Shown here in pieces: positions 1 to 64,000 of a DNA stretch of 64,000 bases. Source of the DNA: Octopus vulgaris (lineage: Eukaryota); the NCBI GenBank assembly GCA_951406725.2, contig OX597822.1, positions 85,312,001 to 85,376,000 on the forward strand, read 5' to 3'. Every line of letters begins with the position of its first letter. Position 1 is the first letter of the stretch. The notes beneath the pieces were generated by a model. It was not told where the DNA came from. It worked only from the letters and a program-made list of their open reading frames with translations, and did no database searches. The position numbers were made by a program, and so were the translations under genes.

Positions 1-68
1 AGTGATCGTGAGTGCAACACTCAACCACTTGGTAACGTGCCTTCACACACACACACACACGCACGCAC

Positions 69-205
69 ACAGTACTGGTTTCAGTCATTGAGACTTTTTC
101 AACTGTAAGTCTGGAAAGCATAAACTTTTCTTTTAATTTTCCTAAAATTTAATTGTTTTCGAAACTTACGGTTGAAAAAGTCTCAATGACTGAAACCGGT
201 ATTGA
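69..205. mobile_element. Short fold-back Penelope-type terminus with U3-A8 hammerhead variant in each arm
   Basis: 38-bp inverted repeat 73-110/164-201. Minus arm reads ACAG-UUGAAAA-AGUC ucaau GACU-GAAA-C CA G-UA^CUGU. Confidence 0.6.
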
Positions 206-280
206 AATGTTTTTTATAAAATTATTTTAGCATTTTCTACCTTGACTTTTTTTTTCCATATACATACATACATACATACA

Positions 281-379
<99 letters not shown>

Positions 380-390
380 GTGTGTGTGTG

Positions 391-467
<77 letters not shown>

Positions 468-1886
468 CGTCCACGCACTTATGTCCAGTGAAATGAAGAG
501 ATTGTCGGTGATGAAACCAGTGAATGTTGTGTTGTTGCACGTGTTTAAGAAGTGCGCGGGTTATTATTGGTACATGTTACAGTGAGCAGCAGTGGTGGTG
601 ATGCTAGTAGTAGTAGTAGTAGTTGGAGGAGGAGGACGAGGAGGAGGAGGAAACGATCGCAGGTAGATATTTACACTTGTCACGAATGCTTTGCTCTGCT
701 TTGATCCCCCGGGGTGGGGTTTATAGTCACTGCACGTGCGACGCTGAGCAGAAGAAGAAGAAGAAGAAGAAGAAGAAGAAGAAGAAGAAGGAGGAGGAGG
801 AGGAGGAGGAGGAGGAGGAGGAGAAGAAGAAGAAGAAGAAGAAGAAGAAGAAGGCTAGTAGTTGTGATGGTGGCAGTGTTTCGGTGGTGGGGGTGGTGGT
901 GTGGGGCGTGAAGAGAGGCAAGGTGCAGTGCAATTACAGAGCCATTATAAATTACTTGAGTGAGTAACAATAGAGGGCGTTTGAACTGGAGTCCCGCGAT
1001 GGGGGGTAGAATAGAGAGAGAGAAGGAGCGGAACGAGGAAGAAGGAGAAGAAGAAGAAGAGGAAGAGGACGAAGGTGGAAGGAGGAGGTGGTGGAGCTTG
1101 AAACCAAGCTGGAGGTGGCGGGGAAGTAGGAGATGTGTTGCGTTGAGCCTCTGGAAGCATTGCAAGGCAGCCTGCTGGGTGGGTGGCCGAAGTTGGGTAA
1201 ACATGGAGGAGATGGGGATGCGGAGAATGAGGAAGAGGAAGAGAAGGGAGAAGATGAAGGAGAGAGAAAGAGAGATGGGTCAGACGTGAAAAGGCAGTGT
1301 CAAAAGGTGTTAGTGGCGATGGTGAAAAGAAGGGGATAACCGCGAAGGTATTGATGGTGGTGGAGTCGATGGGGGAAAGCAGTAGTAGTGGTTGTTGTGG
1401 TGGTGGTGGTGGTGGTGGTGGTGGTGGTGGTGGTGTCCGAGGTGGTGATTGTAGAAGAGTTAGAAGAGGTGAAATGAGGAGTAGTGACAGTAACATGAAG
1501 GAGAATAAGAATAGTGATAAGAGGGGTGGAGGGGGTATTTGTTATTTTCCTACTCTTGTTATTGTCGAGTTGAAGGTCAGCAATAATCAACGGTGTTCCA
1601 GCCACGACCACCCATATTGAAAAAACACGGCATTATCTAGTGGGTCCTTATTTATTAAACAGTAGCATGTGATTGAAGGTTTGGGCTGTTATTTCTTGCA
1701 GGTTCGGTGACCGTGTAGAGGCATGGTCTTTTATTTGCATATAATTTTGTTGCTATTGTTATTGTTGTTGTTGTTATTGGTGGTGGTGGTGGTGGTGGTG
1801 TGCTTAGAAATATGAACAGTGGTCATGCATGAGGTGAGATTTCGCGGGAGGTGTGCTGACACTACAGGGAAATAATGCGCGCGCGC

Positions 1887-1929
<43 letters not shown>

Positions 1930-3452
1930 GGAAGAATTTCATGGTTGACCACCTCTCCTTTCCCTATTTCATTTCACATCTTCTGTCTCCAATTACAACC
2001 ACACTACATGTTATTAATGTCATTCTGTATGTTATTAATCCCGCAGTACATGTCTAAAATGATACACCACATGTAATTTGTACCATGCTACATGTTATTA
2101 ATGAACACAACATATTAATGCCCCGCTACATGTTATTAATCCCACTCTACATGCAATTCATTACCCGGCTGCATGGTATTAGTACTATGATATATCTTAT
2201 CAATGCCACACTATATGTTAATACAACACCGTATATGTTTGGTGCTATGCTACATGTTTCCAATGCAATGCTACGTGTCATCAGCCTTTTCGACTATTCT
2301 CGTTACAATCATACACTGACATCCATCAGAACCATCGCCGCCATCCCTGCCAGCATCACCAACCTCAACCCCAGCGCCACTCACACCATACCATACCATC
2401 CAACCTGATGGTTTGTGATGGTGATCGAAGGGTGGTGGATAACAATCAACATTTTTACATCACTACCAGCACCACCACCACTACATCCCCATGATCGCTA
2501 CCACCACCACCACCACCACCACCACAACCACCACCACCATCATACCTACTCGCATCATCGTCACCATTGATGCATCTCCTATCACCCAACGTCGTGAAGG
2601 TGTGTGGCCTAGTGGTTTTGGGTGATCTACTCCAATCCCTGGCCTCATTCCACATACTCTGGTCCACAAAAGTGATTATGAACCAAAGATCAACACCATA
2701 ACTTTTACTACAATCTTAATCTTACGCCACTCTCTGTATTGTAGTACGAGTTTATGGAAACATGGGTAACGCACCGGCTTGGCCTATTATCATCGATTTT
2801 TTTCTTATAATTATTTCGCATATAGTTCCATATTTTCCTCCTTGACCAACAGAGTCTATTCATCCGCTAGGGATGCTTGAAATTGCACTTTCAGAGACTG
2901 AATAGAATCTTTAGAAACTTTCAGGATGTAGAGACAGGTTATTCTGCTTTTGTTTTGCCTCGTTATTCAGTGAAGGACTGAGATATTGTTGTAACTACCT
3001 TTGTTACACAGCTCTGCCAATGTGACTCTTTTTTCCCCGTCAATTTGAGCTAACGAAGGAAAATTTTGATCCCCAATTTGAACTTACTGTCCATTCCTTC
3101 GCTTACGTGTCTGTGTTGAGCAAAGAAAGTGTCCCGTGGGTGCATTATTATCATTGTTTAAGGAGGGTTGTTGTTGTTGATGTTGCTGTAGTTGTTGCTG
3201 CTGCTACTGTTGTTGTTGCTGCTGTTATTGTTGTTGCTGTAGTTGTGGTTGTTGCTGCTGTTGTTGTTGTTATTTGTCTTATCGTTACGAATGTCTACTT
3301 CAATGTTAGTATTTCAAAAGAATCAATAATTTTTCCTTGCAAAATGTTTACATTAGGTTGAGAGTAAATCGATTTTTCTATCTTGTTTGCATTCTGTATT
3401 GTTGTATTCGATTTCATATTTCGGTGGGCGTCGCATTTCTGCTTGAAATGTC

Positions 3453-3573
3453 TGAAAATGACCATCAGGTTTTTCTCTCTTTCTATGGGAGAAATATCTA
3501 GAAACGTTCATATTCTGGAACGTTTCTAGATATTTCTCCCACAGAAAGAGAGAAAACCTGATGGTCATTTTCA
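3453..3573. repeat. Near-perfect fold-back palindrome (~57-bp arms, ~8-nt loop)
   Basis: tgaaaatgaccatcagg...gaaacgttc / gaacgtttc...cctgatggtcattttca. Confidence 0.85.
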
Positions 3574-3944
3574 AAGGGAAATAATTAGAAACTGTTTCTT
3601 TTCCCTTCGGATATGTTCAGATAAATAAAGAAAAGCATTCTACACCGCGGCACTCACTTTATTTATCCCGAAAGGATGAAAGGCAAAGTCGATCCCAGAG
3701 GAAATTGAACTGACAATGCAAAGACGGACGAAATGCCACTAAGCCGTACGTGTCAGGAAGACATTTGACAAGAAATGGAAACTTATTCGAAGGAAGAAGA
3801 AAAAAATTCATAATTATCAAAATGGTGGTTTCTGCCGTCGAATACTACGTATGAGCGTCCACCATTTTGCCAAACGACTAGCACAAAGGATTTGTTTATT
3901 GTGATCAAACGTATGTGCTCTACATTAGCACATTCGATGATATC

Positions 3945-4149
3945 GGTTTTGAATTTTGGCACAAGGCCAGCAGTTTTGGGATGGGATGAAGGGATACGTC
4001 GATTACATCAACCCCAATGTTTAACTGGTACCTATCTTATCGATTCAGATTGGATGAAAGGCAAAGGCGACAGCGGTGGCATTTAAACACAGAACCTGAA
4101 GACGCTAAGCATTTTGCCCGACATGCAAACGATTCTGCCAGCTCGCCAC
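3945..4149 (-). mobile_element. SINE family B
   Basis: Reverse-complement match to the 59717 family. Confidence 0.75.
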
Positions 4150-4151
4150 AT

Positions 4152-4192
<41 letters not shown>

Positions 4193-4194
<2 letters not shown>

Positions 4195-4801
4195 AATGAA
4201 AGACAGAAGATGGAATATACGAGAGTTTATTATTAATCACAACAATTGTTTCGACACATCTAGCATCGATTCCTCTTGGGTGGGGCACTCAACAACTGGT
4301 TCAGGAGCATCCGGTGGTGCAGATGTATCTTGTCGAGTGATAAATATATAAAAACAACTCGTTCAAATGACTGTTCCATAATGTAACTTTGATTTTGTTG
4401 ATGCTTGTATGAGCGTGTGTACACGTGCCATACAGCTTGCCCGAGGGCGTTTATACACCCATATCTGTTAAAGGTCCTTTTCAATACTTTTCTCGCTGGA
4501 TTACATGATCGTTTCTCTTTTTGTCTTCTGCAATTTTATTTTTGATCTTCTATATATATGAAGATTTCCCCTCAGTCTGGCTGTTTTTCTCTCTACAAAA
4601 CGGAAAGTTACATTGTGGAACGGTCATTTTAACGAGTTCTTTTTATTTATTTATTACCTGACGAGATACATCTGCACCACCGGATGCTTCTGAACCAGTT
4701 GTTGAGTGTTCCACCCAAGAGGAATCGATGCTAGATGTATCGAAACAATTGTGATGATTAACAATAAATTCTCATATATTCTATCTTCTGTCTTTCATTT
4801 G
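4193..4801. mobile_element. Fold-back Penelope-type element with degenerate HHRs in ~150-bp inverted arms
   Basis: 4193-4345 is the reverse complement of ~4648-4801. Plus arm has CUGACGA-GAUACAUCU...AGAUGUAUC-GAAAC AAUU GU (4658-4752). Confidence 0.65.
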
Positions 4802-4884
4802 TTATATACCTAACGATCACTCTAAAAGTGACCGTGCTTTACTAGTAAGCTACCAGGTGTAAACCATTTGTTTTATTATCCATC

Positions 4885-4958
<74 letters not shown>

Positions 4959-4986
4959 TATATACATACATACATACATACATACA

Positions 4987-5022
<36 letters not shown>

Positions 5023-6653
5023 TATACGTGTGTGTGTGTGTGTTCAAATTCCACTGTGGTTGACTTTGTGTTCCATCCTTTCAGGGTCGATAAAGTAAGC
5101 ACTAGTTGAGCCCTAGCATGGACTTAATCGACTCAACCCCGAAATTGCTGGCCTTGGCCAAAATTAGAAACCAATATTTCCATAACTTACAATCTTCTGA
5201 ATACAATGCAACAGAGATCCGACCTGTCACCTGCTGTCTTAAACATATTCCTACACGACCTTCCCAAAGGTTTTCAAGACATGCAACAGACCTATACACA
5301 ACAGCGCACTAATATCCTTTACACTTCTCCAACAGAGTTGCACATCCCTACGCAGATCCTCAGGAATTTATTTCAGGTCTGTTAAGTTGCAGAATTTCAA
5401 ATCCACAAGCTTTAAATACAACCGATTCCTTCCGATGGAACTTTTACTTAAAACAGAACAAAGTGAAGTTACACGCATACATCCTTAGAGCATTCCTATG
5501 TGCCACATTTGGCTAACATCAAGAAGCAGCACTTACTATTGACAAGATATTTGATCTGTCATGGACTTGTTTCGAGGCCAGCATATCTAGAACAATATCT
5601 CTCTTTAAGTTGAGGAAGATCAGGCTGCTATTTCTTGTAGGCCGAGCAGAAAAACACCAAGGTTGTTTGTGTCGCATTAGAGATTCTAATGCCGTTACAG
5701 CAATACTTTGCTATTTCACAGAAGACACAGGGTTGCATGGAAATCCTCTACCATTCCCATTTACCTCACATGGACCAACACCAAGAAACAACACAGTCGT
5801 TAACAATATAAGAGATATGTCATGCCCTAATGCCACTCCTGTTTGTGTCCCAATTCTCTCCTTTACAAACTACACAAAACAGTACGATTCTACTCCTCAC
5901 AGTTTGTTACTGCAAGAATCCCCAACACTCGCAGTTCCCGTGAAAATCCCTTAAATATTCCTCCAAAATAGGCACAAAACCCCAGTACATCACTACAACA
6001 TCCGAAAACATATTTGTATAAAAAAAAAAGATCACATACATATAGAAACCGCAGGAATATTGATTACCGAACTGATCTTGCTCTGGGAAGTACAATACCA
6101 GCTATACATTCAGGGAACCACAGCTTTTGTGTTCTGGCTGAGTGCACCTCGTCTGCCTCGACTCTGACAGTCACCAGAAATTACAGACATAATGAAATAG
6201 ATTGGACAATGAAGAAATAGAATGGGCGTATCCATAGAGTTATACAGTACGCTAGACGGGTCAGCGTGGTAAAGTCTGCAGTGGGGTCTTGAGACAGAGG
6301 CAGAGTTCACCTGGATAGATTGACATGTGTCTTGCATCACCTTATTCTGCCAATTATCTTCGTCTAATAGGGTTTCTCGATCAAGGCTGACCTGGAGCTC
6401 TGCAACGACAACAACAACAACAACAATGTGTGTCAACGAAAGAACTTCTACGTAGTCACTTAACTGTCTAGAAATAGCAGCCAAGTTTCCTTCTTCGCGC
6501 TCCTTCATTAAGTTCTGGTTGCTCCAAGAATGTCAATACTCAAAGCTCTAAAAGGGGATCAAACATATATGATGTGAAAGGGGAAAGAGAGAAATAAAGG
6601 TAGAGAGAGAGAGAGAGAAAGAGAGAGAGACAGATAGACAGACAAACAGAGAC

Positions 6654-6688
<35 letters not shown>

Positions 6689-7203
6689 GACGTACTCGCT
6701 GACACAACACACATTAGTATACTACACAAAAGCACATTGAAACTAACACATAAATACAGAGCGACTTATACACATACATTCACATACACACATACATACA
6801 TACATACATAAAAGCATACATAGATGCATACATACATACGTATATACATACATATGCACACATATTGCTATATAGACGCCAGCAATAGACACACAGGCAC
6901 GCAAACAGTAACATGCTTTAAGATTCATTTACATACAAGCAAACAAACAAACACACATAATACACACATATACTCCACCATACAAACAGCCAGAAACACA
7001 CAAATACACACACAACAGGCGCGCGCGCATGTAAGCCCACCCCTCCACTGACACGTAATTATCTCCTAAGAGTCCCCCACACTGAGAAACCCGAGAAAGT
7101 GAGAGTTCTTTAAATTGTCACTCTTTGCTAATCTGAAGAACCGATTCCATATTTTAATTAACACGGCCAACCACATTATTAGCCTCCATTTTACAATTGC
7201 GCA

Positions 7204-7304
<101 letters not shown>

Positions 7305-7473
7305 CCACGCACCCCTCTCTCTCTCCTCTCCTTCTTTCTCTCCTCGTAGTTGAGAATGCACAGTAGCACATATACATATACGCACATGCACAATTTCTCA
7401 CACATACATCTATAAGCATATACGCATACATACAACGCTCTCCTTTCCACAAAACGCACACTTTTCACACAGA

Positions 7474-7540
<67 letters not shown>

Positions 7541-7705
7541 CATATAGACAGATATATAGATAGATAAATATACATATATACACACATATTCCATGCATGC
7601 ACATACATACGTGCGTATGCATATCTGTATCTGTGTCTGTACGTATGTATATATGAGCATGCATGTTTATACATAAATACATGCACACACATACATATAT
7701 ACACG

Positions 7706-7796
<91 letters not shown>

Positions 7797-8163
7797 TCCG
7801 AATTCACACATTCACACAAACACATTTACATTCTAATTGATGCACGTCGTTGCCTCACCTGCACAACACACACTCTGTTCCCTCTCTCCCTCTCTCATAC
7901 ATACAAACACACATACATTTACTCAGACAGTGGGTGGTGGGGAGTCCATAGGTCCACTGCCCCATTGTACTAGGTTGAACAACCACCAGAGTGCTGTGGG
8001 AAAATGCACGTGGGCTGCCGTGTTGTGCCTGGCAGGGCTGAACGCATCGCCGTGGCTGGCAGGTCAAATATTGACTCTCGCCGACTCCGTCTCCCTTGCC
8101 CTGTGTCTCTATATCGCACCCACATTTACACTTAACCACTCGCATACATGTGCTCACACAAAG

Positions 8164-8205
<42 letters not shown>

Positions 8206-8285
8206 GTATAATACACATAATACACGTATTTAATACATAAATACATTTATATATTACTATATCTAAATATAAACTTCTGTATATA

Positions 8286-8335
<50 letters not shown>

Positions 8336-8372
8336 TGTGTATGTGCGTGTGTATTTGTATATACATACATAA

Positions 8373-8425
<53 letters not shown>

Positions 8426-8867
8426 GTATGTATGTATATATGTGTGTGTAAGTGTGTCTGTATATACGTGCACAAATTTCAATGACACAGGCACGCACGC
8501 ACGCGCACGGATACTTACATGCGATCATGCATTTAATGTGTTTTCTCATTAATTCCTCGAAAAGGAGTCCCACAAACACACCTTGTATACACTTGTTTTC
8601 GTGTTTAAATAATAATAATAATAATAATAATTGTGTACAGTGCTCAGGTGCACTACAACTCATCTAAAGTGTATATATAATCAGGTGTAGTTTCGGCATA
8701 TATGTATATGATATATATACATACGTACATGTATATGCATATTTAATGTATCCACAGACACACACACACACACACACATATATATACATATATATGCATG
8801 TATATATATATATATATGTATATATATATGTGTGTGTGTATGTGTGTGTGTGTGTGTGTGTATCGTA

Positions 8868-9091
8868 TACTCTCTTTTACTCTCTTTTACTTGTTTCAGT
8901 CATTTGACTGCGGCCATGCTGGAGCACCGCCTTTAATCGAGCAACTCGACCCCGGGACTATTCTTTTGTAAGACCAGTACTTATTCTATCGGTCTCTTTT
9001 GCCGAACCGCTAAGTAACGAGGACATAAACACATCAGCATCGGTTGTCAAGCAATGCTAGGGGGACAAACACAGACACACAAACACACACA

Positions 9092-9137
<46 letters not shown>

Positions 9138-9302
9138 TACGACGGGCTTCTTTCAGTTTCCGTCTACCAAATCCACTCATAAGGCTTAGGTCGGCCCGAG
9201 GCTATAGTAGAAGACACTTGCCCAAGGTGCCGCGCAGTGGGACTGAACCCGGAACCATGTGGTTGTTAAACAAGCTACTTACCACACAGCCACTCCTGCG
9301 CC
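8868..9302 (-). mobile_element. tRNA-derived SINE family A (internal microsatellite, (AAAAGAGT)n tail)
   Basis: Head GGCGCAGGAGTGGCTGTGTGGTAAG...GGTTCAGTCCC (A/B boxes), CCTTGGGCAAG core. Multiple copies in the window. Confidence 0.85.
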
Positions 9303-9304
9303 AC

Positions 9305-9420
<116 letters not shown>

Positions 9421-9738
9421 CATTTGATATTCAATGCATATAGTCATACATACATTAAATGCATAATTACCTGAATGCATTTACAAAATATATCCAATGC
9501 TCAAACACAATTACATTATGTTAAAATTATACACTTAAATCTTGCGCATTTACTTACCTCATCGCCCCGCCCACACACATTTGTACTGACAAAGATATAC
9601 CTACATATATAGTCATGATCTTACAGACATACAGAGACATACACATGCATGGATACACCCATACTTACAAACTTACATACACGTATATATTTATTCATAC
9701 ATCCATATATATATATATATATATACAGATATACATAA

Positions 9739-9821
<83 letters not shown>

Positions 9822-10175
9822 TATATGTATATATGTGTCTGTATATATATATATATATATATATACATATATACGTATATAATAGCTCGTGCACGGTATA
9901 TACATTTGCAAACACGTATATATGCTTCATGCTTTTGTAAGCTCATAGATTTTGTTTTGATATTATCGCATTAATTGACCCCTCCGCCCCTCTCAACCCC
10001 CTCGATACGCCTTCTTTATTCCTTTTGACATTAACACTTGGACACACACAAACTCGCACGCACACTCACAGACACACACACACAAATGCATGCACTCATT
10101 AACGCCCATTTCCATTCATAAACTTACATTTGCGCAGATACATTTACACCTTTGTGCCTATATGAGTGTGTGTGG

Positions 10176-10223
<48 letters not shown>

Positions 10224-11340
10224 TTATATATACATATACACACATACACGTATATATATATGTATATTGAATATATATGTATGTACATGTATGCATACAC
10301 ATGTGTGTTTGAGTATGTGTGTGTGTGTGCGTGTATGTGTGTGTTGTGTGTAGATATATTTCCCCACTTGCATATATTTTCAAAGGCAAACAAACATTTG
10401 CTTACTTCGTGTCCCAATTTTTTCCTATCTCATTCCTTGCACCGATAAAAACGTTGCAGAAGCGAAGAAAAACAACCTTTTTCTTCCGTCTTTTTCTTGT
10501 TTTGCAGTTCAAACATTGTTTTAAGCTTCATTGACAACACTTGGCTGTCTTCCATATTGGATGTTTCTCATCCATTCTCTTTCTCTCTCCCTCTTTTTCT
10601 CTCTTTCGTTATCTATCTATATAACGTCTATGTTTTTTTAATAGGGAGCATGGAGTTATTGTATGCTCAGAACTCGATGAAATAAACCGATGCCTTTTAA
10701 ACTAATTCTGCCGCAACATTTAGTTAATATTTGCCAAACAAGAACGGAACCTTCGATTCGCTTTCTGTTTTGCGATTGAATCTTGTCTTCTTTTTTTTTT
10801 TTTTTACGATTCCTGTCCTTCGTAAAAGGCTAAACGTGAGTCTATTAAGGAAACTTGCATGAATAACTCTTAAATAGTGAGTGCTTTTAATTTTATTGAT
10901 ATATTATTGACTGTTCCAGCCATCAATTTTCTTTTTAGCCAAATGTATCTAGGCATGAGAAGTAAGGCAGTAATCATTTTCATCTGAATGGATGGAGTTA
11001 TGTTAAATGAAAGGCCTTGCTCAAGAATGCAACACATTGCCCGCTCCAATAATGGAACCATGACGACCCTTAGATGGGGAAATCAACACCCTGACTACTA
11101 AGTCAAGTCAAACCACAACGATGAAAAGTAACATATACTACCAGAAAGTGTTCAGCTTCACTGAGGTTCGAAAGCAACGGGACAAATTATTGAACTTCAG
11201 GTAACTAAATTCATCGTTTGACGCCTTAATGATGTAACTGAAGCTTCTTTATGTTAAAAAAGGGATCAACAAACACATCCTCTATTCTTGACCCAACCCG
11301 CGACTTAATATAACTATGGATTCCTTTTCTGCACCAAACA

Positions 11341-11662
11341 GGCACACCGTTGGTTATGACGACGAGGGTTCCAGTTGATCTGATCAACAGAACAGCCTGC
11401 TCGTAAATTTAACGCGCAAGTGGCTGAGTACTCCACAGACAGGTGTACCCTTATCATAGTACTCAGCAAGATTCAGCATGACACAGAATGTGACAAGGCC
11501 GGCCTTTTGAATTCCAGGCACAACTCGTTTTTGCCAGCTGAGTGGACTGGAGCAACGTGAAATAAAGTGTCTTGCTGAAAGACACAATGCATCGCTGGGA
11601 ATCGAACTCATGACTTTACGATTCATGATCCGTACACCCTAGCCACTAAGCCACGCACCTGC
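11341..11662 (-). mobile_element. tRNA-derived SINE family C (CORE-like)
   Basis: Head GTGGCTTAGTGGCTAGGGTG...GAGTTCGATTCC, then GCAAGACACTTTATTTCACGTTGCTCCAGTCCACTCAGCTGG. Second copy at 29077-29398, partial copy at 19470-19656. Confidence 0.85.
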
Positions 11663-12088
11663 ACTCTCTACGCCAACAACATGTCTCACAGTAGCTCCAT
11701 TGTAATCTGTACTCAGGTGGATGTTAATGTTACTTAATGTTATAAACCCCCTCACCTTTAAATATTTAGCTAAAATATTATACTCGCAATGAGGACAAAA
11801 ATTGATTAGCTTTAATCATTAATTCTGTTCAAGAAGGGGAAAAGAGACAACTGTGAAATTGGACCTGTAAACTGTAAAGAGTAAGTCTAGTGGTGTCGTC
11901 AATACGGTGACATCTCTGGACACGTTTTGGACTTAATAAACCTCCTCAGTGAAAGTCTCACCTCTACTTGCCAGCTCTTAAGGAGACTATGTCTCGTTAC
12001 TTCCTTTCGTGTCTTGTTACTTTCCACAGCCACATTATAATATAGACTATGTTGGCCGTATTCTTTATGTAACAGCTGTAAGTCTATG

Positions 12089-12563
12089 GTCTCCAATGGG
12101 TTGATCCTTGTGCAGTTTTGTCTCCACCGACCACTGACAGACTTCACGGCAGTATGAAAAATAATCCGATATGGTTTCTGTGGATGTTGTTAACACGTTG
12201 TCATTATCAGAGTCACTGCCCGCTGATGAAATGCTTGTTTCATGTAGTTTACTTATAAGGCAACTTATGAATAAAACAATGAACTAATAGCAAATTATTT
12301 CAAAGAAACAAATGGCTATGTCCAAACCAAGTTCTTTTATGAAGTGATATTTGGCTCTCCGCCTTCTGCTTACAAGTTTTATTGTTGCACTGAAACCTGC
12401 GCTCTGCGTGAGATCTTCCGGCACGCTTCACTTTGTAGATTTTATTCAGCTTAGTTTTACAAGATGGGCAGCGCATTTGTTTGGCTATGAGTTCATGTTC
12501 CTAACAATAATTAACCGTTGACTCTTCGTCAGATATTTTGAGGGAAAGTCTATACAGGTTTAT
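12089..12563 (-). pseudogene. Merlin (ISXO2-like) transposase N-terminal relic
   Basis: Minus translation LIAKQMRCPSCKTKL...RFQCN / ISLHKRTWFGHSHL / TISDYFSYCREVC...QPIG matches the Merlin Zn-ribbon, S.RKGTWF..S.L and DW..FCREVC motifs. Contains stops and frameshifts. Confidence 0.75.
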
Positions 12564-13415
12564 GTCATGCTTTTCCCCTTGTCTCCACAATGTTGCGGAA
12601 GCAGTAGCCGTGGTGGGCTGCTCATAATCCAACATCTTGGAGCGAACTGAGAACGCACATGTTGGTGGCATGCATATTTAAACTTTATAAGAGAAGTAGT
12701 CTGCTGCCATCTACAATCTTTACTGTGCATATTATGTATTCTACCTTATTTCAATCATTAAACAAGCAATTTCTTGGGGTGCGGTACAAAAGGAGGACTT
12801 TCCAATAAAATTCTTGTATTTTGGTTAGACTCAGAGGTTTTGTTTGTTATTTTCAACTCTCCTGACGTCATTGACTGCTGCTTCTTCCACTCTAAGAAAG
12901 TTGGTTTGCTGAGCTCGCCTACGTGGTCTTCTGAGCTATCGATTTTTATTGCCAGCCACAAGGCCAAACATAGAGGAGACAGCACAAGGACAGACAGAAC
13001 GCCACAATTAGGGACAAAAACATAGAAAGGATGAAAAGTGAGAAAAAGGTTATATAAAAATGAAAAAATGAAATGGCTGCATGAGCTCCACTCTCTTGCT
13101 GTACAATTTGAACGTTTTTACTTGTTGTTTATAATCTTTTTTTCTTTTTCCCTTCTTTTTTCTCCATTAGCATCGTGTTTGTTCTCTCTTTTTTTAAAAC
13201 AGTTTTACTTCTTTCCATTAAAATATACTATGAATGGTTCCAGTTCTCTTATTTCCACTACCATCAGCAGCTTGTCAAACTCCACCGCAAATCCCGACAA
13301 ATCAACGTTACACAATTCCTTCAACTTGTTGTCTCTGTCTTTGTCAATTAAAATGGCTTTCTGAGCTATCGGACACAGACTGTTGTAGGTAGTTTCGAGA
13401 GGCCGCGTGCGACAT

Positions 13416-13493
<78 letters not shown>

Positions 13494-13654
13494 GTTGTAT
13501 AAAGTCAACATAACGTGACAGTCCTGTAGAGGGAATTACACCACCGCTATATAGCCCTAGGAAGCATCGACGCTTCCTGTCGGCTTTGACACATTTGGTG
13601 TGTCCTTATATTTGCAAAGGAGAGGCAAGCACCCCCACCAGCTAGAACGAGCAA

Positions 13655-13700
13655 CCTGGAGACATGCATGTTTCTGGGTCTTGTCCGTCGTCAGTCCAGG
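13655..13700 (-). ncRNA. Type I hammerhead ribozyme (element A, minus arm)
   Basis: Exact reverse complement of 13961-14006. Confidence 0.85.
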
Positions 13701-13960
13701 GTAGCGTGTCCTCACTAGCGGTGGTACTTACCAAGCCTTCGCAAATATATGTATTTACAGTGAAATTTATTCACTGGTCACCGTAATTAGAAATATTGAA
13801 TTTCTAAATGAGCGGTGGTGGAGCGATAGAGTGGTTGTACAAAGTCAACATAACGTGACAGTCAATATTTCTAATTACGGTGACCAGTGAATAAATTTCA
13901 CTGTAAATACATATATTTGCGAAGGCTTGGTAAGTATCACCGCTAGCGAGGACACGCTAC

Positions 13961-14006
13961 CCTGGACTGACGACGGACAAGACCCAGAAACATGCATGTC
14001 TCCAGG
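13961..14006 (+). ncRNA. Type I hammerhead ribozyme (element A, plus arm)
   Basis: CCUGGA-CUGACGA-C GG acaagac CC A-GAAA-C AUGCAU G-UC^UCCAGG: 6-bp stem I, intact core, palindromic stem III, predicted cleavage after C14000. Confidence 0.85.
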
Positions 14007-14232
14007 TTGCTAGTTCTAGCTGGTGGGGTTGCTTGCCTCCCCTTTGCAAATATAAGGACATAGCAAATGTGTCAAAGCCGACAAGAAGCATCGATGCTTC
14101 CTAGGGCTATATAGCGGTGGTGTAATTCCCTCTACGGGACTGTCACGTTATGTTGACTTTATACAACCACTCTATCGCTCCACTACCGCTCATGTCTCGT
14201 TGAGACATTTAGAAATTCAATATTTCTAATAT

Positions 14233-14895
14233 GTTAGTTAGTTAGTTAGTTAGTTAGTTAATTTGGCTCAAAAGCAAATAGCAAGGCCATGTAGGGGGAC
14301 ATGGAGTTAAGTACAGGGTGGTGTTCATGTAAAGAGTTCAGGCCACTTGAGGTCCAGGGAGGCTTTGAACAAAGCGGTCGTCGGCATCTTCACCATCTCG
14401 TCTGGCAGCTTGTTCCACGGATCCGCAACCCGGACGGAGAAAGCTCCTCTCCTTCGATTGAGATGAAATCGTCGCAGGTAGAGCTTTTCGGAATGACCCC
14501 GCAGCCGACGCTCCGGAGCAGGAGTGAAGAACAGCTCTTTCGAGAGGTTACACTTCCCGCTTATGATGTTGTGGGCGAGAATGAGATCACCACGGCGGCG
14601 GCGTTTTTCAAGAGAATAAAGGTCGAGCGTCCTCAGCCTTTCTTCGTAGGACAAATTTTTGAGACCATGAACCATGCGGGTAGCCAGCCTCTGGACTCTT
14701 TCGAGATGCTGTATGTCTTTGAGGAGATAAGGAGAAGAGGCTTGAATCCCATACTCCAATATGGGTCTCACCAGCGTGACATAGAGTGGCAGGAATATGG
14801 CTGCTGTGAGCATTCCGAATGACCGTCGAATCAAAAACAGAATTCCGCGCGCTTTGTTGGCAGCATGGACGCACTGGGCCGAAGGCGAAAAGGAG

Positions 14896-14896
<1 letters not shown>
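14233..14896 (-). mobile_element. 5'-truncated CR1-group LINE (ORF2 C-terminus, 3' UTR and (TAAC)n tail)
   Basis: Open frame ...LYVTLVRPILEYG...LERVQRLATRMVHGLKNLSYEERLRTLDLYSLEKRRRRGDLI...RGHSEKL...FSVRVADPWNKLP. Tail at 14233-14260. Possible AATAT target duplication at 14228/14897. Confidence 0.92.
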
Positions 14897-14929
<33 letters not shown>

Positions 14930-15701
14930 TAAAAAAGAACGTTGTCTCGTAAGCCAAGTTAGACAAGCAGGCATTACTGCGATCCGATGAGCTGTAATGA
15001 ATATATACTGACAATCTCACTTTACTGAGAACTAATGACTGGAACGCTGCGATCTTTTAATGATACCTGCAAATTAAAAGTTGTTTTCCATCAATTATTA
15101 CCGTCACATCCACCTTCTGCCAAATACTTACTCTGTTCTCTGGTTTGTAGCCCCGGTCACTGTGCTCTTACTGGGAGGGTGCTGTCAGCGGCGGGGTCTG
15201 TTCAGCCCAGAACTTTTGGCGGGTAGAATGGCTATTCTCTGAAATGATAAATGGATAAACATAATACAAATACGGATGTAAGAGGAGATAATGTAAGAAA
15301 AATCTTTTTTCTAAGAAGGCAAGATGGCTGTCAAATGTTTTTCTACTTGCTCCGCATTTCCTGTCTCCAGTTGTTTCTCTCTTTACTTCGATTTCATTCG
15401 ATTGATTGGTTTAATATTGTCCACACTTAACACTTCCTTACACACAAAGACAACTTTCGCCTCACCTCAGACACCCACCACCATCCCCACATTTCCACCT
15501 ACATATTTTTAAACCTCTTTTCATAATTACTTCATCGCCATTCAATCTTCGAACATCTTTTCTCTTTTGTAAAAAAAAAGAACAAATCTTTCTATTTATT
15601 TATTTATTTATTTATTCTTCTCTTTCCAAATCAATCATTCACTCAATCGATCCACTTTGTTCTTTCTTTCTTCTTTTCCCCGATTACCACCCCTTTCACT
15701 C

Positions 15702-15763
<62 letters not shown>

Positions 15764-15914
15764 CCTTCCACTTATTTCTATCGACAGCCATTCTCTATCA
15801 ACACGAAGACATACATCATCACCATCAACATTATCATCAGCATCATCATCAGTAGAGGCGACACTAACGACAACAACAACAACAAAGACAGCAACCGTTA
15901 TTTATTGTGCTGCT

Positions 15915-16085
15915 TGTTAAATTAGCCGTTAAGATTGATTGGCGTGGAGAGACTGTCAATTGCTGCGATCCAACTAAATCGTTTGCCCGTCAGCCATTTT
16001 ATTCTCTGCTGCCGACATGATTGGCTGATTGATTTATCGATTGGTGTTGTCATTTTTTGTTTATCGCTAAGTTAAATCGAATGCT
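15915..16085. promoter_or_regulatory. Candidate enhancer: dense TALE/Hox/Onecut/CCAAT motif cluster
   Basis: GATTGATTGG, CTGTCA, TGATTGGCTGATTGATTTATCGATTGG and TGTCA in a unique island between microsatellites. Confidence 0.45.
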
Positions 16086-16436
16086 GCAAGGATGTGTGTG
16101 TGTGTCTTTTTGTAGGTGTGTGTGTTTATGTGTGTTTGTGGTGTGTATTTTTGTGTCTCTGAGTGCGTTTATATGTGTGTGATGTGTGTTTGTTTAATTG
16201 TTTGTGTGTTTGGGTGTGTTAGCGAGTGTGTATATATATACACACATACGCACACACATACACTTACACACTCATACACATGTCTACATATATATATATA
16301 TATATATGAGAGGTATTGGTATTCAGAAGACCCAAGGTGGCAGGTAAGGCTATGCAACTGCTATGGAAGGACCGTAGTTAAACTCTCGGTTTGATGATAC
16401 AACTGAGGAGTCTAATGCGGGTTTTGTGTGAGCATG

Positions 16437-16952
16437 TATATGTTAAATAAAGTGAGACAACAAAGCTAAGGCTGTGTGGAATTTTCAGGATATTTATAAA
16501 GAGAAAGTTAGTCTTACAGCTGTTTCTGGGATATTAGGGATATCCCTTCATCAGAGACGATGTGAGATGGTTATAAAGAAAAAAATAGTAGAGTTCAATA
16601 AAAGGAGTTATTTTTGAAAAGGACGGAAATAATAAGTATAAAGGGAAATAAGAGAATAGAAGCAAAACTTAAAATATATGTAGGATGTTACAGTTTCATT
16701 ATCCAAGGAAAGTGCTGTGTAGAAGTGGTAGAAATGCTTGTTGTCCATGGTATGTAAATTCCGATAGGAGTTCATATTTTGTCATTACAAATGGTAAGTG
16801 TGGAGAGGTAGATTCCATGTGCTGTTCATTGAAAAGGTTCTTGTGGCGAGAGTGAAATTTTGAGAATGTAGTGGTAATATTAAGTAGGTAGAGAGGAGAG
16901 AAAGGGTGTGTGTTAAAATGAGGAGACTGGTCAAAAGGAATAGGTGAGGAAA

Positions 16953-16989
<37 letters not shown>

Positions 16990-17394
16990 GGAAGAGAGAA
17001 TGAAAAAAAGAGTGTTAGTGGTCAAGGGGGATGGGAGAGGAGGAGGGGTGGAATAGAAAGAGATAAGAATGTAAGGAATTTATATGTGTGAGGTGTTGGA
17101 GGTGGGGTGATATGTTTGAAAGGCATTAAAGTGGAGGGATAAGTACAGAAAATGGTACAGGGTTGTGTTATTTCTATTCTCTTATTTTCTTTTATACTTC
17201 CTATATCCATCTTTTCCAAAATAACTCCTTATATTGAACTCTACTATTTCCCTCTAGTTAACCATCTCACATCGTCTCTGATGAAGGGATATACCTAATA
17301 TCCCCAAAACAGCTGTAAGACTAACTTTCTCTTTATAAATGTCCTGAAATTTCCACACACCTTTGGTTTTGTTGTCTCATTTTATTTAACATAC
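16437..17394. mobile_element. Fold-back Penelope-type element with HHR in ~220-bp inverted arms
   Basis: 16437-16660 is the reverse complement of ~17172-17394. Minus HHR 16511-16558: GUCU-CUGAUGA-A GGGAUAU cccua AUAUCCC A-GAAAC AGCU GUA^AGAC. The plus copy 17274-17321 has GAAA changed to AAAA. Confidence 0.75.
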
Positions 17395-17448
17395 ACACAC
17401 ACGCACACACACACACATACACATACACACACACGCACATACACACAC

Positions 17449-17523
<75 letters not shown>

Positions 17524-17538
17524 AAACAAACTTGATTC

Positions 17539-17984
17539 CCAGCCACAAGGTTCCGGGTTCAGTCCCCCTAGGTGGAAACTTGAGAAAGTGTCTTCTATAA
17601 CTCGGGACGACCAAAGCCTTGTGAGTTGAAACTGAAAGAAGCCCATCGTATATATATGTATGTGAGTGTTTGTGTCTGTGTTTGTTCCAGCATCACCATC
17701 ATCCCTTCACAGCCAATGCTGGTGTGTTCATATCTCCGAAACTTAGTGGTTCGGCAAAAGAGACCGATACAATAAGTACTAGGCTTACAAAGAATAAGTT
17801 CTGGGGCTGGTTACTTCGACTAAGCCCCTTTAAAATGGTACTAAAACGCGGCCGCAGTGAAATGACTGAAACAAGTAAAAGAATAAAAGAATATCTGGGT
17901 TCATTCCCACTGCGTGGCACCTTGGGCAAGTGTTTTCTACCATGGCCTTGGACCGACTAAGGATTTGGTAGAGGGAAGCCCGTC

Positions 17985-18027
<43 letters not shown>

Positions 18028-18229
18028 TATAGGTATTTGTGTCTCGGTGTTTGTCTTCCCACAGAGAAAGACAAACACTTGACACTAGTATTGGTATGTT
18101 TACGTCCCAGTAACTTAGCGGTTCAGCAAAAGAGACAGATAGAATAACTCCTGGAGTCAATTTGCTCGACTAAAAGCGTTACTCCAGCATGGCCACAGTC
18201 AAATGACTGAAACAAATAAAAGAATAAAA

Positions 18230-18235
<6 letters not shown>
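17539..18235 (+). mobile_element. Two tandem 5'-truncated SINE family A copies
   Basis: Same body and tail as 8868-9302. The second copy starts near 17896. Confidence 0.8.
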
Positions 18236-18278
<43 letters not shown>

Positions 18279-18307
18279 CATAATACATACATATATTTGT
18301 ATGTGGG

Positions 18308-18359
<52 letters not shown>

Positions 18360-18415
18360 AAATCGCTATTTACACTGTACACACTGAAACCTGAATTGAT
18401 GATATGCACATATAC

Positions 18416-18605
18416 TCTTAATGCGTTCAGGCAAATTCGAGCGCAAATATTCTTGTCGCTGTTTTGTGCACCACAGAAAAGTAATCCTTCCTTTTACGAC
18501 GCTGATGTCATCATAACACACTCGGCAAGGGATTCTGGGACGCCAGTGCTTCCACATGTGTCTCGTAACATATTTTGCGCTCGAATCTGCCTTAACTTAT
18601 TAAGA
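18416..18605. mobile_element. MITE-like element (~35-bp imperfect TIRs)
   Basis: tcttaatgcgttcaggcaaattcgagcgcaaa / tttgcgctcgaatctgccttaacttattaaga. Confidence 0.55.
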
Positions 18606-18830
18606 AAAAAATTTGCAAAACCATCACATCAGATGTCGCTGTTCCCAGTGTCAGTAATGATATTTATCGATTAGCTGATATAAGCACTGATCAGAAAAGT
18701 GTTGTTAGCTGAAATTATAAACAAAGCCAGTGGCTTGTTTAGGCTAAAATGTTCAGGTACTTCTGGCTGACGGTCCTGCTATCTGTTTGTATGTGTGTGT
18801 GTATGAGAGAGAGAGATACAAATAGAATAC

Positions 18831-18885
<55 letters not shown>

Positions 18886-19189
18886 CACGCACACACACAT
18901 ACACACATATGCACACACACAAACACACAAACACACATATGATATTTGATTTGGGGGTCGAAAATGCATCTGAGTCTTAAAACGAACTGTAGCTTTGAAT
19001 TTAGCTTTTTTTTCGACAAACTTACATATTCATTAAAGTACCATACCGGTTTCACAATTCTTTGTTTTTTAATGATAAAAAAATGTTTTTTTTTTGTTTT
19101 TTGTTGATAAATAAATAAAAAGTTTAAAAGAAATCAATGGTACAGGTGTTCTATGAGTTCAAATGTTCGATGTTTTGCATAATTCTTGG

Positions 19190-19440
19190 ATGATTTTGTC
19201 CGCTCTATTCCCTTTATTATTCCGTTATGTATTAAAGTGACCGGGAATTGTCTTTCGAGTAATATTTTTTCAACTTCTTGGAATCATTTCTCCCAGGTTA
19301 CGGGATTCGATACAATTGTACAGATTCCTCTTGCCAGCTTAAAAGGTATTTTGATTTCGTATACTTTGGTTGGCAGCAAGAAAGGCAGATATTGTTCTGA
19401 GTTTGTTTTTTTAAGTAGATGTCGGTCATGTTTATATACA
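19190..19440 (-). pseudogene. Penelope-like element reverse transcriptase fragment (C-terminal RT/thumb)
   Basis: Minus translation MTDIYLKKTNSEQYLPF..PKYTK / IPFKLARGICTIVSNPVTWEK*FQEVEKILLERQFPVTLIHNGI resembles the PLE TDIYYKPTD..YL...SCHP.HTK..IP..LARRICTI signature. Contains stops and frameshifts. Confidence 0.8.
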
Positions 19441-19668
19441 GATTATACTAAATTCCACCCAGATGGCATTGGCCAGCATGAAGCTGTGGTAGTAGAAGCA
19501 TGCCATGGTGCTGCCTATGGTGAGATCGTGTCTGATTGAGCTGGAGCAACAAGAAGTGAAGTGTCCTGCTCAGGAACACAACGCGCAGCCGGTCTAGGAA
19601 TTGAAACCACGATCTCACCATCGAGAGTGCAGTACGCCTAACAACTAGTCTACGCGCTTTCCCATAAT

Positions 19669-19746
<78 letters not shown>

Positions 19747-20832
19747 GCACTGCTTACACACACATAGACTACACACATACATATATACACACACACTACA
19801 CACGTACATATATATACACACAGACTACACACACACATACACACACACATCGCACAAAATCAATATACATATATATTAGGTGAACCAAAGTCTGTACTAA
19901 AGCTTTTTGAACTTATTATAATTCCAGGATTTCAGTCAACAGTTTGAAATGAAAATTCGTTCAGGTCACACGTGCTGCGCCAGGCGGTTGCAGATAAATT
20001 TAAATGTAACAATAATAGTTGTTGCATGTGTTTTTCCATGGCCGTCTCTATCGTCTCTATTGTCTGCCCTTTCGTCTTGATGGAAGAAAATTACTTGTGT
20101 TATAAAGACATACATACATATTTCTCTGTGTGTGCGTGTGTGTATGTGTGTGCGTGTGTGTGTGCGTGTGTGTGTGCGTGTGTGTGTGCGTGTGTGTGTA
20201 TGTGTGTGTGCGACTGAAAGAGGAAAATAATATTAGATGTTGGAGAGTTTATAGATTGTTCTTGTTCTTCTATTGGTTGTGTATGCTCTCTTTATATATA
20301 CTTTACATATACTCTCTCTGACTGGAGCTATCAAAGATATCTGTGCAGGATAACATCATTCCCTGCATGATAGAGCAATTACATCTCCTTTGAATCAAAA
20401 ACAATCTTCATCAAAAGAAGAACAAGTTGGACGATTTAGATATACAAAGACAATAGAATTTGGGAGAAAACAACAATCACAACAACTCTCTTTCTCAATG
20501 GATTATATATCGTATGTTGGTGTGTCTTTAGATAGATAGAGAGGAGAGCGAGAGAGATAGAGATGGACAGAGAGAGACAGAGACAGAGAGAGAGATAAGT
20601 ATGTGTATATATATATATATATTGATTGATTGATTGATTGATTGATTCAACATGCGAAACCGTTAATCCCAACACGGTTCTATTCTCTCAATTTTTTCTC
20701 AGATCCTTTTCTGTTGGAGAACGTAAGCTCGAAACCTCAAACACTTTTCCATTCTTCCCGTGCGTCAAACTAATATACCCACTTTTTGTTCCTTCACCTG
20801 TCGTTGTCTCTTGTCTTCTGTGCATTTGAACC

Positions 20833-20879
<47 letters not shown>

Positions 20880-20882
20880 TTG

Positions 20883-21012
20883 GATCAAAACAGTTTGATT
20901 CAAACACCTTGGTACTCCGAGTTTCAAAGCGTGGTCCAAATCTCCAGTGGCTGAAGATTAGCATCACGATTTGAAACTTAAACTACTTAAATTTGAATCA
21001 AACTGTTTTGAT
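20883..21012. mobile_element. Imperfect fold-back with HHR relic
   Basis: Palindrome centred near 20949. Arm consensus TGG-CTGAAGA-...-GAAAC TCGGA GTA^CCA. Confidence 0.45.
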
Positions 21013-21072
21013 TCATACATGTAACTCCTAATAAATGTGTTGAGTGCTCTTCTTTCGTTCGTCCACTCACTC

Positions 21073-21104
<32 letters not shown>

Positions 21105-24100
21105 TCGTTAACACTCGTTAACTTTAATCTTTTATCCTGACAATTCGTTGTTTTACAACATTGAAGAGTTACATCATCACTTTTCAAAATGAAATTCATG
21201 GTGTCTGATTATATTCTCCAGGTATTCTTCGCTAAAAGACTCATCAAATGTTGATTAGATTTAATATGAAACAGTGCAAAACGGACAAATTTGCCCAAAA
21301 ACATATTTTTACGCTTCGTTATAAGGAAATATATTTCAAGAAAACACTGTCGCAAAGTATTCAACATGGAAGTAACTTCCTAGGATCATTCATACTCAAT
21401 TTATAAGACACTTACGTGCTCCATGGGGTAGTGTATAACGAAGTTGTTTTTCCAGCAAGGTACTCGACAAATATTATTCTGTAAATGTTGAATTATTTGG
21501 AGTTGTTACATAAGTTGATGGCATGAAAGAAAAGACGGAAGAAGTTAGATGATGATATACGATATTATAGAAATATGTGCGATTCGATGTGATCTGACTT
21601 CGTTAGAAATCTCCTACCAAAGAACGATGTCTTGAGATCTGCTAGTGTTGTACAATAGTGACAGCTTTTAAGATGTAGGGGCTTCGTGAACGCCAGACAA
21701 TTACACAAACCGACAGAAGACCTTGAATGTCTAAAAACCCGGTGATTGTTTTGCGATATTAGCGTTGACTGGCATCGCTGAGAGGAAGAATGATACCTTA
21801 GGAAGTTATCGAAATCAAAGTGATCTCCAATCGACTGCAGACGAAGGGGTCCTCTCATAGTATCTTTTCGTATTACAGACAATTTTGCAGCTTCCCTGAC
21901 GGGATCTCATTTTTGTTGAGTTTGTTTTCGCTTTAGGATGTAATTCTTATTATATAGTGTATAATAGGTATTTAAAAATTCTAATCTTATACTTTATATT
22001 TAATTACTATTAAAATTTTTGGATTTTTACTTTGTCAAACAGAAAAAATCTCAACGTTCTGCTGGAACTTACTGAATGTTAGTACGAAGACTGGTGGTTA
22101 ACTGGGTAGAATTTGTTTGTGATCCTCATGTGATATGAAGGGAGGTAATAATTTTGTTTAAACTCTGATCAATACTTCATCTAATTTTAAATGAAATCAG
22201 TAAAATTTATTTGGTGGTCTATGAGTAATGCGATCGACCAACAAGCGATAGATGCGGGATTCAACTCAAGTGGAGGATTGAGTTCTTTTTTCTCTGGTAT
22301 TGGTTACACTTGTAACTCTTTTATATCAGGTTTTTTTCCGTATTTCAAGCTTTAATTGATAGTTCAAGCAATTTACAAACGCAAAGCTTTCAATCATCAA
22401 ACTATATCCCATCGTATTCTATTATCTGTTGCCTTCGTTGTGATAGAAGCTTAATTCCACGGTTATATCATTTGGATAGTTTAGAAGCAAAAAAACTCCC
22501 TGATCCCGTAAGCTCTAATGTAAGAGATAACGTTGAGGTGATACATTGTGTTGGTATGCAGTGGTGGTCATTTCTTCCTAAGTCAATTTCATCTAAAATG
22601 AAGGAGGTTTGGCTACTATTTTTAGCTAGCCGAGTGATCACATTCAGGGTCCACAACAGAGGTCTGGTGGTGATGGTGGTGGTGGAGGTAGTGGTGATGG
22701 TGGTGGCGGTGGTAACGGTAGCAGCGGCGGTGGTGCTGACGTCATTTTCTTGGTAGTGGTGTTGGTGGCGGTGATGATGATCAAATGTAGCCCTGCGGCG
22801 ATCATACCATCTTCTTAGGGGTATATAGGTCTGCGCTATCTAACCTGCCCTTTGTATAAAGGAAGATATATGGGGTTTAAGGGGGATTTAGATTCCTAGC
22901 CGATCGAGAAATCCCGTAAAGACTCCGTCTTTCTGTTGTGGCGTTGAGTGGCGACGGCCTGTGGTGGTGGCCGTGGTCAGACGCATTGTTGTGTTTGCTG
23001 TTGCTTTATTCGTAAATTGATTTTAAACAGACTTATGATCAAAGGCCTTCTAACCGTGCCCATCATGTCTTCTTTTCCTCTTTTCCTTTTTCCAGAACCA
23101 CATTAAACAAACGTGTCCTTTTCTAAGACGAAAGAGTGTATTCTTGAGGTAGATTGAGCTGTTACTTCTAGCAGGTCACGCGGAGCCTGATAGCTGAAGT
23201 GTGTCATCGTAGAGAGGCGGGGGGTGGAGTAGTGAGGTTGCATCGTGAGAAGTGGGTGGGGGAGGTGGGTGTAGGTCTGGAGTGGGTGGTGACGGTTTAT
23301 GGTGTTGGGTACCGGTGTTACATAGTTCGATGGAAATACAGGTGGCTGACTCTCACGGCTCTTACAACCCCCACTCCCCGCCTCCCTCTCACACACACAC
23401 AGTCGGAGAGACTCTATTACTTGACAATAACCACTAGGACGACACTGCCACCACCACCACCACCACCACCACCACCACCACTACTACCACCACCACCACC
23501 ACTACTACTACTAATACTACTATTACGGTGCAGTTCCCGAACAAAGGCTGTGGGCGAGAAAGAGAGGAAGGGAGAGAGGTGGTCATGTAACACTGGACAT
23601 TGTTTGGTTGTGGTGGTAGTAGTGATTGTAGTGGTGGTGGCGGTGATGGTGAGAGTAGTGGAACTGGTAGTGGTATAGGTGCCAGTAGTTGTAGTGGTGG
23701 CGTTTAAGGCGGTGGTAGTGGAGGTTGATGGTATAGATGGTGTTTGTGGTGGTGGGGATGGCGAAGGTTATATTTGTGACAGTGGTGGTGGTGGTGGTGG
23801 TCGGCTGGTGTTGATCCTGATTATAGTAAATGTTATTTGGTAATGTTGGCGGCGGCGTTGATGTTGTTATTGTTGTTCTTGTTGTTTAATGCTACTTCAA
23901 CTTTGTGCTGAACTGCGATCAAAGACATTCTAGTGGTGACCGTCCCGTCTGTTTCCGGTATACTGTTAACCAGGGATCACATTATCTCGTGTTCGTTTTT
24001 AAGTCGAGGAAGGAGGCATCGCTACTATTTTTAGCTACTCGAGTGATCAGTTTCAGGGTCTACATACATGGTGGTGGTTGTGATGGTGATGCCGGCGGTG

Positions 24101-24689
24101 GTGTAGTGGTGGCGCCGGCGGTGGTGGTGATAGTGATGACAGACCTCAATGGCGTCGCGTTTCTTGGTTGTCTGGTTGGATAACAGAGCTTCATAGTTGT
24201 CCAAGATGTGTTGTGCCTGTCGCTGTCTGTGTGTTTGTGTGCATGTCACTTAGTGTCTTCGGGGCTTATCCAGTCGAAGGTGTTTCTTCTCCAAGAGCAG
24301 CTGTAACAGGTCCCATGTTCAGATATCAGGGTGTTGTTGCTGGGTGATGTTTGGATGATGATGACAACGACGTCAATGATGACGGTAACGAAGATGACGA
24401 TGAGAAGGAAAAGGTGGTGGAGAAATCCAATGTTCATAGAAGGAATTACAAACAGAAGAAATGACAGACAAGTAGTGATGGGAGCTTGTGGTGCCATTGA
24501 AATTACCATGTCAGTGGGTTGCGGTGATGAGGGTTAAAACTGATGGCCAGAACAAACCCACAAGGACCGGTTTTTCATTAACGCTAACCAATGTCCATTA
24601 AACCATTCTATACAAAGCGTTGATCCTTCTACCAATTCGCCATTATTTATAATTTTGGCTAAATCTCTAAAATAAAATTAGTTAAATAC

Positions 24690-24880
24690 TGGTTTCAAAT
24701 TTTGACACAATGCCAGAAACAGATTACATCGACCCCAGTGCGTAACTGGTACTTATTTTAACGCGCCTATGGAGGAAGAGTAAAGTCGACCTCGGCAGAA
24801 TTTGCACTTAGAACGTAAAGACGGACGAAATTCTGTAAAGCATATTGCCCGGCGCGCTAACGATTCTGCCAGCACGCCAC
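24690..24880 (-). mobile_element. SINE family B
   Basis: Reverse-complement match to the 59717 family. Confidence 0.75.
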
Positions 24881-24949
24881 TTTTAACTGTCAATTAAAAT
24901 ATATTAATATATCTTTAAGCATTGAAATATATTTAGTTTACCTTCTTCC

Positions 24950-25111
24950 TCAAGAGATCCTGTGTGTCACCTCTCCTACCCTGATGTAATCTCCAGGGAT
25001 ACAGGCATCCAGCGACAGGACCTCCGTAATGCTATGATGAACCATGAAGTCTAGCGTAACATAGTAAATTCCATTGTCTCGACCATGGTCGAACAATGAT
25101 GATGATGATGT
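24950..25111 (+). mobile_element. RTE-type LINE 3' end
   Basis: Reads SYPDVISRDTGIQRQDLRNAMMNHEV*RNIVNSIVSTMVEQ* followed by a (GAT)n tail. Confidence 0.6.
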
Positions 25112-25352
25112 GTCACCGACTGAATAGGACATAGCTGTATATGAGAGAGCGAGAGAACAGCAAGAGCCACGAACCACCGCGGAGGTTTGTATGTGGTGGC
25201 TGATGTATTCTAAATAGTAGTTAAGTCTCCCTTAAATCACACCCTATCAGATGCGGTAACCTAAATATACTAGGCCTGAAAATGGTCAGAATAACTACGG
25301 ATCAAATGCCTTTGGTCACAGATGTGCAAGATTAGGAATATATATATATATA

Positions 25353-25715
25353 TAGTCATCCCATAAATAATGCGGTATTTTATACTTTTATTTTTCAAAA
25401 TTAAGATAAACAAAGTGCTTTTTAAATCTAAAATATACTCTCCTTCATTTTCTGCAATGCTCTTCCATCTAATTTGCAGACTTGCAAGGCCCCGCTTCCA
25501 AAATTCACTTGTTTGTGACGAAAAAAAATACTCCTCCAGTACTGTTCTGAGCTGTCTACAGAATTCTTATTGTTTCCATCCAAATGATTTTGAAGACTGC
25601 GGAATAAATGATAATCAGATGGGACAATGTCCAGCGAATATGGTGGGTGGGACATCATTTCCCATTCAAACTGCTCCAGCCTTTGGAATGTCATCCTCGC
25701 CGTTCCATAGTTGCA
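25353..25715 (-). mobile_element. Mariner 3' fragment
   Basis: HPPYSLDIVPSDYHLFRSLQNHLDG motif and a TIR-like end gtcatcccataaataatgcgg next to a TA run. Confidence 0.85.
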
Positions 25716-25719
25716 TTTA

Positions 25720-26270
25720 GGACATTGTGAGAGCCAAACTACAATTAGATTGTCTTTTCTCTACTCGGTCTTCCGGGTCAGTTGCTTAAGAATAATTATG
25801 TGAAGCCTTAGATGTTATCCTTGTGGATAGATGCATCAATATATTTATTCCTGGCCTTGTAAGTCACTCCTTTTTAACTACAGCTAAGATCTTGTCTTCA
25901 ACATCCATGATAGGATTGGTTCAAAACTGGATTAGTTTCAGAGGAATCTGCCTCCTTTAGTATGAAAAATACATCAGTGCTTTTTCAGAATAATAAAATG
26001 AGCCTTTTATCCATGCCTTCCGCAAAAGTTTCCGTAATATGAGACGTAGCGTTGGACATCACAGTATTAAAATCTTGTTCGGCAGTTGTTGTTTTGCAGA
26101 CTTGCGAATGAGCAATAAGAATGCTTGTCTTCGTAAAATATCAAAGTGGAATTCTTGATGGTACTCTTCCACACCTTCATTAAATTTGACCAGACTCGTA
26201 GGCCTTGATTCTCCCATCAGAGTTTTGGTAAGGAAAGCGTTTTCCAAAGTGTCCTTTCTTTAAGATTCCA
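25720..26270 (-). pseudogene. Degenerate HERO/R2-group non-LTR RT fragment
   Basis: Minus segments CPTLRLILRKLLRKAW, FILKEADSSE, IMDVEDKILAVV and ARNKYIDASIHK resemble the HERO RT motifs CP..L..LW.L...W, IPKE.NS, LLNVEGKIFF and NNYIDTSVQK. Confidence 0.6.
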
Positions 26271-26778
26271 GGTTATGATTTCAAAGAAATATAGCTACCC
26301 TGTCTATAATCTGGTGCACCCGAGCATCGTCGGTGTATCTCGACAGACTAATCATAGTCGAACAAAATTACGCATGATTAAAGACGATCCACCTGTGACA
26401 ATCTTGGTGTCTGTATATAAGAAACTATATTGTGCAATATGATCTGTTATTTAAAGATAGTTAAGATGTGGCTTGTTAGTGTTTTGACTGCTATTTTAGC
26501 AGGTTGAGTGAACACGTATCAACAGTGTGTTCCACAAAATTATCTTCAGACTAGTCTCTCTATCCCATTCCACCTCGAAGTCTCATTGTCTTATATTTTC
26601 ACTCCCTCACTCCCTCACTCCCTCTATCAGAGTCAGTGCGTTACTTCACGTTTTAGTTGTTGCCTTCAGAGATGAGTTTTGACTAACTTAGTCACAGAGA
26701 GGGATAGAAAGAGCGACCTATTGGCCACACATGTTGACGCATAATTATCATTGAGTATATTACATTAATTATATGTGT

Positions 26779-27230
<452 letters not shown>

Positions 27231-27239
27231 TCTATATTA

Positions 27240-27302
<63 letters not shown>

Positions 27303-27377
27303 GAATGTATGTATGTATGTATGTATGTATGTATGTATGTATGTATGTATGTATGTATGTATGTATGTATGTATGTA

Positions 27378-28535
27378 TTGAGTTGAGTCATAAATAATTT
27401 CCGGTTTTTTTAAGTAAATCGTAATGACACATTTCGAACTTCAGATGTTTAATATTCAAATGGAAACTTTCGTTTTTAAAAGAGCCTCATCTGTCATTCG
27501 TATTTAAGCAGAGAAATTGTGCACATCATAGTTTAATATTAAATTTCACTCCACTAAAATGGATGAACTGGAAGTGGATATTCAACATGTGATGTTGTGA
27601 GAGTTTAAGAAGAGAAAAACACCACAGAAACAGCTAAGAAAATTTACCAAGGCCAAGAAAACTGACCAAGGCCAAGAAAACTGACCAGCAAGTGTGAAAT
27701 TGGCTTTCAAAGTTTCGTTCCAGGGATTTGTCATTGCGAGACGACACTTATCAAACTTCGCACCAGGACACTTATCAGACTTCGATCATGATGCTTTAAG
27801 AAAATTAGTGGAATTCAATCCTTGTAAAAGTGCTTGGGAATTAGCAGTTGACCTCAACACATCCCAATCCGCCACTTTGAAAAGTTAGGAAAAGTCAGTA
27901 AACTAGCTGTTTGGGTTCCCTGTACTCTTAGTGAGAAGAATAGGGAAGATCAGATGTCCATAGGGACAAATCTTTCAAGGGAGAAAAATGACCCGTTTCT
28001 CAATAATATCATTACAGGTGATGGAAAATGGATCTTTTATGACAATGTTCAATGCAAAAGGCAATGGACTGACAAGGATAAATCCCAACAACTTATCTCA
28101 TGTGCATGAAAATCTTTTAAGAAAATGCCCTGCACTTGTCAATCGGAGAAACATTGTGCTTCTCCATGATAACAGAAGACCACATTCAGCAAGGATCTCG
28201 CAGGATAAAATATTGGATTTGGGCTGGTATGTTCTATCCCATCTACCATTATCACTGGATCTTGCACCAACTGATTTCCATCTTCTTCACTCTCTACAAA
28301 ATTCTCTGATGAGGAAAAAAGTTTCTCAAGAAAATCAGGTGAAAACGTAAGTGGAAAGCTTCATGTCGAGGCCAGCTGAATTTTACTCGGGATGGATAAA
28401 AAAGCTTCCTGATAAATGACAAGAGGTCATTCAAAATAATGGCGACTATATTGATAATTGAAAATAATTCTTTGTAAAATTTTTCATGAGTAAAGGTATT
28501 TGATAAAATCGGAAATTATTTATGACTCAACTCAA
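27378..28535 (+). mobile_element. Mariner (DD34D) transposon, internally deleted and non-autonomous
   Basis: TIRs TTGAGTTGAGTCATAAATAATTTCCG at both ends with TA duplications. Disrupted transposase with WVP, IITGDGKW, LLHDNRRPH and SLDLAPTDFHL motifs. Confidence 0.93.
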
Positions 28536-28639
28536 TATGTATGTATATATAAAGATTTCGTGTAGGCACAGCGATAGTAATAAGATGGTATTGGAACTTA
28601 ATATACATTAATCCCTCGACTAGCATGGGTGTTACGTTT

Positions 28640-28826
28640 TACCCTCACCCCCGCCCGCGATAAGTGAAAATCCGTGAAGTTGAAACAGTACTGTACTGTA
28701 TATGTTTTAAAATCATTTTTATAATTTGTATATATTCATTTTATTATAAATGCATCACGGAGGAATCGACGTAAGCTTAAATAATAAACCGTGATATGTG
28801 AACCGCGATATGGCGAGGGTTTACTG
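28640..28826. mobile_element. Tigger/pogo-type MITE fragment
   Basis: Right end ...aaccgcgatatggcgagggtttactg-TA, typical of Tigger TIRs. Left end is missing. Confidence 0.6.
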
Positions 28827-29076
28827 TACTCATGCGTCAGAATAAAACGCTAAGCGAATCCAGAACGTAATATGAATTTTTTTAAATGACAGAGGAATGA
28901 CAATTATGCAATCAGCTTCAATAACTCACAAGAGGCCATAAGTTGATGTACCGGTACTTATCTCGGAGCGTCCTGTTTCCTGTTGCAGAACAGCGGTAAG
29001 CTAATGAAGTTGATTATGTAATCCTTGTTTCTTTGTCCTTCCTCAATTTATAAAGCGATCGGTTGTGTTTGCAGCT

Positions 29077-29398
29077 GGTACTCCGTCGGTTACGACGATG
29101 AGTGCTCCAGTTCCAGCTGACCCGATCAACCGAACAGCCTTCTCGTGAAATTAACATGCAAGTGGTTGAGCACTCCACAGTCACACGTGTACCCATAAAG
29201 TAGTTCTCAGGGAGATTCATCGTGATACAAAATGTGACAGGGCTAGCCCCTTTTGAATTACAGGTACAACTCATTTTTGCCAGCTGAGTGGACTGGAGCA
29301 ACGTAAAATAAAGCGCCTTACTCAAGGACACAACGCGCCGCTAGGAGTCGAACTCACGAACTTACGATCGCGAGCAGAATAACCTAACCACAGAGCCA
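29077..29398 (-). mobile_element. SINE family C
   Basis: Colinear match to 11341-11662. Confidence 0.85.
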
Positions 29399-29663
29399 TT
29401 ACAAAGAAAGAGAAACTGAAAGGAAGGCAGGTGATGGACTTAAGTCAATTTATTGTGTCGATTATAAGTGTTGCATATACGAGGGACGTCACAATCCTGC
29501 TCTGTCACTGGAGATCCCTCAACATTAGCCATCCGAATCATCTGAGGACGAATGCGACCCCATCCCTCCGCCCCGCCAACAATACAAATAATTGGAATCA
29601 TAAAAAACAACAACACAATAACGAATTTCAGGGTTTAAATAATTTTTATATATGTATTTATAG

Positions 29664-29708
<45 letters not shown>

Positions 29709-29952
29709 GTTCATATGATAATCGTTTATTCTTTTGTCATCTCATTTTCTTTCATACATATATATATATACATATGTGTATATATATATATGTATATATG
29801 TATATATACATATATATATGTGTGTTTGTAGATATATATATATTTGTATATATGTATATATATATATATACATATATATATACATATATATATATGTGTT
29901 TGTAGATATATATATTTGTATATATGTATATGTATATATATGTATGTATATA

Positions 29953-29992
<40 letters not shown>

Positions 29993-30005
29993 GTATATAT
30001 ATGTA

Positions 30006-30238
30006 GAGGGTTGGCCAAAGGTCACCCGACAATAAATCAAAATTCCATAAATAATTAATATTCATTTTTATTCATTCTTTCCAATTATGAATGTCTACAA
30101 GAAAAATTTCAGTTTGAACAATTTTCATGATGTTTCGTATTTAGATGCTTTTATTAAATTCATTCAGTTGTTAAACATAAATAAATCTTGGAATTAAATG
30201 GTTTTGATTTACTGTCAAGTGACTTTTGGCCAACTCTG
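30006..30238. mobile_element. Tc1/mariner-type MITE
   Basis: ~40-bp imperfect TIRs (gagggttggccaaaggtcacccgacaataaatcaaaa / ttttgatttactgtcaagtgacttttggccaactctg) flanked by TA. Confidence 0.8.
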
Positions 30239-31339
30239 TATAAATACTTATATATATATATATATGAATATATCATTACAGAGCCATTGCTGACTCCAAT
30301 GTTTTTTTTATTTCTGTTAGACACACACAGACGCACACACTCAAACACACGTCTTCGTATACTTTTAACTCTTTTTCATCATTTGTATTCACATGTTATA
30401 ACACATATCTCACACATAGTGTCTCTTCAGGTTTCCATCGATCCCTGTTCCTCAGAAAAGGGGCAATGAGATTCCTCTTCGAATCCAACACAATATAGAA
30501 TATGGAATTTCTCCTAATTCTCTGTCACGTTTTTTGTCTACGTTACTCTTTATATTTACGTTTTTAAAAACATTTCTGGGCGTTTTTCTTTTTTTGTTTT
30601 TTTTTGCTTTGCGGGTTGGAGGGTGTCTTCATCATCTTAATAAAGACATTCGTTATGTTCAAACCAAATATGATTTTTTTTATTCATTTATGGATTTATT
30701 TGAAAAAAAAAATTTCTTTTTTTTCCCTTCCCTGTCCTAATTGATGCCTATTTTCGTTGATGCTTGCCAGGCAGTTCACAGCAATCAGGGATACTTTCTT
30801 AACAACTGAATAAAAACTTATAAAGTGTAACAAACCACGTTCAGATTCCGGCCTCGGTTTGACAATCAGTCTTCTGTTGCTAAGTAACGTATTTGCAAAA
30901 GTAATCGTAAAAATTCCAGATTTTTACACATTTGGCACTAAACCAATGAATATATTCCATTTGTCAATGAACGATTAAATATGTTAATAAATAAATATTT
31001 TAATAAATAATATCCTTATTATTGGATGTCATCAAACGGTTGCGAGTGATTAATTTTATAAGTTCACAACTGTGAATATAAATAGAGGCATTTGGAATAC
31101 TGTATGTATTCATTTATATATATATATATGTGAATATATATATAATGTATGTATATATAAAGATATGTTTAAATCATATATAATTAAATAATATATATAT
31201 TATATACGTAGGTCATTTGATGATTAAATAATGCATATGGTCAAGTTGCAGATAAATATTCACATATATGCATATATATATATGTATATATTTGCATATA
31301 TATGACACACAGATATGTATGTGTGTGTGTGTTTGTATG

Positions 31340-31401
<62 letters not shown>

Positions 31402-31924
31402 TATATGATTGCTTATATGAAAGAATACATAAATTAATAAATCTTTGAGTCTGTTCTGTTATTTGCGAAATGTTAAATTCTCTTTCAAACAGAATAAATA
31501 AGAATAAATAATTTCATTTTTTATATTTTTCTCTGTCTTTTCTTTGATTGCATTTTTTTTTCTTCTTCCTTGCAATCCTCTTTTTTATGAATTCGCTTTT
31601 CTGAAAAAGCAATATTCAAAAAGTCTTCTCTGAAAATGTTTCTCACGTTTTTGTGTTGTTTTCTGGAATGGTTTCAAACCCTTCACAGGGCCCACTGCCC
31701 TATTCATTCCAAGGAATACAACTATAATGATAGACAGACAGCAACAACACAAGTAAGTTTTATAAGATCTCCACTCCTACTTGTTGTCGTTTCTTTTGTG
31801 TTATTTTTTGTTGTTGTAACCAACCAACGGTCGTTTGTCACGTTTGAAAAAATGTCACCGAGCGTTTTTGTAAAATTGTTCATATTGTCTTCATAATTCT
31901 TCAGTTCCTGCTTGAGATAGAAAT

Positions 31925-32118
31925 TCATAAATCTAACGTCGAATCCAGCAAACTAGGACAGTCGGATCCAAGTTTGCTTTCTCTGGGGTCTTCGGGGATC
32001 CAGATTTTAGCTATCATTGTGTTGTTTGGCCCAAGATGTGCTTTTTTTTCGTCTTTCCACGACAAAGAGTGACCTTCCAGGGGAGGCAAACCGTACCGAT
32101 CACTTTCATCAGTCAAAC
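31925..32118 (-). CDS. Ptf1a: Ptf1a coding exon 2 (C-terminal RBPJ-binding motifs)
   Basis: Acceptor TTTTATTTTCTAG| at 32119, phase 1 matching exon 1. Encodes [21 protein letters not shown]...[28 protein letters not shown], with the C1 (HSLSW) and C2 (WxPEDPR) motifs. 445+194 = 639 nt = 212 aa plus stop. Confidence 0.94.
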
Positions 32119-32861
32119 CTAGAAAATAAAAAGACATACAAAGAACTGTAATATATATCAAGCCAAGAACAATCACACAATAATTACAAATTAGCAAAAA
32201 CATATAAATATGAAAAAAAACATGGTTGAAGGAAGATATCAAATAAACAACCAAATAAAGTATAAGTTTAAAACATTAGTTGAGCATTAAAATTAATAAG
32301 GGACGACTGAGTGTTGTTTAACACATTTAATAACAGGAATAATTGTCTTTATTCTTTCCAATGGATTTAGTATGAATACCCTTGCTTTGATGGATACATT
32401 CGATCAGAAAATGTCAGAGTAGAAGAGTAAGGAATAAAGATTTGTCATTGACCCTTCATCAGTTGTCGGCTGTCCATCTACCGTCCATTTCGAGCAATGC
32501 GCGTGTATGTGTATATATGTATTCATGTATGTATATATTAGATGTAAAGCCGTTATTATATGAATGTGGGTTTGATAATGATTAATGATGATAATCGTAA
32601 TGGAAGAGTTGGCTGGTTCTTTGCAGGGACAGTGAAGATGGAGGCGATCGTTATAACTGAACTAGAGTTGTTGAGGTTATTATTATAGCTGTAATTGTTG
32701 TTGGAGGTGATGGTAACGGATGTGGTGGAGAGGAGTTTAGTGGTAATGATTCTAGTAATAGCTGCCTAGTGAATGATGATGAGACGGCAACGGCGCCGGT
32801 GGGGTGATGACGTCAGTAGTGATGAGAGAGAGAGCTTCTGTGGCAGTAATGGATTTTTTAG

Positions 32862-33006
<145 letters not shown>

Positions 33007-33789
33007 TAACACTGAAGTCCAGATGACAAAGAACAGAGCTGGAGATAATCTTTACTCTGTAAACATTCTCAGAAACTCACCACTGACTCACAACAACTTC
33101 TACAAACTAACAACAGCTGCACAATTTTCCAAATACTTCTTTTTTCTTTTTAATGTTTTTTCTCATTTTCCATTCCTTCTCTATTATTTATCCTTTCTTC
33201 CTTCCTTCTTTTTCAATTTTTCTTTCTTTTCTCTCCTTCAATCTATTCTTTCATTCCTAGTTATCTACAATTTGTTCTCTTTTCATTCATTGAATCGTTT
33301 ACGCGTTTGTTTGTTTGTTTGTTTGTTCAAGAATTCGTTCATTCATTGCATTTCTTTCTAATCTTATTCATTGAACGAGCATCGAATAAAATACGATGTA
33401 GCATTTGTCCCAACTCATTTCGTTCAGAGTTCAAATCCCGCAGAGATAGACTTTGCTTTCCGTCAGGCCGAGATCGATAAAATAAAGTGTTATTGTCGAT
33501 ATCATTAACTACCACCCCTCCCCCATTCCCTTGTGCTTAGGCTCTTTTTAGAATGGAAGAACGGCAGAATCGCTAGAATGGCGGGCAAAACGTCTTGAAG
33601 TATTTAGACGCTGCTCTTTACATTCCAAGTGCCATTTCCTCCAAGACCTTTTGGGAGTGGGGGGTCTGTAAATAAACTAACAATCAAGTTCTTGGGTTGG
33701 TTGTATGGACTTATTCCCTCCCCTCAAAAACTTCTGGGTTTCTGCCAAAAATATTTTAAACGATTATAAAAAAAAAAAAATAAAACAAG

Positions 33790-33995
33790 CTGACAGAATC
33801 CTTTGTGCGTCGGACAAAATGCTTAGCAGCATTTCTTCAGGTTCTCTACGTTCTGAGTTCAAATTCAGCCGAAATCAACTTTACCTTTCATCTTTTCGGG
33901 GGTCGATAAAATAAAGTCCCAGTCAAATACTGGGGTCGATGTAATCGACTTATCCCCCCACTCCCACCCCGAACTTGCTGGCCTTGTACCAAAAT
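33790..33995 (+). mobile_element. SINE family B
   Basis: Match to the 59717 family, followed by (ATT)n. Confidence 0.8.
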
Positions 33996-34000
33996 AAGGA

Positions 34001-34116
<116 letters not shown>

Positions 34117-34134
34117 ATTATTATTATTATTAAT

Positions 34135-34178
<44 letters not shown>

Positions 34179-34546
34179 TAGAAGGCGGTGGCGCCGTTGC
34201 TGTTCATGAAGCAAACCCTTTCAGCGCTGACGTTGTTCTTCATAGTGCCATACCAGTAATATGCTGGGGTCCAATCAATCAACTCTACGCCCGTTTACTA
34301 CCACAAAACCTGATTTGGACAATCAATAATCTTTCTCCGGTTATTATTGCATTAGTTTCTTTTTATTATTGTTGTTGTTATTTTCTTGTCTAATGCTTCT
34401 TCTTTTTATGTTGTCAATATGTATATATGTATGTATATGTGAGTGTGTATGAGGGTGTGTGCAGGAGTGTATAAGTGTGTGTGTGTATGTGTTTTATTTT
34501 CACTTGGCACGCATTGATTTTCGTGTTTTTTATGGTCTTCCATCTT

Positions 34547-34602
<56 letters not shown>

Positions 34603-35018
34603 TCACCATCAACACCACGCCACCACCACCACCACCACCATCACTAACACCACCAATCCTCTTTTTATTTCATTCACGCCTCCTCTTCATACTTCTTCAT
34701 ACTTCTTCATTCTTCTACTTCGTCCTTCACTTATTCCCTCACACCCACCATCACCGCTAACTCCACCATCGCCACATCATCAACATCGTCGTCGTCATCG
34801 TCGTCATCGTCATCATAGTCATCTTCTCTGTTAACTAACAAAAATCCCTCCGCCATCATAGTCCTCCTCCCTCTCCTCACTGTGTTTCCCTCCTCCCACC
34901 ACACCCTCACAGAAACTTGGGAACATCTCAGCTGGTCTGGCTGTCTTTAGGCACTTGTTATTGTTGCTATGAATTTCGTCTTTTGTATGAGCTACATACA
35001 CTGTTTGCTCTATAGACA

Positions 35019-35099
<81 letters not shown>

Positions 35100-35107
35100 G
35101 CACACAC

Positions 35108-35148
<41 letters not shown>

Positions 35149-35502
35149 AAATTATACGTGCATTCACCTAAACAGTGTGTGTGTCTGAATGTATGTGCGG
35201 CTGGATGTATTCAAATGTATGTTTATATTAGCGTAAATGCACGCAGGTGTATATGCATGCACACACGTAGAATACATCCGTATGTGTAAAAGAGAGACTG
35301 CGTATACGTGAGTGTGTGCATTTGAATGTGTGTATGAGAGTGTGTGCGTGCGTACTATGCGTATTTTCAAATATATGCGAGTATAAGTGAATTCATATAA
35401 ATATACATACATACATATACACATATACATACATATACACACATGCATACATATACATACATATACACATATACATACATACATACATACATACATATAC
35501 AC

Positions 35503-35546
<44 letters not shown>

Positions 35547-36230
35547 TCATTCAATTTGTCTTTTTGTGTGCTGTGTGCGTCTGTGTATTTATATGAGTGT
35601 GTGTGTGTGTGTGTGTGTGTGCATGCGAATGTCTACCTGTGATAGTGTATCTTTGTGTATACATGCGTATATACACAAGTATGCATTCATTTGCATATAT
35701 ACAGCACAGATAAGTATACACTAATTCAACAAGATTATGTGTGCACGCACACATATATATGTATATATATATATTTATGTGTGTGTGCGCGTAGAAAGAT
35801 ATAAATGTACACACACATACACACATACATGTGTGTGTGCGTGCGTGTGTGTGTGTGTGTGTGTATACATATACGTATGTAAATTACGCATACTAATTTC
35901 CTATTGTATCTCCGAGCGCTTTGGGATAATTTGGAAAGTAAGAAGGTTAAAAAGGTTTTTCATTTCAAGTCATCGGGTGACAGTCTACGATATACACTTG
36001 AATAAAATAATCCAAATTGTTTGCGCATGCACGGTTATACAAATTGCACCCGAGTCATAGTTTCTGTATGTACCAGGATGCGCTAACAGCCACTAAACAC
36101 TCCGTCGATGAAAGACAGGTATTCTTTCTCTGACGAAGTTATAGGAATACTAGAAACTAGTCCGGTCGAATTTCTTTTAATAGCGAGGCTAAAACTAAAT
36201 ATTTTGGGGGAAAGGCATATCTTGTGTGCA

Positions 36231-36332
<102 letters not shown>

Positions 36333-36350
36333 TAGTTATAGGTTTAGTTA

Positions 36351-37142
36351 TAGGAGACATTAAAATCTAGGCTGAGCAGCACGTAGGACGCCAGAAATGG
36401 TCAAGTACCATAATGTAAGGTTCGCATAACAACCACAAAGGTGTCCAATATGTTTGTAGGATACCGTAGATATGTAAGTAGCAAATTCGATTTAAACCGG
36501 GAATCCACCTCAGAGTTGATTCTAGGTATGACGTACATATAAAAACGTATACAAATGGGGTTTAGTATCTTAAATCCCATTTGTATTCTTGTGTGTGGGG
36601 GGAGGTAATGTATGCTGTTGTTGTTCTTGTTGCGTGTGTGTGTATATATATATATATATATTTACATATATATATAAATACATATACATGTACACAGTCA
36701 CCCCAAGCACACACGCACATACACACACACACACACACACAGAGTTCACTTCTCCATTACTAGTTATGGAATCTCACCGCGTGGGATCTTGGATGAGTAT
36801 TTTTTTTTTTTTCACCATAGCCTCGAGTAGACCCATTCCTTGTGAGTAGAACTGGGGCTTCCCGGGAACTTTTTTGAAAAGAGTCTCACACTGTGATGCT
36901 AAACCCTCAAAGGAATTCCGTTAAGGGGGACTTTTTTCTGTAGAATGGTCAGCCACATCACACGTACATTTAACGGTTGGTTCATTCATTTAATGGAAAG
37001 AGTGAATAGTCATCCTCGAAATTGATGGAGGACCGAAATGTATACATGCGTGTGTACGCTTGTATTTATGTACGTATATTTACATGCGTATATGTGTGTA
37101 TATAAATTTATGCGTATGTATATACATAAGCATATACGTATA

Positions 37143-37174
<32 letters not shown>

Positions 37175-37179
37175 GATAT

Positions 37180-37210
<31 letters not shown>

Positions 37211-37270
37211 TATAGATAGATAGACAGATGCATACATACATACATAGATGCTTATATATCAGTTACATAA

Positions 37271-37304
<34 letters not shown>

Positions 37305-38092
37305 AGACATTAAAATCTAGGCTGAGCAGCACGTAGGACGCCAGAAATGGTCAAGTACCATAATGTAAGGTTCGCATAACAACCACAAAGGTGTCCAATA
37401 TGTTTGTAGGATACCGTAGATATGTAAGTAGCAAATTCGATTTAAACCGGGAATCCACCTCAGAGTTGATTCTAGGTATGACGTACATATAAAAACGTAT
37501 ACAAATGGGGTTTAGTATCTTAAATCCCATTTGTATTCTTGTGTGTGGGGGGAGGTAATGTATGCTGTTGTTGTTCTTGTTGCGTGTGTGTGTATATATA
37601 TATATATATATTTACATATATATATAAATACATATACATGTACACAGTCACCCCAAGCACACACGCACATACACACACACACACACACAGAGAGTTCACT
37701 TCTCCATTACTAGTTATGGAATCTCACCGCGTGGGATCTTGGATGAGTATTTTTTTTTTTTCACCATAGCCTCGAGTAGACCCATTCCTTGTGAGTAGAA
37801 CTGGGGCTTCCCGGGAACTTTTTTGAAAAGAGTCTCACACTGTGATGCTAAACCCTCAAAGGAATTCCGTTAAGGGGGACTTTTTTTCTGTAGAATGGTC
37901 AGCCACATCACACGTACATTTAACGGTTGGTTCATTCATTTAATGGAAAGAGTGAATAGTCATCCTCGAAATTGATGGAGGACCGAAATGTATACATGCG
38001 TGTGTACGCTTGTATTTATGTACGTATATTTACATGCGTATATGTGTGTATATAAATTTATGCGTATGTATATACATAAGCATATACGTATA

Positions 38093-38128
<36 letters not shown>

Positions 38129-38129
38129 C

Positions 38130-38164
<35 letters not shown>

Positions 38165-38224
38165 TATAGATAGATAGACAGATGCATACATACATACATA
38201 GATGCTTATATATCAGTTACATAA

Positions 38225-38257
<33 letters not shown>
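36351..38257 (+). repeat. Tandem duplication of a ~950-bp unit
   Basis: taggagacattaaaatctaggctg starts at 36351 and 37301. Copies differ almost only in microsatellite and homopolymer lengths. Confidence 0.95.
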
Positions 38258-39210
<953 letters not shown>

Positions 39211-39531
39211 TGTATGTATCCGATTACTTTCTTTGGGGCAAAAGCCTCGTAATGCGCTCTTAAAAACCCGACGATGCGTCCACGCCAGATTTTGAGCTCC
39301 GAAAATATTCAAATATATTATTGAAAGCAAACTTAAATAATGTTATATGGATATAAAAAATTGTTACTTTTGTTGCTACTATCTACAAGGAAACAATAAA
39401 CTGTATGTATATATATATGCATGCTAATACAAGACCCACATTAGATTCCTCACTCGTATCATAATCGAACCAACAATACAACTACGGTCTATCCTCACAT
39501 TCTTTGGGTTTTCTAGATACTAATACCTCTC

Positions 39532-39596
<65 letters not shown>

Positions 39597-39679
39597 AACC
39601 GTTAAACTTTGTCAAACAATTTGCTTTATAATATCGTTTCAATAACAAACGCGTGCAATATAAATTGTGTGTGTGTGCG

Positions 39680-39729
<50 letters not shown>

Positions 39730-39891
39730 AAACACATATAGCTGTGTTGTGTGCGTGTGTGAGAGAGTATATGTGTGTATATACATATACATATTATATA
39801 TATGTATGTACATATTCAAACGTATGTATTTGTATGTGCATGAGTGTGTATGTGTGTATGCGCGCGCGCGCGTGTGTATTAATGTGCCTAA

Positions 39892-40048
39892 GGAGAGTCA
39901 TTCTCTTTTTGTGCCTAATTATCTAACACACGCACCGGTTCAGTTTCCACTCATTTAATTCTTTAGAAAAAAATAGAGAAGTAAATGAGTGGAAAGTGAA
40001 CCGGTGCGTGTGTTAAATAATAAGACACAAAAAGAGAATGACTCTCCC
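39892..40048. repeat. Fold-back inverted repeat (~65-bp arms) of a dispersed family also at 63428-63560
   Basis: ggagagtcattctctttttgtg...ccactcattta / taaatgagtgg...cacaaaaagagaatgactctcc. Confidence 0.85.
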
Positions 40049-40608
40049 CAGTCACAACAAAATATGCTTCAACACACGAACTCACATGAAGAATCTTGCA
40101 AACCAAATCCCAAAACAATATATATATATGTATATTTGTGTGTTTGTGTTTATATTTGTATGTATATTTGTGTGTGTGTGTGTGTATGTATGTATGCATG
40201 TACGTATGTATGTGCGTGTAATTTGTATACGTTTGTTTCATGTACTACTCACTGATTATAAAACGAAATAATCTTATTAAGCTCTGTTGGGAGACATAAC
40301 AAAACAATATAATTTGTAACCTTGGGTCTCCTCTTTCCAACTGTTGCCTGAATATTATATATTGTGTTATATTTGTCCCCATTGACACGGACAAAGGCAA
40401 ATAAACTGTTAATCTTTGTCAAACAATTAGCTTTATAATATCGTTTCAATAACAAACGCGTGCAATATAAATTATGTCCGTGTGTGTATATATATATAGA
40501 GAGAGATAGATAGATATAGATATATATACAGATAGATTGATAGATACATACATACATACATACATAGATACATACATACGTACATACATACATACATACA
40601 TACATACA

Positions 40609-40639
<31 letters not shown>

Positions 40640-40722
40640 GTATATACGTATGCATTTAATAATGTATTTGTGTGTATATATATGTATCCGTGTATATATA
40701 ATTATACTTATATATATGGGTG

Positions 40723-40895
<173 letters not shown>

Positions 40896-41272
40896 GCTTA
40901 TTTTATATTGAGTTATAGTAAAAACTATTTTACATTAATCTGAATGGCTAATCTTTACTCTTGTAGAGTACAAATTTATTATGACTTAAACAAGAAAATT
41001 ATTGACAGTGACTCCGAAGTTTCGCCCGATTTTGCCATCGTTGGTAGCGTTTTTTTCTTTTAGTTTTCTATTAGTTTTCTTGCAAACTAGTATATACAAA
41101 CACACACAGGCATACACATACACACACACACACATTACGTTATACCCCGTGTCATATATTTTATATGTAATATATAATATAATATATAATATGTAATATA
41201 ATACAGTATAATATAACGTAGCATATTCGTGTGTGTACACGTACATAGACATACCTATATGTATATATATAC

Positions 41273-41322
<50 letters not shown>

Positions 41323-41551
41323 CATGCATACACATGTATGTGTATACACACATACACACACACATATATATATATACACACACACATTCATATATTCATA
41401 TATCATATATATGTATATATAAGTATATGGGTTTGCACATACATATGTGTATATGCATTTTATTATTTAAATGCATGTTTGTGTGTGTATATATATTTCA
41501 TATATATATATATATTCATAAACATATATACATGCACACACACATGTATAC

Positions 41552-41651
<100 letters not shown>

Positions 41652-42165
41652 GTATGTAGGTAGGTAGGTATGTATGTATACACACTCACACACACAATGC
41701 CATACGAAATAATGCATTATATTTGATGATCACATCTGGAATGTCTGTGATTATAGGTGAAATCAACAGCAGCCACGTATCTGCTTCTATAGCACCATCG
41801 GAACTACAACAGTCACATCGACAACAACAACAACAACAAAAGCAACAGATACATAACTCATATCCTAGTTTTAGGACTGGAAATCTGAACTTGCCAACGT
41901 GTCGTTCCACATATGGCATCTTCTACTAATTTTCCTGTGTATATTTTCTTCTTCGCTAATACATCGAAATATTTCGTATTTTGTCCGCTAATTGTTATAA
42001 TTATCTTTTTAGTTTTGCTACATTTTTGCATCAACCCTTTCTATTTAATTATTTCATCATTTAATCAATCTGAAAATACTTGAGGGTTATTCATTAGCAG
42101 AGACGTGGCAATAATCGATTGTATACACACAGAAAAGAATATATATATATGCACACATATACCTG

Positions 42166-42258
<93 letters not shown>

Positions 42259-42782
42259 GTATGCGTAAGTATATATAATATAATATATACATAATAAAGT
42301 ATATGCAAACAGGCATACACATAGATATAGACACCTACATACTCACACACACACACACAAGTATATATATATATATATATATATATAAATATAAATACAT
42401 ACAGACATACATACATAAATGCATGCATACAAATAGACAGATAGACTGAGAGATATACATACAAATATTTCACCTCCGTTCTTATATAGACAAGCATACA
42501 CATATGATTTAGCTGACATCACACAAAGTGATATTGGAATAAAATTTGTCGATAAATGATTGAATTTGGAAATATATGAGAATTTCAATGACTAACACAA
42601 CTTAGACTGATACCGTCCAGTGATGGGTTGACGGGAGCGGAATATTAAACAAGTTTTAGAAAAAAATGACAATGATAAGTTTGACGTTTGTTTAATTATT
42701 TAAAATAATTATTCCTTCTTTCTTCGTTGTTAATATGTGTGTGTGTGTGTATGTGCGTGAACAGGTGTATATATGTATGTGA

Positions 42783-42872
<90 letters not shown>

Positions 42873-42989
42873 GGTAATAAAGATTTTAGAAATGTTTACT
42901 ACCTGTGGCTTAGCGTGTAGAAAAATTAGTCAATAGACTATATATTATTCATATAAATGCAGTGTACGTTTAAATGTAAACTGCATATA

Positions 42990-43041
<52 letters not shown>

Positions 43042-43125
43042 GTAGAAAAATACAACATGGACAAGAACGTATAACTCTTAGAAGACGACACAATAAACAC
43101 GGACAGGACATTCGAAACCCTCAGT

Positions 43126-43180
<55 letters not shown>

Positions 43181-43287
43181 GAAAATTTATAGAAAAACAA
43201 AACACGAAGACTGGTGTATGAACAACAAGCAGGTGTAATAGTTTGATGCTCGGGAAGGTGAGAAAGTCTTTTACGTTTCGAGTCTAC

Positions 43288-43362
43288 CAGGTGGTGCTAT
43301 TAAGTTAGACATGGCCTGGGCCAATAATGGCCGAAACCTATCAAAGTATCAAAGTATCAAAG
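43288..43362 (+). mobile_element. Very short LINE/SINE 3' end with (TATCAAAG)3 tail inserted into an HHR-like repeat
   Basis: Flanked by a TAC duplication. Interrupts a repeat whose uninterrupted relative lies at 20660-20830. Confidence 0.55.
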
Positions 43363-43509
43363 TACACTCTTCAACAGAAAGGAATAAGAGAAAATTAACG
43401 GAGAGGGAATGAAAACAAATTGTAGATTTAGCAGTCAAGCATGGCGAATATGTTTACATATAAATACATAAACACATGTGTTGCATTAATTAGGATAAAA
43501 AGACGAACA

Positions 43510-43593
<84 letters not shown>

Positions 43594-43859
43594 TTCTCTT
43601 TTACATTACGGTATATTTCTATCGTGACACACTACTTCACTGTAAGCGAATAGAAAAGCGAAATGGTGTCCACAATTTTCCTTTTTACGTTTGTTAGTTC
43701 TTGCTCAAGGTTACTGGCAGTTTAGTTTCGGTAGGAATGGAAAAGCGAACGTCCATTAGTCTCAGTAATAAGCCTGTTGTCTATTACAATAAACCTGTAG
43801 CACTGTAATTATGTGTATGTGTTATGTGTGTATATGTAAATATATATGTATTATATATG

Positions 43860-43895
<36 letters not shown>

Positions 43896-44056
43896 TAAAA
43901 CATTTTAAAGGATTTTTAAGGATTTATATATATATATAAACTCACATATTATATATATGTACACACATTTATATTATATTATAGTATATTATACACACAC
44001 ACACACACACACACATATATATCTATATATATATATATATATATATAACAATTGCG

Positions 44057-44161
44057 GCGTGGAAGGTGTTTATAAGCCATTTAAGAAACACACAAAAGCC
44101 GTTCGATTCACTTCAACGGCTTTTGTGTGTTTCTTAAATGGCTTATAAACACCTTCCACGC
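44057..44161. repeat. Perfect 47-bp-arm hairpin with 11-nt loop
   Basis: 44057-44103 is the exact reverse complement of 44115-44161. Confidence 0.95.
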
Positions 44162-44617
44162 TGTTTTCGTTTCAGCACACGATCTCAGATCAAATTACTT
44201 GCTATGCGAGTACATCTCCGTAATATATATATATATATTTATATATATTTAGTTATAAAGGATTGCATTATAATATATAGTCCTCCCTCATCAGGTACAT
44301 TTAACATTTTAAACAAGATTTTAAACATCGATCTGGACATAGCCAACATTCGCTGACCCGGTGTAATCTCGAAGAGTTCCTCGATATATTCTCCCAACAC
44401 TAGCGGTGTCCCCCATCCCTGATGTTGTGTCCGAATGACGGAGCTAGGCCACGGATAAACATTTACACCTGCAGACTTTTAAATTGGAAGCAACATCATA
44501 AGAACTGCCGTTAAAATTTGTTGTTGATAACTAAGCGGATGAGTGTTATTCTGTGGTGATTGCTCGAAGCTATAGCATTGTCTTCGGTTGTGCTTTAAAG
44601 CTAAAAGGCATTTTAAA

Positions 44618-44653
<36 letters not shown>

Positions 44654-44834
44654 TCGAAGTGGTTATTATTTACTAGAAACCACTCACAAATAAGAGACTC
44701 GTGACGATTTTATAAATCGAAAATATGATTTTTTGTAAGAAAAAAGAAATTTGGGACAATCGCCAGAAAGGCTGACTTGCTAAAACATTTGGAAAACTTG
44801 AGTCAGTGAAACATGCAACCGACTGATAGGAGCG

Positions 44835-45292
44835 TGTATGTATGTATGTATGTATGTATGTATGTATGTATGTATGTATGTATGTATGTATGTATGTATG
44901 TATGTATGTATGTATGCATGCATGTATGTATGTATGTACTACGTACGTACGTATGTATGTATGTATGTATGTATGTATGTATGTATGTATGTATGTATGT
45001 ATGTACGTACGTATGTATGTATGCATGTATGTATGTATGTATGTATGTATGCATGCATGCATGCATGTATGTATGTATGTATGTACTACGTACGTACGTA
45101 TGTATGTATGTATGTATGTATGTATGTATGTACGTATGTATGTATGTATGTATGTATGTATGTATGTTTGTATGTATGTATGTATGTATGTATGCATGTA
45201 TGTATGTATGTATGTATGTACTACGTACGTACGTATGTATGTATGTATGTATGCATGCATGCATGTATGTATGTATGTACTACGTACGTACG

Positions 45293-45326
<34 letters not shown>

Positions 45327-45364
45327 TGTATGTATGCATGTATGTATGTATGTATGATTGTATG

Positions 45365-45400
<36 letters not shown>
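44835..45400. repeat. Compound (TATG)n microsatellite with recurrent TACTACGTACGTACG variant
   Basis: Variant block recurs four times (near 44937, 45082, 45219 and 45278). Confidence 0.9.
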
Positions 45401-45404
<4 letters not shown>

Positions 45405-45489
45405 CATCGAGAACACATGCATATGGTTGTATATATGTATGTGTGTGTATACGCATGTGTGTGAATATGAGTGTGCGTGAGTTAGTTTT

Positions 45490-45939
45490 CTTTTATTCTT
45501 TTATTTTTTATTCTTTTTCTTGTTTCTGTCATTTCTACCGCGGCCACGCTGGAGCACCGCCTTTATTCGAACAAATCGACCTCAGGACTTATTCTTTGTA
45601 AGCCTAGTACTTATTCTATCGGTCTCTTTTGCCAAATCACTAAGTTATGAGGACATAAACACACCAACATCGGTTTTCAAGCGATGGTGAGGGGGATAAA
45701 CATAGATACACAAATGCATGCATACATACACACACACATACACACATACACACACTCACACACACATATATATATACGACGAGCTTCTTTCAGTTTCCGT
45801 CTACCAAATCCACTCACAAGGCTTTGGTCGACCTGAGACTATAGTGGAAGACACTTGCCCATGGTTCCACGCAGTGGGACTGAACCCGGAACCATGTGGT
45901 TGGTAAGCAAGCTTCTTACCACACAGCCTCTCCTGCGCC
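45490..45939 (-). mobile_element. SINE family A (Ptf1a intron)
   Basis: Near full-length match to 8868-9302. Confidence 0.85.
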
Positions 45940-47175
45940 TATAGTGTTTAACATTTCATTATCCCCTAATTGGGATACGTTTAACTTGGTTAGTATTAAT
46001 TCTGTTGTTACATTGGTCAGAATCGGAACTGCGTCAGACAAAATACCTAGAGGTATTTAGCAATGGCATTCCTTATGTTCTGAGTTCAAATTCAACGAAG
46101 ACCAATCTCGCTTTCATCTTTCATCGATGAACACCCTCCCTCGAAATCAGAAGCCATTATCATCAGTTTCTAATGGAATCAATTAAATTGACGCCAGCAT
46201 ATTGGAAGGGATTTGTAGAGAAGGGAACGCTAAATTCTGTATAAAGCATTTGGTCTGTCACCATATTTGTATGAATTCTTTGCCCTTCGTTTTCTGAACT
46301 TGGAACCTGTGATCTTCATTTAATGTGAGCCTGGAGTGAGGGGTCAGACTCCCTTGGCTTTCCAGGGTCAATGATCCGTCGGATAATTACATCTGGATGA
46401 TGATTAACTAGACAATATTAGGCAGTTTGAACTTTATAGAATAAAGGAATTCTATTATGTGGCGATCAAAGTAATTTTTGAGACAATGATAAGGTAGATA
46501 AAAGGAAATGGATCGAACAGGAATTTAAAACTGGACTTGGGAATCGTCTTCGTGAAAACTAAATTTCTGTCTTAATACATTTCTGGAGAAATGGCAATGC
46601 CGTGTGTTTCAGAGAAGAGATAATGGGATGTTATGATGTTTTAGCGTTTATGCTGTCTCCTTAAGTTCTCTTCATTAAAAATAATTGATTCCAATCTGGA
46701 ATTTAGAGAGGAACTGACTCGCTTGAAGGATTAGGTTTTGAAGATTTGCTCTTTGGGGTTTGCACTAAAATCAATAATTATAGTTATTAGTAACCAATCA
46801 CAAATTTGAGGGAGAGTGTTAGTCGATTAAATCGACCCCAGTATATGACTGGTATCTCGATTTGATAAACAGCAAAGTTGAATTCGAACGTGATTAGGAC
46901 TCAGAATGTAAAGAACTAGAGCAAAAACTAAAAGTTATTTTGTTCAAGTCTTTAACGATTTTACTATTCTTCAATAATAACAATTCTTGTCAGTAAGATC
47001 CATTCCTACAATAAGACGTATTTCTTATTGAAAGAAGAAGACCTGAGACATCTGGGTCGTTTATACTTTTTTTCAAAGAGACAGAGATGATTTAACACTC
47101 AATCGTCTCAAAAGGTTTGATGAAACTCCTGCTAAAACAATAAAATAAAGAAACAAAGCAATGTTTCTGACTTAC

Positions 47176-47620
47176 CTCGATGACAGTGAATGATCACCTT
47201 TTTGGGTTGCTCCCCTACCGAGCGGTTGATGTTCTCTTTGGTCTGGACATCAGACTCGACGAGTTCCGTGAGGAAGCTGATGTAGCCAATAGCCAGACGG
47301 AGGGTGTCGACTTTGGACAGGCGCTTCTCGTACGGTAACGTCGGGATGTGCGCCCGTAGACCCTCAAACGCTTCGTTGATGCTCTGCATCCTCTTCCGCT
47401 CGCGAAGGTTAGCCGCTTGTCGTTGCTGAATCTGTTGCTGCGGACACCGCCTCTTCCGGCGTCGCTGCTTCACCAGACTCGTCGAATCCGTGTCGCCACT
47501 GCTCGGCGACGGCGATGACGAAGATGACGTCACATAGGTCATGTCATCGACTGGCGAATAGGCCGAAATGGAGAAATCGGTTAAGAAATGTTGCGAATGG
47601 CCAAAGTCTAGATTTTCCAT
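47176..47620 (-). CDS. Ptf1a: Ptf1a (pancreas transcription factor 1 alpha/Fer1-type bHLH), coding exon 1
   Basis: ATG at 47620. b[60 protein letters not shown] followed by [10 protein letters not shown], typical of PTF1A. Phase-1 donor G|GTAAGT at 47176/47175. Confidence 0.96.
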
Positions 47621-47754
47621 CAGGAGAAGCGCCAGCTTGCTGGATGTGGTGGGGGACGGCCAAAGAGGTTAAGCTGGTGTTTAGATGTAGAGGAATGTGT
47701 TTAGATTATTAATATCCGTTTAGGTAATGTGTTTGTGTGTGGGAGGTGTTTGTC

Positions 47755-47885
47755 GCCTTGTTTATAGCTCGGTTGATTTGGGGTGGGGAGCGAATCTTTT
47801 CTGTTTTTCTTTTTTATTTGTTTGTTGATGCCTTAGTGTTTAATATCACAAGTGGATGGAGTGGAGGGGGAGGTGGTTATTGGTT
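47755..47885 (-). promoter_or_regulatory. Putative Ptf1a core promoter (TATA and CCAAT boxes)
   Basis: Minus-strand TATAAA at 47766-47761, about 140 bp upstream of the ATG. CCAAT at 47883-47879. Confidence 0.6.
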
Positions 47886-47993
47886 GGTCGTCCTGTGGTT
47901 GTAGTGGTGTTGTCCACAGCTATGTAGTAGTAAGAATATAATTAATTGTGGTGGTGGTGGTGGTGGTAGTAGTAGTATTACTGCTAGTGGTGG

Positions 47994-48046
<53 letters not shown>

Positions 48047-48882
48047 GCGGCGACGATGAGGAGGAGGAAGAAGAAACGAAAGAGCAGCAGGAAGAGTACG
48101 AATAGTAATAGCGACTCGTTGCTTTTATGGTTATTATTATGATTACTACTGCAGTGGTTGTTGTTGTTGTTGTCGCTGTTTACTGCTGCTGCTGCTGATG
48201 ATGGTGGGGATGATGGTGGTTGTGGTGGTGGTGGTGGTGGTGGTGGTGATGTTCAGAATTATTGAAGAGGACAGGGGTATGAGGCTGATGGCGATAATTG
48301 GACATCTAACCACTATTAAATTCTATCAAATTCTATCAAATTCTATCAAATTCTATTACGTTGGTTCGCTGCCAGATATTGTTGCTGTTGTTTGACTTGT
48401 AGTTGTTGCTGTTTGTCGTCGATATTTTTTTTATTGTTGGTTTTGTTTTTGTTATCGTTCTTCGTTTTCTTCCTTGAGGAATGAAGAGAAAAAAATATAT
48501 GTAAATATATTTATATAAAACAAATATAACAAAGAAAAAAAAAGGTAAAAAAAAATAATCGTTGAAAATAAATTAAAATGCGGAAGGAAGCTGTAAATGT
48601 TTCTAGGAGGTGGTGATGGTGGGGGGGAGCAAGGGAGGAAGAGGAAGAAGCTGAGAAAAGAATTGAACGACGAAATATGACGATCGCTAAAGATGGTGAC
48701 GGCCATTGTAGAAATGTTGACGAAATCTGTGCTGGGGTTGGCGATGGTGGTGATGGTGTTGGTTGCAAGGACAGAATGGGAATAAGAGAAGGAAAGGGAG
48801 AGGAAGCAGACTCCTTAGAAGAGTAACAGGTAAGGGAGTGGAAGTGAAGTGATGAAGAAATATCTGAGTTCAACACTATAGA

Positions 48883-48972
48883 ATAATAATAATAATAATA
48901 ACAATCATAATAATGATGATGATGATGATGATGATAATGATGATAATGATGATGATGATGATGATGATGATG

Positions 48973-49013
<41 letters not shown>

Positions 49014-49089
49014 TATAATGATAATGATGATGATAATAATAGTAATTATAATGACGATGATAATAATAATAATGATGATGATGATGATG

Positions 49090-49156
<67 letters not shown>

Positions 49157-49265
49157 TAATAATGATGATAATAATAATAATAATGATAATGATGATGATG
49201 ATGATGATAATAATAATAATAATAATAATAATGACGATGATAATAATAATGATAATGATAATAAT
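48883..49265. repeat. Compound (AAT)/(GAT) trinucleotide tract upstream of Ptf1a
   Basis: Direct inspection. Confidence 0.95.
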
Positions 49266-49549
49266 TCAATCATACAAACAAGAGTTGTGTGTTATTTGTC
49301 GTTGCATTAATGCTATAATTATTGCTGTTGTTGTTGTTGATGTTGTTGTGTACGATGATATTGTTGTTATTTTTGTTGTCTATGAGTAATGAATAATATG
49401 ATGTTGGATTAGTAGAAGATTATCTTGGATTTGTGTGTGCCAATGAAGGAACCACAACGTGGCCACTCGTCCGAGTTTGTATGTGTGTGCGGAGAGAGGA
49501 GCTAAATTATTTTATACATATGTATATATTTCATCTGTGTGTATGTACG

Positions 49550-49653
<104 letters not shown>

Positions 49654-50335
49654 TGTGTGTGCGTGCGTGCGACTGAGAGCGAGAGAGACGGAGACAAAGT
49701 GTGACAAAGAGAGAAAAAAATGTCTGTAACATCCCATTTGGGGATTAAATTCACGTCAAGGTGTTGTTGTTAAGACTTTGTGAAATTAGGAAGAAGAGAC
49801 CTACGGCGAAAATGCCATCTCCTTGCAAGTATAGTATATCTAGAGGTGTAGAATATCTAGAGATACAGCGTTCTGTGTTTGTCTTAAATCACTGGCGATA
49901 AATCGAAGTAAACTACGTCTTTATTTCTAGCAGGGCAAGATGTTCGCTCATTATCTCGAAACTATTCCTTCGATCTAGTTATGCTGTTAAGTGCACATCT
50001 ATCATTTTCTATAAAGAATTCCAAAAATCAGATTAGATTTCCTTTCAAGACTTGTATTAAAAATTCAACCGTTTCTTCTGAACACTTGCCTTTAATTCAA
50101 CATGAAATATTAGATGTGAGCCACGGTGCAGTGAGAAACGAAATCAAACGACACCCACTCGAACTCGAAGAGAATTTCATGCATTCATTTCGATACATGG
50201 ATAAAGACAGCCATATTGCGGATGTGTAAGTGCAGATGTTTATATCTGTATATATACATACATATGCATGCGTATGTCTATATATATATTATACATAAAT
50301 GTATATGTATATATCTATGTATGTGTATATTGGTA

Positions 50336-50396
<61 letters not shown>

Positions 50397-50611
50397 GTCT
50401 CTCTTTTCATATATATATATATAGAGAGAGAGACGATCAGAAAATGGAGGAAAACAACATCTATATATACATTAAACTACGGTTTACCTTTTTAAATTAC
50501 CTGCTGCCGTATACCTTATGCCAAGGACCATACTTATGGAGGTAATTGCCAGGAATGCCTCTGGATATTTCTATTCCTTAGTAGGCTTAACACCTCTAAC
50601 TTATATATACA

Positions 50612-50707
<96 letters not shown>

Positions 50708-51167
50708 TATATGTTTTATATATATTATGATATATTATTATATATAATCCTATATAACATTATATTGTAATATAATATATGATATAATATAATACGTTTT
50801 ATTGCATTATATTATTTATTGAAATTTGTCATTTTCTGATAAATTATAAAATATTATAACTTGTGATTATTGCCTCCACATCCGTCGCTGATGTGGCGAC
50901 AGAACAGTTAACGAGTCGAATAAAATTCCTGAATGTATTTCTTGCGACTCCTCCCGTTCTGGATTGAAAGCAGGTCGAGACCATCGTTACCCTCCATTCT
51001 TTCGGGGTCGATGAAATAAGTACCAGTTAAATACTGAGGTTGATGTACTAGACTAACCTCCTTTCGCTAAAATCTAACCAAGTGTCTAAATGTAGAAAAT
51101 ACGTATTTTGATTAGGAACCGGAATAATGAAATGTAGTCATCATAAACAAGAATAAAAATCGGAATT

Positions 51168-51377
51168 TCATATTTTGTCACAAGACCAGCAATTTAGCGA
51201 CGGGGTATGACAAATACATCGATTTCCCCAATGCATAACTGGTACTTATTCTATCGACCATGAAAGGATGTAAGGCACAATTGACCTCGGCGGAATTCGA
51301 ACTCAGAATGTTAAGACATACAAAATGCCGCCAAGTGTTTTGCCCAGAGTGCTACCGATTCTGCCAGCTCGCTGCCT
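51168..51377 (-). mobile_element. SINE family B
   Basis: Reverse-complement match to the 59717 family. Confidence 0.75.
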
Positions 51378-51409
51378 TAATAACAATAATAATATTAAAA
51401 CAATAACAG

Positions 51410-51576
51410 GCCTGGTTGTATGGTAAGGAGTTTGCGTCCCAACCTCATGGTTCCCGGGCTCAGTTCAACTGTGGCAACTTTGCGGAAGTGTCTTCTGGTA
51501 TAGCCTTGGGTCCACCAAAGCCTTCTGAATGGAGTTGGCAGATTGGAAACGGAAAGAAGCCCGTTGTCTATGAATA

Positions 51577-51623
<47 letters not shown>

Positions 51624-51672
51624 GTGTGTGTGTGTGTCCCACGATCGCTTGACGACCAGTGTTGGTGTGTTT
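51410..51672 (+). mobile_element. Diverged partial SINE family A
   Basis: Head and body similarity. 3' end lost in a TA run. Confidence 0.65.
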
Positions 51673-51693
51673 ATATAACTATATATGTATGTA

Positions 51694-51996
<303 letters not shown>

Positions 51997-52516
51997 GTGT
52001 TTGTGTGTGTGTGCATAGTTGCACAAGTGCGCATGTATTTATAGATTGTAGTCTGCATAAATATATTTCTATGGAATTATATAGATACATAATTACATGA
52101 AATGAGGCTTTAATTGTTTCCAAATAAAGCGCAAGGTGAATCGTTTTGAGAGGAGGGGGTTAAGGGGATATCGACAACCCCAGTATTTAACTGGTACTTT
52201 AATTTTATGATGTCGGGGGATGAAAGATAAAGCGTTTTGAACTCGGAACGTAAAGACAGCCGCTAAGCATTTAAACCCTGTTTGCTAACGTGTGTGCCAA
52301 CTCGCCTTGATAACAACAACAACGCCAACAACAACAACAACAATGATAATAATAAGGATAATGATTATAATTACTTTTTCGAACATAGACATAATTTACG
52401 TGAATGGAAAATAATGGATTAAATCTGGATCTCATTTTTGTCAAGGTCCGCAATGATGAAATGAAGTCGTAATAAACATAAACAATGTCAATATAAATAT
52501 CATCATCATCATCATC

Positions 52517-52590
<74 letters not shown>

Positions 52591-52897
52591 CAACAAGTAT
52601 AATAATAAAAGCATCAATAATTATGCTTCTGATATAAACACAAAATCAGAAATTGAGGGGCATTTAGTTGACTAAAGATTGGAAGGATTTCAGTAGATGA
52701 GTGATGATGCTTTATTTAATCAACCTCGGAAAGATGAAAGTCAAAGCTGACCCCAAGTCGGTATTTGAAATCAAAATGTAAAGGACCCTAACTAAAATAC
52801 CGCAACACATTCTGCGCAACGTCAATCCGCCATCTTCTTAAATACAGACACATTATTATTATTTTTATTATAATACATTATCATTATTATTATTATT

Positions 52898-52955
<58 letters not shown>

Positions 52956-53439
52956 GGGATCGGTAAAGTCAGTGGAGCGTCGAACAAAATGAATTCAAGT
53001 TGCGCTGGGCAAACTTTCTTTTCATCTTTGCGGTGTGGATAAAATAAAGTACCAGTCACATACTAAGGTCAACATAATTGATTGTTCCTTAACCCACTCC
53101 TTTCAGGCCGTGTATTTATAACGGAAACTATTATTGTTGTTATTATTAAGAATATAAATAGCGGTGGTTACCTTGAATTCAACATCCGACATTTTCTTCT
53201 CACGTCTTCCTGTTGGGTGTGTGTTTTTTTTTTTTGCGTTGTTTTTTTTCTTTCTTTAAATTATTTTGTTTGTTTTCAATTATTTAAAAACAATGTCACT
53301 TCTTTGCCACAACTGTGTGATTTTTGTGGCACATAAAAAAAACTTGGTCCGCGATTTTCTTCGGGATATATATATATACAGCTTGTTTTTAATCCCTTCT
53401 TGGTTCTTCTTAAAGCTATCTGCAATTTGGCTTCCGAGA

Positions 53440-53610
53440 TCTGCCATTATAAATCACCTTAGCTAAGAGCTTTGCTGACGCAGAAGGGGGTGTCGGTTGA
53501 AGTTACGCGTGCCAATCAGCAGGCGCGACCAATCGACGCCCTTACTTTCGCCTGCGCCGCTCACCTCAACTGCATTTTATCAGCCAATCAATCGCTTTCG
53601 CTTTGATTTC
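53440..53610. promoter_or_regulatory. Candidate upstream enhancer (~5.8 kb 5' of Ptf1a)
   Basis: CpG-rich island with three CCAATC boxes (53512, 53529, 53584), TGCTGACGCA (Maf-like), CTTTGAT (TCF) and minus-strand TGATTTAT (Pbx-Hox). Confidence 0.45.
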
Positions 53611-53781
53611 TTCTTCTTGTCTTCTTCTTCTTCTTCTTCTTCTTCTTCTTCTTCTTCTTCTTCTTCTTCTTCTTCTTCTTCTTCTTCTTCTTCTTCTCCC
53701 CTTTATGTTTTCTTTTTCTTTTTCTTCTTTTCTTGTTTTTATTTCCTCTTCTCCTTCTCCTTCTCCCCTTCTCGTTTTCAT

Positions 53782-53818
<37 letters not shown>

Positions 53819-54972
53819 TTCTTCTTCTTCTTCTTCTTCTTCTTCTTCTTCTTCTTCTTCTTCTTCTTTACCATCAATCTCTTTAAAAGGTGACGATTTA
53901 ACCGAGTCATAATACAACCAGCATCCCCTAATTACCCCCTAGAAAATTAAAAACCCGTCCAGGTCAAAAACATTACTTCCATTCTGCCGGGGTTGTTAAA
54001 ATCAAAACAACACCCGTTAGGGGAGAGATGTCGTTAACAACAACAACAACAACAACGACCACCCCCTTCCCGCCATGCCACCCTCTCCTCTACATCGTAA
54101 TATTTTGTCCATGTTGTTAAATATATTTATTTCTCTCTCCTCTAGCACAGTGTGACATGTGTGACCCCTCATGTGGCGTGATCCGCACGCGGCCACTGTC
54201 ATCAACATCATCATCGTCATCATCATCCGCAGCAATTCCATCATCATCGTCGTTATCGACAATTCCCCGACACGATCGCCCTAACTGCAAGAAATAGAAG
54301 CCAAATCTTTTACACCTTCTTTCCTCTACATCTTTAAAAACCGAAACATTGGGTAGTATAGTTCTACATAGATGCAAATAGACGAGATGGTCATGGGGGG
54401 AACCTATTGGATAAGTTGCCTTCTTAATAAGCATTGGTCGCAGGTTAAATGTCATGGCCGTCATCAACATCATCAACATCATCATCATCATCATCGTCAT
54501 CGTCGTCGTCGTCTGCAGCAGGCTTGTAGTTACGCAGTAATGAATGCAGCTATGGAAAGGGTGGGGGAGGGCAGGAGGGGGGAAAGGCGATGAGGAAGAG
54601 GAAGAGGAAGAGGAAAATACATGGTGGGAGGTGGGGATGGATGGGAGGCGTAAAAAAGGAAGAGGAAAATTTATAGATGTGAAAGGTTTGTCTGTGTGCG
54701 CACGCGCGCGTGTATTGGCTATAATTGTTGCTTTTGTCGTTGTTTAACCCTGGGTCAACATTGATCCTGTTGACCTACCACCAAAGAAATTCCGGTCGTG
54801 ATCATCACACCTTTTCTTATTAAAGCATCGAAACGAAAACCGCTTTACTCAACAGCTTTTCTAAAAGCATAAAATGGGATGAGGGTGATTTGGTTACTAT
54901 TTCCAGCTCTTAGTTTGACTCCGTAGACATCGGAGGTTCAGCCGTGTTGCATGCATGTTTGCTTATGTTTGT

Positions 54973-55047
<75 letters not shown>

Positions 55048-55188
55048 GGTGTGTGTTTGTGTGTTTGCTTGTTTGTGTGTGCATGTGTGTTTGCATTTAT
55101 GTGCGTATTTGGTTATGCTTGTGTGTGTGTATTTGTGTGTGTGTGTGTATTTGTGTATGTGTGTGTATGTGTGTGTGTATTTGTGTGT

Positions 55189-55221
<33 letters not shown>

Positions 55222-55457
55222 CACGCGCGAGCTTCGGAGTTGTAACAGCTTAGTCTTGTTATTGTTGTTGGTGATGTTTAACCCCAGTCTACTCTGATTA
55301 AACAGACCGAGGGTGTTCCAGCCGTGACTATCTCATCTTTTGGCCTAAATTAATAATTATATTCTTTCTTTTTCATAAAATTATGCGAGATTTTTTGAGG
55401 AAGGAATCGGCTGCTATTTCCAGTTGTTTGGCTGACCACTTCAAAAGCTTCAAGCAA

Positions 55458-55489
<32 letters not shown>

Positions 55490-55593
55490 ACAACCAGACA
55501 GATATACAGAGAGAGAGAAATAAAGAGAAGATGAGAGTGTGTGTAGAGAGAGAGTAAGACAGAGAGGGAGAGAGAGAAAATGAGAAAGAGAAT

Positions 55594-55638
<45 letters not shown>

Positions 55639-55732
55639 TTTTGCTAAACGTGTTGATTTTGTCACTCAGGTTAAATATTAGGAAATTGACTCAGCTTATA
55701 CACGCAAAATTATGCACGCAAATACACACACG

Positions 55733-55774
<42 letters not shown>

Positions 55775-55798
55775 CATGCATACATACATACATATGTG

Positions 55799-55840
<42 letters not shown>

Positions 55841-56851
55841 TGCTCAACCAAATGAATGCGCACATCGCGCGCGAACGCACGTCTTACGTATGTAGGTGTG
55901 CGCGCGCACAACACAGACGAGTGCGCACACACTCACACACACACATATGTGTATATGCATATATGCACATATACATATATGTAAACGTATATATATATAC
56001 ATATATATATACTTACGTACATAAATACATATATATATATATGCGTGTTTGTTTGTGTGTGTGTGTGTGTAGAGAGAGAGAGAGACTCATAGACATATAC
56101 ATAAAGACACACACACACTGAGCTACATAAACTCCTAACAATTGTTTTACCATTGGGGGGACGATGTCTTGTGATCGTGCTTTTGTAGCTCAACACAATC
56201 TTAGTTGATGAAACCCAATCATTACAGCTTTTCTTTTTCCATCAATGACCATCCTGTCAAAATAGCAACTAACTTCACCTCATATCCCTTCAGCCATTTT
56301 AAGAAAACAGAGAATGCTTCATTGGACAATGCGGTTCTTCGATACACACACTATTCCGATCGATCGCCTGTATTCTCGATCAGGCTCACCTTGAGTTAAA
56401 CAACAACTATTAAACTAACAACAACAACAACAACAACAACAACAGTAACAACAAAAATTTATTTGCTGAAAACTTGCAGGTCATAAACAACAACTTCAAC
56501 GTTTATTCCAAGTCATAAGCTTAAACCTAACCATGCACAACGTAGCTGATGAGATGGACCTGTCCTACTCGACCATGAAACTTCAAGTCGTGTGGACCGA
56601 AGAGAAATTGTTTATTAAACATGTATGCAACTCATACCAAATGTGCTGAATGTTCAACCATTCTCAAACACACACACACACATATATATGCCTATTTGTA
56701 CATATATATTGGGCAAGTCAACTCTTGAGCGACTAAGATTATTTCCTAAACTCAGTAAGATAATGAAAATGTTCCAAGAGTCCAGGACGTTCCTCTGATA
56801 TATGTGTGTGTGTATGCACGTATGTATACACACACACACAAACACACACAC

Positions 56852-56883
<32 letters not shown>

Positions 56884-56935
56884 GTATATCTATATATCTA
56901 TCTATATATATACATATATATGTACATAATTATGT

Positions 56936-56992
<57 letters not shown>

Positions 56993-56995
<3 letters not shown>

Positions 56996-57212
56996 GGAAG
57001 GGGTGGGGAAGGCAGGAAGAGGGAAAGGCGATGAGGAAGAGGAAGAGGAAGAGGAAAATGCATGGTAGGAGGTGGGGATGGATGGGAGGCGTAAAAAAGG
57101 AAGAGGAAAATTTATAGATGTGTAAGGTTTGTCTGTATGCGCGCGAGTGTATTAACTATAATTGTTGCTTTTGTCGTTGTTTAACCCTGGGTCAACATTG
57201 ATCCACTTGACA
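56993..57212 (+). repeat. Diverged direct copy of 54552-54774
   Basis: ~220-bp colinear match, embedded in a TA microsatellite. Confidence 0.9.
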
Positions 57213-57257
57213 TACCATATATATATATGTGTGTGTGTGTGTGTGTATACGCACATA

Positions 57258-57295
<38 letters not shown>

Positions 57296-57633
57296 ATCAC
57301 ACACACATGTATAAAGATAAAACATGCACAAGCTGTTATGTATGGTATAAAAACATTTTTGAAGATTTTGCAAAAATATAATTAAGACAGTCCTTTGTAA
57401 ATCTTTACAGCTGTTTCAAAAATTTAGTGATATTAACACATAAGTATGATATATAAATCAATTTAAGATTTATGCAGCGTTATATCACCGAATCCTTTCA
57501 TCGAAAGGAAGGGAAACTCTAATTTTATATACTTAACATTATAACACACCACGTCAATAAAAGATGTGGGGACTCAGATCTGGTTCGACAACTAATCCGC
57601 TGCTTATCTCTTCTCATTCATCATCATCATCAT

Positions 57634-57712
<79 letters not shown>

Positions 57713-58256
57713 CACGCACACACACAGAATGCTAATACCTTTTGAATGAAAATAGACCATGTAGACATTTTTTCTGAAATTGAAGGTTAATGATATATCT
57801 TAAGCATACATTGTGTATATATTTAGCAGAAAATCATAATATTATAACATTTATTGACATAATGAATTATTTAACCAAATAAGCGCCGAGGATGAAATGA
57901 TCGGATTGTAGGACCTCCAAGACTGAAACAGCTAGGGATTTAAGGAATATTCGCCGCAAGTTACGTGGGAAACCTGGACAAACAAGCAAAGCCATTTTCA
58001 TCGCCCCTGGACTTCCTCGTGTACCGAAAACCACCAGAAATTGCATCCCCAGGACCATGGATATTAGCGTGGTTCACTCAAAAAACTGAAGAATCTAGAA
58101 TAAAAAAAAAAAAAAGAAAGGACGTTACACAGAATAACGAAAACATAACAGTGGTGTTGCCATTGTGTGCAAATCAGCTGGGAAACGTTTTATCAAAATC
58201 AATTCACAGAAAACCGAGAAATCCTAAATTTCACTCTTAAGCTATTAGCGTGGTTC

Positions 58257-58338
<82 letters not shown>

Positions 58339-58636
58339 TGTGTGTGTGCGTCTGTGTGCTTATGCATGTGTGTGAGAAACACAGGCTGTGCAGTTCCACA
58401 GTTTCTATCTAGTAAAGTCTGTTCTCAAAGTATTGGTCAACCCGACGCTATAGTAGAAAGATAATTCGCCGAACCAAGGCGCCACACTGTCAGATTGAAC
58501 CCGGGACCACATTATCTGTGAAGCAAACCTCTTAACCACGCTCCCATATTATATTACGGAACACCAAACTCGTGTTTCTGCTTCGTAAGTTTCTGAAAAC
58601 ATGAAACTATTTTATTTTCTATCTTTTTCTTTCTTC

Positions 58637-58679
<43 letters not shown>

Positions 58680-58691
58680 TCCGTCTTTCCT

Positions 58692-58730
<39 letters not shown>

Positions 58731-59309
58731 GTCTTTCTTTCTTTCTTTCTTTCTTTGAGGGACAGTTGATAATCAAGTTATTGCTGTTGGCATTGTGTAG
58801 CCCCAGGTCAGCCTCTGTGGAATTTAGCCATGATCAAAAAGACTTTCAGCTATTTTTAAACATCGTCTACCTTGGAGTAAAAGGCACACTATGTTCTTTC
58901 TTCATTTATTTTATTTTTTATTTTTTATTTTATCTTGCTTTTTTTTCATCAGTTTGAGGAAAATTCGACCAGATAGACAGATGGACAGATAGACAGACAG
59001 AGACAGAGAACGTATTTACGTATGGTTTTTTTTTTTTGTGAGAGTTATTTAAATTCTTCTTGAGAGAGTTCAAGCCTGTCGGGGCTAACAAAGCGACAAG
59101 ATTCGGGGTTAAGGGAGTTCTCGGCGTTTGTAAATATGTGTCTGAGTTGGTGTGTTGGGTGAACTGTTGAGGCTGACACCCACGGTTTGTAGGCTTTTAT
59201 GTATGCATGTATGCATGTGTGTATGCTTGTATGTATGTATGTATGTATGTATGTATGTATGCATGTGTGTATGCTTGTATGTATGTATGTATGTATGTAT
59301 GTATGTATG

Positions 59310-59360
<51 letters not shown>

Positions 59361-59716
59361 ATGCATGTATGTATGTGTGCATGTATGTATGCATGTATAC
59401 ATGTATGTATGTATGTATGTATGTATGTATGTGTGTATGTTTGTATGTATGGATGTATATATGTATATATATATATATGTGTGTGTGTATGTATGTATGT
59501 ATGTATGTATGTATATATGTGTGCATGTATGTATGCATGTATGCATGTATGCATGCATGTATGTATGTATGTATGTATGTATGTATGTATGTATGTATGT
59601 ATGTATGTATGTGTGTATGTATGTATGTATGTATGTAGGTAGGTATGTATGTATGTATGTGTGTATGTATGTATAGGCAAATTTAATTCAGGTACTCAAT
59701 ATAGCACTTACAAGAA

Positions 59717-60058
59717 GGGTGCGAGTTGGCAGAATCGTTCTTAGTTCAAATTCCGCCGAGGTCGACTTTGCCTTTCATCCTTTCGGGGTCGATAAATTAA
59801 GTACCAGTTACGAACTGGGGTCGATATAATCGACTTAATCCGTTTGTCTGTCTTTGTTTGTCTCTTCTGTGTTTAGTCCCTTGTGGGTACTAAAGAAATA
59901 GGTATTTCGTCTGCCGCTACGTCCTGAGTTCAAATTCCGCCGACTTTGCCTTTCATCCTTTCGGGGTCGATAAACTAAGTACCAGTCGCGTGCTGGGGTC
60001 GATGTAATTGAGTGGCCCCCTCCCCCAAAATTTCGGGCCTCGTGTCTAGAGTAGAAAA
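59717..60058 (+). mobile_element. SINE family B (Nin/Deu-like core), tandem copies
   Basis: GAGTTCAAATTCCGCCGAGGTCGACTTTGCCTTTCATCCTTTCGGGGTCGATAAATTAAGTACCAG present twice. Family recurs near 3650, 3945, 5040, 24690, 33410, 33790, 46020, 46800, 50900, 51170, 52130, 52960 and 62780. Confidence 0.85.
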
Positions 60059-60640
60059 AAATATAGCACTTACAATCTTTATTAATTTATATGATAATCA
60101 ATGGCACTTATTTTATATTCAGGGAGACATGAGTAGTCCTGGAGGAATTCCTTATCATTTATACGTTCATATATCTACACACACACACACACATACACAC
60201 ACACACACACACATAGCCACAATCACATAGCTACACACACATACACACACACATAGATATATGTATATAATACATATGCATACGTATATGTATTTACATA
60301 GATACATACATACATACATACATACATACATACATACATACATACATACATACATACATACATACATACATACATACATACGTACATACGTACCTTCGTA
60401 TCTACGTACATAGCTTTATAAATTGGTCTTGTCAGTTTGTTGTTACTCTGAATTTCGCCTTTGATCTTCAGACAGCACTAAGAGGTAGCAACCAGCTGAC
60501 CAATATAGAATATTATTAATCTCTACTACAGTATGGAATGCTCATTCTTCCGACAGTCATCACTAAACGGGTATATACATATAAATATATAAATAATATA
60601 TACATATGCATATATACATACGCATATGTACATACTTACA

Positions 60641-60674
<34 letters not shown>

Positions 60675-60974
60675 ACAATTTAATAAATAAAACATATGCA
60701 TACATACATACATACATACATACATACATACATACATACATACATACATACATACATACATACATACATACATACATACATACATGTACATACCTACATC
60801 TATATGTATATATACATGCATATATGAGTACAGGACACCACAAATAAACGTAGAACACAACGAGAAACGAAAACAAGGAAACAAACTTTTTTTAACAACG
60901 AAAAAACAGAGTACAAGACATACAACACAAGAAATATTCTCCTTCTTCAGCTGCCCCTGTTTCGACTCATTGCG

Positions 60975-61090
<116 letters not shown>

Positions 61091-61312
61091 CGTTTACGTA
61101 TTTGTTTTGCAAGATTGCTGATGTGAAATCGCGTGTTGAAACAGATATTGTTGTATCTTTTTTTTTCTTGCCAAATAAATACATACGCTGTATAGTGCAA
61201 GTGTTTATCTGGCAAGAAAAAGAAATGACCATCTTAAAATACAACAACATAACAATAGAAAATTAATATTTTTAAATCTAACAACGAGAGATATTCAGCA
61301 ACAGTACTTTGG

Positions 61313-61549
61313 AGTAAAGATTGTTTGCCAACATAACATGGCACTCCTGGTTTAGGATGAATGTTGCTGTAATTTATCCCCAGGAGACATCGACGCGATC
61401 TGTGTCCTTATTTTTCCCCCGCTGTTCGAAAATATAAGGACACAGACCGTGTCGTATATCCAGCCGGAGACGTTTCTCCGGGGGCTAAATTAAAGCAACA
61501 TTAGTCCTAAACCGGGACTACCATGTTATGTCGGCAAACAGTCTTTACT
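61313..61549. mobile_element. Fold-back relic C related to retrozyme-like elements A and B (no HHR retained)
   Basis: Imperfect inverted repeat (61313-61415 vs 61429-61549) carrying ATAAGGACAC..GTGTC, GGGGCTAAAT and CGGGACT..GTTATGT motifs shared with A and/or B. Confidence 0.6.
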
Positions 61550-62011
61550 ACAACATAACAACATATATATATATATATATATAAGCAATAATAAATCTAT
61601 ATGGGGGGTGAGTGTATACGTATATATTACATTACATTATATTATACCATATTATACAATATTATATTTCTATATAGTATAATAACAGTGTTACTGTAAC
61701 TACTATGGATGTAAAAAAACTAATCAAAACAAATAAAAAGGTTGTTGTAAACCACAATATCAAAGGTTGGTAGAAAGTGGGGGAAGAACAGAATAGCTTT
61801 GAGAGGTTTATCAATTTATTTATTTATTCAAAGGAGGAAGGGAGCAGCCATGAACCTTTTCAGAGCTTCCGTGATGGTGGGGGATGCAAAGGAGGAAGGA
61901 CTCTGTTAAAGGTCCCACCCCCAAGCACCAGGTGGAGCTCATAAACTTAGTGACAGATTAAATCTACGTCAGATAGGGATGGGAGTCAGTTTTAATCGAA
62001 CATTATAAATA

Positions 62012-62168
62012 GGCACAGGGAGGGGGGGCTGTGTGGTATGTAGCCTGCTTTCCGGGTTCAGTCCCACTGCGTTGCACCTTGTGCAAGTGTCTTCTACTAT
62101 AGCCTAGGGCTGACTAAAGCCTTGTGAGTGGATTTGGTAGACAGAAACTGAAAGAAGCCCGTCGTATG

Positions 62169-62236
<68 letters not shown>

Positions 62237-62613
62237 TGTATGCATGCATGCATGCATGTATGTATGTATGTATGTATGTATGTTTGTATGTATGTATGTA
62301 TGTATGTATGTATGTATGTATGTATGTATGAATGCGTGTGTATATGTTTATCCGTCTATCCCCCCACTATCGCTTGATAACCTATGTTGGTGTGTTTATG
62401 TCCTCTTAACCGATAGAATAAGTACTAAGCTTGCAAAGAATAAGTCCTGGGGTCGATTTGTTCGACATAAAGGCGGTGCTCCAGCATGGCCGCAACCAAA
62501 TGACTGTAACAAATGAAAGAATAAAAGAATACACACACACACACACACACATGCGCATATACTCTTTTACTCTTTTACTTGTCTCAATCATTTGACTGTG
62601 GCCATGCTGGAGC
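62012..62613 (+). mobile_element. SINE family A plus tail-to-tail inverted 3' fragment (62560-62613)
   Basis: Match to family A. Inverted tail tactcttttacttgtctcaatcatttgactgtggccatgctggagca. Confidence 0.8.
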
Positions 62614-63066
62614 ATGGTCCAGCTCGCTTCCCTTTGTTTATCAAGCAAGAAAGTGAAGACGAATGCGATAACGGATGGATGTGAACTCGGAATGTAAACA
62701 CCATTTAGTTTCATGCTTTTACTGTTTCGACACGTACATATCGATTATTGATTTAACAGAAATGATTTTTACCACAGGTACATGACAGCAAATTGTGAAG
62801 GACGTGAGGTGTCGGGGGTGAAGTAACAGTCGATTATCGATCTCAGCTATTTGATTGGTATTTATTTTATTCATCTAGGTAGGATGAATATCAAAGCCAA
62901 CTTATAACCGCACGAAGAAATGACACTAAATGCTTGAAACCATTTATTAGGATGCTCTGCTGATTCTGTCTAGATTTTTGAAGCTAGAACTACGTCGTAT
63001 GAGCATCGGATTGAAAGAGTGCTTGAGTCTGGTAAATGCCAGATTTTATGGGAATGTCTTATTTAA

Positions 63067-63286
63067 CCCTTTGACATTCAGATTATTCTGTCAAATGTAA
63101 AGCTTATGTATTCACACCCTGTAAAATTAATCTTGCATCATTTCATGGCTTTGAGATTTCAATGATGTGATTGTTTATTTTTAAAATGACACAATAAGAT
63201 AGCTATGAATGACCATATCTGACTAGTTTGAACATAAAATAGGTAGAATATTTTGGCCGGATATGGCTGGTTTAAACACTAAAGTG
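63067..63286. mobile_element. piggyBac-type MITE
   Basis: TTAA-CCCTTT...AAAGTG-TTAA termini, about 220 bp, non-coding. Confidence 0.7.
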
Positions 63287-64000
63287 TTAAACGGACAAGA
63301 AGCTAGAAAATGAAAAGCCAGAAGTAACAATAATAGACAAGAAGAAGCAAAGCTGATCCGTCTAGTCGGTTTGATTCCAGGAGTGTAAAGAAAGAAGACG
63401 AAAAAAATTTTTTAATTGTGTTATGTCTGGGGAGAGTCATTCTCTTTTAGTGCCTTATAATTTAACATACTCACCGGTAAAATTTCCATTCATTTCCTTC
63501 TTTACTTTTTTTCAAGTCTTCGTTGCGTCTTGCAAACTTTGCAGTAGTTTTGACTCTGTCCGCTACACTGTGTTCCTTTTAGTTTGTTTGTGCGCATGTG
63601 TGTGGGTTAGCGTGTGTGTGTGTGTGCATACACATGCATGTATGTATGTATGCATGCATGTGTGTGTATTCATGTATGTGGGTGTGTGCATATGTATATA
63701 TGTATATGTGTGTGTGCATTTGTATGTATTCTGTATATTCATGTGTTTGCGTGTCCGTGTGTGTGTGTGTGTGTATGTGTGTGTGTGTGTATGTGTGTGT
63801 GTATGTGTGTGTGTATGTGTGTGTGTGTCCGGTTACGTGTTTCAGTCTTCATTTCCTTAGAACTCATTCTATCGGTTACGGGTACATAAACACACCAACA
63901 TTTAAAGTTTGAAATTGCAAGAATTTGGAATATGAAAAACTGTAACGGTTGTGCCTATAATAATAAATGGTGCATAAGGAATTGTAGGTAAAGATATAGA

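Follow-up and report, generated by a model that had tools for sequence, protein, structure and literature searches.

Hammerhead insertions in the window

The window, by which we mean the whole 64,000 nt stretch of Octopus vulgaris DNA that was analysed, contains three insertions, here named elements A, B and C. All of them (3/3 window elements) consist of two arms set back to back, an inverted, 5′-truncated arm lying beside a direct copy. Their features are as follows, with copy ends 1 and 2 referring to the two sites at which copies of these elements end.

13486-13863, minus strand: element A, inverted arm, ~1 monomer; its 3′ end is copy end 1 (monomer position 122) and adjoins a (TA)n tract
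13549-13610, minus strand: two-hairpin module in the inverted arm of A (covariance model E 2.6e-9)
13661-13694, minus strand: type I hammerhead core motif in the inverted arm of A (motif match)
13862-14230, plus strand: element A, direct arm, one monomer plus tail; its 3′ end is copy end 2 (monomer position 177)
13967-14000, plus strand: type I hammerhead core motif with palindromic stem III in the direct arm of A; predicted to cut after 14000
14051-14112, plus strand: two-hairpin module in the direct arm of A, made up of AAG, hairpin 1, an AGCC stem, a 4x3 internal loop, hairpin 2 and URG-GGCU-A (covariance model E 5.3e-7)
14113-14230, plus strand: predicted three-way junction of A, with copy end 1 (~14175) and then tail hairpins to copy end 2 (14230)
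38258-38427, minus strand: inverted arm of element B, terminating at copy end 2, in which the module (38373-38426) has an internal deletion
38462-39062, plus strand: direct arm of element B, comprising ~1.7 monomers (360 nt each) and terminating at copy end 2 in front of (TA)n
38524-38588, plus strand: two-hairpin module in B monomer 1 (covariance model E 4.1e-8)
38809-38842, plus strand: type I hammerhead core motif of B, CCGACGA variant, with palindromic stem III (motif match)
38885-38947, plus strand: two-hairpin module in B monomer 2 (covariance model E 3.1e-7)
61256-61415, minus strand: element C, inverted arm, with an 18 nt deletion in the module that creates GUCGAUGU; ends at copy end 2
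61423-61553, plus strand: element C, direct arm, 5′-truncated, hammerhead lost, with the module at 61433-61490 (E 8e-11); ends at copy end 1

A 12 bp direct repeat (61243-61254 and 61550-61561) flanks element C and is a candidate target-site duplication, and a ~950 bp tandem duplication, 96% identical, lies immediately left of element B (36231-38256). Elsewhere in the window are a decayed C-terminal fragment of a Neptune-like Penelope reverse transcriptase (RT) at ~19041-19415 on the minus strand (profile match E 7e-11), a 243 aa frame just downstream of element A (14325-15056, minus strand) that we take to resemble the 3′ end of a LINE RT, a bHLH-domain exon (47132-47668, minus strand) that is presumably Ptf1a, and a frame at 27964-28350 (plus strand) that we take for a fragment of a mariner-type transposase.

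The first-pass annotation of this DNA had singled out a series of short ordered blocks shared by the three elements. Most of the blocks are where they were reported. ATAAGGACA is found at 14052, 38886 and 61434, with further copies at 13601-13609(-), 38417-38425(-), 38525 and 61403-61411(-); CCTTTGCA is common to A and B, at 14041 and 38876; and CGGGACT is common to A and C, at 14135 and 61513. TTATGT, the last of the blocks, is present at 14148, 39010 and 61526, but it does not hold a shared position in the order, as the copy in B is not homologous to those in A and C. In A and C, UUAUGU is a hairpin loop ~20 nt upstream of copy end 1, while in B it is at the first copy end, and the homologous hairpin of B has a different loop.

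One retrozyme family with many subfamilies

By their sequences, A, B and C belong, as subfamilies, to a single abundant hammerhead repeat of 348-362 nt, of the non-LTR retrozyme type. A first look at the genome returned 2,929 candidates for A, 1,349 for B and 1,196 for C, with 40 scored for each, and the B copies, which hardly differ from one another, are arranged in arrays with a period of 360 bp. Upstream of the module, the family consensus of each of the three has a type I hammerhead motif whose stem III is palindromic, and that of C retains the hammerhead that has been lost from the window copy. Rather than being otherwise dissimilar, as had been thought, the three families have in common a type I hammerhead motif 47-57 nt upstream, a monomer of 353-360 nt and a predicted branched fold. 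Among eight monomers, the core hammerhead motif with palindromic stem III was found in 8/8, with the predicted cut site 47-57 nt before the module in every case. These monomers (348-362 nt) are also predicted to fold alike: the hammerhead caps a long arm, and the rest of the fold comprises the two hairpins of the module, a three-way junction and, in the tail, small hairpins.

Searches by pattern, by profile and with DNA sequence brought in the further subfamilies A2, D, B2, B3, C2, E, F, F2, G, H, I and K. The genome contains 3,380 matches to the hairpin 1 pattern versus 18 for a reversed control, 11,437 to a short-form hairpin 2 pattern versus 121 for controls, and 8,932 to the family hammerhead pattern versus 10 for controls; as these are exact-pattern matches, the counts are lower bounds. 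A looser hairpin 1 pattern gave 167 matches versus 268 for controls, among them the real subfamily E and matches to unrelated coding-like repeats, which were dropped.

Most of the subfamilies were found via the module. When loci were picked by the hammerhead, using a pattern drawn from those same subfamilies, the module was present downstream in 27 of the first 30. This figure is made up of 26/29 by covariance model and L460, which was outside the 29-locus scan since it overlaps L459, and in which the module was read from the sequence. The three module-less loci represent one other hammerhead family and one duplicated chimera. That other family, found at L455:1500 and L484:514, has a palindromic stem III and is not followed by the module. 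A covariance model from which A- and B-type sequences had been left out still recovered both of their modules in the window. The comparisons indicate that the module is common to A, B and C through common descent in one family, and not through convergence or module exchange.

No RT or endonuclease match was found inside the repeats, and the matches to Penelope-like element (PLE) proteins at these loci lie in the flanks. A conserved reading frame starting at the AUG of hairpin 2 was considered and rejected, as the frames, compared by eye, differ and stop early. A 159 bp tandem satellite at L191 (G000:C7:121946800-121951100) is derived from subfamily E and has kept the module and lost the hammerhead core and tail.

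The module pattern had no matches in viral contigs. In metagenome contigs it matched 94 loci; at none of these did hairpin 1 occur together with an upstream hammerhead, and the matches were taken as chance. A bacterial palindromic repeat in the metagenome contigs (L268, L273, L285 and L316) fits the pattern via a similar hairpin 2; it has no hammerhead, and the likeness was judged coincidental. Contigs from sequencing runs span the whole B monomer and some are self-closing, which genomic tandems would be too; RNA, strand and ends are not readable from these contigs, and none of the runs carrying the sequence is listed as RNA. Rfam returned no matches for the window at the gathering level or for the A and B regions at E up to 10, and the hammerheads in the same stretches were missed too. 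We found no published description of an octopus retrozyme or of this fold; the supplements of PMC7229834 and of a 2026 preprint (bioRxiv 10.64898/2026.07.22.740005) may hold related sequences.

A conserved two-hairpin module

In 11 subfamily representatives, the module can be parsed as a 3 nt junction, hairpin 1, a 0-4 nt linker, an AGCY stem, an internal loop of 4-5 by 3 nt, hairpin 2, URG, RGCU and A. In this parse, which was fitted to the structure, 174/176 cells are paired, 9/16 pairs show double-sided changes and 7/16 are invariant. Against shuffle and slide controls, which ignore the relatedness of the sequences, a model-fitted alignment of 18 distinct sequences has 95.2% of cells paired and 9 double-sided pairs, versus 4.7 in shuffles (0/500) and at most one when the partners are slid, and an unfitted alignment of six sequences has 7 double-sided pairs (2/500 shuffles). 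Seven intact modules fold at z -2.8 to -3.8, while two deleted minus-arm copies do not. Covariation is not limited to the module: pairing is predicted to be maintained in the hammerhead arm and in other stems as well.

Between-group identity in the eight monomers is 0.60 for the module and 0.62 for the hammerhead core, compared with 0.38-0.48 for five flanking regions and 0.23-0.28 for shuffles; the surrounding sequence, which had been said not to align, is thus above the level of shuffles. For 15 single copies, hand-chosen from the hammerhead-pattern matches to cover the types seen, the values are 0.66 for the module, 0.67 for the hammerhead core, and 0.47 and 0.49 for the flanks. Between subfamilies, the module is therefore more conserved than its flanks (0.60-0.66 versus 0.38-0.49). 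Within each family, copies decay evenly along their length, as expected of neutral copies.

The invariant bases of the module are G.C.C in hairpin 1, AGC, the internal-loop C and URG. The spacing between conserved blocks varies (20-25 and 23-28 nt), as do the loops and linkers, by up to 5 nt, and the combination of seven invariant pairs with variable loops and linkers fits RNA recognition better than a DNA site. The leading AUA that the first-pass annotation included in the conserved part is replaced by GGC in B2, CUU in F2 and UGA in F; in the predicted fold it forms the base of the long arm that bears the hammerhead. Where hairpin 1 starts, AAG-GAC is replaced by UAG-GGC in both lineage B3 and lineage F (L399:4183-4603 and L230:1550-1610); the two sides change together, and a tertiary contact may be the reason.

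Judged by alignment and predicted folding, the module is a real, well-defined, conserved two-hairpin RNA domain of a known kind of element, with a function that we infer. The earlier proposal of a selected cis-acting RNA structure is supported by the covariation and by conservation at the level of the hammerhead core.

Copies end at two sites

The 3′ ends of copies cluster at two sites, ~117-131 and 162-178 nt from the module start, or ~65-75 and 105-125 nt beyond the module. Of 289 distinct 3′ ends, 226 are within plus or minus 8 nt of the two sites (95 and 131, respectively) and 63 are elsewhere, where the end windows were set from the same data, the second window is too low for subfamily G, and identical TA flanks collapse B copies. 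The two windows are ~44-58 nt apart and delimit an optional tail between fixed ends.

Both ends could be classed in 62 of the 92 two-armed loci. One arm ends at end 1 and the other at end 2 in 58 of these, three have end 2 twice and one has end 1 twice, so that use of one site per arm (58/62) has a p value of 2.6e-13 against 0.5. Element B is among the three loci with end 2 on both arms. The insertions are found beside TA-rich DNA. The 281 copy 5′ ends are scattered, and they pile up neither at the hammerhead cut nor within the module.

Insertions of endonuclease-containing (EN+) PLEs are described as partial tandems with an inverted, 5′-truncated arm and a tail at one end, and a preference for (TA)n is given for octopus Naiad and Hydra, in the accessible part of PMC8557442. 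In their layout, the two-armed, two-ended copies are a Penelope footprint.

Penelope-type elements in the same genome

Also present in the genome are young, intact elements whose proteins, of 781, 776 and 784 aa, combine an RT with a GIY-YIG domain; we label these elements Neptune-like from our reading of the motifs. A search of PDB sequences with the 781 aa protein returned no matches. Intact Neptune-like elements (L151-L155 and L369-L398) also have an upstream frame and degenerate minimal hammerheads, and the terminal repeat of the 781 aa family includes CCAAT- and TATA-like motifs. In Neptune-like terminal repeats, minimal hammerheads are followed by a short AT-rich stretch from the cut site to the element's own two copy ends, which implies that no fold such as the module is needed there.

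When the covariance model was run on 20 PLE loci, no module was found except for a single strong match in L157, ~600 bp beyond the end of the Neptune-like repeat, which is a separate retrozyme insertion. It was also not found in 30 further intact Neptune-like loci or in a Poseidon-type terminal repeat. Searches for partners used the GIY-YIG family (148 matches), a related protein (59 matches), a homologue search and a profile scan of locus flanks, and turned up Neptune-like and Poseidon-like elements, all without the module. These results apply to those Neptune-like and Poseidon-type loci that were sampled. The module co-occurs with hammerheads, but not with the sampled Penelope-like terminal repeats. 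One B array adjoins a Neptune terminal-repeat fragment (L036-L039, one locus), and no other does so among the B loci listed; this neighbour was given no weight.

A chimera in L462 (1479-1641) and L463 consists of a piece of subfamily K that ends exactly at the predicted cut site, followed by a Neptune-type tail of the L142, L354 family. The tail starts exactly at the predicted hammerhead cut site of that element, and there are no shared bases at the joint. The chimera is present twice, by local duplication, 3.58 kb apart (G000:C1:1716086 and 1719666; L501:4065-4227 and 7645-7807). It represents a single event, which could be either ligation of two cut RNAs or a template jump. Being joined at both predicted cut sites, it links the retrozyme and Neptune systems and gives an indirect hint of RNA self-cleavage.

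Comparison with known systems

Metazoan non-LTR retrozymes, as set out in the accessible part of Cervera and de la Pena 2020 (PMC7229834), consist of 150-450 bp units in tandem, each with a single type I hammerhead and no ORF, and those of mussels are 350-390 bp; mobilisation by PLEs has been proposed there. The octopus family resembles them in its short tandem units, in having one type I hammerhead per unit and in lacking an ORF. The retrozymes in that part of the paper have species-specific sequences, and no conserved non-hammerhead domain, fixed copy ends or cephalopod is described in it. Expression and circularisation are shown for those retrozymes, whereas the octopus family is known here from genomic sequence.

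In Xenopus, 24/57 retrozyme families are homologous to known elements, nearly all of them PLE termini, according to the part of the 2026 preprint available to us (Li, Clavereau, Pollet 2026, bioRxiv 10.64898/2026.07.22.740005). Like the vertebrate non-LTR retrozymes in it, the octopus family is non-autonomous, bears a hammerhead and co-occurs with PLEs. Unlike the Xenopus families with homology to PLE termini, it shares its module with no sampled octopus pLTR.

For the Poseidon element PAc of the green anole, the accessible part of Frangieh et al. 2024 (PMC11167929) reports that the RT starts at two internal sites, which define a tail, that both strands are extended, that ~90 nt 5′ of the first RT start are required, and that a dimer is predicted. 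PAc and the octopus retrozyme are alike in having two 3′ sites that make a tail and a hammerhead upstream. They differ in that PAc is autonomous, its required region is the start of the ORF and its tail is 30-40 nt rather than ~44-58 nt, and the likeness drawn here is one of layout. With the EN+ Neptune, Naiad and Hydra insertions in the part of Craig et al. 2021 available to us (PMC8557442), the octopus copies share partial tandems, an inverted arm, a tail and a preference for TA; unlike those elements, the retrozyme has no ORF. The accessible supplement of that paper includes four matches to TAAGGACA, none followed by the module.

What the module may do

We put at roughly 0.5 the probability that the module is a docking site at which a borrowed Penelope-type RT-endonuclease binds the RNA, so that copying begins at two fixed downstream points. 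This reading is drawn from the covariation, the hammerhead-level conservation and the fixed place of the module between the hammerhead and the two copy ends, together with the use of one end per arm, the behaviour of the anole Poseidon element and the chimera. Of the roles put forward in the first-pass annotation, RT recognition fits the geometry and remains the best reading; the absence of a module-bearing autonomous partner is the main result against it. In the Alu domain of SINEs, the R2 3′ UTR and the docking elements of telomerase RNA, a folded RNA 5′ of the copying start recruits or positions the RT. The parallel is one of analogy, and no loop-loop pairing is conserved in the octopus module.

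The same conservation and covariation could instead mean that the module is bound by a host protein with a role in stabilising, localising or ligating retrozyme RNA, with RT recognition in the junction and tail hairpins further 3′. Sampled autonomous elements without the module are in keeping with this, as is the small hairpin followed by an AT-rich stretch before copy end 2 that was seen, by eye and unscored, in the retrozymes and some Neptune-type tails. However, a host-protein site leaves the fixed distance to the copy ends unexplained, and no host RNA family was matched in Rfam, which also missed the hammerheads; we regard it as unlikely, though less so than the readings that follow. A module with no job of its own, kept by descent as a stable part of a generally folded circular RNA, would agree with one ancestor for all subfamilies, with the predicted folding of the whole monomer and with the even decay of copies within families. 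But the other stems keep their pairing and drop to 0.38-0.49 identity, while the module, at 0.60-0.66, equals the catalytic core, and this explanation appears improbable.

The remaining roles had, in some form, been raised before. A role at the DNA level, as a promoter or enhancer from which the following monomer of a tandem array is transcribed, has precedents in the snRNA-type promoter of newt satellite 2 and the Pol III promoter of schistosome satellites (both as cited in the accessible part of PMC2220036), yet it is at odds with double-sided changes in 9/16 pairs and with variable block spacing. Nor was the tRNA-type motif seen: the eight monomers contain no A box, B box, exact octamer or tRNA, judged by standard consensus motifs, and we think a promoter quite improbable. 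For a second, unrecognised ribozyme one could cite the invariant bases around the internal loop and the lack of a fitting Rfam family, but one hammerhead per monomer already accounts for the unit length, the tandem B arrays have been copied through the module repeatedly, and none of the 281 copy 5′ ends forms a peak in it (a weak argument, as there is none at the hammerhead site either). No support was found for a catalytic motif, and it is very improbable. Least credible is a kissing loop for RNA dimerisation at the apex of hairpin 2, which is contradicted by the wider family. The self-complementary apex, GUCGAU, is found in A, A2, D and B and is missing in 7/11 representatives, and GUCGAUGU, the example from the minus arm of C, is the product of an 18 nt internal deletion of the family sequence and thus a deletion junction.

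If the module is a docking site, the retrozyme repeat would be transcribed, cut by its hammerhead and circularised, by analogy with coral, mussel and axolotl retrozymes. A Penelope-type protein would then bind at or through the module, with the invariant bases recognised either by the protein itself or by a host adaptor delivering the RNA to it. As a dimer, the protein would nick both DNA strands and prime once from each, at end 1 and end 2, and copying round the RNA would yield arrays and back-to-back arms. A bolder form of this proposal, which we put forward tentatively and consider less probable than not, is that the module is an RNA-only adaptor evolved by the parasite and absent from the host element, which recruits in trans a Penelope RT that is telomerase-like and dimeric, and places each of the two active sites at its own start point on one small RNA circle, and that hammerhead cutting joins retrozyme and Neptune RNAs in vivo.

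Implications

The class of element is already known, and for the candidate docking fold it is the function that we infer. The family bears on RNA recognition by Penelope-like RTs, which are more closely related to telomerase RT than any others. It supplies a 55 nt candidate docking fold with natural compensatory variants in 11 or more subfamilies, and the two start sites have been mapped. Intact young candidate enzymes are present in the same genome, and with all of these at hand RNA recognition becomes a matter for direct binding and extension assays. Were the docking fold portable, it would be of interest for RNA-templated insertion by RTs as well.
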